A stretch of DNA of 64,000 nt, from positions 62,001 through 126,000 of the forward strand of contig NIVC01000751.1 of NCBI GenBank assembly GCA_002269645.1, written 5' to 3'. The position numbers and the translations under genes are program-made. Source of the stretch: Macrostomum lignano. Its lineage: Eukaryota. The notes beneath the pieces are model-generated. The model searched no databases and had not been told where the DNA came from. It worked only from the letters and a program-made list of their open reading frames with translations. Numbering within the stretch: the stretch's first letter is position 1; each line of letters starts with the position of its first letter. Positions 1 through 64,000 of the stretch are shown one piece after another.

Positions 1-443
1 TCCTGAAGCTTCTTTTTCCCCTCTACTAAAGGTTGTCTTTCCCCTCTCCTGAAGCTTCTATTTTCCCTCTACTGAGGCTCTTTTACCTTCTCCTGAATGT
101 TCTCTTTCCCTTCTCCTGAAGGTTCTATTCTCCCTCTACTGAGGCTCTTTTACCTTCTCCTGAAGGTTTTCTTTCCCCTCTCCTGAAGCTTCTTCTTCCC
201 CTCTCCTGAAGCTTCTATTTCCATTCTCCTGAAGGTTCTATTTCCCCTCTCCTGAAGTTTCTATTTCCCCTCTCCTGAAGCTTCTATTTCCCCTCTCCTG
301 AAGCTTCTTCTTCCCCTCTTCTGAAGCTTCTGTTTCTCCTTTACTGAAGCTTCTTTTTCCCCTCTCCTGAAGCTTCTATTTCCCCTCTCCTGAAGCTTCT
401 ATTTCCATTCTCCTGAAGCTTCTATTTCCCCTCTCCTGAAGCT
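1..443. repeat. ~23-24 bp tandem minisatellite (TCCCCTCTCCTGAAGCTTCTATT-like), runs off the window start
   Basis: CTCCTGAAG core recurs with ~23 bp period and diverged copies. Confidence 0.9.
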
Positions 444-1215
444 TTCGCTCCTGTGGTACTGAAGTCCTCCATTCCGGCCCTGAGGACCCCGGACGCGCCG
501 CCCTCCCCAGCTCACTCACCGGGATCATAGCGGAGAACTCCTCGTGCCGCGGGCTGCCGACCTGACCCCCAAACAGGTCGCAGTCGAACGAGGCTCCGCC
601 GCAGACGGCTGAGTAGCACGAGCCGCTGCTTGAGGCCGCCACAGAGGACCCGGCGCAGAGGTAGGGACCGCCGCCTCCGACCTCTTCGCCGCAAATTCGA
701 AACGGGGACTCCAGGGCTGCCTTGCTCCGAGTATTATTGAATAGCCGGATTCAGCAGAGAAAACAGAACTGTTGTTAAGATTTAGGCAGTGAATGAGCGA
801 CAGATGAGGAACTGACCGGGGTTGAAGGAGAGCAGGTGAGCAACTGGTTCGATTCATTTCTCTTTATCAATACCTTGCCGACACCCCCAAATCCCCGCTC
901 CCTCCCTCTCTTACCCCCATCATCCTTTCTTCGCATCCTGTGCTCTCCGCTTACCAACCCCCCCCCCCGAACTGAGGAGATCCCCATAATGTCGGAGTTT
1001 CTGATATCGAATCTGAAGGCCACTGGCTGGGCTGGCACACCTGCGCCACAGGTGAATTTGACACTCAAATTTTGACGCTTTGAATTTATAAGTTCTCAAG
1101 TAAAACTTGAAATTATCGTTGACTGTGATGGCATGTGATAGAAACCTTTTCATTAACTGTTTGTGATGATATCATTGATGCCGATGAGAACATGAATGAC
1201 GCTAAGATAAACAAC

Positions 1216-1259
1216 TAGACAGACAGACAGACAGGACAGGACAGGACAGGACAGGACAG

Positions 1260-1311
<52 letters not shown>

Positions 1312-1562
1312 CACAGGACAGGACAGGACAGGACAGGACAGGACAGACAGACAGGACAGGACAGGACAGGACAGGACAGGACAGACAGACAGACACACAC
1401 ACAGGACAGGACAGGACAGACAGACAGACACACACACAGGACAGGACAGGACAGACAGACACACAGGACAGGACAGGACAGGACAGGACAGGACAGGACA
1501 GACAGACAGGACAGGACAGGACAGGACAGACAGGCAGACAGGCAGGACAGACAGACAGGACG

Positions 1563-1603
<41 letters not shown>

Positions 1604-1867
1604 TCAGACAGACAGACAGACACACAGGACAGGACAGGACAGACAGACAGACACACACAAGACAGGACAGGACAGACAGACACACACACAGGACAGGACA
1701 GGACAGACAGGCAGACAGGCAGGACAGACAGACAGGACGGACAGGACAGGACAGACAGACAGACACACAAGACAGGACAGGACAGACAGACAGACACACA
1801 CACAGGACAGGACAGGACAGACAGGCAGACAGGCAGGACAGACAGACAGACAGACAGACAGTCAGTC

Positions 1868-1900
<33 letters not shown>

Positions 1901-1990
1901 CACACACAGGACAGGACAGGACAGGCAGGACAGACAGACAGGACGGACAGACAGGACGGACAGACAGACACTAAGACAGGCAGAAAAACA
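1216..1990. repeat. compound (AGAC)n/(AGGAC)n microsatellite
   Basis: Direct reading; explains the C/L/S/V/P-rich ORFs at 1153-2013. Confidence 0.95.
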
Positions 1991-2494
1991 GACTTATGAA
2001 GTTTATCCCTCATAGTCAGACAAGAGAAAACGGATGAAAGCGAAATTCAGAAACAGGCAGAGCGAAGAGGCACCCGAGCGAACGCGCAGTGGCACTCAAA
2101 CGGGTCGGCAACCGGTTTTTGGCTCGTGTTGCGCTCAGCAAAGATCACGTTTCCCCACACACTCTCCCTTCTTCCCGATCCCTCACCCCGTCACTCTTAC
2201 TCAAGCCAGCCAGCCGCTGTGTTTTTCATTCCCCTTCGCTTCGGCCCGATTCGAAATCCCCTCAAAACATTGTACCTGCTGCCCCACCGGAGCACACACA
2301 CACACACACACACGCACACACACACCCGATCTCCGGTATAGGTTTTATGAATATCGTCTCTCTGTTTTCACGGTTCAAAAGACCGAGCTAGCGCCGACAA
2401 GTTATGGTTGAGGGAGGCTTGTTGAGTCTTGCATAGATTCAGAGTGCCTTACTAACTCTTGTGAGAACAGCTCTGAGCTTCAGGGTCAGCCGCT

Positions 2495-2990
2495 GTTGTC
2501 TTTCTGTGTCTGCATGTTGTCTTCCTGTGTCTGCATTTTGTCTCCCTGCGTCTGCATTTTGTCTCCCTGTGTCTCCCTATTGTCTCCCTGTTGCTCCATG
2601 TGTCTGCCTGTTGTCTCCCCGAGTCTCCCAGTGCCTCCCTGTGCCTCCCTGTTGTCTCCCTATTGTCTCCCTGTGTCTCCATATTGTCTCCCTAGTGTCT
2701 CACTGTGTCTCACTGTGTCTCCCTGTTGTCTCCCTATTGTCTCCCTGTGTCTCCATATTGTCTCCCTAGTGTCTCACTGTGTCTCACTGTTGTCTCCCTG
2801 TTCCTCCATGTGTCTGCCTGTGCCTGCCTGTTGTCTCCCCGAGTCTCCCAGTGCCTCCCTGTTGTCTCCCTATTGTCTCCCTGTGTCTCCATATTGTCTC
2901 CCTAGTGTCTCACTGTGTCTCCCTGTTGTCTCCCTGTTCCTCCATGTGTCTGCCTGTGCCTGCCTGTTGTCTCCCCGAGTCTCCCGGTGC
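2495..2990. repeat. TGTCTCCC-based minisatellite (reverse-complement relative of the 3415-4095 array)
   Basis: Recurrent TGTTGTCTCCC / TGTGTCTGCC units. Confidence 0.85.
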
Positions 2991-3414
2991 CTCCCTCCGT
3001 CTTCCTGTGCCTTTGTGGGCAGCGAGACTCAGAGATTTATTGTATTTTACAACAAACAATTCATTAATTTCAGGGTGCTGCAATCGAGCTCTTAACACGA
3101 CAAGGAATTCAAATTAGGTAGCAGTCATGTCCGATGGCTTGTTATTTGCGAGTGTTACTCGATTCTTAATGGCCACTTCGAATATGCACATTTTATCATT
3201 CAGTAGTCTACTGCAGACAGTTATTTAATGTTAATCCTGTGTCCTGTTGACAGGGGTCCATCCGGGTTCAGAGGACAAATAATGGCGTTAACTATGTGTG
3301 TTTACAGCGGATCACATCCTGAAGGAACGCCTCTGCATAGGCAGCAATGACTTGCTCAGGCACTTGCCTGCACCGGACTGGGGCGGCAACTGTAAGACAT
3401 GGAATCTGGAGAGG

Positions 3415-4095
3415 AGGGAGACACAGAAAACAGGCAGACACAGGGAGACAACATGGAGACACAGGGAGACAACAGGCAGACACAGGGAGACAACAGGCAG
3501 ACACAGGGAGACAACAGGCAGACACAGGGAGACAAAAGGCAGACACAGGGAGACAACAGGCAGACACAGGGAGACAAAAGGCAGACACAGGGAGACAACA
3601 GGCAGACACAGGGAGACAACAGGCAGACACAGGGAGATAGCAGGCAGACACAGGCAGACAGCAGGCAGACACAGGGAGACAGCAGGCAGACATAGGGAGA
3701 CAACAGGCAGACACAGGGAGACAACAGGGAGACACAGGGAGACAACAGGGAGACACAGGGAGACAACAGGGAGACACAGGGAGACAACAGGCAGACACAG
3801 GGAGATAGCAGGCAGACACAGGGAGACAGCAGGCAGACATAGGGAGACAACAGGCAGACACAGGGAGACAACAGGGAGACACAGGGAGACAACAGGGAGA
3901 CACAGGGAGACAACAGGGAGACACAGGGAGACAACAGGCAGACACAGGGAGACAACAGGCAGACACAGGGAGACAACAGGCAGACACAGGGGGACAACAG
4001 GGAGACACAGGGAGACAGCAGGCAGACACAGGGAGACAGCAGGCAGACACAGGGAGACAATAGGGAAGACAGGCAGACACAAGGAGACAGGGAGA
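3415..4095. repeat. 21-bp minisatellite GGCAGACACAGGGAGACAACA, ~30 copies
   Basis: Clear 21-bp period; produces the 7-aa periodic ORFs. Confidence 0.95.
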
Positions 4096-4574
4096 CATTA
4101 AATTAGTCAATCAACTTCATCTCTAGCTTTCGCCCCAGTGCATTTCCAGTTTCCATTTCTGAGAGCACACTTATACACTCTCCTATTCCCTAATTGAGCA
4201 AGGATTCAGTTCTCAGAGAGACAAGAATTTTGGTTCGAATTTCGGGCATTCATCTATCGAATTGAAATCCTGCGCCCCCCATTATTTGCTGCTTTTTATG
4301 CTTTTCCCCTCTTCGCTTCCTTATCTGTTTTATCTCAGCCGTTTCTTAAGTGCCTTTCTGCCATATTTTGCCATTAGCCTCCAATTTCGAGTCCGGAGCC
4401 GAGGTCACGCTCCATTTCGAATTTCATTCATCTCCTGGCTCTCAAGTATCTTTTTTTTGTGGCTAATCTTCTTGTGTAACTCTACGGATATCGTTGGACA
4501 AATTGTTGCATCCTTTTGTTGTTGCCCTTTGAAAGAGCTCGAAACATTAACTCCAGTGTTTACCGACTCCAAGA

Positions 4575-5235
4575 TTCATACATTTGAATATTCACAAACT
4601 CTTAGATTCACAAATTAGAATTGATTCACAAACTACAAGATTCACAAACTCTTAGATTCACAAATTAGAATTGATTCACAAACTACAAGATTCACAAACT
4701 GCAAGATTCACAAATTCTTAGATTCACAAATTAGAATTGATTCACAAACTACAAGCTTCGAAAACTACAAGATTCACAAATTCTTAGATTCACAAATTAG
4801 AATTGATTCAAAAACTACAAGATTCACAAACTGCAAGATTCACAAACTACAAGATTCACAAATTCTTAGATTCACAAATTAGAATTGATTCACAAACCAT
4901 AATTGATTCACAAACTACAAGATTCACAAACTGCAAGATTCACAAACTACAAGATTCACAAACTCTTAGATCCACAAATTAGAATTGATTCACAAACTAC
5001 AAGATTCACAAACTTCAAGATTCACAAACTGCAAGATTCACAAATTGAAAGATTCACAAATTGCAAGATTCACAAACTACAAGATTCACAAACTACAAGC
5101 TTCGAAAACTACAAGCATCGCAAACTACAAGATTCACAAATTGCAAGATTCACAAACTACAAGCTCCACAAAATAAAAAATTCACAGACTAGAAGCTTCA
5201 CAAAAAATTCAGAAACTACAAGATTCATAAACTGT
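4575..5235. repeat. ~16-bp minisatellite GATTCACAAACTACAA with TTAGAATT variants
   Basis: GATTCACAAA core repeated many times. Confidence 0.9.
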
Positions 5236-5975
5236 AATCCAGCAGCTGCTCAAAGATTCAAAACCCTTAGCATTGAACTTCCAAACTGTCAAGAAACTCT
5301 GGCACACAGTCAGTCAGTGATCGAAATGCATGATTTTGAGCCGAATATATCTGATACACTTAAACTCAGGTGAACCATTCGACAAGAGTAGCTACACGAT
5401 TATGGTTTAAATCAGAAAAAAACTCTCAGTCCCAAACATGGCAGGCACAGGACAGAGTTCTCAACTAGCAACCCTAGGAACTACAGCTAGGAGAAAGGGA
5501 AGCAAGGGAGAAGGCATTGAGTAGCGATGCAGTTTTAGCAAACAGCCGAGGACATAACTAAATAGCGTTTTGGGCTTCTCAATCATTCCGTCCTCATAGC
5601 TGGTACTGTAGGGTTTATTTCAACAAGAGAAGAGAGAAAAAACTCTTTACTGGGGACGAATAAAATCTCCCTGTTGCGTGAGAACTTGCTATTAAGGCTT
5701 GCTTAAGACTAAGGTAAGCGAGGGTGTATATTAGAGAGCCGTGAGTCGCGGTTTGGGTCTGTGACGGCTGTAAATTGATCGCAAGTTTTATTATTATTAA
5801 ATATTATTAATGCTGGTCTGATTTTGATACTGCATACATAGTGTTGTTACTAGTATTGTAAGTGCAGTTTATGAATATAAGATGCACTGACACTATGTGT
5901 TTGTACTTCTTGCAATGCTTTGCAATTCGTTCTGACGGGACCTGCTGTCCGATTGAGGTCCCACCTGGCCGTTAC

Positions 5976-6083
5976 ATCGCGGCGTTGTTCCAGTCGGTGG
6001 TCGAAACTATCGTGCTGTACAACGCCAAGACCTGAATGCTGACGGACTCATCCGAACAGCAAGTTGACGCGGCGCATTACTAG
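5976..6083 (+). pseudogene. LINE (RTE-like) ORF2 C-terminal fragment
   Basis: Reads IAALFQSVVETIVLYNAKT*MLTDSSEQQVDAAHY, matching the post-RT motif 'LFxSxVESVLLYxAETWxLT..EQ.IDAxH'; the W codon is TGA. Confidence 0.65.
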
Positions 6084-6144
6084 GCTACAACCCCTCTTTG
6101 TGCAAGTTTGCAGACTGCAATTTGTAAAAAGACCATAAATGATG

Positions 6145-6385
6145 TAAAAGACCACCATGGTGCACAAAGACCACAATGGTGCACAAAGACCACAATGGTG
6201 CACAAAGACCACCATGGTGCACAAAGACCACCATGGTGCACAAAGACCACAATGGTGCACAAAGACCACCATGGTGCACAAAGACCAACCATGGTGTACA
6301 AAGACCACAATGGTGCACAAAGACCACCATGGTGCACAAAGACCAACCATGGTGTACAAAGACCACAATGGTGCACAAAGACTAC
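6145..6385. repeat. 21-bp minisatellite ATGGTGCACAAAGACCAC(C/A)
   Basis: Direct reading, ~11 copies. Confidence 0.9.
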
Positions 6386-6826
6386 ATGCACAATTCGCAC
6401 GAGTACTGAGACTGCATTGCGACATAAATAAAGGCAAACTAAATGCTTAATCAGTCAATTAAAAAAATTATAATCATCTTTCAAAAAACCGTAGCTACAA
6501 AAACGTTGTTAATGTCTACAAAAATATTTTACAACAGCAAAATAAAAGATTGAATAATTATTCCCTTGAGGACAAGCAACTTGTTATTAAATAGTGATAT
6601 AATCTGTCCAATTACCAGACTCAAATTTCAATCAGAAATCACTGCTACTAAGCCTGTCAGCTGAAGCATTTCCGCGAAAGCGAAGGAGAAGAAACTGATG
6701 AAGAAGCACAGAAGCCAGTTCTCAAGCCATCCTCCCTGTCCCTGCGCCCCCCTATGTCTTTGAGCATTCTGTCGTTATTAAAATGGCTCCCATTACTGAC
6801 AGCAGCTGCTCCAGTGTATTGAGCGA

Positions 6827-6861
<35 letters not shown>

Positions 6862-9800
6862 CATGTAATGTCACAGTGGCCTTTTTCGCCCAAAGGCAGT
6901 CAGTCAGGGGGAGGGGGATTGCTCGAGAAGCTCGAGAAGAAGCAGAATTCAATACGATTTGGATCCTGGGGGGGGGGGGGGAGAATGAAAAAGCAGGTCT
7001 TTATACCCTTTTCTTTTGCCCGATGGAAGAATCCCCGTTTGTGAAGCCGGCTGGATGCAGCGGCCCGCACGCATCGATGGGTCGAGCAAGAGATGAAATA
7101 AATCGATTATTTTAACGGGGGGGGGGGCAACCGTCCTCCATTGCAGACCCGCCGAAAAGACCAGTTGCTTTTTGCGGCAGAAAAACCATCTCAGATGCAG
7201 AGCAAGATGGATTTTAAGTCAAGCGAGACAAATTTAACTAAGCTAATAGAAAATCGGTATGAGAAGGGATATGAGATGGGGGCTTAGAATTGGCTTAAGC
7301 TTATTGATTTCGCTAAGCACAATGTCCCGGTAAGTCTCTAATTTCCCCAATTATTAATAGTCGATAAGTTGTGAGGCCAGGGCAATCTAATTGAGACAAG
7401 AGAGAGCTTCGAATTAATTTGAAAACGTTCGATTTAAGATTTTAAGTTTGACGAAACTTCGATTAAAACTTTGGTCTCGTTTTGTTTTGTTTCAGAATTT
7501 CAGAATAAAGTTCCGAACAATTTTAGAAAATGCAGACGTTTTTAGTACTAATCTCAGCTTAAGGAAGAGCAGCTCGGTGATAAGTGTCTGGCTCTTACGC
7601 CATGCTGGACCACTGGTTCCATTCGGAATTCCGTGCGCGGTCACATTCATTAGCTGGGGGATTGTCGTGTGATTCACAGCCCCAATTATAGAAATTCAGG
7701 GCCGGTAGTGCGATTTTATGCTCAGGAGTCAGCGAAATTGGGCAGAATCTCCTCAGTGGGAAGATGTTGAATCTTTCTAAAAACCACTGTAGAGAACACA
7801 ACAAATGTACTGAAGGTTTTTTCAGGTTCCAAATAATCTCTAAACTACATAAATATTGTTGAAGTCTTTTAAGGGACATCAGTCTAGTTAAGTCGGCTGA
7901 TCTGTCAAAGAAACAGGAAAGAAAACTGCTTAAAAAGATGGGCAATAATCTTTTTTGAGTAGGATATCAAGGATGCCCGGCCGACTGTGTATTTTGATGT
8001 GAGTCAATCACTCGACCGTGGACTGACATGAAAGCGCGCTTAAACACGGGATTAAAGCTCTCGAACCTCGACTATAGTAGCTAAGTATCTCGAATGCAAC
8101 AGCGATTTCAGTTATCGCATGTAGTGAATTCCTTGCTCACAACATTTTGTAATGGATTTAATGGGCTTACTTCAGACCCTATTTTTCGCTTTGATTCCTA
8201 ACATAATTTCGACTTTTAAGAGGCCAATTTTTTCACTACTCAGCGTCATGGCCTGTGGAATTGGGAGCGCACTGTATGCAATATTTCAATCATCTTGCCA
8301 AGTCAGTTCTTTTGATCATATTTTCTCGATGCTGTGCTGCAAAATCCCCGTTTCACGCTCTACATGCGGTTGTGCCTTTGATTTTTGACTGAACCGTTTT
8401 TTGAGCCGAGTCAATGTCTGACTCTTCTGTTTAGAATGTTGAATGGCGATGTTAAGACTAGAAATCTGAAAGGAATCATTCTCATAAAAAAGCACCGATC
8501 GAGATAAACAGAGGAAGACAAAGTGCATTTCTTTGGAGTTCTTAGTCACGCGAGACACATATTGAGTTATTTATTTATACTTTCCAATCGAAAAATTCGA
8601 TTTCAATTGAAATTAAAACAAAAATTCTCAATTCTCAATTGCTGCTTTTTGACAACTTTAAAAGGAATGAAAAGCACTGAAGAACAAATAATAAAGTTTA
8701 AATTTTCGTAACGGAATATTATACGTCGAATTTGCACATTGACTTGCTAAATCAATATTTCATCGCCTGATACGATCGTAAAAGTGTACATTGACAGTCC
8801 ATTCCATCCACACTTCTCGTATTAGAGGCAGGAGGCTGTTTACATCGTCACACGAGACTGGCTAGAGGCATTACTGCCCATTTCGCCGACTCCCCTGACC
8901 AGACAGTCATACCGCCCCAAATTTACAGTGATAAATTTACATTGTCCCACTCCGCCCCCTAGCCACCCCATGCGGTGGCCTATTCTGTTGGTACGATGGC
9001 GTTGGAGTGGATTGCTTGAGGAACGAGCTAGCGGAACAGGACCTCCGTCACCAGGCTCCATCCAAGCGGTGACATCCCAGAGCGACAAAGCTGTTGCCAA
9101 CGGGATGCCATGGAGTGCTGAATGGCAGATGCTATAACTTCTAGGTGAAATCAGTAAAACAAATAAATATATTGAGTCAACATAGATGCATCAGTGTTCT
9201 AATTCCTAAAGAGACGTCTGAAATTACTAAAATAGGTTAATTAAGTATTCTTAATATACTGTAACGTCAACGGATTACCGTTTACTCACGATCGGTCGTT
9301 GACATTTTAGCGAAAGCATGTTAAAAAGTTAAGATGATTTTAACGCTTTTAACATTAACGGTAATTGCACGATTGTTCATTTACGATGCCCAACACACTG
9401 TCATCGCTATTTAAAAGCGACAAAAGAGCGCCCAACAGACGCCAATAAGACTTGTGGTTACAATACGAATCGAAGAGCGACGTGACGACTTGATATTGTG
9501 ACAGTCAGTAGCGTAAGCCATCATTGCTCTGGTCTCTCTTGTCTTTGCTGACTTTTCCGAGTAGTTAAGAGGATTATTAAATTCCCAAGGTCGCTAATTC
9601 GCATCCCCCCGTGACTCTGGATAAATCTACATCGACTGCAGTCCACTCCATCCATCCATTTCAAGTGTGCTGTCACGACTGGCTACATCAAATTTAGCAA
9701 TGGGAAAATCGAGTGTCTCTAATATTCCATATTTCGTTTACCCTGGTACCTTTCAATTCACTGTCACGCAAGCATTGAGCCCGCATTCTTTGGCTCGAGA

Positions 9801-10029
9801 TCCTCCGAGGGCTACTGGTGCTAATCTGTTGTCAGATTTTTTCTCTGGCCATTCCGCATGAAAGCGATACTGCAGGCATGCAAGAATGAGGATTTTTTCC
9901 CTAATCCCCAATTATCAAGAATGCGTTGTCAAAGTCTCGAAGAGAATGGTTTTAATTGATGGAAAAATGATTTTCATGAGCTCGATTCCATCAGTATTCT
10001 AATTAAGCTCTGTCTGAATCTGATCTCCT

Positions 10030-10175
10030 TAAATTGGCATCGAGCAAGGAGTCCTAGAACCTGGACTAACAGTCCCTGGTTCGATTCCGTGCGCGGCCAC
10101 GTTTATTTGAGACTTGTGCACGAAAAATAGCCCGAGGGGTTGTCGTGACATCAAGACCCAAATAGTTAAGCCCCC
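10030..10175 (+). mobile_element. possible tRNA-derived SINE; related degenerate copy at ~7565-7690
   Basis: B-box-like GGTTCGATTCC followed by GTGCGCGGCCAC; TTCCGTGCGCGG and TTGTCGTG also occur in the 7.6 kb copy. Confidence 0.35.
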
Positions 10176-10204
10176 AGGCACAGATAGTGTACATGCCTGC
10201 CGAT

Positions 10205-10819
10205 TAGAAAGTCAACGGCCTGCTGTACACTCCATGTGAGCGTGTGTAGCTGCAGGGTCCACCAACCGGCTGATGCAGCGTGGAGGCGGGAACTATAACT
10301 TCCATGGAAGTGATGTCGCTCGGGAAAACCCGTCGGTCTCGCTTGCAGTGCGGTATTGTATTCCTCACCGGCGGTATGCTCTTGGGCTTGCAACCGTCAG
10401 AAAGAACCGGGTTTGGCCCGAGGTGAGTGAGCCTGCCCCTCGTGAATACCGGGCATTGGCAGATAATTTGCTAATCTATTGTACTATTAGCAGTAAGTCA
10501 AGTCTATGACTCTGGTGGAAAGCAGTCTTCCTTCCAAGAATACGCTCGTAAGTCTGCCGATCCAGTTAAAAGTAAAGCAAAAGCCGACAAGCAGGCAAGG
10601 ATTTACGATACTGAAAAGGTGCCGCGGTATCTAAACTTCCTACTCGTTGAGACGAAGGATAACCATCTATTTCCACGGCCACTAGTAAACTCTACAAACG
10701 GCAGTCCTGTGTTTTCAACGAAACAGAATCGCGGTGTAAACTATCTTGTTTGATTTATGCATAACTTGAGCGAGAAGGCTGGTCTATCAAAGATGTATTC
10801 TAATCACAGCATCAAGTAA
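10205..10819 (+). pseudogene. Crypton/DUF3504-type tyrosine recombinase remnant A (frameshifted)
   Basis: Across frames: RKVNGLLYTP...; LQCGIVFLTGGMLLGLQPSE (box I-like); then NHLFPRP...KQNRGVNYLV*FMHNLSEKAGLSKMYSNHSIK* (10532-10819). Confidence 0.75.
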
Positions 10820-10892
10820 TATAAATTCTATTGATCTAAAAAATCTCTGTATCTTAGACAAAGCATGCTAACCTGATCCTTGTTCATATACC

Positions 10893-10993
10893 AATATGGA
10901 TGGGCTGCTTAGGACAGAAATGAGCGAAACGGTCGAGGCGCGGAGCGCCGAGGCTGATTCACTTATTTCTGCCCGTAGCAACCTATCCATATT
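10893..10993. other. 101-bp imperfect palindrome with apex CGA-GGCGC-GGA-GCGCC-GAG
   Basis: Arms AATATGGATGGGCTGCTTAGGACAGAAATGAGCGAA vs reverse complement AATATGGATAGGTTGCTACGGGCAGAAATAAGTGAA; centred at 10943. Confidence 0.85.
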
Positions 10994-12889
10994 ATTATGT
11001 AAAAGATGAAGCACGCTTTTCTGGGCACTATTTTTTCGAGTTGTATAATCTGGCCCCAAAGAATGGCACCAGGGCAGACAGTGTACCCAGCAGGATCATC
11101 TCCAACTACGACTGGAAGCCCCCATCTGTGAGAGTCAAGGATGCACCCGAAGCCAACGCGATGTTTCTTCCCGGTGTTACGGTTTAGAACCTCCCGGGGC
11201 TCCGGCCAGTTTTGGGTCGCCGATCCGGAGACTGCAAACGGGCTGGGATCTCCGACCGGAGACTTTAAAGGGTGTAAGATCTCCTTCGGAGACTACAAAC
11301 GGTTATGGGTCTCCGCGATAGGAGATCCGTAAAAACCGTTGTGGGATCTCTAGGGCATGGTCAGTTCTCCCCATCCGGAGATCCTAAACCAGATTCTGTT
11401 GTCCCCTCGGAGATTCTGCACCGTTTGCTATGTCGAAAATTATAATATTTAGCTTTTTATTGTATATGGGAACCTTCTCTTAACCAACATCGTCAGTAAT
11501 TTTTCCATTTCAAGGCATTTTCCAAATGAGGAAGTAGTTTTCTATGTAGCTCGCAAATTTCGCAGCCGTCATGCAGGCCATGTCAGGGAAAAATAGCAAG
11601 CTTTGGTAAATAGGAGTAAATGTGTTGTCAGCACTTTTTCCGCAATACAATTGTAACAAAAAACTGGAAATGCTCTTTTTCCCTCATACGCCTTTAAATT
11701 GCTTTTCTCTTCGGCGTTCAGTTCGACAAGGACTTGTGCGTGGTCATTGTTCAGTACATGGAGAATATTTGATTACAAAGTAGCCAAATTAGAAATTATT
11801 ATTACTATTATTATTACTATTAGAAAGTAAGAAAATCCCAAACTGAAAATGGCTCATCATATGCCTTCACTGCTTTTATACGAGCTACAATTTGCAATTT
11901 TTTCACTTTTCGCGCTCAATGGCTCATTCCTTCCGCCGTCAAATTACGCAATCAAATCATTCGACTTACGAGTACGAGTACAGTACAGTACATACAAGAC
12001 GACAAACAAGTCTAACCAAGCCTAAATTTAGCCTCACTTGATTGATGGGCTGTGTGACGGGGCGTATGAACTAAATAGATAAACTTATCGAAAAAGTTGC
12101 GCAAGCTAGGCTGCTCACATGCTGGGCTTTTTAAAATCAGAGAAATTTAATATAGCTTTTATTTTCTAAGATAACAATACTCCGGAGAGTCTAGCATGGC
12201 GGCGATCTCTAACATTATCTTATGTCGGGGTTTCTGATATCCGTGCGGGCGATTGTAAAATCGCGTAATTTTTCGTGTTGGATCTCCGGGCCGGAGATCC
12301 TTAACTCCGGAGAACAGAAACCCTAACACCAGGACTGAAGTGTTCGTGAAGCCAGCGAATGCCCGGTGCACGGAAGAGTGGCCACGCGGCCAGGTGACGG
12401 GTCCAACCGGAGGCGTATCGGTGGAAGTCAACGGACTACTGCGCTATGTGGCTGACGAACGAACCTCGAAGGTCGAAGCGCAGGAGGTCGGCACCCCAGC
12501 GCTATGTACCATCCTGACATGTGATCTTGAGATCAGGGGGAAATATTGTACTTTAACTACTGCTATCTTTGTTACACCGTTGCCGTTGCTTGTTGCCATA
12601 GACATCTTAGTTCTGTACTACGTTAAATTGAGCGTGCGCAGCGCAGCCTTCGCATTAAATAAACCTTCTGCTCTGCCAGCGCTCTGTAACTACCCAAACT
12701 ACAAAAGGGTCGAGGGCGCCAAGTAAATATTGCCCGGAAAATAACGTGCTTTATCTCATATTGAGCATGTTGGGAGCCTCATAGATTTTCCGAGCATCAA
12801 GTAAATAGTGCCCGGAAAAAAATGGACTGCTGGGTGCAGCTTATGTCTATGACCAAGTTCGAAGTTAACGAGTATGTACGAGTAAGCTA

Positions 12890-13919
12890 CACTTTTTTAC
12901 TTCCAATTTTGAAAAACATGCTCTCAAATATTGACATCTTGGCATTCAATCTTGACAGTCTGTGGTATCGCTTATCGAAATGTTCAACCCATTTTGACAA
13001 ACTCAGATGCAATAATCACAATTTTCAATCGAAAATGACGAACTCCAAACTTTATTAAAAATTAGCTAGCAATTTTGACAGTGTGCATTCAATTTTGACG
13101 CTGGGGTAAAAAACAGTGCCTTTGTCCTGCCGTCTATGGAACATAACTTGCGTATGTGCATCCATTATTTGACAGAGTGCATCCAAAAGTGTCACATTGT
13201 ATCAGTACAAATTGAAACATTATTTTGATGTCTTATTACATTCTGTATGGCAGGTCTGCGAGTCAACTCCAAAGTTAGCGACGACAGGAGCCGGTTTATT
13301 GCTGCCTACGAGTATGAGAATGGTGACGATTTTTTTCACTTGGCTCGTGCTTTGAGGATCAAAGGAACCACAGCGTATGCAGTAGCAGTGTAGCAGTGGA
13401 CGAGTATAAAGCTGCCAAAAGGAGGTCAGACATTCAGACGAGTTGATCAGCTTCATGATCATGGAGTTCATGAAGAACTCGATTGATCCTTCATCTAGTC
13501 TTGCTATGGATGGGACCTGGGTTCGGCGAACACTCTCCGGGGCGATTGGCCACGGCGAATTCTCGCCAGGTCAGTCAGGGCGCGTATGCCCGGCTAGGGT
13601 TGGGATTGGAGCTATAACTGTCACTTTTGAATGCAGTCTGTCAAAAAGATGCACATATACAAGTTTTGTTCCATAGACGGCAGGACAAAGGCACTGTTTT
13701 GTACCCCAGTGTCAAAATTGAATGCACACTGTCAAAATTGCTAGCAAATTGGTAATAAAGTTTGGAGTTTGTCATTTTAGATTGAAAATCGTCATTATTG
13801 CATCTGAGTTTGTCAAAATAAGTTGAACATTTCGATAAGCGATACCACAGACTGTCAAAATAGAATGCACAGATGTCAACATTGAGAGCATATTTTTCAA
13901 AATCGAAAGTAAAAAGGTG
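12890..13919 (+). mobile_element. Tc1/IS630-like non-autonomous element with ~300-bp TIRs and TA duplication
   Basis: TA|CACTTTTTTAC...GTAAAAAGGTG|TA; long inverted arms ~12890-13196 and ~13620-13919; internal HTH-like remnant SDDRSRFIAAYEYENGDDFFHLARALRIKGTTAYAV at ~13280-13390. Confidence 0.8.
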
Positions 13920-14289
13920 TAGCGAGCTGAGATCATAAAAATATAGTCTGTGGGCTGCAGCTTATATGTCTATGGCCAAATCCGAAGTTGACCAGTACAA
14001 GTCAGCTAGCGAGTGAGCAAGCGCGCGAGTCTAAGTAAGATGCTTTTTTATCTGCTCTGCGATGGAAGAGTCATATATAATAAATCCACTTGTTATACTA
14101 TGGCGAAGACTTTGTTGGTGATTTTGATCCGAACTGACTGCGCCAATCTGACATCGATGCTGTCTTAGCTGTCGGTGGAGACCTTCGTAATCATCATGAT
14201 ATCTCAGCCGTCATGATGATTACGAAGACATGATTGCGAATTCATGATCACTACTGGCAGCTACATGACAACAGCTACGTCGGAGTAGT

Positions 14290-14850
14290 TCGGAACGTCT
14301 CAATCGAATTGCTTCGGATCATCATTAACTTTCGAAGATGCCATGGCTCTTAACGACAGTAGGAAGCTATCAAAGACACTGGATAGAGACAAGTGGGCGA
14401 GTAAAGTGTTCACCGCCTGGATGGCTACCAGATTTCACCAACTTCCAGACATGGTTGGTGAACTGAGTCACGACCAGCTACGTGACTTGCTACCGCGATT
14501 CTTCCACGAAGTTCGCAAACAAAATGGAAGAACGCTATCCCCTTGGATCAATTGTCTCCATCGCTGCTGGACTACAGCGTCAGGCCAGTACTTGCAGTAA
14601 AAATCCACCTGCGGACTTCTTTCGGGGTCAGGACTTCAAAGTTGTCACTGATTCGATTGATGCTGCTATGAAAATTTCTACTTCAAGTACCAAGGAGGGC
14701 AATGGACTAAAGCGCAAGAGTGCTGAAATGAATTAATTCGAAGAAGAGGCGCAACTTTGGGAGAAACAACTTGGTGACAACCAGCATGGCGTGGTGAAAA
14801 GAACAGTGACTGTTTTTGCCGCTTGTCGAGGAGCTCCTGCATTGTGTTTG
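14290..14850 (+). pseudogene. Crypton/DUF3504 tyrosine recombinase remnant B (N-terminal/central, frameshifted)
   Basis: DKWASKVFTAW...LPRFFHEVRKQNG / ERYPLGSIVSIAAGLQR...DSIDAAMK...EGNGLKRKSAEMN*FEEEAQLWEKQLG, a KCTD1/ZMYM/QRICH1-type DUF3504 pattern. Confidence 0.85.
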
Positions 14851-15709
14851 GGTGCTTGCTTTGCTAGCTGGCACATGGTTCATCCTAATTGACCATGGTA
14901 GGATGAGCGGCTTTTGTGTTGAAAAAACAATGAAGTTTTGGCGGCCTAATGCGCACTTCTATTTATTTATGAGCTGAATTCCCTTTTTCTGTCACCTATT
15001 CTACTGTTTTTCTGTTCGAATACAGTTCAATTATACACAGCTCGTTCTATTTATTAATAGTCAAGACTGCTTCATAAAAACTAATGCTTTTTGCGTTAGT
15101 TTGTGTTATCAATACAGAAAGCATGATCTACGTTCGTGTTATACCATACTACGTATAAGATACAAATGTACTAACTACTTCAAATACTATTATTCGTTTT
15201 TAATATACGCAGGTGTACACTTGGTCCTGGTCCTATAATTCTTGATGTGTGATGATTGCCATAGACATTGCCACCTAACCTATAGGAAAACAAGCAGCTT
15301 TCCAACGAAAACGGACGCGGCACGTTTTTGAGCCATGTCAGTCGGCAACGGGGTATTAAATTCTGCAATCTACGATTGCCCTAGACACTAAGATTCGGTT
15401 CCGTCAATAACTATGATTATACCCCTTTTGGCCACGCCGAATAAGTCTATGGTCCAATGTAAGACCGGCCAAATAAACGATCCAAATAAAAATAAATAAG
15501 ATAAACGAATGAGCCACAAGAAAGTACTCAAAGAAATACATGTACAAGCAACAAATTATACTGTTTTAGAAAGCGAGCAGTTGTTAACCAGTTTTTTGGC
15601 TTGACAGTTAAAAGTAAGTCAATAGGTAGTAACAGATCAACTCAATCAAAGTTGACAATCACCCCGCAAACTCCACATTGACCCCCCCCCTCAAATCACA
15701 GAACTCACC

Positions 15710-16052
15710 AGTTGTTGTGAACATAACTACCAATCACGCCTTCAGACCAGAGTTTCTTTTCGGACGTCAGCTCTCATTGAATTCCCCGTCCTTCCAGAGG
15801 CTCCATGGCTTTCCGCATTGGTTGAACAAGTAGTATTGCAGCATGCTGAAAATAATCCTTCAACGTAGAAACACCATAGCGATCACCACGTTGATTCCGG
15901 ATCTCAAAGATAAAACACTTGAGAATGTAGTTGAGATCGCGCTTGCTCAAACTCGGATAGTCGGTTGCGGTTGCCAATGGCAATTCACTTAAGACAGCTT
16001 CCACTTCAGCAAGACTAAGTGGTTTAAAGCTGACGCTATTAACATCACTCAT
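15710..16052 (-). pseudogene. Crypton tyrosine recombinase remnant C (N-terminal/central)
   Basis: DLNYILKCFIFEIRNQRGDRYGVSTLKDYF...GRGIQ*ELTSEKKLWSEGVIG. Confidence 0.8.
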
Positions 16053-16202
16053 GCAGCAAATAACTCGAAAATGTCACAGAAAAGGTTTATTAGAGACAGA
16101 GACAACTACTCACTTTTAAATACCCAACACAGTCGTTTTTGTGACGGGCATCAAACAATTTCTAGTTCAAATGTACAATGTTAATACGGCCAAACGGTGT
16201 AT

Positions 16203-16345
16203 AAATAGAAATTATTTCCGTTTATTTTAGTCTATGGTCTGAAACATAAGCTTCGGACTCGCATCCAGGCCGAGGCGAAAAACGAGGTCCTCCTCTGCTT
16301 TTGTTTGAGACCAAAGAAATAAATAAATGGAAATAACTTTCATTT
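16203..16345. other. ~143-bp degenerate palindrome containing GTCTATGG, apex CCGAGGC-GAA-(AAAC)GAGG
   Basis: Left arm AAATAGAAATTATTTCCGTTTATTTTAGTCTATGGTCTGAAAC vs reverse complement of right arm AAATGAAAGTTATTTCCATTTATTTATTTCTTTGGTCTCAAAC. Confidence 0.75.
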
Positions 16346-16459
16346 AAACAACAACATCAACAGCAACACGAGGTGGTTGAAATCAACGTAGCAAGCAACA
16401 AAAACAAATTAACAAGAGTGAGTGAGAAAGGATACGAATCTGATGCAATTTTTCTATGT

Positions 16460-16960
16460 CTAATTTTTAATTACCACACTGCAATTGTTCAGATAGAAGT
16501 GGATTGCGATGTCACTGCTGCGTGATTGCTCATGAGCTGCACGTTGAATTTGGCAACCATCGATCACAGCGGAACATTCTTGAAGTTTCACGTCTTATTT
16601 TTCCGACCATAGACTAAAATAAACGGAAATAATTTCTATTGTCCGTTTGTACTGGCGCACACCGACCAAGCTCTTGTGGCCAGTTGTCTCCATGATTTGT
16701 TGTTCATCGAGTTCAGCATGGTACAATCTTGTGGCACAAGTGGCTCCCAGGCTGTGATTCCGCCTATTTCCCTGGAAACCCGATTCTTAACAGAGACGCT
16801 TCAACATGGTCGAAACGGTATTCTTACCAAGTAAACGCTTGTTGTACCAACATGTCTCAGTAAGATTCCGCATTGCCTGCAGGTAAAAGCGACTGGTGTC
16901 TGTCGGGCGTAAGCTAAAAAACTTCATAACCGGCAGAAGACGGATGGCACGATTTCGTGC
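16460..16960 (-). pseudogene. Crypton tyrosine recombinase remnant D (catalytic C-terminus) with a 45-bp insertion
   Basis: RFYLQAM...WYNKRLLGKNTVSTMLKRLC*ESGFQGNRRNHSLGATCATRLYHAELDEQQIMETTGHKSLVGVRQYKRT [insert 16595-16639] DVKLQECSAVIDG...FYLNNCSVVIKN*. Confidence 0.9.
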
Positions 16961-16977
16961 CATAAAGTAAGTATATA

Positions 16978-17112
16978 ATCTCTCCCGTTTATTCATTTAT
17001 CTGTGGCCGTCTGAACGACTAAGAACTTGTTTCTCGGCCGAGGCGCAGCCGAGGCCTGAGAAACGAGTTTGAAGTCGTTCTGGCCATAGACAAATGAATA
17101 AACGGGAGAGAT
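16978..17112. other. 135-bp palindrome with apex GGCC-GA-GGC-GCA-GCC-GA-GGCC and CCATAGAC in the arm
   Basis: ATCTCTCCCGTTTATTCATTT...TGGCC vs GGCCATAGACAAATGAATAAACGGGAGAGAT; centred at ~17046. Confidence 0.9.
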
Positions 17113-17259
17113 AGTATTTTTCCACAACTTGGCTCGGTCTTGTGGAAAAAAAGAACTATAGCTCAACAGTCTATGGTTCTGATCGAAACGGAACAGTCCC
17201 GAGTTTGATGCGATAGCGATAGTTTGATGCTGTGTAAGCAATTTAATTACAACGCTTGC

Positions 17260-17606
17260 GCACGAAATAGCTGAAGACATTAGTGACTTTGCCAGTATTG
17301 ACGACGATATAGCGAGAATGGAGACACCCTCAAGCCCTCGCTTTTTGATTTTACGTCGGAAGAAGAGGTCATGGCTGTTGTCGATGGCTGTGTGCCAGAA
17401 GCTACTAAGAAGAAAGCTACTTGGATGGTCAACACGTTCATCATGCTGGAGGCGCTCCGACAACTGGGACTACGACGGTTGCCATTGTTCCTGATGCTGG
17501 AGGCGCTCCGACAACTGGGTCTACGACGGTTTCTACTGCTCCTGCGAAGAAAATGCGAATCGAAGTTTTTGGAAATGATAACACCGTCGTGCTCACTATG
17601 GAGTGA
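17260..17606 (+). pseudogene. internally deleted Crypton remnant E (N-terminus joined to C-terminal tail)
   Basis: PRF/DFTSEEEVMAVVDGCVPEATKKKATWMVNTF, then a tail AKKMRIEVFGNDNTVVLTME* in another frame; no YR core; ~39-bp internal duplication. Confidence 0.6.
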
Positions 17607-18109
17607 GAAAGACAAAAAGTGCTTTACTGTCATCGACTATCAGTCCATTAGCGTTAGTGTCAACCATAGTTGCTTTTTGTGGCTTTTTTGTTGTTGTTGT
17701 CAGTTCCAAATAAATCGTTTCTTCGTCCGGGAAAAATAAATAAATAGCGGGCATCACGCAAAATTAAGGCCCATATATATCCCATAGACAAATGGTTGAA
17801 AAATAAAGCCCACACTTGACTAACTGCTTGGAATAGCGGGCAATTTAAGGCTCACACCATGCTCTATTATGGCCAGCAACTATACCGGGCACGAAATGAC
17901 GTTTCGCGCCCGCTGCATCTGTCAATGACAAAAACGCCTTCACTTCTATAGATCAACTTCATTTCGCGCCCGCTGTCACTGTCTATGGTAAAAATTTATA
18001 CGAAGGACACTATTTGTATATAGTAGCCTGTATTTCTCGATTATTTCTCCATTTTCTCTACAGTATTTTTTTCGTTTTTGTATCATGTTGCGCTACGACA
18101 GAATACGCT

Positions 18110-18560
18110 AAAAGGAAATTGGCGGTTTGACTGGCGATGAGTTGGATTTTGTCGCTCGTTTTGTAAACCGCGAGGATACCGTCCCAATCGGCCAATGGAC
18201 AGGCCTTACTGAGAACCATGAACGCTTCAACGACGAGGAACTCCGTGATCCAACCAACGCTGACATTTCTCTGTTGCGTGAGTTGACCTCTGAAGAACAA
18301 TATCTTCTGCGACAGGTAGAGGAGGATAGCAAGCGAAAGTCTACCGCCAAGCAGACGGAACATCATATTCAAAGGTTTAAAAAGTTTCTGATGGAACAGG
18401 CAATGCCAACCGACATTGAGAGCATCTGATGCTGGTTCAAATTCTCTTTCGAACTGCATGATAGCCATTAGAAGTCCAGTTGGCGAAGCACCCAATTCGT
18501 TTGGGAACTGCAAGTTCGAAAACTGTACCTTAACATCACCCTCAACAAGTGAGTGTCTGA
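18110..18560 (+). pseudogene. internally deleted Crypton remnant F
   Basis: LRELTSEEQYLLRQVEEDSKRKSTAKQTEHHIQRFKKFLMEQAMPTDIESI, then the typical tail FGNCKFENCT(F)NITLNK*. Confidence 0.65.
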
Positions 18561-18799
18561 TCGAGCAGACTGAACTTTTAGCATGTTTGAGACAATGATG
18601 CGTCCCCTACTTCACTGTATACGTAAATAAGAGCTAAATAAGAGCTAAATAAGAGCCCACATTTCGTTTTAATCTGTTATTGCTGGTTGACTTACAATTA
18701 ATGACCGGCCTTTAATCAGAGGTCATTACCACGAAGTGACATTTTAATCAATGACCGCTGCTGTTTTTAATGTCTATGGCCAAGTTGAAGGGTTGAAGG

Positions 18800-19135
18800 G
18801 ACGCGAAGGACCACCTTCTTATTTACAAGAATATGCGACCTTGAGGCTGCCGGGCACAGCATGTCCGACATCATGTCCATCACTGGAAAACTATCTGAAA
18901 GAACAACGCGCCGGTACCTGGCCAAGAGACGGGATCGACCATTGCAACAATCCAGTGCAGCCGTGGCGTCAGTGCTTCAGCTACGAGTAGAAGATGAGAG
19001 TGCAGTTGCTCTGCAGCCTGGTGCCGCCCAGCGAACGGTTATTGACGAGTCGGAAGTGGCGAGGGAGATCAGCGTCGGGTCGGGGCCCAAGCTTGTCGTT
19101 AAAAACTGAACGTTGCATGGTTGCACATTCAATTA
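18800..19135 (+). pseudogene. tyrosine recombinase C-terminal remnant G
   Basis: ICDLEAAGHSMSDIMSITGKLSERTTRRYLAKRRD (box II-like IMxITGHxSxxxxxRY) and tail LVVKN*TLHGCTFN*. Confidence 0.6.
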
Positions 19136-20351
19136 GATAATTTTTTGAATCTGACAGAACTTATCACTGACTCACTCCACTGATACGAGTCGTGGCTACT
19201 GCAAAATGAATCAAGCTTTCTCGTTTTCATCCGTTTTATTGGTCCTTTTATTAAAATTTATGGTTTTTTTCCGTTTTGTAGTTATAAAGAGAAGCCATCT
19301 GTGTGTGACGGTGTGAGCTTTTGTAGATCGTTTTGTGAGCCGTCGTTGTGAAGCCTTTACAAAGTACATGTCATTATTGGTATTTAAGTATTCTATTTAA
19401 TTGTACATCTGCACGTATTGTTTGACACGTTAAGTAGATTAAGTTCTTTGGATCTTTAAGATCTTTTACTACAACTTCAAATTACTACTAAAACGTTTTA
19501 AATTTGGTTCGCAGATTTTCGACAGTATTTTCGACAGCTCCCTGTAATTCGCCCAGTTACTTCTTCACTACGTGTAAATCCTGATAGACCGCTACACAAC
19601 TCATCAACATTAGCAAAATAAAAGTAGGTCTACAACTTCGTCACATGTGTAATAAATTCTGATTCAAAAGAATGGCCACCGATTGCATGGAGGTCACTGC
19701 ATCAAACTAAAATTTTGGGCAATGACTACGCACAAATCCCTGTCGACTTGAACGTTAGAGAGAAAAGCAATTTTAACAGGTGCATCAGGGTAAGAGCAAA
19801 CATTTTAGCATCCACGATGTAGAATTGTATTAAATAGTGAGAAAAAAGGAGGGCAGTAAGCGCAAGAAGCAAGGTGCTGTTTACTGAGCAAGAAGTGCAA
19901 GAAAAAGTTCTCTATTAGAATTGTAACGCAGAATCATGAACTGACAACACATTTAAACGTGTTTACCAACGCTTGCTATTTCTGCCCTGATATGGTGCGC
20001 GAAAGCTGCGAAATATGCGAGCTACCGTGAAAACTACTTTCCCAAGTGGAAAATGTCTTGAAATGGAAAAAATGACTGACGTTGTTGGCCAAAGCATCAT
20101 AAAGAATGGCGGGGATGCCGCTGCAGCCAAGACTGCTAATCCCAATCGCTTCGCCGCGGCCGCTGCCGTTTAAACTATCACCTCTGATGGCATCATCATC
20201 GACGTCAAGCATCTCTTCGCCGAGGTGGCGTGTGCCAGCAGAAGCGAGAACATCGTCTTCCACCGCGGCCACCATCGCCGGTAGGTCTACATGCATGCAT
20301 AAAGTACAAAATCGACTTTAAACTATTGTTTTGTGAATGTGATACAGCTTT

Positions 20352-23148
20352 CCCGGGTAGCAAAGTGACGTTTCGCGACGTCAAAATGACGTTGAAAATA
20401 GGTCAAAGTGTAACGTCGAAATGACGTCAATTCTGTCGATGTTTTTTACGTAATTTTTGACCTAGATCTGTGACGTTGTTTTGACGTCAAAATGTACCGA
20501 AATTTTACCGTCTTTATTTAATAGATTTAATGGCTTTTAAATGCACGAAATGACTGGTATGATGTCTTTTAAGAAAACAAATGTTACTGGCTTTATGATT
20601 GATGGTTATCTTTGCATTCTGAAGTCAACTTTCTTTGAATGTGTGTAGGCAGTACATGTATACCCATCTTATTTCTAGAAGCTAATTGCAGTGGCGTAGC
20701 TAGGAATTTCCTTCCGGGGGTCACAGTCACAGCGGCAACCGGGGGCGGGGTGTTAGGCCTCTGCGACGGGGGAGGGGGGCTGCTGCCTGTATTTGACCTG
20801 GATCAGCCGGCTGGGGGGAGGGTTCATGACCCCAAATGACCCCCGTTGGCTACGCCCCTGGCTAATAGTTACATTTTTACCCGAAAATATTAAACAAGAA
20901 TACATGCGGACAAAGCCTTATTTTCTTCTCTTGTATACATACATATTGTAGACATTGGATTTAGAAGTTATTGTTACTTTTCTTCGTAAATTGTTATTTT
21001 AACACAAATTAAGTTGATGCTTGCATATTAAAATTTATGAAAAGGATGGTAATAAATTAAATTTTAAAAGTTGAAAAAATTACAATAGCGACAAAAACGA
21101 CAGTACTGACAAAACAGAATAGAATGTTGAAAACAGTGTCATTGAAACAAATATAAGGATGAAAGCAGCAAACAACAGAACTGTAGAATAAATAGAGTAG
21201 TTGCATATTGCTGCATATTGCCTAGTCTTTCACTCAGAAGATCTACATCAAATTCTTGATAGTCCTCAGTCTCTGAATTGGAGGAGACTGAATCAAATGG
21301 TGAATTGTTATCCTCTTCCTCAACTCCTTCCTCAAATTGACTAGCTGACATCCCTTCATGACAACCTGTTCCAATAAGCAGGGATAATGTCATCATAGGA
21401 ATGAATTTTCTCCTCCTCATCTAGGAGTTGGAATTAGTATCATTGATAGCATATAGTAGCAATCTCTCCTGTCCTCTTCACCTAGGTGGCCATCTGAAAT
21501 AGGCAGAAAAAAGTATATTTGGTTATAAAAGGATTTTGACTTATGCATTTGTACAGTTATATTTTATACATGCATCTATAAATTGCAATATACAAAACTA
21601 TATTATATAGAAGTCTTTAGCCTTACTCTTAGTCTTAGGATTTCTATACATAATCCTATAAATCTTTTTACTTTTGTTCAGACTTTCTATTCAGCTAAAA
21701 AATCTGCTTAACCACAAATTAAACAATAGTGCCCTAGCAATGCTACAATAATGTCTAAAATATGTCTAAATATGATTAACAAGCTATAGGCTACTTGATG
21801 GGGCAAAACATTAATAAATATATGTTTTAATATAGAATATAGCTAAGCATAAGTTTGTTAAGGAAATTGTAGCTCTAAGAGTGCTAAAATGAGAAATTAG
21901 GGCCTACTAAAGATTTTAATGAGCTAAGGCCTAACTAGGAAACTAAAGTATGTTTTAAATGCTAGGCCTAACATGAACTTAGCATGTATAATAGATATAA
22001 TGTCATTAAATGGCTGATTAGTAAAACTAAGAAACAAAAATATTAATTTCAAATCAAGTATGCCAAGCTTTTTTGTATGATAGAAATGCTAGAACAACTG
22101 CACCTTCCGAATAAAAATTTGAAATTGGATAGAAATGCTAGAACAACTGCACCTTCCAAATAAAAATTTGAAATTGGATCTTAGATATGATATCTAAGGT
22201 CCAATGATTATAATATATGAATAGGCTGAGAGTAAGACTGATTCGAAAATCAAGCAGTTCTTTGCAAACTGTATGTATGTAGGAATTTGATTTCCAGACA
22301 ATTATTATTTTGATAGGAACTATGTTTAACTCTAGTAGTTGTGAATTCATTGTAATCAATGCAATACTTGTGGTAGGCCAGGCTATTATTACTGTATATT
22401 TCCAATACAAACAGCAGTACTGATAGGAATTGGGGAGAGAGAAAGTAGTAGAGTTAAAATGAGCAACTATCTTATTAGCCAGCCAATTTAGCAAAGTTTG
22501 TATTAGTCGCTAAATCAGCCATGATTTGGATTGGTATTGCTTTAAGTCATTCTATACCAAAAACATCTATTGGTATGTTTTATGGCAGCTGAAAATATTT
22601 CGAATAATATTCAACCAGGAGAAAGATGACGTTTGATATCATCGTGAAGGTGAAGTTTCATATAGCTGGTAACACTAACTAAATAAAAAAGCAACGCCAC
22701 TTTTGATCTATACATAAAGCGATTTATCATGCAGCAAAATATTCAAATATACGATTTTAATAACACGTATTAACAAAATAAAACTGTAAAAAACGAGCCT
22801 TAGTTTTTCCCTTACTTTTTTCAGTTTTATAAAAATCATTAAATCTACGTTATTATAAAGTAATGCAGCATAGAAACGTCAAATTTTGGGTTCCATAATG
22901 ACTAAAGTTTGACGTTGATTTTTCAACCTACTTTCAACGAATATTTTACGTTACTTCTTTTCTATTTTACAGGTATAATTGAGCTAGCAAAATGATGACC
23001 AGGCCTATAAATGCATATTGACTCTGGCATCTAATTATGCAAAAATAAACTACAATATCAACGAAGACGGGCTGGGGTGAATAGATTTGCGAAGGTAATT
23101 TTTGCGACGTCAACGCAACCGCAAATTGACGTCAAAATGCTACCCGGG
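20352..23148. mobile_element. EnSpm/CMC-like non-autonomous DNA transposon, 2.8 kb
   Basis: Perfect 11-bp TIR CCCGGGTAGCA...TGCTACCCGGG; dense subterminal GACGTC/TGACGT repeats at both ends; AT-rich interior; no clean TSD seen. Confidence 0.75.
20689..20860. mobile_element. hAT-like MITE, 172 bp, nested in the EnSpm-like element
   Basis: TIR CAGTGGCGTAGC...GCTACGCCCCTG; 8-bp TSD GCTAATTG/GCTAATAG (7/8). Confidence 0.85.
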
Positions 23149-23149
23149 A

Positions 23150-24183
23150 AGTATTGCGAAATATGGGCTGCATCTGTATGGCAACTTGTCAAAGTATAAA
23201 TTACTATTACCAATCACAGACAAGGCTAAGCCAGCAGACTATTCAATGGCTGTGGCTGCCTACGAGGCGACTATTCCGGTTTCGTAGAAACCGAAGTGCA
23301 CGACACCGCGGCTCCTGACACCGGGCGTACCGCTGCACCCAGCAGTGCCCCTGTCTGCCAGTGTCACCGCTACCGCTGACGCGAGTCTCCGAGCCTTCCG
23401 TGCAATGTCCATATAGATGGTATATGTGCGAAACGCTTCGCAGATGAAGATGATGCTGGATAGCGCCTTGAGAAGGGGATACGCTACTCAACTTGCGATT
23501 GGTAAGTAAAAACTCGCTGTGCCGCTTCTTTATGAGCGATCTTGCAGCTGCAACGATAGACATCGATGATAGCTGCCTGTCTCGCAACGTCCTGCTCTAC
23601 AGATGGGTCATGTCCTACCCGTTGGGCAGTGTGACCCCTCGGCCAGACGATTCACAGTTGGTTTGTGGCAACCCGCTGCTGATGCGACAGACTCGAGTAT
23701 TTTTCCTCAGTACAGATAATGCACCAGATACGGGCCGAGGAGTTGGGCATTAGCCCGCTGCCGTCCACCCTGGTTCGACCGAGTTTGTGCGGTGTTCTCA
23801 AGCTGTCTCCGGTAGTGGCATCGACCGCGGCTGCTGCCGCAGCAGATACCTCGCTCAGCAACATTAGCGCGCACCGCGTTGTGCTGGGTGGCGGCTGGGC
23901 AGTCCAGCGCGAGCTTTGCGCCTCAATGCGGCAGGCACTTGTAGCTCCGGCTATATTGTATCCCTGGGGACCAAGCGGCGTTGGGAAGTTCGCTATGGTC
24001 GCAATACACTTCGGCCGCGAGACAGTGTACACTCCCGACTTATCGGAGACTTTCCCATTCGACGGACTGAAGCTCGGCATCCATCGCTGTCTATTCTTCG
24101 ATGAGTTTTGCAAGTACACGCGTCAAGGGGGCGCTGCAAAAGAACCCACAGCGGCAGACAGTCTGCATGCACGCATCGATTGA
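23150..24183 (+). pseudogene. degraded CRESS-DNA-virus-like Rep (SF3 helicase C-terminus; endonuclease region degraded)
   Basis: Walker A ILYPWGPSGVGK (G at 23968, K ends 23988) and Walker B HRCLFFDEF (D at 24100), with an intervening FPFDGL motif; upstream frameshifted Rep-like segments PCNVHIDG...LEKGIRYS and CLSRNVLLYRWVMS. Confidence 0.7.
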
Positions 24184-24589
24184 TTAGTCGAAACTGGAGG
24201 GCCGGCACAGAACCGAGTGGTGGTGGAGGCGCTACAGTCTTGCTGAGCCTGTCAGCGAGTAAGCGCATCCCCGTTTTGACCTCTTCTGGCAGACTATCAT
24301 AGTATGTCGACTATCACAGCAAGCTGCATGCGGCCGAAGCTGCTGCTGACGACGGAAACGATGAAAGTGTCGCCCGAACCAAACGGCGTCGGCAGCATCA
24401 GCAGCAGCGAAAGTTGTAATCTTTGGCAGCGTCTGCGGTGGTTGTGGCGGCTACGGTCAAAGCGGCGGCGGCGGCAGAGGTGACTGAGTTCGAAGCGGCA
24501 GCATTTAGTCAGCCTAAGCAGCATCAGCAAAATGCTGCAGTAGACAAACTGGACGCCGCGGTTTACGGCGAGGCGGCGGCCAAACAGCT

Positions 24590-25030
24590 AGCCATTTTGA
24601 AGATATGTTATTCGACGAGGAGACCGGTATTCGCGACCGGCAGGACGCTGGTTTCCGAAAGGAATGGCAGTTTTACAATCTGGCGATGACGGCGTTGGCC
24701 AGAATGAACCCAAGCGCCGGCTTTCGCGATGCCTCATTCTGGTTGACGGATCTAAGGCAGGCTGCCAGAGGTCCGGTCCTCGTCAGAGAGCTTAGGAACG
24801 GCACGCATCCGGGCTGAGGCAATCGTCAAGTGCGTCAAATATATGCTCGATTATATAGACAACGACCCAGCGCGACTAGCAGCTGTCATTTCATCATTGT
24901 GCGTTGGGCCCGTGTTTGTGGGGGAAATCACGTGCACCCAGACCAGACCCCTGCCTCCTCTGGACAAAACCCGTGCGCCAGTTGCTAAAAAAGCAACAGA
25001 GCCACCAATGAATCGCAGCGGGGGATCTTG
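24590..25030 (+). pseudogene. unidentified coding-like remnant downstream of the Rep
   Basis: GC-rich, protein-like across a frameshift: FEDMLFDEETGIRDRQDAGFRKEWQFYNLAMTALARMN... / AEAIVKCVKYMLDYIDNDPARLAAVISSLCVGPVFVGEI. Confidence 0.3.
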
Positions 25031-26051
25031 TTTTCGATGGTGCAATATTTTCTCTCTATATATGCGAGCCCCCTCATGCCTTGGTTCAGATCAGCTCAGT
25101 TCAGTTCGTTTCATTTCTTTATATTAAGACGCAGAGGGGAGGCCCCTTGCGCGCACGCGCTCGCAGAACAGGCGGGAGGGGCAGGCAGCAGCAGCCTGCG
25201 GGGTCAGCTAAAGCGCTTGCAAGTCAGCGATGAGGCAGTTCGTTAGAGTGGCAGAGCGGGCCTGGCCCCATGGCGCAATGCTCGGTTGGCCATTTCGATC
25301 ATTTCTTTAGCTCTGTTCTCTCTCTCCAGTAAACGCAGTTCTGCAATTGCCCTATTTCTCCCATTGTCCTGACTCAGTTCTCATCCTAAACCAAGACCTC
25401 TGAGTCTGCTCTGAGGCTAACACCGTCCTCCCAGTGGACCCACTGAGCCCGGCAGGATCTGCTGACTATTAGTCTGAAATCGCTAATCTGCCTAAAGTGC
25501 TGTGTTCGCTTGTCTTTGTTATTTCGTTCCGACGGGTCCTCACCTCACCGAAGGCTGAGATCCGAAGGGACTGGTGGCAGCAACTACCAACGCTACTGAT
25601 AAATAGATTCCTGAGAAAACCCAAGAGCTCCGTGCTAGCACAACCTGAGAACCACAGATACAACATGGGTGGCAGCCGTGAGATTTAAAGACCGATTTTA
25701 AAAACACTACTTGTGTCGACCATAGATCTTAGAGCCAGTCAGCTGTTTAGGCTGTAGGGTTAGTGGGACTATAAATACTTCGTAAATTCCTAGTCTTTTC
25801 CACGAGAAAAAACTTGAAAGGAACTGATTTAGACTTCCCTCGCGTTCAAGCGAAAACCACTAAAGTTGAAGCGGGATAAATATTTATAAACTCACCCAGC
25901 CAATATAATTAAAACGGGGACTACATCATGGATGAAGGAATAGAAAGGATGGCTCATCTGAAAGTGAGTCTATGGCCAAGGCTTCCTAAAAATTGGGATA
26001 TTCCCCCATGAATTTCATTGGCTGCTTGAATTTAATAATCAAGTCATGACA

Positions 26052-26063
26052 CTTTTCCCCTCT
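26052..26063 (-). other. polypurine tract and start of the 3' LTR of the gypsy element
   Basis: Minus strand AGAGGGGAAAAG directly followed by TGTCATGAC (TG start at 26051), ~20 bp after the pol stop; far LTR end not identified. Confidence 0.65.
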
Positions 26064-26083
26064 CAGAAGAAGTCCGCTCCCTA

Positions 26084-29000
26084 TCAATCACAGCTCCCGA
26101 GTTGCGAGTAGGTCAGCTTCTCAGGTGGCCATCGCCGGCGTGCAGGCTGCAGTCCGCAGGGCGCGTCTGGCGGCTCCGGCTCCGGGCCCTCCGCGCCGGT
26201 CCCGGTCGAGTCCGCAGCTTCAGCTGGCTCGGTCCCGACTGCTGGACCGTCAGGTTCGTCGCTCTCGACTCGCAGTTGGTCGGCATGACGGCGCCAGGTC
26301 AGGCCGTCGCTCGTTTCGATTCGGAAGCTCAGCGGCCCAGTCTGCTCGAGAACTTTTGCTGGTTGCCAGGCCGCCGCATTAGGCCGGTAGTCCCTGGCCC
26401 AGGTCTCCGACCACGGCTCCTCCGGCAGCTCCCGCGACCGCCGGTCGTGCTGTCGTTTCTGGGCAGATTGCTCCCGCAGTACTCGATCCCGAGCTGACGT
26501 CCACAGCAGGTCCATTCGAGTCCGGAGCAGCCGCTTCAGGAAGAGCTCCGCTGGTGTCCGACCGGTCGTTGGGTGCAGGCTAGCTCGGTAGCCCAGCAGC
26601 CAGTTGCACAGGCGGATGTCGAGGTCCGGCTGACTGCTCCGTGACGCCTCCATGGCCATCTTGAACGACTTCACCAGCCGTTCCACAAGTCCGTTGGTCT
26701 TGGCGTGATATGGACTGCTTCTTGTGTGGTGAATTCCATTTGCTTTGCAGAAATCGCTAAATCCTTGGCTGATGAATGCTGGACCGTTGTCCGATACCAG
26801 TTCTCTCGGCAGGCCCCATTGTGCAAACAACACTCGCAGCTTGCGAACCAGCTCGGCCGATTCGAGTGTTGACACGGCCTCCACATGCGGCCACTTTGAG
26901 TGCGCGTCGACTACGAGGAGAAACTGGCGGCCTCGAACCGGCCCGGCAAAGTCAACGTGGATGCGGTCCCAGGACTGGTCTGGCCACACCCAGGGGTGCA
27001 GTGGAGCCAGCACCGGATGCAACTTAACGGATTGGCAGGCTTGGCAGCTGCTGGCAACCGACTCGATGTTAGCATCCATTCCTGGCCACCAGACGGAGGT
27101 TCTGGCGACACTTTTCATCCGGGCCATGCCGAAATGTTCCACGTGTAACTCGCGCAGAACTCCAGCTCGCAACGCTTCCGGAACCAGTACGCGAGTTCCC
27201 CAGATCAGGCAGCCGTCTTCCACGCTTAGTTCTAGTCGACGACGAAAGTAGGGCTAGAGCCGCGGCGGAACCGACTCTGGCCAGCCAGTCATTATCATCC
27301 GGAGAACATCTCGGAGCTCGTCATCTTGCTTCGTCATTCGCCGCCGTCAATGGGAACTCGCCCGTCAGCTGACAGACCCGATCGTCGTCGTCTGGGCTGT
27401 CGTCCTTCATCTGCTGGGGCAAGCGAGACAGGCCGTCTGCGTTGCTGTGCTGAGCAGTCTTGCGGAACCGGATGCTGTAGCTGTACCCTGACAGCAGCAG
27501 TGCCCATCTCTGAAGTCGCCCTGCTGCAGTCATGGAGATGCCAACCTTCGGTCCGAAAATCGTCGTCAACGGCTGATGATCCGTAATTATCGTGAAGCTC
27601 CGGCCGAACAGGTACTGGTGGAACCGCTTGATAGCGAACACGATGGCGAGGGCTTCTTTCTCAATTTGCGAGTAATTTCGCTCCGCTGCTGACAGCGTCC
27701 TTGAAGCAAAAGTCACCGGCCGTTCCGAGCCGTCCTCCATCGTGTGGTACAGCACCGCGCCAATGCCGACCGATGAAGCATTCGCGGCCACCACCACTGG
27801 AAGCTGCTCGTTGAAATGCGTCAGCACGCTGTCCGAACTCAGTTCTTGCTTAAGATGGTCCCAGGCTCGGTCCTCCGTGTCAGCCCACCGCCAGTCCGTC
27901 TCCTTCCTCAACAGTTGATACAGAGGAGCAGCGATCGTGGAGAAGTCCTTGACATGTCGAGCATAGTAGTTTGCGAGGCCCAAGAATGATCGCAGCTCTG
28001 ATACTGTCGCTGGCTTCGGGCTGTTGACTATTGCTTCCACCTTCTGAGGCAGCTTCTTGACTCCGTCCTTGCTCAGCGACAAGCCCAGGTATTCGACTTC
28101 TTGCAGAAATTTGCACTTGATTCGCTTCAGCCGCAAGCCCGCCACTCTCAGCCTGGTCAGTACCTCGCGAAGCGCTGCTAGGTGCTCACTCATTGACGGA
28201 CTGGAGACCAGGATGTCATCAATGCGGCAACAGACTCCCGGCACGCCCTTCAAGTGTTTCCATCAGCCTCTGGCAAATCGCAGGTGCCGAACTGACGCCA
28301 AATGGCAACCGGAGGTACTCGAAAAGCCCTTTATGCGTGTTGATGGTCGTCAGCTTGCAGCTCTCTTCGTCGAGTGGAAACTGAAGATAACATTGTGACA
28401 GATCGAGTTTTGAGAACAGCTGACCCTGTCCCACCTGCTCGTAAAGCTCTTCAGGCGTAGGCAGCGGGTATTGGTCGATGTGGAGCTGAGGGCTCAACGT
28501 CAGTTTATAGTCGCCGCACAGTCGGACTGAGCCGTCCGCCTTGAGTACCGGAACCACTGGCGTAGCCCACTCGCTGTAGATCACCGGGCGGATGATGCCT
28601 TTGTTGAGCATGTCCTGGAGCTCGAGCTCCAGCTTGTCCCGCACTGCGAATGGCACGGGTGTGGCCTTGCAGAATCGAGGCTGTGCGTCACTTTTGAGTC
28701 TCAGTGCGACTGTCTGATCCTTCAACTGCCCCAGGCTCTCGTCTAAAACATCAGCGAACTCCTCCAGCATTTGGTCGAGAGGCCCGCTGTTCTGCGCCGG
28801 CGCCTGGCTGATCTGGTTGGCAAACAACTGAGTCCAGTTGAGTCGCACTTTTTCCAGCCAATTGCGTCCTAGCAATGGGCAGGCTCCGGTCTGACTGGTG
28901 ACCACCAGCGGCAGCTTATCATGCTGTCTTCCGTCGTAGTTGACCCTGACCTCGGCTGTTCCCTTGACTTGTATTGGCTCGCCCGTCCAGGTCCGGAGTC

Positions 29001-29596
29001 GCAGGCGTGTTAGTGTCAGCGGAGGTCGGCCGAGCTGCTTCCACACCGACTCCGGTACGAGGCTGACGCAGGCACCGGTGTCCAGCTGCATGGTGAGGGA
29101 CTGGTCATTTATCAGCAGGCTTACGCTGATTTTCTTGGCCGATGCAGTGACTTGCGAAATCCAGCCAGTTGCTGCTTCCTCCTCCTCTTCCGTTTGCATT
29201 GCGTGCGCTGGTCCGTTCTCTGGCCGTCCGGCTTTCGTTGTACTGGAGGCTTTCTTGGCTGAGCGGCAAACTTTCTGCAGGTGTCCAACTTTCCCGCAGT
29301 TGTGGCACTTTGCGGTCCTGAAGTGGCAGGCTGCCGACAGGTGGCCTTTGAATCCGCACCTGTAGCACGCCTTAGAGTCTGGCGCTACCTGCTGGACTGA
29401 GCTGACCTCTGAGCTCGATTTCCATTGCTCAGTTTCCGACTTTGCAATCTCCGCCGCGAGGGCAATTTTCTTGGCCGCATCCAGCGTGAGCTTCTCCTCC
29501 ATCAGGAGTCGCTGCTGGGTCCGCTGGTCCCGAAGACCGCAGACGAAACAGTCTCGGAGAGCTTCTTCTCGAAACCCCCTGAACTCGCACGAATTT
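26084..29596 (-). mobile_element. Ty3/gypsy LTR retrotransposon gag(partial)-pol, 5'-truncated and disabled
   Basis: gag CEFGGFREEALRDCFVCGLRD plus CCHC knuckles; protease QLDTGACVSL; RT LPFGVSSAP / RIDDILV split by a frameshift at ~28250; RNase H with DAS->NAS; stop/frameshift at ~27250-27320; integrase HHCC and HVDFAG...SDNGPAF...NGLVERLV (26084-27223). Confidence 0.97.
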
Positions 29597-29619
29597 ACCA
29601 GAAGTAAATCTACTTTCGG

Positions 29620-30290
29620 ATAATGCTTAAAAACGGAACTGAACTACGCTCGATAAGATATAAATGCGAAGAATTGCGCTGCCTGCCACCGTTGAAAGAG
29701 GTCCAGTGCCGCAGGTGCCAAGGCCTCGGCCACCTTGAAAGCCGGGGGGAGGGCGGCTGCTCAGTTCAGGTGCAAGTGCGCTAGGGAGCATTTCTCAGGA
29801 GACTGCCTAATGGACACGGGCTTTAAGTGCGCGAATTGGGGCCTCGATCACTCAACCTTCTACAAATTCGAGAAATTAAATAAAATTAACTAACAAGCTG
29901 GAAACTGAGCGTGAGCATAGCAGAGTAATGGAGCTTAGAAGAAAATTTAGTCAGGGGGCTTTAGACATAGACAGGGGGATCCTAGTTAAGGCCCGGGACT
30001 TCAGGAGATCTTTCCGGTGTACTAGGTCAGTGGGTTGAGCGTAGCGATCCTGCGACCACCCAAACTGCGCCTGCTACCAAGACTGCGGACTCTGCAAGCG
30101 GTGAGCAGGGTTTTTATTAAAGTGAGGTCCTGGAGATAGTACTGAGGGCCCTCAACAGGCTTAAGGAGATCAATCCGGGTAAATCGCTTACTACATGGGA
30201 AGCAAGCCAGCTTGCAGCCCGTATATTAAGTGAATTTCTGGCGACTTCTTGTGCCCAAGAGAGCCCGCAGTCAGGTAGGCGAAGCTGAAG
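29620..30290 (+). pseudogene. LINE (Jockey/I-like) ORF1 3' part with three zinc knuckles
   Basis: QCRRCQGLGHLES (29704), FRCK-CAREHFSGDC, KCANWGLDHSTFY. Confidence 0.75.
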
Positions 30291-30351
30291 TCACCTCGGT
30301 GTGCGGAACCGAGTCCTGAACTGACTTTAAATAATTTATTTCAATTCGCAA

Positions 30352-31200
30352 TGGCTACCAATAATACAAACGATCCCTGCTACCACCTCTGGCCGCCCTA
30401 ATTCTAACTTACCCTCAACATTGGGAACATTAACTGTAATAAGCCGAGCAACAAAATCTGAGATTAAAATGTGGCTGTATAATGAGGAAATTGACATTGG
30501 TCTCTTTCTGAAACTCATTCTAACAAAAATAACTTTTTTGTCCAAGGGTACGCCATCATCAGGTACGATGTACCTGAGTGTCGCAGAGGACTGGCAGTTG
30601 CCTATTTAAACACCCTAAATCTCAGGCGTTAACAAATACTTTGACAACTCCAACTATGAATTCGTTTTAATGTCCACCTTAACAATAAAACCATCGATAT
30701 CATGCAGGTGTCTCTACTGTATAGGGCCTCCACCACTGATAGGCTTAATTTGGACATCCTAGAGCACCTGCTTGCTTACCCCAAATCAATTCTCATGGGG
30801 GATCTGAACTGTCGGCATCCCATCCTGGGCAGTGACAGCGCTAACAATTTCCCCGGGAAACAGTTGATTGAACGGCTGGAACACCACCATGGCCCTCCTG
30901 CGATCTTCAATTCCTTTGGTGATCTTTGGTCCCTGGTATCTGGTGATTAACTATAGGGGAGGGAACGCGTCAGAACTAGGAATTCGCTCTCCCAAACTTG
31001 TTCAGCTTGTTAGTGAGGTGCTGGTAGGTTATGACATCGACAGTGATCACTTCCTAATAGTTACTAAAGTTTATCTAGATCCCAACTCTGAGTTAGCCCA
31101 TAAATGACCAAGAGCTTCTGGTGCGCTGATTAGGAAGCCTTCAGGTATTCCCTCACAGATAAACTTGAAAATTGTAGAATTATTCGGTCACGTATTTTTA
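30352..31200 (+). pseudogene. LINE ORF2 apurinic-type endonuclease domain, frameshifted and truncated before the RT
   Basis: LNIGNINCN, SETH, ILMGDLNCRHPILG (30798), DIDSDHFLIV (31042). Confidence 0.85.
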
Positions 31201-31632
31201 TTCTTAACCATTAGCCTCCCGCGTCTATTTTTGCTCACCCCATAGCCTCATGTAGCAGCTCTGCTGCTATAGATGTAAAAGCTGAAAACTTCTGCCAGAT
31301 CAAGTTTTCACCCCACTCCCTCTCATAGGGCTGTCAAAAAATGGAAACATTAGTAGGCATCAGTAGGAAGTAGTGTGATGGGGTGAAAATATCGTTAAAT
31401 CCCTGCGAAGCTCTTTTCCGAGATGTATTTTTACCATAGACACAAAACACCAAGCTAGAATTTGTATTTTTCGGGTTGTATATTTTATGTTTCATTTTGG
31501 ATGACAAAAAACGAGATTATGAATATAACTGGAAAACGAAAATTTCCGGGTCTTATTAGTAGGCAGCAAAGTAGCTTAGTTTACTTAGATTAGTTGGTTA
31601 GTTTCGGCTTAAGGTTAATCAGTTTTTAGTTA

Positions 31633-32010
31633 CTAACAGTTGGGTTCATTGCATGCTTGTAATAAATTTTTGATGATGACTGAGCAGTTATTAAAACTGA
31701 AATTCAGCTGACGCTCACCGCGGACGCTAGCTGCGTCTGTCTCAGCCTCACGTAGTATTTTAGCGTCCAATACAGCGCAGGAATTGGCTATTTGAATGTC
31801 GGACGTCCGCTTGTACGTGCGGACTCCAGCCAAACTTCGGTGGCCTGTTCGTTCCATTATTTGCTGTTCTTCAACGCCAGCTTGGTAAAGACGTGTAGCA
31901 CACGTAGCGCGTAGACTATGATTAGTCTTGTGGCCAGAAATCTCGGCTTCAGTGCACATTTCATGCAGAAACTTTGCCAGGGTGTTTTTGCCAATTGGAC
32001 GATTCGAGGA
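31633..32010 (-). pseudogene. Crypton tyrosine recombinase remnant H: intact catalytic C-terminus, 5' part missing
   Basis: RPIGKNTLAKFLHEMCTEAEISGHKTNHSLRATCATRLYQAGVEEQQIMERTGHRSLAGVRTYKRTS...FSFNNCSVIIKN; HxxR, H and Y are intact. Confidence 0.92.
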
Positions 32011-32221
32011 CGATTGTTATGGAGTGAGGCTTTCCAGCTATTTATCTGTCCTCTGTCTGTCTTTATAAAATATGTCTATGGTATAGAATACACCCCCAAT
32101 ACAGTATTGATGTCTATGGCCAATTTGCGGGTTGTAATTACATACAACCCGGAGAATTTTTACTAGCTGTTATATAAATTAGCGGGTTGTATTTTTAGCG
32201 CATGAATTTAAGTGAGATGAC

Positions 32222-32320
32222 ACATAGAGTTGAGGGATGTATTTATTTAAGCCCCGAGGGCCGCAGGCCGCAGGCACTCGGCCCTCGGGGCTTAAATAAA
32301 TACATCCCTCAACTCTATGT
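32222..32320. other. 99-bp palindrome with perfect 42-bp arms and apex GCC-GCA-GGC
   Basis: ACATAGAGTTGAGGGATGTATTTATTTAAGCCCCGAGGGCCG (32222-32263) is the exact reverse complement of 32279-32320. Confidence 0.95.
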
Positions 32321-32869
32321 ATTATCTTATACGTATAAGTTGCTTGCATTATAATTCTAGCTTCATACACAGCTGTGTATGGCTAGCAGATCGAGTTGTC
32401 GGAGTCTGCTAAAATAGCTACCAGCCACTTCCAGAAGCAGGCCAGGATTGGTGTGAGCGTGAGAGCTTTACATCGACAAACCGAATTCAAAAGTTTTACC
32501 ATAGACAGGTATTGCCTCGTATATTCATCTTATTCACTGCGTATTGAAATGAGAAAAACATTGCAAGCATAGAGATCCAGACATCTCTATGCTCGACATA
32601 GACAATTTTTTTTGGTTATCGCAGTCATGAATGCAATAGTTTTAATACGTTCTCTGCAAAGCTTGTGCGACTGGACAAACGCTAGAGCAGACAGGGCTGC
32701 TACGCAAATTAAAAAAGAAAGCTGCATTGAAGCAGCAGGTGTTGAACCCACCATTCAACACCTTTTCTAGGCGTGGGGATCTGCCTGCCGTGAGATAGTG
32801 GATCGGCGAGCTTAGCCTCTAGTCTAAAAACCGTCTACATGCTAGACAGTGCTGGCACGGCCAACTGTG

Positions 32870-33145
32870 TGCAAGTTACAAGGGCTCAGCGAGGCGGTCA
32901 GGAGCAGCAGCTGCTGAAGGCACAGACAGCTTTGGACTATTATCAAAGCATGAGAGGAGTGGACAGGACGGACGCTAGTTGTGAGCCGTACAAGACAAGT
33001 AGAAAAACAGAAGTGTTTTTTCAAGCTGGGTTCCTGTCTCTTGCTGCAAATTGTTTGCAACTCCTTTTATTACCAACAAGCGCATTCGCGGATCCCGCAG
33101 TTCTTGCACTATTTAGAAGCATGTCAGCGAATTTTGCGAGGTAGC
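32870..33145 (+). pseudogene. piggyBac (PGBD-like) transposase C-terminal fragment
   Basis: QTALDYYQSMRGVDRTDASCEPYKTSRKT / FFKLGSCLLLQIVCNSFYY matches 'DYNxxMGGVDxxDQxxxxYxxxRKTxKW...LLxIxxxNSF'. Confidence 0.75.
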
Positions 33146-33264
33146 TATACCAGTATTGGGTGCTTGCGAGGTAGAAGGCTCCTACAGCAGCCTGAGAGTT
33201 TTAAAAAATGGTGAACATCCGCCTCCAACTGCGGAATCCGGTCTTTAGCACCTCGGGCCTAGGC

Positions 33265-33790
33265 TCATCTTCTTCCAGCCTGATTATCCTTCATGGTAAA
33301 GGAGATCAAACATTCGTCTCCTGTGACGACATCCGACAGTCGTCGTGGGCCGTGGGGCTCAAACATTTGCACCCACAAGCGACAGATGCGCACCCTCTCT
33401 GCTTGCTGCTCCGGAGTGAGAGGATGGGGTGGGTACCCATCGAGCGCAGGTCTTTGTGCGGCCAAGTTGCTCATGCATGATGTTATGAGCACTTCCATAG
33501 CTGACACCAAGCTCATAGGCAAGGAATCTCAGCGTTATGCTCCGATCCTCACGAATTTTTGGATCGGCACGGGCCACGACATCTTCGGCCACGGATGTCC
33601 GGGGTCGGCCAGACCTCGGCTCATCGTTGAAGCTGTCCCGGCCTTCTGAGAAATGGCGCACCTAGCGGGCAACTGTGTCAAATGATGGAGCAGAGTTAGC
33701 TAAAACATTTACCAGATCAGTATAAATATCAGTCGCTCTGCAGCCAAGTTGCATGCGCATAAAGATATAGAACAAACAGATATATATAGA
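33265..33790 (-). pseudogene. mariner transposase N-terminal fragment
   Basis: FMRMQLGCRATDIYTDL...PSFDTVAR*..FSEGRDSFNDEPRSGRPRTS...ARWVP/HPLT...VVTGDE; stop plus frameshift. Confidence 0.9.
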
Positions 33791-34849
33791 GCACATATTA
33801 ACTTTATTACTTACACATGAGTAGGAAAGAAAAACAGAACACATTTTTAAGCAGCATCAACAGGACAGAAAAACACATACACACATTGCACTGGTAAATA
33901 CGAGCAAAGCTCAAATATGGGGCACTAATTGGGACAACATTGTGCGGGATGTGATGTTAGAGGAATTTATTGTGACGCACTTAATGGGAAATAGTCTGTT
34001 TTTTAACGCGGCTACTGTCTGTGACTAGAAAATGGTTCATGTAGTTGAGCCAGCAAAGTATAGCTCTCTCTAAATAAACAAAACAGAATAGCTTTCTAAG
34101 TAGCTTAAGTTTGAGTTTGGGAATATGTGAAACTTTGCTCAGTCAATGATTGCGTTCATGAGGTGTGTCTACACTACAAAACTTTCACACCGCTTCTGAA
34201 GCCGAGTTCCGCTGATGCGTCGCGGATTGAGCAGAACTTGAATGCGGTCTCCGCAAGCACAGACGCCACTGGTTCAAGCCTTGTCGCTGAACTAGCTAGT
34301 GCCATTCCGCCTGCTCAACAGCAGCCTCCAGCCGGCTTCAGCCAGACAGTTGGTCAGCCGCCAAGTGGTCGCGAAATCGATCAGTTGTTTTGTGCACCAG
34401 TGGTGTGTGTATTGTTCTGAAGATGCAAATTTTGCAATTTTACAACCGGTCTCAAATCCGAAGTCGTGCTGTGAGCCACATTTTGGGGCTCTAGCTTTTG
34501 CTTTTAATGATAATGATCCATATCATCTGGAAAGCAATACTGGAACTGATTGTTCAGCTGGAGCTGTAGTTGGTTGCTCAAATTACGAAAATTTTGCTGC
34601 AGTCAATTCGAATTTTTATCCTCAGATGAATGCCTTGTCTGTGGTTCAAGATTTTTCTGCGCATTCAATGCCGTCCCAACTCGCTGATTTTTGTAACTGC
34701 GAATGCTGAAGATGGTGATCAGGTGACATTTTCAGCTAATGTCAATGTTAGTTCCGCGCGGATTGAAGAAAAAGGTGTCTCAATTACTCTACCTGTTTCC
34801 TTAAGGGCTGAGGATGACGCAGGATGCAGTGTTGTTTTGCAAAAGCTTG

Positions 34850-35267
34850 TCAAAAGATAACAAAGCTGCATTATTGCAAATATAGTGGCAAAATGTTGAC
34901 AAAAATCTCTCGGCACTACAAAACAGCTCATAAAGCAGAGTCTGACGTTAAGCGCTTGCAGCAGATCCGCCGTGAGTCCATTCGTAGAGAGGCATTAAAG
35001 GCCCTTGAAAGTGAAGGCAATTATATTCACAATAAAATGGTTTTCGCAAAACGAGAAGGTGAATTGATAATTGCAAGGAGACAAAAGGACGATGAAAGTT
35101 CTCCAGCGAGTTTTCTTCCCTGTCATCAATGCTTTCAATTCATAAAGGATCTTCTCTACCGCCACAGAAACGCATGCTTCGGTAGCCTGGCTGATATTAT
35201 TAAGGAAGACGAGAATGACGCCAATGGAGACACTGAGAACTCTTTGTCTGCGGGCATCAGTCTTTAG
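34850..35267 (+). pseudogene. Cys/His-rich region typical of animal YR-element (integrase-containing) proteins
   Basis: KLHYCKYSGKMLTKISRHYKTAHKAESDV...EGNYIHNKMV..KREGELIIARR...FLPCHQCFQF..LYRHRNAC; recalled similarity to PTHR33480-type proteins, not searched. Confidence 0.6.
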
Positions 35268-35307
35268 CCAGGATTAGGATTATACTGGATTAGCCTGGTC
35301 TCCCGAC

Positions 35308-35715
35308 TCAGACAAGGCCGAGCTGGCCTGTCTGGCCGCTTGCAATGTAGGAACGCAGGTAATCCATGTAATCCAGAAATCGTTTGCGGCTGTGGGCCAC
35401 AAACGCTTTCCCGCGAAGCTTTTTCCTATCTTCAGTAGGATGCTCCTTAATAAGATGTTTTTTTTCAAACTCTTCACTGACAAATTGGCAAAATGGGCAC
35501 AAAAGGATCCCTAGGTTTCCTTTTCCGCGATTTGTACTGGCTTTAGCCTCATACAGAGTAAGCAATTCGATCGCTTTTAGCCTCATTTCGCACTTCAGGT
35601 TATGCACTGACTGACAATGCTGCACTATTTCATCCCCCCGAACTTTGAAAGAGCAGAGCGGACATGTGCGTATTGCACCGTGACTTCCGCGCTTACCTTC
35701 ACCTCCCGAGGACAT
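35308..35715 (-). pseudogene. double C2H2-like zinc-finger ORF fragment, probably TE-derived
   Basis: CPLCSFKVRGDEIVQHCQSVH and CPFCQFVSEEFEKKHLIKEH. Confidence 0.45.
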
Positions 35716-35743
35716 TCCTGATTTTCAGGGAAGAAGTCATCTA

Positions 35744-36980
35744 CGAAGGGTGCTTATTAAGTTCCCGGAAAATGCAGCTTAAAAACGCGCCAATTAAACG
35801 AAACTTGACCAGCAGTTAGGGTCGGATGTTCTTCGTTTGCTTGTAAAATTTCAGCTTAATCGGTCGCAATGATCCGCCGCAGTGGCCAAAGTTTGGCTGA
35901 AAAAGTGCCCCCCTTGCCACAGCTGACTGACCGCGACAGGCGAGTGGCGATCCTGGTACAGTTTCGGCTGGGCAGCTCTGCGGCCACCTGCCTCCAGACG
36001 CTGCGTGAGGCTCTTCAGGATCAAGCACCATCCCAGTCGATGGTGTATGAGTGGTTTGCGTGCTTCCGCTGTGGCTCGGCCACTCTGGACGACGATCCTC
36101 GCGAGGGGCGGCCGAGTTCGGCCGTGTCCGACGGAGTCGTTGCTGCTGTTCGACGCCACGTGGACGAAGATCGGCGAGTGACGATTCGCTGGTTGGAGCA
36201 GCTCGTCGGGGTGTCGGATTCCACCATCATTAAGATCCTGCACCAGCACCTCGGCATGAGGAAGCTGTCCGCTCGCTGGGTACCCCACCAGCTCAGCGCT
36301 GACCAGATGCGAGCCCGAGTTGAGTTTGCCGACCTCATGGCGGCCAGGTTTGACGAAGGCCGCTCAAAGTTGGTGGATAACATCCTCACTAGCGACGAAA
36401 CATGGGTCTACTTCTATGACCCAGAGACCAAAGAGCAGAGTCGGCAGTGGGTTACCATCGAGGAAGATGCTCCTCTCAAATTTCGTCGCGAGCGCAGCGT
36501 CGGGAAAGTGATGGCGGCCGTTTTCTTCCGACGCAGAGGCATCCTGCCGCCAGTGCTGCTGCAGCAAGGCGCCACAGAGACAGAAGAATGGTACAGCACC
36601 GTCTGTTTGCCTCAGGTTCTGCAGGCGCTTGCACAACAGCGGCCGAAGACGCTTGACAAAGGCATCTTCCTCCATCAAGACAACGCTCCCGCGCACCGGG
36701 CACGAGTGACCCAGGAGTTCCTTCAGGCGACCGAGCTCGTCCAGCTGCCGCATCCGGCATATTCGCCGGACCTGGCGCCTGCTGACTTCTTCCTCTTTCC
36801 CAGAATAAAGAAAAATCTGAAGGGGAAGCGCTTCGACTCCAGGGAGGAGCTGGTTTTTGCGCTGCAAGCTGAGCTGGACAGCTTCACCAAAGCTTATCTC
36901 AGGCGGTGCTTCGATGCATGGTTCTAGCGCCTGCAAAAGTGCTCCGATTTGGGTGGAAATTATGTTGAGAAGTTATAAAG
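35744..36980 (+). mobile_element. mariner DD34D transposon, near-complete transposase (ORF 35869-36927)
   Basis: WVPHQL, TSDETW, HQDNAPAH, YSPDLAPAD with exactly 34 aa between the 2nd and 3rd D; left end TA|CGAAGGGTGCTTATTAAGTTCC; premature TAG at 36925 removes RLQKCSDLGGNYVEKL; right TIR not found. Confidence 0.95.
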
Positions 36981-37824
36981 TCACCAATATGGTTACGCAA
37001 TCTAAATCTAAATTCAATGGCGCTGGCTTGAATTGTGGAGTTGCGATAAAGTAGGGGTTTGCGATATTGGAGAGCGTACAATGAGTATATAAAGTAAAAT
37101 TCATAGGAATCTTCTTTTTAATGCTGTGCTTTTAATTTTTCGAATCTAAGCAAAGAAATTATATTCCCGAACTCAGCGTTTCAAGCACTTTCTAGCAATA
37201 CAAGGCTCTCTTCTGAAAGTAAAAAACTCGAAGCACAAACAACGATTGAACATTCCTGCTTTAAAGCATTCAAATTCATAAGGTGTACATTCAGCGCTAG
37301 CTACAGTGAGAGGCCTGCAAGTTGATGCATTGAAATTAACAACCAAGCCAGCCCATGAATAATTGAATAGCGACACTGGCCCCTCAATTAAAATGTGTTG
37401 CGCAACCTTTCAACGCTTGTAGCTCTCCACGCGAGTGTAGAGAACCAATGCTATAGTTGGCACTGAGTTATGATGCAATACAATTCCATCGGCAGTCAGA
37501 CTGCTTCTCAATCGGAAAGAACTGTTTGAACTTTAAAAAACAGGGAGAAAATCGAGTTTTTCGAATATTTAAGCCCGAAAAAATGAAGCAACTTCTTAGA
37601 AAAGTTTTGTGTACCAGCGCACCCTCAATACGCATCGAATGCAGAAAAACCCACGAAATTCCAACCATGTAGAGTCAAGTTAAGCGAAGGTTCCTATAGG
37701 TACATAGTTTTGATTTTTTGTATATTGGACTAGCAATCTACGCCCCCGTTGGGGAGCCAAAGAAATGCAAAACACGTTTTTTTAATAAGCTACATGTATC
37801 CTTGAAATCTTATGAAATCTGATT

Positions 37825-38075
37825 TTTACATGACGCTTTATTGATTTTTTCATGGCGCTTCTATGATTTTCTACATGACGCTTCTATGCTTTTTACATGA
37901 CGCTTCTATGATTGTTTACATGACGCTTCTATGATTTTTTTACATGACGCTTGAATGGGGAGAACTAAAGGTCGTGGAGACCCAGAACTAGGAGTCAGGA
38001 AAGGGAGAACTTAAAGGTCGTGAAGACCCAGAATAGGAGACTAAAGGGGAAATTTAAGGTCGTGCAGACCCCAAG
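37825..38075. repeat. short tandem arrays: ~23-bp TTTACATGACGCTTCTATG, then ~40-bp AAAGGTCGTG..AGACCC
   Basis: Direct reading. Confidence 0.75.
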
Positions 38076-38329
38076 AAAGCCGTGCAGGCTGATAAAACTT
38101 ATTAGACGCCAAGAAATTAGGCATTCATTAGGGGAATAAATTCGCTACCGCTGGACACCTTTGATCCTCGGAAAACGCAGACCTTTCGGATTGAATTAGG
38201 AAATTGGACAGTGTCTTACCGCTCAGGCACTACACGCTATCACGAGGTTTCTAAGAAATTACATGAATTATGTGTTTCTAGGAAAAATCGTAACTATCAA
38301 AGCACTGCTGACAGACAATGGACTTCATT

Positions 38330-39000
38330 TGCTTCAGTTTGCATGCAAAGTTCAGCGAGGAGCATTTACTCATGCACTTCGTAGCTTCACAGCAAAGCTG
38401 CATTTCTGTTCGCCAAAGGCTTACAAGTTCGTCCGGCGATTCCTCAAACTACCTGCCGCATCGACCATACGTAGATGGATGCGCAATGTCGACGCTAACC
38501 CAGGGATTTCGGAAACTGCGATCAGCAAAATACACAGCATCTGTACCCAGTCTCATTCGGATACCGATTGGGTGCTTCTAATCGATGCGATGGCAATAAG
38601 GAAGGGGACATGCTGGAGTAACGAAAAGAACTGTGTGACTAGCTATGAGGAGCTTGGGCCTAGTAACGAATAACGAAGTGATGCCAGAGAAGCTCTGGCT
38701 TCAGATGCAGTTGCCATCATGGCATGTAGCTTAGTCGGTGCCTGGAAGATTCCTGTTGCGTCGACATTGTGCGCGAGAAACACACCAGAGAAGCAGAAAC
38801 TTCTAATTATGAAGACGATCACAGCGAAAGCTACTGTTCGAGCAGTTGTCTCCGACTGCTGTCCTGTTAACATCTGCACACTGAAACAGATGGGCGCACA
38901 GTTGTTACAGAAGCCATGGTTCAATGTAGAATCTCAACAAGCTCGGATTTTCTACTTCCTGGACAACAGCCATCTGATCAAACTTGTTCGTGATGTGGCC
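38330..39000 (+). pseudogene. P-element/THAP9-like transposase fragment
   Basis: FTAKLHFCSPKAYKFVRRFLKLPAASTIRRW; LLIDAMAIRK; ALASDAVAIMA..WKIPVAS; VRAVVSDCCPVN; YFLDNSHLIKLVRD; internal stop. Confidence 0.9.
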
Positions 39001-39744
39001 GCAGCGTTCTGCTGCAAGCATAGGGCCGCAGTCACATCTTAGGCACTTCTGTCCGCTGCGCTGTATCTGGAATAGGAACTGTTCTGCCGCCTCCATGCAC
39101 TCTAAGCAGCCTTCCTTGGCGCTCAGAAGTTGCACAATATGGCGCAATCGAGTCGTCATAATGAGGCTTATTAACATAAGGAAATTAGGAAGTCTTTCTA
39201 GCCTAGTGTTAGTTAGTGGAAGCCGCCGAAATTTGGTGCTTGCCTGTACTGATGTTGCCTGGCCTGCCGCGTACGATCGCTGTGTACGCAAGTCTAGTTA
39301 GCTGCACTCCTCCCCTTGTGCGCTCGCTCAGAGCATATTCCCAGGCTAGCCAGACAATCCACTACACAAAAAATACGTGGCTAGCCAGGTGGCTCCACCG
39401 TGGGTCCACCTTGGCTAGCCCTTGCACCCGTGGACTCGGGGAATCAAATGAGTGAGTCAGACAGTTTCCCACGCTAAAAATAGCTTGTTGACGGGACCCA
39501 GCCAGGCGGCTGTGGAAAAGCAGACGCCAGAACTTGACTCGTATTGGTTGGCAAGATACATGGCACTAATTCAAAAAAAGAAAAAAAATTTTTTGGCGCC
39601 ATCGCGTGAGAACTAAATGCATTGACCTTGCCAGGGCGCTAAAATGGGCGCCCAAAGGCTGAAATTGGCGCCGGTATATTAAAATCGGCGCCAAAAAGTA
39701 GCAAGCTGATATATGCTGCCACTTCTACGCCCGTTGGCAAATTC

Positions 39745-40910
39745 CAGCGCTGATTCGGCGATCCTGGCGCCAATTTGGGGATCCTGGCGCCAAATTTAGC
39801 TTCCGGCGCCAATTCGAGCTTTCCCGCGCCAATTTGAGCTTTCCAGCGCTAGTTTGAGCTTTCCAGGGCTAGTTTGAGCTTCCTAGGGCTGGTTTGGGCC
39901 TTCTTGAGTTGATTTGGGGTTCCTGGCGCCAAATTTAGCTTCCGGCGCCAATTCGAGCTTTCCCGCGCCAATTCGAGCTTTCCCGCGCCAATTTGAGCTT
40001 TCCAGCGCTAGTTTGAGCTTTCCAGGGCTAGTTTGAGCTTCCTAGGGCTCCTAGGGCTGGTTTGGGCCTTCTTGAGTTGATTTGGGGTTTCTGGCGCCAA
40101 TTTGGGGATCCTGGCGCCAAATTTAGCTTCCGGCGCCAATTTGAGCTTTCCAGCGCTATTTTGAGCTTTCCAGGGCTAGTTTGGGTCCTCTCGCGCTGAT
40201 TTAAGCATTTCAGCGCTGATTCGGCGATCCTGGCGCCAATTTGGGGATCCTGGCGCCAAATTTAGCTTCCGGCGCCAATTCGAGCTTTCCCGCGCCAATT
40301 TGAGCTTTCCAGCGCTAGTTTGAGCTTCCTAGGGCTGGTTTGGGCCTTCTTGAGTTGATTTGGGGTTCCTGGCGCCAATTTGGGGATCCTGGCGCCAAAT
40401 TTAGCTTCCGGCGCCAATTCGAGCTTTCCCGCGCGAATTTGAGCTTTCCAGCGCTATTTTGAGCTTTCCAGGGCTAGTTTGGGTCCTCTCGCGCTGATTT
40501 CAGCATTCCAGCGCTGATTCGGCGATCCTGGCGCCAATTTGGGGATCCTGGCGCCAAATTTAGCTTCCGGCGCCAATTCGAGCTTTCCCGCGCCAATTTG
40601 AGCTTTCCAGCGCTATTTTGAGCTTTCCAGGGCTAGTTTGGGTCCTCTCGCGCTGATTTCAGCATTCCAGCGCTGATTCGGCGATCCTGGCGCCAATTTG
40701 GGGATCCTGGCGCCAAATTTAGCTTCCGGCGCCAATTCGAGCTTTCCCGCGCCAATTTGAGCTTTCCAGCGCTATTTTGAGCTTTCCAGGGCTAGTTTGG
40801 GTCCTCTCGCGCTGATTTCAGCATTTCAGCGCTGATTCGGCGATCCTGGCGCCAATTTGGGGATCCTGGCGCCAAATTTAGCTTCCGGCGCCAATTCGAG
40901 CTTTCCCGCG
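39745..40910. repeat. 159-bp higher-order satellite built of GGCGCCAA/GAGCTT subunits
   Basis: GCGCTGATTCGGCG anchor at 40511, 40670 and 40829 (period 159). Confidence 0.9.
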
Positions 40911-40914
40911 CTTT

Positions 40915-41790
40915 TAAAGCTTTTAAAGTTAGTCTGCTTTTCGTCAGCAAGACAGCCACCCCAACCTCCGTCTCTCTCCTTCCTGGCCACTAGACAGATG
41001 TGTGAAAGGGGTTTAAAATTGACTAACTTTCAGCTGACACAAGTATGCTCCACGTATATTTCAGATTCCAGATCCCAGATCTCAGATCCCAGTTTTCAGG
41101 TTCCAGATCCCAGATCTCAGATTCCAGATCCCAGATCTCAGATCTTAAATCTCAGATTTCAGATTCCAGATCTCAGATTCCAGATTCAATTGAATTCAAT
41201 TCAAGTTTGCTCCACGTATACAGCCATTGACTTCAAACTTTATACAATTCTTCAATGACTTATTATTTGTCGAAATATAAAGTCCAAACTTTGTACTTTT
41301 TGACACAACTATTTGAACAACTATTTTGACACAATCGTATAAAGTTTCGAGTCTCTAAGTTAATTCTGAACGGCACTGTGTACTTTTAAAGTTAGTCTGC
41401 TTTTCGTCAGCGAGACAGCCACCCCAACCTCCGTCTCTCTCCTTCCTGGCCACTAGACAGATGTGTGAAAGGGGTTTAAAATTGAATAACTTTCAGCTGA
41501 CACAAGTTTGCTCCACGTATACAGCGATTGACTTCAAACTTTATACAATTCTTTATTGACTCATTCTCTGTATAAATATAAAGTCTCAACTTTGTACTTC
41601 AGTTAGAACAGAAACTGTAGGCATGTGAAGTTTGTCTGCTTTTTGTTGTTTGTGCTACTGCACTCACTCATTCCCCCAAGATCAATAGGGATAACTGTGA
41701 GGGAAAGTTGAAATAATTTTTTATAGCCTTCTCTGGTAACGTTAAGCCATGACAGTACAGTAAGGAATTCAACTACTGTCCTACTACGAG
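40915..41790 (+). repeat. partial tandem copies of the family at 55239-56895, one with a (TCAGATC/TTCCAGA)n expansion at ~41060-41190
   Basis: TTTTAAAGTTAG..CCACCCCAACCTCCG..GATTGACTTCAAACTT at ~40915 and ~41385, matching ~55595 and ~56117. Confidence 0.8.
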
Positions 41791-42779
41791 CTATCTGATT
41801 GCGACTTGAGAGTATTCCCCCCACAATGACAAACTGACCTTCCAAGCACTTGAACTGATGAGCCAGCAGATTTGTCTGTCTTGTGTGTCTGACCATACGC
41901 TCGTATATATTCTATATGTACTAATAAACATTATAAATTCTAATTCTAAATTCTAGTATATTATATATAGTCGAATAGTTTTCCCATAAAAGTTTGAACG
42001 CTGACTTGCAAGCAGCCTACTGGGAGTTATCGTACATTGAGAGAGGGCCACCGTTCTACACCCACCCCAAAACTGAGCACGCGGGCCAATGAGAATTCTC
42101 CCACGGTGAGTTAGGCAAGCCAACCCCTCCCTTTGATTAATGAGCCTCTCGCTTTTTGATTCAACGACGGCCACCACCCACGGTGTAAGTTAATTTGTGG
42201 CTTTATTCACCAGTATCAAGGAGCTTATATAAAGAGCTGGAAAGAAAAGGCTATCCTTGTCTCATTTTAAGCATAGGCCTGCATAGAGTATAAATATTTG
42301 AGCGCAAGCTTAACGGCTATACTTGGTTATTTTTAATTTGTCTTTAAATACAGGTAAGTTCAAGGAATCGAATAATTTTAAAGCGAAAATGCCACTGTTT
42401 GAATAATTCTTAGTAAAATTCAGTTTTGCTGCAAGCGCACGATATCAAGTTTTTTCAATGGAATATATTAGATTAATCTTTTAACGAGCGTCATAAGACT
42501 TGGCGCCACGTTTTTTTGATTGTGATTTTCGCTTGCACAAATTGTGGATGGCATTTTGAACTTTAAAATTGTTCGACTTCCTAGAGTCTTACTCTGATAA
42601 TACGCTTCATAATAACCAATATTTGCTTAGTTATAAGCATATATAGTGAGTTTTAAGCTATGCGCATTTAGTTATAACAGACTTAGACATTTATTATAGG
42701 TGGATATTTACAGTTCATAATAAGCTATATATATATATTTAGTAATAAGCTATATATAGTTATTTCTGTCATATCTGTT

Positions 42780-43690
42780 ATCTATCCTAGTGTCTATCTT
42801 AGTGTCTGTCCCAATGTCTTTCTTAGTGTCTGTCTTACTCCACTTCTCTCCCGTTGTCTCTCCTCTGCTCTCTCTCCCGTCTTCTTTCCTCTCTTAGTAC
42901 TCTCATGGCTGTTCTCATGCTTTGATCATGTCTTCTTTCTTGCCAATTTGCAGTCCTGAAAGGAATTTGTGTATTTTCATCTCCACTGCAGTCTGCAGCA
43001 GTTTAACAACAAAGGAAATACGCATTTCTTAGGAGGAAATTTAAAATTCAAAGTACTTTTAAGAGAAACCTAAAATTTCCATGGTGTGACTAATTTAGTA
43101 GGGTTGTATTGCATTGCATCGCCTTTTCATAAATCTTTCGCTTTTACAAACCATACTGAATTCCCTCGATTTGCCATCCACTGTTAAACTGCTGCAGAGT
43201 TTGCCAATACAGAGGACAGTGGTTAGAATTCCTCACCAAACTGTCACGGCTAAACGTAGCCTTTCCACGCGCGGGGGTACACAGAAGGCTATTAAAAAGT
43301 TATTCTAAAACACGGTACATTTGCTATGTACATTCAGCCCTATCGCCTGACCCTTCGTCTGGGCTGGGGGAATGAGTGAGTGAGTGGCAAAAACAACAGA
43401 AAAAGCAGACAAACTTCACATGCTTACAGTTTCTTTTTCGGTTGAGTTACAGAGTTGAAACTTCCTATTTCAACTTGAAATTAAAACTTAAATATTGAAA
43501 CTAATCAATCAGCAGCCCTAAGAGGAATTTGTGTATCTCCAGCTCCATCACAGTCTGCGGCAGTGTAACAACCAAGGAAATATGCATTTTTAGGAGGCCA
43601 TTTAGATTTAAAAAATTACCTTATGCGAATCTTAATGTTAAAATCTTCATGGCGTAACTAATTTAGTAGGATTACATAGCCATCCACTTT
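42780..43690 (-). repeat. inverted copy of the 3' part of the 55239-56895 family, with its purine-rich tail
   Basis: 42895-43480 is the reverse complement of ~56300-56895 (e.g. AAGGAAATACGCATTTCTT); TC-rich tract at 42830-42895. Confidence 0.8.
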
Positions 43691-44206
43691 TCTCTTTCCC
43701 ACCGTTTCTAGTGCTCCCAAAGCACACAAATTTTTCCTATACACAAGCAATATACTGAACACAGACCTTTAAATCCAGGAGGTTCACCCTGAGTATCTGA
43801 GTGACCTGCGAGACAACTAGGAAGAGTAGGCTACTAAAAGTAGTATGAGGAGGACATGTGCACTATGGTTTCTAGACATACACTAGCATCATGTTTTAAG
43901 TGACGCAATTCAACAATAAAGTTTCAAGATGGCGCGAAAAATGGTCCTTTTCCACTCACACATTTCTGTGTTTTCTGGTTTTCTGGTTTCTGGTTTCAAA
44001 GAAACATTTCTGGTTTCTTTTCCAGATGGATGCAGCACCACCACCGCCGCCGCCGCCACCGCCGCCGCCACCGCCGCGGCTGCCTCGGCGCATTCGCCGG
44101 CTGAGAAGCAGCGGCTTGAGGCTGAAATAATAGGATGCAATAACTCCATGCAAAGAATGCAAAGCCACTAAAATAATATTGCGCTGGCAGCCAAATGCGT
44201 ATTTCT

Positions 44207-44808
44207 TGAAGAGAGGGGCTGGGCTATCTGATTGTGGGGAAAGTTTTCGGAATTTTTTAAACAGAAACTACAGACAAATAGACAGACAGACATACAGAAG
44301 GACAGACAGACAGACAGACATACAGAAGGACAGACAGACATACATACATACAGGACAGATAGACAGACAGACATACATACATACAGGACAGACAGACAGA
44401 CAGACATACATACATACATACAGGACAGACAGACAGACAGACATACAAAAGGACAGACAGACAGACATACAGAAAGACAGACAGACAGACAGACATACAG
44501 AAGGACAGACAGACATACATACATACAGGACAGACAGACAGACATACATACATACAGGACAGACAGACAGACAGACATACAAAAGGACAGACAGACAGAC
44601 ATGCAGAAGGACAGACAGACAGACAGACAGACATAAAGATAGACAGATAATTCCTAGAACTTTCCCCACAATCAGATATGAACCCTCGGGGCAAAAGGGG
44701 TTGATGCGTCTTGTTGATTGTTTTATTGCGATTGTTTTGTTGATTGTTGTAAGTTTTAAGTTTTATAACTAAAAATGGTTCGCCCCGAGGGTTCTTACCC
44801 AGCCCCCT
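44207..44808. mobile_element. MITE/HINE-like element with nested inverted repeats around a (GACA/CATA)n microsatellite
   Basis: Perfect 20-bp IR 44226-44245/44658-44677; 13-bp IR 44680-44692/44782-44794; outer GGGGCTGGG/CCCAGCCCC (44215/44798). Confidence 0.7.
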
Positions 44809-46059
44809 TTTTGGATTAAAAATCTTTACCTTCAATTTCTTCCTTATTTATTGATCATACCATAGTATAAGCTTGGCAAGTTGTAATCAGTAAAAAAGCA
44901 TTGCACACTGTTACGATTTACATTAAAAAAAATATTACTTAGGACTGCTGTTCAATGCAACCAATTAAGTTCAATTCCAGCACCCCAGCAGCCTTGGTTT
45001 GGCCACTCGGCTACGTTCTGATACTTGGCGGCACTGCATCCTACCATCCTACGAGTTATTGCATCCTACTACAACAGATAAGTACATTCCATCCACAATT
45101 GACTCGTTCGTCTTAAGCAAATACCCTCCAGAATCCACCCTGGGTCTTCAGCAATATGTAACAAAGACAAAACTAACCAGTTAAAAACATTTTGCACTCT
45201 CATTCAGATTCTGCCCGATCGCTACGAGGGCTTCGAGCGCGCTCTGCCGTTGCCGGAGCTCTGGGCTGCCGGCTTTTTAATCTAGCCGGACCTGGGGCCC
45301 AGGATATTCAACGCCTATGGCCTGGCCGCTGCGATGCCATAGGGGCACCACAAATCTGCACCTGGATACCTGGATACTTTTGTCACCATAGCAAAACGAG
45401 TTGAAAGTGAGAAGCATATGAATGCTTATTTAAAACCAGTTTAATTATTGGTTTAGTAACTTTAGTTCAGTGAAAACAGAATTAACTAACATTGACAATT
45501 TTAATATCTTCGCTATAGCTACCATAAAGCTCTCTAGTCATGCTACGCTATAAATTTACACTGAATGTTGACTGTTTACATACGTTACCAATTAATGAGC
45601 AATTAACTGATATCCACAGTCACTTATTACTCTGTATCCATGACAATACCTGTAAACTATTTTTTACTACTTAAATCCATCACAATAGTAATCAATATTT
45701 TATTGCCTAATAAGTGAGATATCTTTTAATTCCATAATGTCAAATCCTATTTTACAATTCAATACATATCAGTTTTCAAATATCAATTCTCTACTTTTAT
45801 TCGATTTATTTTATACTGTACTTCGATTTATTTATATTGATGCACTGCTTTATTACTCGCACACCATTATATACAAACTGTAACCAATACTGTAAAAATA
45901 TTTGAAATATAATAATACATAGTGGCGTAAGAGCCGGCCAAGCTGAAGCGCCGGGCATCCTATATATCCTAAAAATGAGTTGTCTGTATCTTATATAATA
46001 AAAATGAGTTGCCTGTCGGTATTCTTTTCTAAGGCCCAAATACCAGTGCTTACTTTTAG

Positions 46060-47140
46060 TGCTAAAATGAGTGCCTGTGGTGCTAAAATGAGTGCCTGCG
46101 GCGCTAAAATGAGTGCCTGCGGCGCTAAAATGAGTGTCTGCGGCGCTAAAATGAGTGTCTGCTGCGCTAAAATGAGTGTCTGCTGCGCTAAAATGAGTGA
46201 CTGCGGCGCTAAAATGACTGCCTGCGGCGCTAAAATGAGTGCCTGCGGTGCTAAAATGAGTGCCTGCGGTGCTAAAATGAGTGCCTGCGGTGCTAAAATG
46301 AGTGCCTGCGGCGCTAAAATGAGCTTGCCTGCGGTGCTAAAATGAGTGACTGCGGCGCTAAAATGAGTGACTGCGGTGCTAAAATGAGTGCCTGCGGTGC
46401 TAAAATGAGTGACTGCGGCGCTAAAATGAGTGCCTGCGGTGCTAAAATGAGTGCATGTGGTGCTAAAATGAGTGCCTGCGGTGCTAAAATGAGTGCCTGT
46501 GGTGCTAAAATGAGTGCCTGCGGTGCTAAAATGAGTGCCTGTGGTGCTAAAAGGAGTGCCTGTGGTGCTAAAATGAGTGCCTGCGGTGCTAAAATGAGTG
46601 CCTGCGGTGCTAAAATGAGTGCCTGCGGTGCTAAAATGAGTGCCTGTGGTGCTAAAAGGAGTGCCTGTGGTGCTAAAATGAGTGCCTGCGGTGCTAAAAT
46701 GAGTGCCTGTGGTGCTAAAATGAGTGCCTGCGGTGCTAAAATGAGTGCCTGTGGTGCTAAAAGGAGTGCCTGTGGTGCTAAAATGAGTGACTGCGGCGCT
46801 AAAATGAGTGCCTGCGGTGCTAAAATGAGTGCCTGTGGTGCTAAAATGAGTGCCTGCGGTGCTAAAATGAGTGCCTGCGGTGCTAAAATGAGTGCCTGCG
46901 GTGCTAAAATGAGTGCCTGTGGTGCTAAAATGAGTGCCTGCGGTGCTAAAATGAGTGCCTGCGGTGCTAAAATGAGTGCCTGCGGTGCTAAAATGAGTGC
47001 CTGCGGTGCTAAAATGAGTGCCTGTGGTGCTAAAAGGAGTGCCTGTGGTGCTAAAATGAGTGCCTGTGGTGCTAAAATGAGTGCCTGCGGTGCTAAAATG
47101 AGTGACTGCGGCGCTAAAATGAGTGCCTGCGGCGCTAAAA
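46060..47140. repeat. 21-bp minisatellite GCTAAAATGAGTGCCTGCGGT, ~50 copies
   Basis: Direct reading; produces the (MSACGAK)n and (LILAPQA)n ORFs. Confidence 0.97.
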
Positions 47141-49800
47141 CTGATTTTGTTGCATTCGGGAATACAAATGGCATACTGAAAACATTAAAAAACCTTGCTG
47201 CAGTCACTTACATGTACTTACCTAACGATGGCTGTAGTAACTGTATACCACCTGACTGGGACAGAACTTCAGAACATACCGGATTGGGGAATTAGAGATA
47301 TGCGCAGTCTAGATGTATCTACAATTTGTAAAACCTTGCTACGTACTTGTACTTCAGGAATACTAACGTACTCATTCCTTGCCGCCGTTATTTAGACTAG
47401 CATGCCTTTGCAATAAACAACACAGTCTAGACGGACTGCAGAAAGTGCATAAATACTTAAATTGGTTTTCCGTTAAACTTGTTGCTTTCGAGTTTATCGA
47501 GTTTATTCGAGTTCAAAATGGTTTTCGAGGTTGTGAAATTTCGAGTTTATGAAAATAACTGGTTTCGATGTGAAATTTCGAGCTTGTGAAAGTGTAGTGA
47601 CCTTCGCGAAAGTTCGATGCATTTGAATTATTTAATTTCTAGAAATTTCCCCGTAGAGTACAAATTAAATTCTCGAAATTTCTCTCACAGTAACTAATTT
47701 CAATACTCGCATTTATAATTATTCAATGTATAATTTATTACAGTAAATCAGTACTACAATCGATACAAATCTAATAGGAATCAACAATTAATATTTGTTT
47801 TGTTATAATGCTTAAAATTTTCTAGAAGTTTCCGGCGATGCTCCTGATGGCTATAAATATACGGTGCCCACAGCGGATAATCTTTACTTCTTCCTTACTT
47901 CTTACTCCGCTGTCTTTTAAACAAATATAATACGAACCACCGCCTAGCTCTTTCCTTTTCTTTTATTTACTTTAAACACTTACAAAAGCAACCCACGATA
48001 CATTGATCTGTGAATACAATCAATACATTAAATAAAAGCAGTCAGATTCAGAGATCCTGTAATTGTTTTAGAGGATGATTTCCATGAAAATACACTGGAG
48101 AATATATCATTAACAAAATATATTACCCAAAGCATTTCATTCTGAAGGATGAAGACTACCATTATTTTAATATAGCGTGCACAACATGTTACTCTACTTT
48201 ATTTTATATGCTAATAGTTGCGCGTTAATAAGTTTCATCATCCTAGTTTTCATTTTTAATACACTTATGAATTTTTTTACTGTTGTGTCCCTTCTTCACA
48301 CTTTATATGCTACATTATATATATACTTGTTTCAAGACAAAGCAAAACAAAATATTTCGGCTACTGATACTAATGTCACTAGTGAGTATTTATAACCTTT
48401 GGCTTGTAAAAATCTAAAAAAGAATTATATCTAAATTATATTCAGATTAAATCTAAATATAATCTATATTAAACAAAAACTTTTTAAACCCAACAGGCAA
48501 CATACATGTATAAAATACAACAGACTGACATGCTTTGCATCCTAAATTAAAAGAATGGTAGTCTTCATTAACCGAGATCAAATGCTATCGCTTGATTTTG
48601 TGATGCAAAAATGACGCTTTTCCTGTCTCCGCATCCGCACTGTTATTTTTGATGGATATTAGCCTCCAAAAATTATAAAATTGCACGGCGAATGCCGCGA
48701 ATGTACTGCCTGAGGTCTTGAGAAAGTGTCTGAATAATTTTACTTTACTCTAGAACTGTATTAAATGCATGACAATTCATAATAACAATTAGGCTGCATT
48801 CTCATATGAACTTTAAAAATCATAAATTTATGATACATTAAATAAAAAGTAACTGAGTTCTTGTTGTCAACAGCTACGGAAAACATTAACAAAACTGAAC
48901 TTACCTATCGATTTTTTTACTCGTCCATGATAAAAGCAGGGGAGTTTTTAAGTTTTATTACAATACATAAAACATTTAAGACTTTTTTACCAGAAAAAAT
49001 GTATCTAAGGTGGCACAACAGTTAAACTTTCAAATATAGATTCTTTTTTAATAATTACGATACGTCGAAATGGTACCGGTATAATTGATCTTCGACTTCA
49101 ATGACAATAAATATGACAGGAACTAAATGTGCTTCACCCTAAGTGTTACAAAATATTACTAAGTGTTCAATATTAGCACTGCTAGACTCAAACCGTGCCA
49201 AAACAAAAACAAACCAAAAAAACACAGACCATGAGTGATGAGTGCATGACTTCATGAGAGTTACTTAACTTTAGGCCTGCAACTGCCACATTAATGGACT
49301 GCCACATCGCTAACTTGCAGGCGGTTGAGCTTGCTGCTGATATTGGCAGCTGTGTGAGCTGTGAGCGCGTGCATGCAAGGAGCCTACCTGTGCTGTGCAT
49401 CTTAGTATTAAGGCTATTGGCTAACCCGATAATAAATCAATTTGGCTTATGAGTGGCTCTCCAATGCATTATCACCAGCTTAATCACTTAAATTCTACAA
49501 ACCCAAAATGAGCTACTGATTTAAAGTACTATGATTACAGACAAAGTATGAATGCTAATACTAAATTTCAAAAAATCATTTCCACCGTTTTTATTTATGT
49601 TCGAATAAATAATACTTTTTACTCTTTCAATACTACTTTTCTAATCCGCGTATTTTCATCGCTTAAACTTAATAATCCTCTAATTTTAATAGTAATAATC
49701 CTTACCATAATTTAATGTTGTTCACTTAAATTCTAATTTTTGGTCTTCTGCCTGTTCTGCTTTTTTTACACCCACAATACTTACATTAAGAAAATATTTT

Positions 49801-49866
49801 GTCTAGCAAGATTCGAACCTCAAACCTTCCAATTTCAAGTCAGGCGCACTGGCCACTCGACCAATT
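49801..49866 (-). pseudogene. tRNA-derived (Ser-UGA-like) SINE head or tRNA pseudogene
   Basis: Minus strand TGGTCGAGTGG (A box), GACTTGAAA loop, GGTTCGAATC (B box); stems imperfect, no long variable arm. Confidence 0.55.
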
Positions 49867-52800
49867 TTTAGCGGTGTATTTTTAGCACTGAGAATTCCCA
49901 GACTTCTCATTCCCGTCCGCGGGTGCACTCGACCCCAGCCTATACGGACCAATAGCAGCGTTCCTTGGCATATCTAGCGTACTATCACTGTACGCACTGT
50001 GTGGACTCTCTAGGCTAGCCTGTGTGGGTCCACACGTGGACTCACTGGCTAGCCAGGTATTTTTTGTGTAGTGGATTGTCTGGCTAGCCCACGGCCGTTA
50101 GGTGAAAGCTACTCTCTCCCCCTTTTTTTTATCAATATCTGTTGTGCATCATTATCCACACTTTTCGGGCTGCAGTTCCATGGGCAAGCCACGGAATGCC
50201 CAAACGCTCCACCCTCCTCGTTCTATATTAATGAATGCAGGCCCGCTTGTCTGAATTTTTCCTCAGAACCGTTTTGACTGCTGGTCAGACTCGTCGAGAA
50301 TCTTCTCCGAGTAAGCGCTCTAGCGCCAGTTAACAGCGAAGCAAAAGCTCCTGAGCAGGTCTTGGTAAAGCTTTGAGCATCGCTAAGCAGCTGCAAGCTC
50401 CTGAGCAGGTCTTGGTAGAGCATTGCAGCACTCAAGCAGAAAGCACGCTCCTGAGCAGGTCTTGGTAGAGCATTGCTATAGCTCTGGTTTTCTAGCTTAC
50501 CCTATTGGCAGGAAATCAGTTGGCTGAAGCCATTCTGCTAGTGTCTATTCGCGACACAGGCGCGAATAAGAGTGAAAGTGAGTGTGCAGTCGCAGCACTT
50601 GTGCGCAATTCTAAGAAATAGCTGTTAGTTTATAGGCCTAGAGTCTATTGCTGCCGCAGGCGCACAGACCTTTCCTCGCTGCCCATCTGCACAAGATGTA
50701 GCTATTAGGTTAATAGGAGTTAGGGGTCCTCTGAGAGCTAAACTCAGACACACTCAAGCACAGACATTGTTAGTGCCAGGACTGCGCCGCTTAGGCTATT
50801 TGCTACCATTGAGTCCTATCACTTAGACATTGAAATATCTGAGACTAGTTGTTCTAGCGTTATTTATTTGCGTGGAGCCCAAACAGACCCTTTCATTGCG
50901 GATCCTACAGTTCCCACACTGGTGGCAGCACTACCCTTGATCTTAGATTTCTCCCCAGTCTCAACCCCCATAAGTATACTCAACAAGGTTGCTTTGGGAA
51001 ATAGCAATCCGCCCCGCCACAAAAACCAGAAAGCCAAGTGTAACACTGGTGATAGCGGTGGGATATCAAAACCTGCCAAACCACCCCAACAAGCAGAACC
51101 AAGTTACTACATTGGTAATAGCAGTGGGAATTGAGGAACAACACCTAGCCTAAGCAACCAAAAGCTCAGTTATATTAGAAGTTTTGATAATATAGTCAAC
51201 TATGAACATATTAACAAATACACTTTATAGTTTATTTATACTTTACTATAAAAAAAGTTCACTAAATGCTAGTTTGCTCATTGTAATGTATTATATATAT
51301 TATTTTATTGTGGTAGGGGTTACTTCTGTCTCTAATAATAATTTCACACTGTCACCAAAGTTGTACTAGGGCTAAACTAATCTTTTAAGTTGGTAGCTAC
51401 CACCAGGATTATCCTATTAATAAATTATGAGTTTATCAATCTTAGAATAATCCGAGAAATGTTTCTTAGAATAGGTCTGAGTATTTAGTCTGAGTATTTA
51501 ATCTGAGTATTTAGTCTAAGTATTTAGTCTGAGTATTATTCTTAGAAAAACTGTTAGCCCTAAAAGATATTACTCTTCTGATTATTCTGGTAGCGTTCTT
51601 TTATTCTGGTAGCGTTCTATTTAATAATGGCCTGAGCAGTATTTAGTCTTACTGGTATATGTATTTTATGTACTTTGCAAGTCCTTGGGCATTACCGAGA
51701 TCAGAGGGTCACAGCCTCCGGTTATTCTTACACGTATTACTTCAGATCTACTTCGTATTCTCTTACTACTCAATACTGCTGCTTCTCAATAGTATGTACT
51801 GTATACGCTTCAGTCTATTTCACTCTTACTTCTTAAAAAGAATCAACACAGAAAACACTTCTTCAATTCTTATTTTCTCGGAACTCTTACTATTCGTTTT
51901 CAACTATTTTGTTAGTGAACTGCGGTGCGCAAGGTTGGTCTCTCCTCTGCCAAAAACGCTTCTATTTATACTAAAATTTGCTACAGTTTTAAACAAAAAT
52001 TTGTTAGTGCAAAATATTATAGAAAATACGAGTATTAAAACAAAATATGTTTCTTAGTTTTGGCATGAATTCAAATTGACTAAATGGTGACTATTTTATA
52101 AAGAAATCAGGAGGGGCCCTGCACATTATTAAAAGTTTTCTTTCGTTGGATTAAAATTAGTTAATTTGGAAGTTTGTGGTTTTTAGTGTAAATATAAACA
52201 AATATGCCAAATAAATGCTTTCTTAGTGTTTCCTCTGCTCTTATACATGTTTTTGTAATGTTGGTAACAAAACTTTTACATTTGACATTGCTAGTTTGCT
52301 GAGTTTTTTTGCAAAAAATGTTTTTCTTTGCCATCTTTTAAATGACCCTTGCAATTATTTAAGTACCAGGCTTATACCTTCCTAATTCAAGGTACTTTAT
52401 TTCCAAGAATTTTTGTCAAAACTATGGCACGGCTATGGCTACGGCTACGGGAATATGGTAATATTGGAGTCCCTACGGCTATGAAATATGGAGAATTGGA
52501 ATAAGCCATAGTTTTGCTTATGGCTATGGCTACGATACATGGACCCTCCTTATGGTGGAACACTACTTTTCTATCATTTTCATTAGACTCATTTTAGGTT
52601 GTAATTAAAATTACTATTTTAACAAATCATTTTATTAAAAATAAAGCTATTCATAAATAATTTGTGCTTTAATAGACTTTTATACCTTTTAAAAATTTAA
52701 TTATTTATTTTATAGCTTTATTGCTTTTAAATTGCCAAAAAACGAATTTTCATAAAACTTGCCTCCAATTTTTAGATTTTGCCAAGTGCATATAAGCCTA

Positions 52801-52995
52801 GACAAAGCATAATTCTTATATCATAATATAAACAGGCTTACAATCCCTTGCCACCTGCAAATGTCTAGCTGGCAAATTTTGGCTGGCAAATATTGGCTAG
52901 ACTGGCAAACATTGGCTAGCAAACATCCCGCTGGCAAATGTTGGCTGGCAAACATTGGCTAGCAAACATTCTGCTAGCAAACGTCAGCTAGCAAA

Positions 52996-53579
52996 CAGGG
53001 GCAGTGTAGCGGTCGGACGGGATCCCGATCCCAATCCCGAAATCTCGGGATCCCGAGAAAAATTGAATTCCCGCGGGACGAGAATCCCGACCCTAAAAAA
53101 CTCAAGATTTGGGAACAGGTCTTTTGATTAAATAATTTATAGAATTAGTGATTACTTGAAGGTATTTTGCTTTAACTTGTACTCGTTACATTATTTACTT
53201 TGTTGGTTACAAAACTTTATATCAATTTCGTTGTGTTTTACTTCTTGATCTTGACAATCTTTTCTCAATTTTGTTTAACTTTACATGGACAATACACTAA
53301 AAGACCTGATCCCGATTCCCGAAATCCCGATCCCGATCCCGAGAAAAAAATTATTCCCGATCCCGATCCTGCCCGAAGATTTCAATCCCGTCCGACCTCT
53401 AGCGCAGTGGAGCTTAATATTTGAGGAGGGCACTGGGCACTGTGCAAGGGGGCACAGGTACCTTTATAAGCTGCTAATTAAATTAGGACCTAAAATCAGA
53501 AAAAACACTAAAAATTACCACATGGACTTATTTTCTAGGGGACATGTGCCCCTGGTGCCGCGAGCTCCTGCCGCCCATG
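52996..53579. mobile_element. hAT-like MITE (outer)
   Basis: After removing the inner MITE: CAGGGGCAGTGGAGC...GCTCCTGCCGCCCATG; 8-bp TSD CTAGCAAA/CTGGCAAA. Confidence 0.6.
53007..53401. mobile_element. hAT-like MITE (inner), 395 bp, with ATCCCG subterminal repeats
   Basis: TIR TAG(C/A)GGTCGGACGGGAT; 8-bp TSD GGGCAGTG/GCGCAGTG. Confidence 0.85.
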
Positions 53580-55238
53580 CTGGCAAATGTCCACTGGCAA
53601 ATGTCATTATCCCATCATTTTCAACATTATTCATACTCTGATTGCAAATTCTGTACAGTATATGAACCACATCTCCCGAAGAGATGGCTATGTATAGACT
53701 ATAGTATAACTTATAAGACTCTTAGAATGTTATAAAATCCACAGATAGATACAGACAGATAGATACTGAAGTTTTTTACTGTAATCTGTCTTAGCTGATT
53801 AAGACAGGGCTCTATTATCCTTACACTACAGGCACAGGGCCTATTTACATGTAGCTTATTTAGATAGCATATCATGCAGAAACATTTGTAACTTACGGCC
53901 TTACGGGCCAGGGCCAGGAGACCGCGATTAAAGACTGGCTGACTAATAAAAGACTAATAAAAGACTAATAAAATGACTAATAAGATACTGACTGACTGAA
54001 ACTGAAACTTTGGGAGCTCCAAAAAACAACTGAAACGAAAAACACAGCGTTAAGACCCAACAATAGCGTCCGGCGGAGCGGGGAGGCTCTCCCTTCGCTG
54101 ACTGAATCGGCGGAACTTTAACCTTCGTGCTGGCGGCGGGGGTGGGGAAGGCTGCCAGTGCCCAGCTAATTGGACGATAAGGAGTAGAGGGAGTGGAAAA
54201 CCCTTACTGGTGGGGTTGAGGGAGCGAGGAGGGCTACTGCCTGGACAGGCATACGATATCGATCGGTTCTGCCTTGTGGGTTAATGTAAAACACAGAAGG
54301 CCTACGCACGGGTCCGCTACGCTCGGATCCTTTGCACACAGCGCCAGAGTTGAATCAGCTCTCCTCAATGGTGTAATAATGGGCATGGCCGATTTGACTT
54401 GTCATTGTGTCTGGGTAAAAGTTCTTTGCAATGGAATGAAAGATTCAGCCAGAATTAGATTTGGAAAAGGGTTCGTTCGCTCGCTCTAACAAGCTCAAAG
54501 TCAACTCATACATACAGGCGAAGGGGATGCCGGATGCCTGCCGGGATTGTAGAAAATCTGGTGTAAAGTGCATTACGCAGCATCGTACTGTCTTGCACTT
54601 GCACAGTACGCTTATATATAGCACTGACTAGTAGTGTAGTGTCTACGCTTGGATGGAATTATCAATGGGTTGGAACGGAAGTACGAGTTCAATTACAAGT
54701 CACAGCAATATTCAGCTTTCATTTACTCGTATATCTCTAGTCCAGTAGTCCTCAAAATACTCAATTAGTATATAAACGTATTGCTTTGTTATTTTTGGTT
54801 TGCTAACAGCATGAATGCGCTGTACAGTGTAGACACTTAGCTGATGCCTGATTCAGCTGTGTCAGCTGATCTCGAACTCCCGGGACAAATTTTTGTTATT
54901 ATTTTTACAAGAAGCTTTGTAATATGAACATAATTGTTGGGCCTAAAGTTGCTAGCTAATTTGATGCTGTGTGAGAGTGAGAGTAGATAGTCTCAATTAA
55001 AAGATCGAGTCAATTTAGAGCTTCAGAAACTTTATTATTACTTTTCTTTTTACACTTTCTACTCTATACTATCTACATTCGACAGATCAACATAACAGTA
55101 CACGATACATATCGCATTTGTAATTTGTAGCATCACAGATATAAATGTAAAATTTATTGCAATGTAATTTATGTAAATTTTGATATTTTTTTGCATCTTT
55201 ACTACTAGTGTAGTAGTACTACTTTAATACGTCACAAT

Positions 55239-56895
55239 ATCTCTACCTATAAAAATCAAAACTCTGTGTGTGTGTGTGTCTGTCTGTGTGTGGACAATTT
55301 TGATCGCTATGGACTCCCAAACCGCTCAACCAAATGACACCAAACTTTACACCCACCCTAAACTTACTACGGAGAATGTCTTAGGCTACCTTTTAATTTC
55401 CTAAATTTGAGTCTTCCTACCTAAAAGTGCAAAAAACTGCTCAAAATGCACAATTTTTTCACTAAATCCCCTATAGCGCCGCTCCACTTCTACCGATTCT
55501 CTTTAAATTTGACACAGACAATTTTCAACTATTTTGGCACAATCATGTAAAATTTCGAGTCTGAAAGTTAATCCTGAACGGCGGTGTGCACTTTTAAAGT
55601 TTGGCTGTTTTTTTCAGCGTAGCAACCACCCCAACCTCCGCCCGCCTGCCTCTCTTTCCCGATACCGATCTGGGCCCAGATGTGCAAAAGGGTTTCAAAA
55701 TTGACTAACTTTCAGCTCCCATAAGTTTGCTCCACGTAAAGCGATTGACTTCAAACTTGACACAATTCTTTATTGACCCATCTCTACCTATAAAAACCAA
55801 AACTCTGTCTGTCTGTGGACAAATTACTTCGCTATGGACTCCCAAACCGCTCAACCAAATTACACCAAACTTTACACCCACCCTAAACTTACTACGGAGA
55901 ATGTCTTAGGCTACCTTTTAATTTCCTAGACTCAAGCCTTCCTACCTAAAAGTACAAAAAACTGCTCAAAATGCGCGATTTTTTAACTAAATCCTCCATA
56001 GCGCCGCTCCACTTCTACCGATTCTCTTCAAATTTGACACAGGCAATTTTCAACTATTTTGACACAATCGTGTAAAATTTCAAATCTCAAAGTTACTCCT
56101 GAAAGCCGCTGTGCACTTTTAAAGTTAGGCTGTTTTTTCAGCGAGGCAGCCACCCCAACCTCCGCCCGCCTGCCTCTCTTTCCCGATCTGGGCCCAGATG
56201 TGAAAAAGGGTTTAAATTGACTAACTTTCGGCTGCCATAAGTTTGCTCCACGTGAAGCGATTGACTTCAAACTTGACACAATTCTTCATTGACTCATTCT
56301 CTGTCTAAATGTTAAGTCTTAACTCTGTAACTCAATCAGAACAGAAACTGTAAGCATGTGAAGTTTGTCTGCTTTTTCTGTTGTTTGTGGCGCTCAACTC
56401 ACTCATTCCCGCAGTCCAGACGAAGGGTCAGGCGATAGGACTGAATGTACATAGCAAATGTACAGTGTTTTGGAATAACTTTATTTATAGCCTTCTCTGC
56501 ACCCTGAGAGTGGAGAGGCTACGTTTAGCCATAACAGTTTAGTGAGAAATTCTAACCACTGCCCTCCCCTCTGTATTGGCAAACTCTGCAGCAGTTTAAC
56601 AGTGGATGGCAATTGGCAAATCGAGGCAATCCAGCATGGTTTGTAAAAGCGAAAGATTTATGAAAAGGCGATGCGATGCAATGAAATACAACCCTACTAA
56701 ATTAGGCACACCATTGAAATTTTAAGTTTCTCTTAAAAGTACTTTGAAATTTAAATGGCCTAAGAAATGCGTATTTCCTTGGTTGTTAGACTGATGCAGA
56801 CTGCAGTGGAGCTGAAGATACACAAATTCCTTTCAGGGCTGCAAATTGGCAAGAAAGATGACGTGATCAAAGCATGAGAATAACGATGAGAGTAG
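55239..56895 (+). mobile_element. Helitron-like non-autonomous element; first ~541 bp tandemly duplicated
   Basis: A|TCTCTACCTATAAAA plus GT/GTCT microsatellite at 55239 and 55780; further copies at 40.9-41.8 kb and 42.8-43.7 kb; no clear 3' CTRR/hairpin identified. Confidence 0.55.
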
Positions 56896-56989
56896 TACGT
56901 CCCACAAACTTACTTTCGAAGCAGGGATCGGCAGACTTTTACTTCAAAAGCCAGATAAAGAATCCAGCTTATGTGCGGGCCAGATGAGA

Positions 56990-57751
56990 GTGGAAAGGAG
57001 AAGGAATAGACTATTAGAAGAGAGGAGAGGCGGGAGCCGCGGGACGGGGATAAGAGAAAACATGGAAGATAAGAGGAGAGACAAGTGGTGAGGAGAGAGC
57101 AGAGAAGAAGGGAGGAAGAAGCAAGAGGAGGGGAGAAAGGAGGGAGAGGAAAGAGTAAAGGTGAGAAGAGGGGAAAGATGAGACAGAGGATCGATGAGAG
57201 GAGAGTAGAGAAGAGTGAGAAGAGAGTAGAGATGAGAGAGCAGAAAGAAGATGACAGAGGGTCAAGAGGAGAGGAGAGAGTAGAAAGGATAGAGAAGAGA
57301 GGAGATAAGAGGGGGAGAGAGGAGTGAGAAGAGAAGAGATAGAGATAAGAGAGGGGTGTAAGAAGAGGGGAGAAAGGAGAGATGAGATTGTAGAGATGAG
57401 ACAAATGAAAGGAGAGATGAGAGAGTAAAGATGAGAGATGAAAAAGGTGAGAGGAGAGTGCAGAGAGATGAGAGAAGATATTAGACGAGAGAGAGTATAG
57501 AAGAGGGAAGAGAAAAGAAGAGAGGAGTAAGGAAAGAGAGGAGTCAGAAGAGGTGAAAGAGAAGAGTACAGAGGAGATAAGTGAGAGAACGTATTAGAGA
57601 GTAAAGATGACAGATGAGAGAGCAGAGATGAGGGTGAACAGACGAGAGATGGGAGAGTAGAGAGAACAGAGGAGAGACAGGGAGAGAAAAGAGGAGATAG
57701 GAGAATGAAAAGGGGAGAGAGTGGAGAGGAAAAGAGAGATGGGAGAGGAGA

Positions 57752-57786
<35 letters not shown>

Positions 57787-57797
57787 GAGAGAGAGAA

Positions 57798-57837
<40 letters not shown>

Positions 57838-58590
57838 GAGCAGAGAGAAACGAGAAGAGATAAGAGAGAAAAGATAAAAGAAGAGAAAGGAGAGATAAAA
57901 ACGCAGACAAGAGAGAAGAGAGGTGAGGGAAGAGACGAGCGACGAGGGGAGAGAGAAGAGATAAAACAAGAAAAGAAATGAGAGGAAAGAGAGAGAGGAA
58001 AGAGGTTAGAGAAAAGACGAGAGAAGAGGGGAGAGAGGAGAGAGAGAGAGGAAAGAGTAGAGAGGAGAGAGGAGAGAGTTAAGAGAAGAGAGAAAAGAAT
58101 AGAGAGGAGAAGGAAGAGACGAGAGAAGAGGGGGAGAGAGGAGAGAGAGGAGAAGAGAGATAACGAAAAAGTAGAGAGGAGAGAGGAGAGGAGAGAGAAA
58201 AGAAAAGGGAAGAGATGAGATAAGAGATATGAAAGAGAAGAGAGATGAGGGAAGATACGAAAGAAGATAGGAGAGAGGAGAGGAGAGAGAAAACGAAAGA
58301 GTAGAGAGGAGAGAGGAGAGGAGAGAGAAAACGAAAAGTAGAGAGGAGAGAGGAGAGGAGAGAGAAAACGAAAAGTAGAGAGGAGAGAGAGGAAAGAGGA
58401 GACAGGAGAGAGGAGAGAAGAGAGAAAACGAAAAGTAGAGAGGAGAGAGAGAGGAAAGAGTAGAGAGAAGAGACAAGACATAAGAGAGATGAAAGAGAAG
58501 AGAGATGAGGGAAGATATGAGAGAAGAGAGGAGAGAAGAGAGAGGAGAGACGAGGGACGAGAGAGAAGAGAGGAAACAGAAGAGACGATA
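56990..58590. repeat. 1.6-kb GA-rich low-complexity tract
   Basis: Almost purely purine on the + strand; source of the L/S/F/P-rich ORFs. Confidence 0.95.
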
Positions 58591-61500
58591 GAAATTTTAA
58601 AGGATCCAAGGGACATAGGGAGAGTCAGGGAGAGGCCAGAGTTTGCCAATACATGTTTTAGAGTCAGACAGACATTGCCTGACATTCTGTGAAGTACCCC
58701 AGCCAACAATATCAATGTTTGCCTCAAATCCTAATTTTACACGAATGTGTCCATTTTATGTCTACCTCTATCCTACTAACTATTAACAAGTTTTTGTTTG
58801 TGTATGGCCTTAGATTTCAGAATACATGCAAAAGTAGTTCCGGGGCTTGAAATTCCCCGGGTTCAAAATCCGCGGGTTTCAACAGCTTGTCACAATATAA
58901 TGCTCTTTTTCATCTACAAATAGATCATCAACTCTATAACAATAAAAAATAAAAGCAAAAAACGTTAGCGCATATTAAGCCTTAAAATGTCAATCCAGAA
59001 GCTTAAGAATCAATATTTTTCTGATCCCGGGATCGCAAAAAACCGGGATTTTGCAATCCCAGTATGCATAACGGAAACCAAACTCTCCAATCCCGGAACT
59101 AGCGAAATTCCGGGGACTGGAAGGAATATGGCCGAGATTTTCTGCATTACAATTTTTTCAAGATCGCTTAAAACGACACAACAGTTAATGCTAGCGGCAC
59201 TTGATCTGGCGCCACAGTTGCAAGCGCTCCTCAATCTGGCGCTACAGTTGCTAATTAGCTGCAATAAGAAGTAGAGTGTCCAGCGAGCCTATTTTTAGCA
59301 TGTGCAAAACCGAAAAATGGTAAAAAAGTGGTCTTCTTTAAACGTATGTAACTTTTTAAATATTTGAGATATGACCACGTTCTTATATTCATTGAAAAGA
59401 AGGCAAACAGATGTTTTAAACGACATATAGTTTTCATGTTTGGGACATACGATTACAAAGATACAACCTGTCAAACATTGTGTACATTTTCGTACATTTT
59501 CAAAACTGTGCCGAATTTGCTTGAAAATATGGGATCGAGAGGATTCGTTTTTTAGTAAATGAGTGTATAACTGCTAAGAATGCTTGCACACTGAGTGTAG
59601 GTAACTTCCTGGAGGTCATTTTAAGTGAACTTTTTTTGTTCAAAAATATGTACATGTACATGTACATGTACATGTAAAATTTAAAATGGCCATAACTTTT
59701 GAATGGAAAGAGCGGCCACCCTAATTCTTTTTGCTACTTACTTCTAGGGACAAAATGAAACTTTTAGGCAAGACAAGATGAGTGTAACTCTTGCCGCAGT
59801 ATGCTTAACAGAAATCGTCAAAATGCATGCAAATCCCCATAAGAGACATTAAAATCGGGAAATTTTCGAAGCTCAAAAGAATGGCCAGTTAGTTTCTTCG
59901 ATAAAATGATGGCAAAACAGGCCAAAATCTTTGTCCTAAAGGCACATACTGATAACTTTTGCCGCACCAACGTTATTAAGCATAATTGGCACAGGTGTAC
60001 ATGCAAAATACACTACCGAGATAGGAAAAATGTACATTGAGGGGCTGTATATTCGAAAAGAAGTCATGTATGCAATTTTTCTTTAAAAAGGGATAGCAGG
60101 ACTTACGATATACTATATCTCTTATGCATTTCTCACTAATCCATCTTTTATTTGCAGATCTTCCAGATGCCAGACATGCTGCGCCTATACAGTATCTACT
60201 ATGAGTGCATGACAAGCTCATGGGTGAAGCTTTCTACAGTCGCCTCTGATCATTCCAGCTGGGCCCGAAGATTGCGCGCAGCTTCTCGAAGGCCTGCGTC
60301 GGCGCCCTCTTCTCTGAAGGGGACCAGGCAACAGCAGCAGCAAAGGTTGGCAAACTGGCGTGCTATAGAAGTCGACTCTGGCTCAGTTGCAGCTGGGACC
60401 ACAGCAGGAAAGACAAGTGCCTGGCCCATGTAGATGACCCAGGGACTCTGCTTGCCAGCAGCTTCCTCGCACACCTTTGACCTCTACAGGTCCCGCACCT
60501 TTTTCACTTTTGTTACTGCCTCCACAGGTTACAAAGTGCGTCTAGTTTAGTGTCTGCAGGCAGACTAAGACATTCTGCCAAGCTAATTAAAAATATTAAA
60601 GCACTTAAGTGAAGCAGTTGAGTAGAGGCTGAACTGACTAAAAGGGTTCTCAGCCAATTCGGCTGCTGGGAGACAACTGACTGGGGATGAAAACAGGAGC
60701 AGACGAATCGACTGTCATACTCTCATACATGTGCATGTACATACTACAGTATACAATGTAATCACGCTGTGTATTGCTCAAGATTGTTAGATTGGCTACG
60801 AGCAAGTCACAATTCACCAATCACCAACATGGTGTCCCATCTCAGCAAACTGTTGTTGCGCAGTTGGCGACTCCAGTCTCCAGCTGCCAGGCCATGTCAT
60901 CCAAGCCGGTTCGTACCGCCCGCAGCTGGTGCAGATGCTACTGACGCTGCAGACACCTTAATACTGGAGAGGAAAGGCACGCACACGGGTTTTGTTGACT
61001 GCCTGCTGGCTGATTCCAGCACCCTGGACACGATGGCGACCTACATTCGTGTCAAGGACCTGAAACCCACCCTGTAATATTGTCTCATTCTTGACTGGCT
61101 TGATTGTAGTAGCTACAGTTGTAGTACTGTAGTAGACTCATAGTACGATGAGAAGGCCAGCACAGCAGATGAAATATTTGCTGACGAGCTGCACTGACTG
61201 CAGCTGAATTTGATAGCAGACAAATTGACTGGATTACCACGAACAGCTATCGCGCTGAAAAGTGAACACAGTGAACAAGTAAATGAATCAAATGATGCAG
61301 ATAAACTGTAAATCTATATTCGATCAATTGCTGAATATGGGCATGGTCTCTTCAAACATGAAAGTACATGATTTAGTAACATATTACTTAATACAGTATC
61401 GATTCATTACAGCTGTTAAATGGACTACAAAAATCTTTTGAATGACTCCAGCATGAAGATAGTTAAGATTAATATTGACACGAGCTACATAGATTTTTAG

Positions 61501-62194
61501 ACAACATAGACATCCAGATTGGTACTTTGGAAGACCCGTTTTCATAGAAATAATAGTCACTCATTTAAATACTACTTATAGTAGAAAGTCAAAAATCTTA
61601 CTAATTATAGTATACAAGTATTACTTTGACATGGAAGTAATATAAAATAAGGTAAATAGAAACTATACCATGAGAAAGACAAAGAATGGTACTCCAGAAA
61701 ATGTTTTTCTTCACCTTTTTGTCCTAATCCCCAGATATCTGCATATATAGAACAGTATATATATAGAAAAAAATATCAGATAATGTTGTAGCAACAAAAA
61801 TCTACAAAATAAAACATAAAGCACTAAAATTGGTTATAAAATAAGAAAGTTACAGACATTTTACTGCACAAAACATGTTTTTTTGCCCAAAAATGGCACA
61901 GTTTTTAGTGTATTTCAGATAGGGAAAAAACACCATTTTTTTGAAACGAAAAACTCCATAACTTTTTTATTACTTGATCAATTTTCAAAAGTTTGGTGTC
62001 ATTTCACTCATAACATCCAGGACTACAACATGGCATGATTAAAAATGTGGATTTCGAAAAAAAAAATTTCTCACTGGACCCCCTATAAGAAGTTATTCCA
62101 GCCAGTTGAAAAAAGTTTGCAATTAAAAATTTGGGGTTCTTCAGGTCTGAATATTTTCAGCTTGTCCCTCCGGGAGCAGGAACTTTGCCAGCCT

Positions 62195-63095
62195 TAAAGT
62201 TGCTAGCCGGACAAGTTGTCGGCCGGACAAGTTGCCAGCCAGAAAGTTGCCATATTGGCCGGACAAGTCGCCAGCCGAACAAGTTGCCAGCCGGACAAGT
62301 TGCCAGCCGGACAAGTTGCCAGCCGGACAAGTTGCCAGCCGGACAAGTTGCCAGCCGGACAAGTTGCCAGCCGGACAAGTTGCCAGCCGAACAAGTTGCT
62401 AGCCGGACAAGTTGTCGGCCGGACAAGTTGCCAGCCAGAAAGTTGCCATATTGGCCGGACAAGTTGCCAGCCGGACAAGTCGCCAGCCGAACAAGTTGCC
62501 AGCCGGACAAGTTGCCAGCCGGACAAGTCGCCAGCCGAACAAGTTGCCAGCCGGACAAGTTGCCAGCCGGACAAGTTGCCAGCCGGACAAGTTGCCAGCC
62601 GGACAAGTCGCCAGCCGGACAAGTCGCCAGCCGAACAAGTTGCCAGCCGGACAAGTCGCCAGCCGGACAAGTTGCCAGCCGGACAAGTTGCCAGCCGGAC
62701 AAGTTGCCAGCCGGACAAGTTGCCAGCCGAACAAGTTGCTAGCCGGACAAGTTGTCGGCCGGACAAGTTGCCAGCCAGAAAGTTGCCATATTGGCCGGAC
62801 AAGTTGCCAGCCGGACAAGTTGCCAGCCGGACAAGTTGCCAGCCGGACAAGTTGCCAGCCGGACAAGTTGCCAGCCGGACAAGTTGCCAGCCGGACAAGT
62901 TGCCAGCCGGACAAGTTGCCAGCCGGACAAGTTGCCAGCCGGACAAGTTGCCAGCCGGACAAGTTGCCAGCCGGACAAGTTGCCAGCCGGACAAGTTGCC
63001 AGCCGGACAAGTTGCCAGCCGGACAAGTTGCCAGCCGGACAAGTTGCCAGCCGGACAAGTCGCCAGCCGGACAAGTTGCCAGCCGGACAAGTTGT
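62195..63095. repeat. 16-bp minisatellite GCCGGACAAGTTGCCA, ~55 copies, with a variant block repeated 3 times
   Basis: Direct reading; the AGAAAGTTGCCATATTGG variant recurs at ~62240, ~62440 and ~62780. Confidence 0.97.
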
Positions 63096-64000
63096 TTTGC
63101 AGTGAACTCTGTTCGGCTGGCATGGTTATAGCCCCATGCAGTAATTACATTAACAAATTCCCATATGCAAGCTTCTGGCCGAAAATGTGGCTAAAAACTC
63201 TCAGATAGCGCTGATGCAGAGCAATCCTATGGCTCTCTGAGACCCAGCTGGTGAATTCTTACATGAGATAAGCTGCTTTGGTGCCTGAGTCAGCACTCTT
63301 ACTAGTATAGTAAGTACATGGTTGGTTCAAAATGATTGATTTGTCCACTGCAAGCATTGCCTTTCAGCTTAGCAGCTCAGTTGAGCTGGCATTGCGAATC
63401 GAAGAAAGAAAACAAAATAAATTATCCGATCCGACCAGATATTTTCAAACTCCTTTAGAGCGAACATGCTACTATTAGTATTAAAGTCCGGAATTTTGTC
63501 TAGACAAGTTCAGCACATGAAAAGAAAGCCAGAAATTGCAATACTCAATCAAACTGAAAACAGGGCCAGATAATTAAAGGAACACTCCCAGCTAAGCGAG
63601 TTTAATTGTAGCCTCTCACCCAACCAATCAGATGTTCGGACTGCCGATGGCTAATAAGGTATCCTGAGCCGACTCTCGATGAAGTTCCAGTAGTTGTCAT
63701 CGAACTTGATGTCCCGCGACGGGGAGACTTTAAATAGGAATCAACTTTTACGTGATTTGTTACAGTGAAATACGTCGATTCTGATTGGCCGAGCCGATTT
63801 GTTAAAACTCAGGTTGAAGTTTCTGATTGGCTGGGCCGATTAGTTAAAACTCACGTCGAAGTTCGGGATTGAAGAGGAGAGGCAGTGGGAAAAATAGCAG
63901 GAATATTATAGGATTTAAACAAATGTAAGTCACAACTGTGAAAACATCGTGATTATCCCAGACCATCGATCTGGCACCTGTAGACCCACAATGCCAGGTG

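Follow-up and report, generated by a model that had tools for sequence, protein, structure and literature searches.

Does the viral-type helicase sequence in this part of the Macrostomum lignano genome record a past infection, or does it belong to an element that moves? The 64,000-nucleotide stretch that we analysed (contig NIVC01000751.1, positions 62,001 to 126,000, forward strand; hereafter the window) contains an open reading frame (ORF) at 23683-24183 on the + strand that encodes GPSGVGKF (23968-23991), FDG (24058-24066) and LFFDE (24091-24105), with a spacing of 38 amino acids between the Walker A lysine and the Walker B aspartate. A pattern running from Walker A to Walker B, written post hoc, had a single match in the window, and 0 of 100 shuffles matched it. 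The initial annotation had placed these three motifs in one frame, as this ORF bears out, and had proposed an SF3 helicase of CRESS-Rep ancestry that was left behind by an old endogenised virus or carried by a Rep-driven mobile element. A Helitron PIF1 helicase belongs to the wrong superfamily and was ruled out.

A decayed copy of a dispersed family

A search of the genome for other copies, as the annotation had suggested, was productive. The 88-amino-acid helicase piece from the window matched 36 of 36 scored candidates, and the family is present on at least 34 contigs, undeleted copies included (a second query added five; the count includes haplotype twins). There are four deep subfamilies, A (to which the window copy belongs), B, C and D, with 25-50% protein identity between them. 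Copies with both ends mapped measure about 8.0-8.1 kb, and each element has two genes, a Rep homologue and a C2H2 zinc-finger (ZnF) protein with a predicted tyrosine-recombinase fold, which are intron-bearing or ZnF-fused.

By sequence comparison, the window stretch is a decayed, internally deleted copy of this family. It has allelic twins on contigs C3828 (97-99%) and C1267 (92-95%), and its homology to non-allelic copies extends from 23255 to about 24929. We annotated the following features:

20352..23148, no strand assigned: foreign high-copy insertion of 2797 bp with an 11-bp perfect terminal inverted repeat (TIR); absent from the C3828 and C1267 allelic copies
23255..23501, + strand: upstream exon remnant of the Rep-like gene (start of the HUH-like domain) with one internal stop; from tblastn
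23502..23534, + strand: GTAAGT donor-like site, followed by a deletion of 271 bp; from comparison with the allelic C1267 copy
23523..23711, + strand: last part of the HUH-like domain plus linker helices, frameshifted near 23690; from tblastn
23683..24108, + strand: SF3 helicase fragment with a degenerate CxxC, Walker A, FDG and Walker B; from sequence comparison and tree
24131..24929, + strand: frameshifted N-terminal remnant of the ZnF/tyrosine-recombinase gene, catalytic domain absent; 83% DNA identity to C1024:133273-134074

The 2797-bp insertion is not part of the element, because the allelic twins lack it. Its right end, which matches many contigs, gave rise to the start coordinate of the initial annotation. 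Compared with the empty sites on C3828 and C1267, it sits between TTT and AAG without a target duplication, and it has no transposase-like ORF of 100 amino acids. Window DNA upstream of 23255 matches other repeats and was rejected as part of the element, the 5' part of which is absent from this copy.

The upstream exon remnant aligned in one frame with the copies on C1024, C2956, C3789 and C957 (tblastn, E to 3e-18). LEKGIRYS (23467-23490), previously likened to the Rep motif III region, is off-frame, and its frame is not conserved in the relatives; the conserved frame beside it is MLDSALRRGYATQLAIG (23453-23503), which runs into the GTAAGT donor at 23502. The motif III equivalent lies at about 23520-23560 and is interrupted by the 271-bp deletion (at 23523-23534), which takes the end of the intron and most of the HUH-like core. 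The following segment (23523..23711) has 54-71% identity to its relatives, in a frame that differs from that of the helicase. Motifs B' and C and the arginine finger are deleted from the helicase fragment, which grouped with subfamily A in a quick tree (SH-aLRT 96). Relative to the C1024 copy, about 2.7 kb is missing just past Walker B, fusing the helicase to the second gene, so the ORF past Walker B is not helicase. The recombinase remnant is 38% identical to the C957 recombinase ORF.

The annotation had also remarked on a phenylalanine in place of threonine or serine after the Walker A lysine, and rightly so: among 29 loci (L021-L049) the lysine is followed by threonine in 19, by serine in 8 and by phenylalanine in 2, the last being the window copy and its C3828 twin, to which the change is private. 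Between the window copy and its C1267 twin, dN was 0.043 and dS was 0.048 over 139 codons (dN/dS of 0.9). With dN close to dS, the window copy is drifting, and we consider it to be dead, as judged from its sequence.

Other mobile DNA surrounds the remnant. A Gypsy-type LTR retrotransposon (gag, reverse transcriptase, RNase H and integrase) occupies 26084-29643 on the - strand and starts just to the right of it. Crypton-type recombinase fragments lie at 31633-32016 (-; Phage_integrase match, E 3e-12), 18058-18606 (-) and 18789-19109 (+), and a 355-amino-acid Mariner-type transposase ORF lies at 35860-36927 (+).

A Rep-derived helicase with a putatively inactive nuclease domain

To trace the ancestry of the first gene, we built a profile from 7 natural ORFs of the family and searched it against 1.84e9 proteins, which yielded 176 proteins at E<=0.001. 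The first ten matches were family-like; intact HUH-SF3 Reps came next, from E 3e-13, and several of these scored best on the N-terminal domain. A profile search had been part of the annotation's proposal. The family profile did reach the intact Reps, and the window fragment alone matched 0 Pfam families. In hhalign comparisons, the family aligned with the intact HUH-SF3 Reps at 99.9% probability (E 8.6e-31, 296 columns, with motifs II, III and C aligned) and with a second Rep group at E 1.6e-20. A structural model of the Rep-like protein (pLDDT 82, built from 30 family-like rows) matched AAV Rep68 and vientovirus Rep over both domains, and also papillomavirus E1, SV40 LT and, at E 2e-11, CRESS Reps. 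A wide structure search, which used mainly residues 189-360, matched the model to the PCV2 Rep ATPase (Z 10.1, r.m.s.d. 3.7 over 119 amino acids). The hhalign result and these predicted fold matches support the CRESS-Rep ancestry of the SF3 helicase.

Shorter queries gave less. The first match of the window fragment in the ESM Atlas scored 0.88, which we treat as a lead; an undeleted copy scored 0.94-0.95 to CRESS-type clusters, with recognition under the bar of the tool. A search of PDB sequences with the helicase returned only generic P-loop matches, and a word-indexed search with one helicase found 0 matches among 2577 candidates. A cellular NTPase was considered and rejected; STAND-type leads stemmed from the truncated fragment.

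Undeleted copies have all of Walker A, Walker B, B', motif C and the arginine finger within about 120 amino acids. Walker A with K[ST] (27 of 29 loci), Walker B, B' and the arginine finger are kept across the four subfamilies. Motif C is LAGH in the family versus ISN in intact relatives, and ATPase activity is therefore not assured. The nuclease motifs are gone: the motif III tyrosine occurs in 0 of 17 family rows versus 13 of 13 intact Reps (alignment A5, rows with letters there), a comparison that is partly circular in that environmental fragments, placed in the family by their profile score and a missing tyrosine, make up 10 of the 17 rows; the HxH of motif II occurs in 0 of 9 family rows versus 12 of 12 intact Reps, and one family row has no letters at either motif. 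The HUH-like domain nevertheless has a dN/dS of about 0.2 (A versus B: dN 0.43, dS 2.1, near saturation), and helicase pairs gave 0.13 and 0.31, with some dS values near saturation. These ratios indicate that the HUH domain, predicted to be nuclease-dead, is under purifying selection.

The Rep phylogeny that had been proposed was also informative. When 64 rows were placed in a quick tree without bootstrap, the 13 from the family came together (SH-aLRT 99), nested in a larger set of Reps that was separate from circovirus-like Reps.

The gene contains spliceosomal introns. A donor is found at the same place in subfamilies A, B and C, an intron-less version is present on C1518, and subfamily D has a GT-AG intron after Walker B. 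For subfamily B, a 151-nucleotide GT..AG joint that keeps the frame was present in all 4 of the runs judged, as a guess, to be probable RNA; these come from 3 studies. The spliced B contigs may represent read-through out of the C2240 copy's flank; no RNA record holding the B copy was found.

Relatives outside the genome

Nuclease-dead N-terminal fragments of relatives are present in environmental assemblies. In five of them (P0036, P0039, P0041, P0050 and P0071) similarity ends at the same residue, as it would at a shared intron, which suggests eukaryotic hosts. The nearest intact relatives include L225 (JABUBP010010063.1), a circular 2317-nucleotide unit with an intact Rep and a second, arginine-rich ORF that lacks any Pfam match. 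L223 and L224 also encode intact Reps of this sister group, members of which are found on contigs of up to 9.4 kb as well, large for CRESS viruses. In IMG/VR, we found one ordinary CRESS genome through the Walker motifs and one through A9, and none with P0031, A8 or the recombinase. Phage records held no match, and a metagenome scan with P0002 found none.

A linked gene with a predicted tyrosine-recombinase fold

The second gene encodes a C2H2-type ZnF region upstream of a domain in which R, K, R and Y are invariant in 7 of 7 rows. The catalytic residue set of tyrosine recombinases is RHRY; the histidine positions of this set are not conserved in our rows. The protein had no integrase match in Pfam or PHROGs, no match in the PDB by sequence and none to DUF3504, and hhalign against a 4-row profile of Cryptons from the same genome gave 0.2%. 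A structural model (pLDDT 58) pointed to a fold: the ten best Foldseek rows were all Cre or XerH, the best with E 0.011 (probability 1.0) and all E-values above 0.001, and the comparison with XerH gave Z 9.9 and an r.m.s.d. of 4.1 over 160 amino acids. On this structural prediction, gene 2 has a tyrosine-recombinase fold. Its dN/dS of 0.16 shows that this gene, too, is under purifying selection. A protein word-indexed search with the recombinase profile had 2 matches, both from M. lignano. In the probable RNA runs there was little contig cover of the gene; contigs show presence only.

The two genes are linked. Of the 25 helicase loci examined, 17 have a recombinase gene no more than 8 kb away. 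The share is 16 of 19 in subfamilies A-C and 1 of 6 in D, and several of the loci were counted on stretches of only 10 kb. The genes are in tandem in A and B and convergent in C, and recombinase-only stretches are also present in the genome. Several unknown ORFs are shared in the flanks of subfamily D (L197:1299-5909, L200 and L079:5659-6588), one of them with the same ZnF pair as the recombinase gene; as an element, D may exceed 20 kb.

Precise ends and empty sites

Ends were mapped in two of the four subfamilies, B and C. The B copies at C957:80449-88537 (8089 bp) and C1267:166988-158754 have exact ends in common, unrelated flanks and 96-99.7% identity, and a third B left end is found on C2240. 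For B, the empty site lies within a Polinton-like element's terminal repeat and reads GCAAACTT; the site when filled shows GCTATCTT on the left and GCAAACTT on the right. The C copy on C150 is 7962 bp long, its empty site is preserved in four contigs with the core GACAAATT, and ACAAA is present at both C ends (C150 and C283). Comparison with the empty sites revealed neither a target site duplication (TSD) nor a TIR at the B and C insertions, and short imperfect core repeats instead. Short iterated repeats lie inside the ends and, in B, are inverted between the two ends. For the nonanucleotide of a CRESS-type stem-loop origin, one pattern was compared with both subfamilies; the stretch of B had 0 matches, and C had 3, all internal.

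On C1267, C2956, C3789, C796, C157 and C267, copies from different subfamilies form clusters with 5-40 kb between them; on C1267, 1.2 kb separates a B copy from the window copy's allelic twin. Such clustering possibly reflects a preference for sites that resemble the elements' own ends.

These junctions bear on both origins that the annotation had offered. The mobile element is supported. The Rep-driven, rolling-circle part of that proposal is not, as the HUH catalytic residues are absent family-wide, the junctions are of recombinase type and a recombinase-like gene adjoins the helicase. Nor is a plain endogenised CRESS virus supported: no candidate ORF for a capsid gene is left between the mapped ends of B and C, and the introns, the missing HUH residues and the junctions are likewise at odds with it. 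This reading would have plain endogenous CRESS Rep fragments degrade and be duplicated passively, in keeping with the circular L225 genome among the nearest intact relatives and with the neutral evolution of the window copy. It is already largely refuted by the empty sites and has to contend with a catalytic loss that is clade-wide and followed by purifying selection, with near-identical copies that have precise ends in unrelated flanks, and with introns and a linked recombinase; we regard it as very improbable.

Could the element instead be an integrated small double-stranded DNA virus or satellite, one whose capsid is too divergent to recognise or comes in trans, perhaps from the genome's own Polinton-like viruses? 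A Polinton-like element that carries capsid-like and A32 ATPase genes has one B copy in its terminal repeat, subfamily D seems larger and has extra unknown ORFs, and relatives occur in environmental assemblies, all of which would suit a virus. Yet the mapped ends of B and C leave no ORF for a capsid, the other mapped insertion sites are unlike that terminal repeat over the junction, and the IMG/VR candidates include no relative of the recombinase. We therefore consider a virus or satellite improbable. The neighbourhood of the C957 copy (about 89.5-105 kb; L057:4500-10000 and L058) contains weak double jelly-roll, A32 ATPase, integrase-like and PolB-like pieces; its double jelly-roll and packaging ATPase genes are outside the ends of that copy.

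A model for the element

The explanation that we favour, with a probability of about 0.6 for the model as a whole, is a capsid-less element of about 8 kb that encodes an HUH-dead SF3 helicase derived from a CRESS Rep together with a predicted tyrosine recombinase, and that likely moves as a circle. That it is mobilised by a recombinase is, taken separately, very probable. From the sequences we infer the circle, its replication and the enzyme activities as follows. The recombinase would excise a double-stranded DNA circle and re-integrate it across the 5-8-bp imperfect core. The nuclease-dead Rep would bind the short iterated repeats near the ends (placed on either side of the circle junction once the ends are joined) and would unwind the circle as a hexamer. 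Papillomavirus E1 and polyomavirus LT support theta-type replication, and by analogy host polymerases could copy the circle by the theta route. The outcome would be copy-and-paste movement without nicking. The copy number is low for a replicative element. An end-to-start joint was not among the joints listed for 8 runs; assembled contigs drop rare forms and show presence only, and a missing joint is therefore no evidence against circles.

All of the junction evidence would fit equally well if the circle were never replicated and the element moved by cut-and-paste, like a Crypton, with the Rep-derived protein as an accessory that binds the ends or remodels the complex. The low copy number, the altered motif C and the recombinase-only stretches agree with such a role. 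Against it speak the iterated end repeats and the purifying selection under which the four subfamilies keep Walker A (with K[ST] at 27 of the 29 loci), Walker B, B' and the arginine finger, and we judge it unlikely, if less so than a virus or satellite. Replication of the circle by the Rep-derived helicase is the reading that we retain.

Comparison with known systems

The closest known proteins are the Reps of an unclassified CRESS group with a YxTKED-type motif III, which share the full-length homology with an HUH-fold N-terminal domain and an SF3 helicase; that group comparison included weak matches to PF00799, PF00910 and PF19263. Unlike CRESS viruses, the element lacks HxH, the tyrosine and a capsid; it has LAGH, an added CxxC, introns, a length of about 8 kb and a linked recombinase.

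Cryptons have 4-6-bp terminal direct repeats, no TIR and a proposed circular intermediate, as set out in the main text of PMC3212892, in which the word 'helicase' occurs 0 times. The element resembles them, as they are described there, in having a predicted recombinase gene, short terminal direct repeats and neither TIR nor TSD, but adds a Rep-derived SF3 helicase inside its mapped ends, and its recombinase is unmatched to DUF3504 or to the small profile of the genome's own Cryptons.

In the E1/LT proteins, according to the sections of PMC6668415 that treat them, the HUH domain was inactivated and became structural beside an SF3 helicase. The element combines an inactivated HUH domain and an SF3 helicase as well, with fold matches to both proteins; unlike E1/LT viruses it is capsid-less and is predicted to integrate by its own recombinase. 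Since its Rep comes from a different, identifiable Rep group, the inactivation was likely independent. The corresponding sections on bacterial pCRESS integrative plasmids describe capsid-less units with a Rep-SF3 protein and site-specific integration with att repeats (PMC6668415); as presented there, these are bacterial and have intact HUH motifs, whereas the element resides in an animal genome with spliced genes and a putatively nuclease-dead Rep.

Polinton-like viruses (PLVs) with an OLV11-type recombinase and S3H pair a recombinase with an SF3 helicase in eukaryotes, in the account given in parts of PMC4642659. Their capsid proteins, packaging ATPase and primase- or TVpol-linked S3H, as listed there, have no counterpart between the element's mapped ends. 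Replitrons and Helitrons are Rep-type eukaryotic transposons in which HUH is the active transposase, and the portion of PMC10288648 on Replitron-1 reports no SF3 helicase detected in it; in the element, by contrast, the HUH domain appears dead and a recombinase is present. We did not find the pairing of helicase and recombinase described in the literature searched (supplements, Repbase and subscription journals were outside its scope), and a DNA element of this kind is apparently undescribed.

Implications

If the model is correct, the element would be an animal counterpart of the bacterial integrative plasmids and a second case, this one traceable, of a rolling-circle Rep that dropped its nuclease and kept its helicase. 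Nuclease loss is the step thought to have produced papillomaviruses and polyomaviruses, and we know of no identified intact-nuclease ancestors of these viruses. With the intact sister Reps in hand, the transition becomes directly comparable here. The element would also add a very divergent, predicted eukaryotic tyrosine recombinase that leaves no target duplication. More tentatively, and at somewhat less than even odds, a CRESS lineage may have independently repeated the papilloma/polyoma switch, its HUH nuclease becoming an origin-binding domain and theta replication of double-stranded DNA taking the place of the rolling circle. Such a lineage would have lost its capsid and gained a tyrosine recombinase, and the family would then be an order-level new class of eukaryotic mobile DNA that persists in animal nuclei as an integrative episome capable of replicating itself and has relatives in further eukaryotes that are unsequenced. 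The family also carries a warning: a Rep-like match in an animal genome can come from a transposon gene instead of a fossil of infection.
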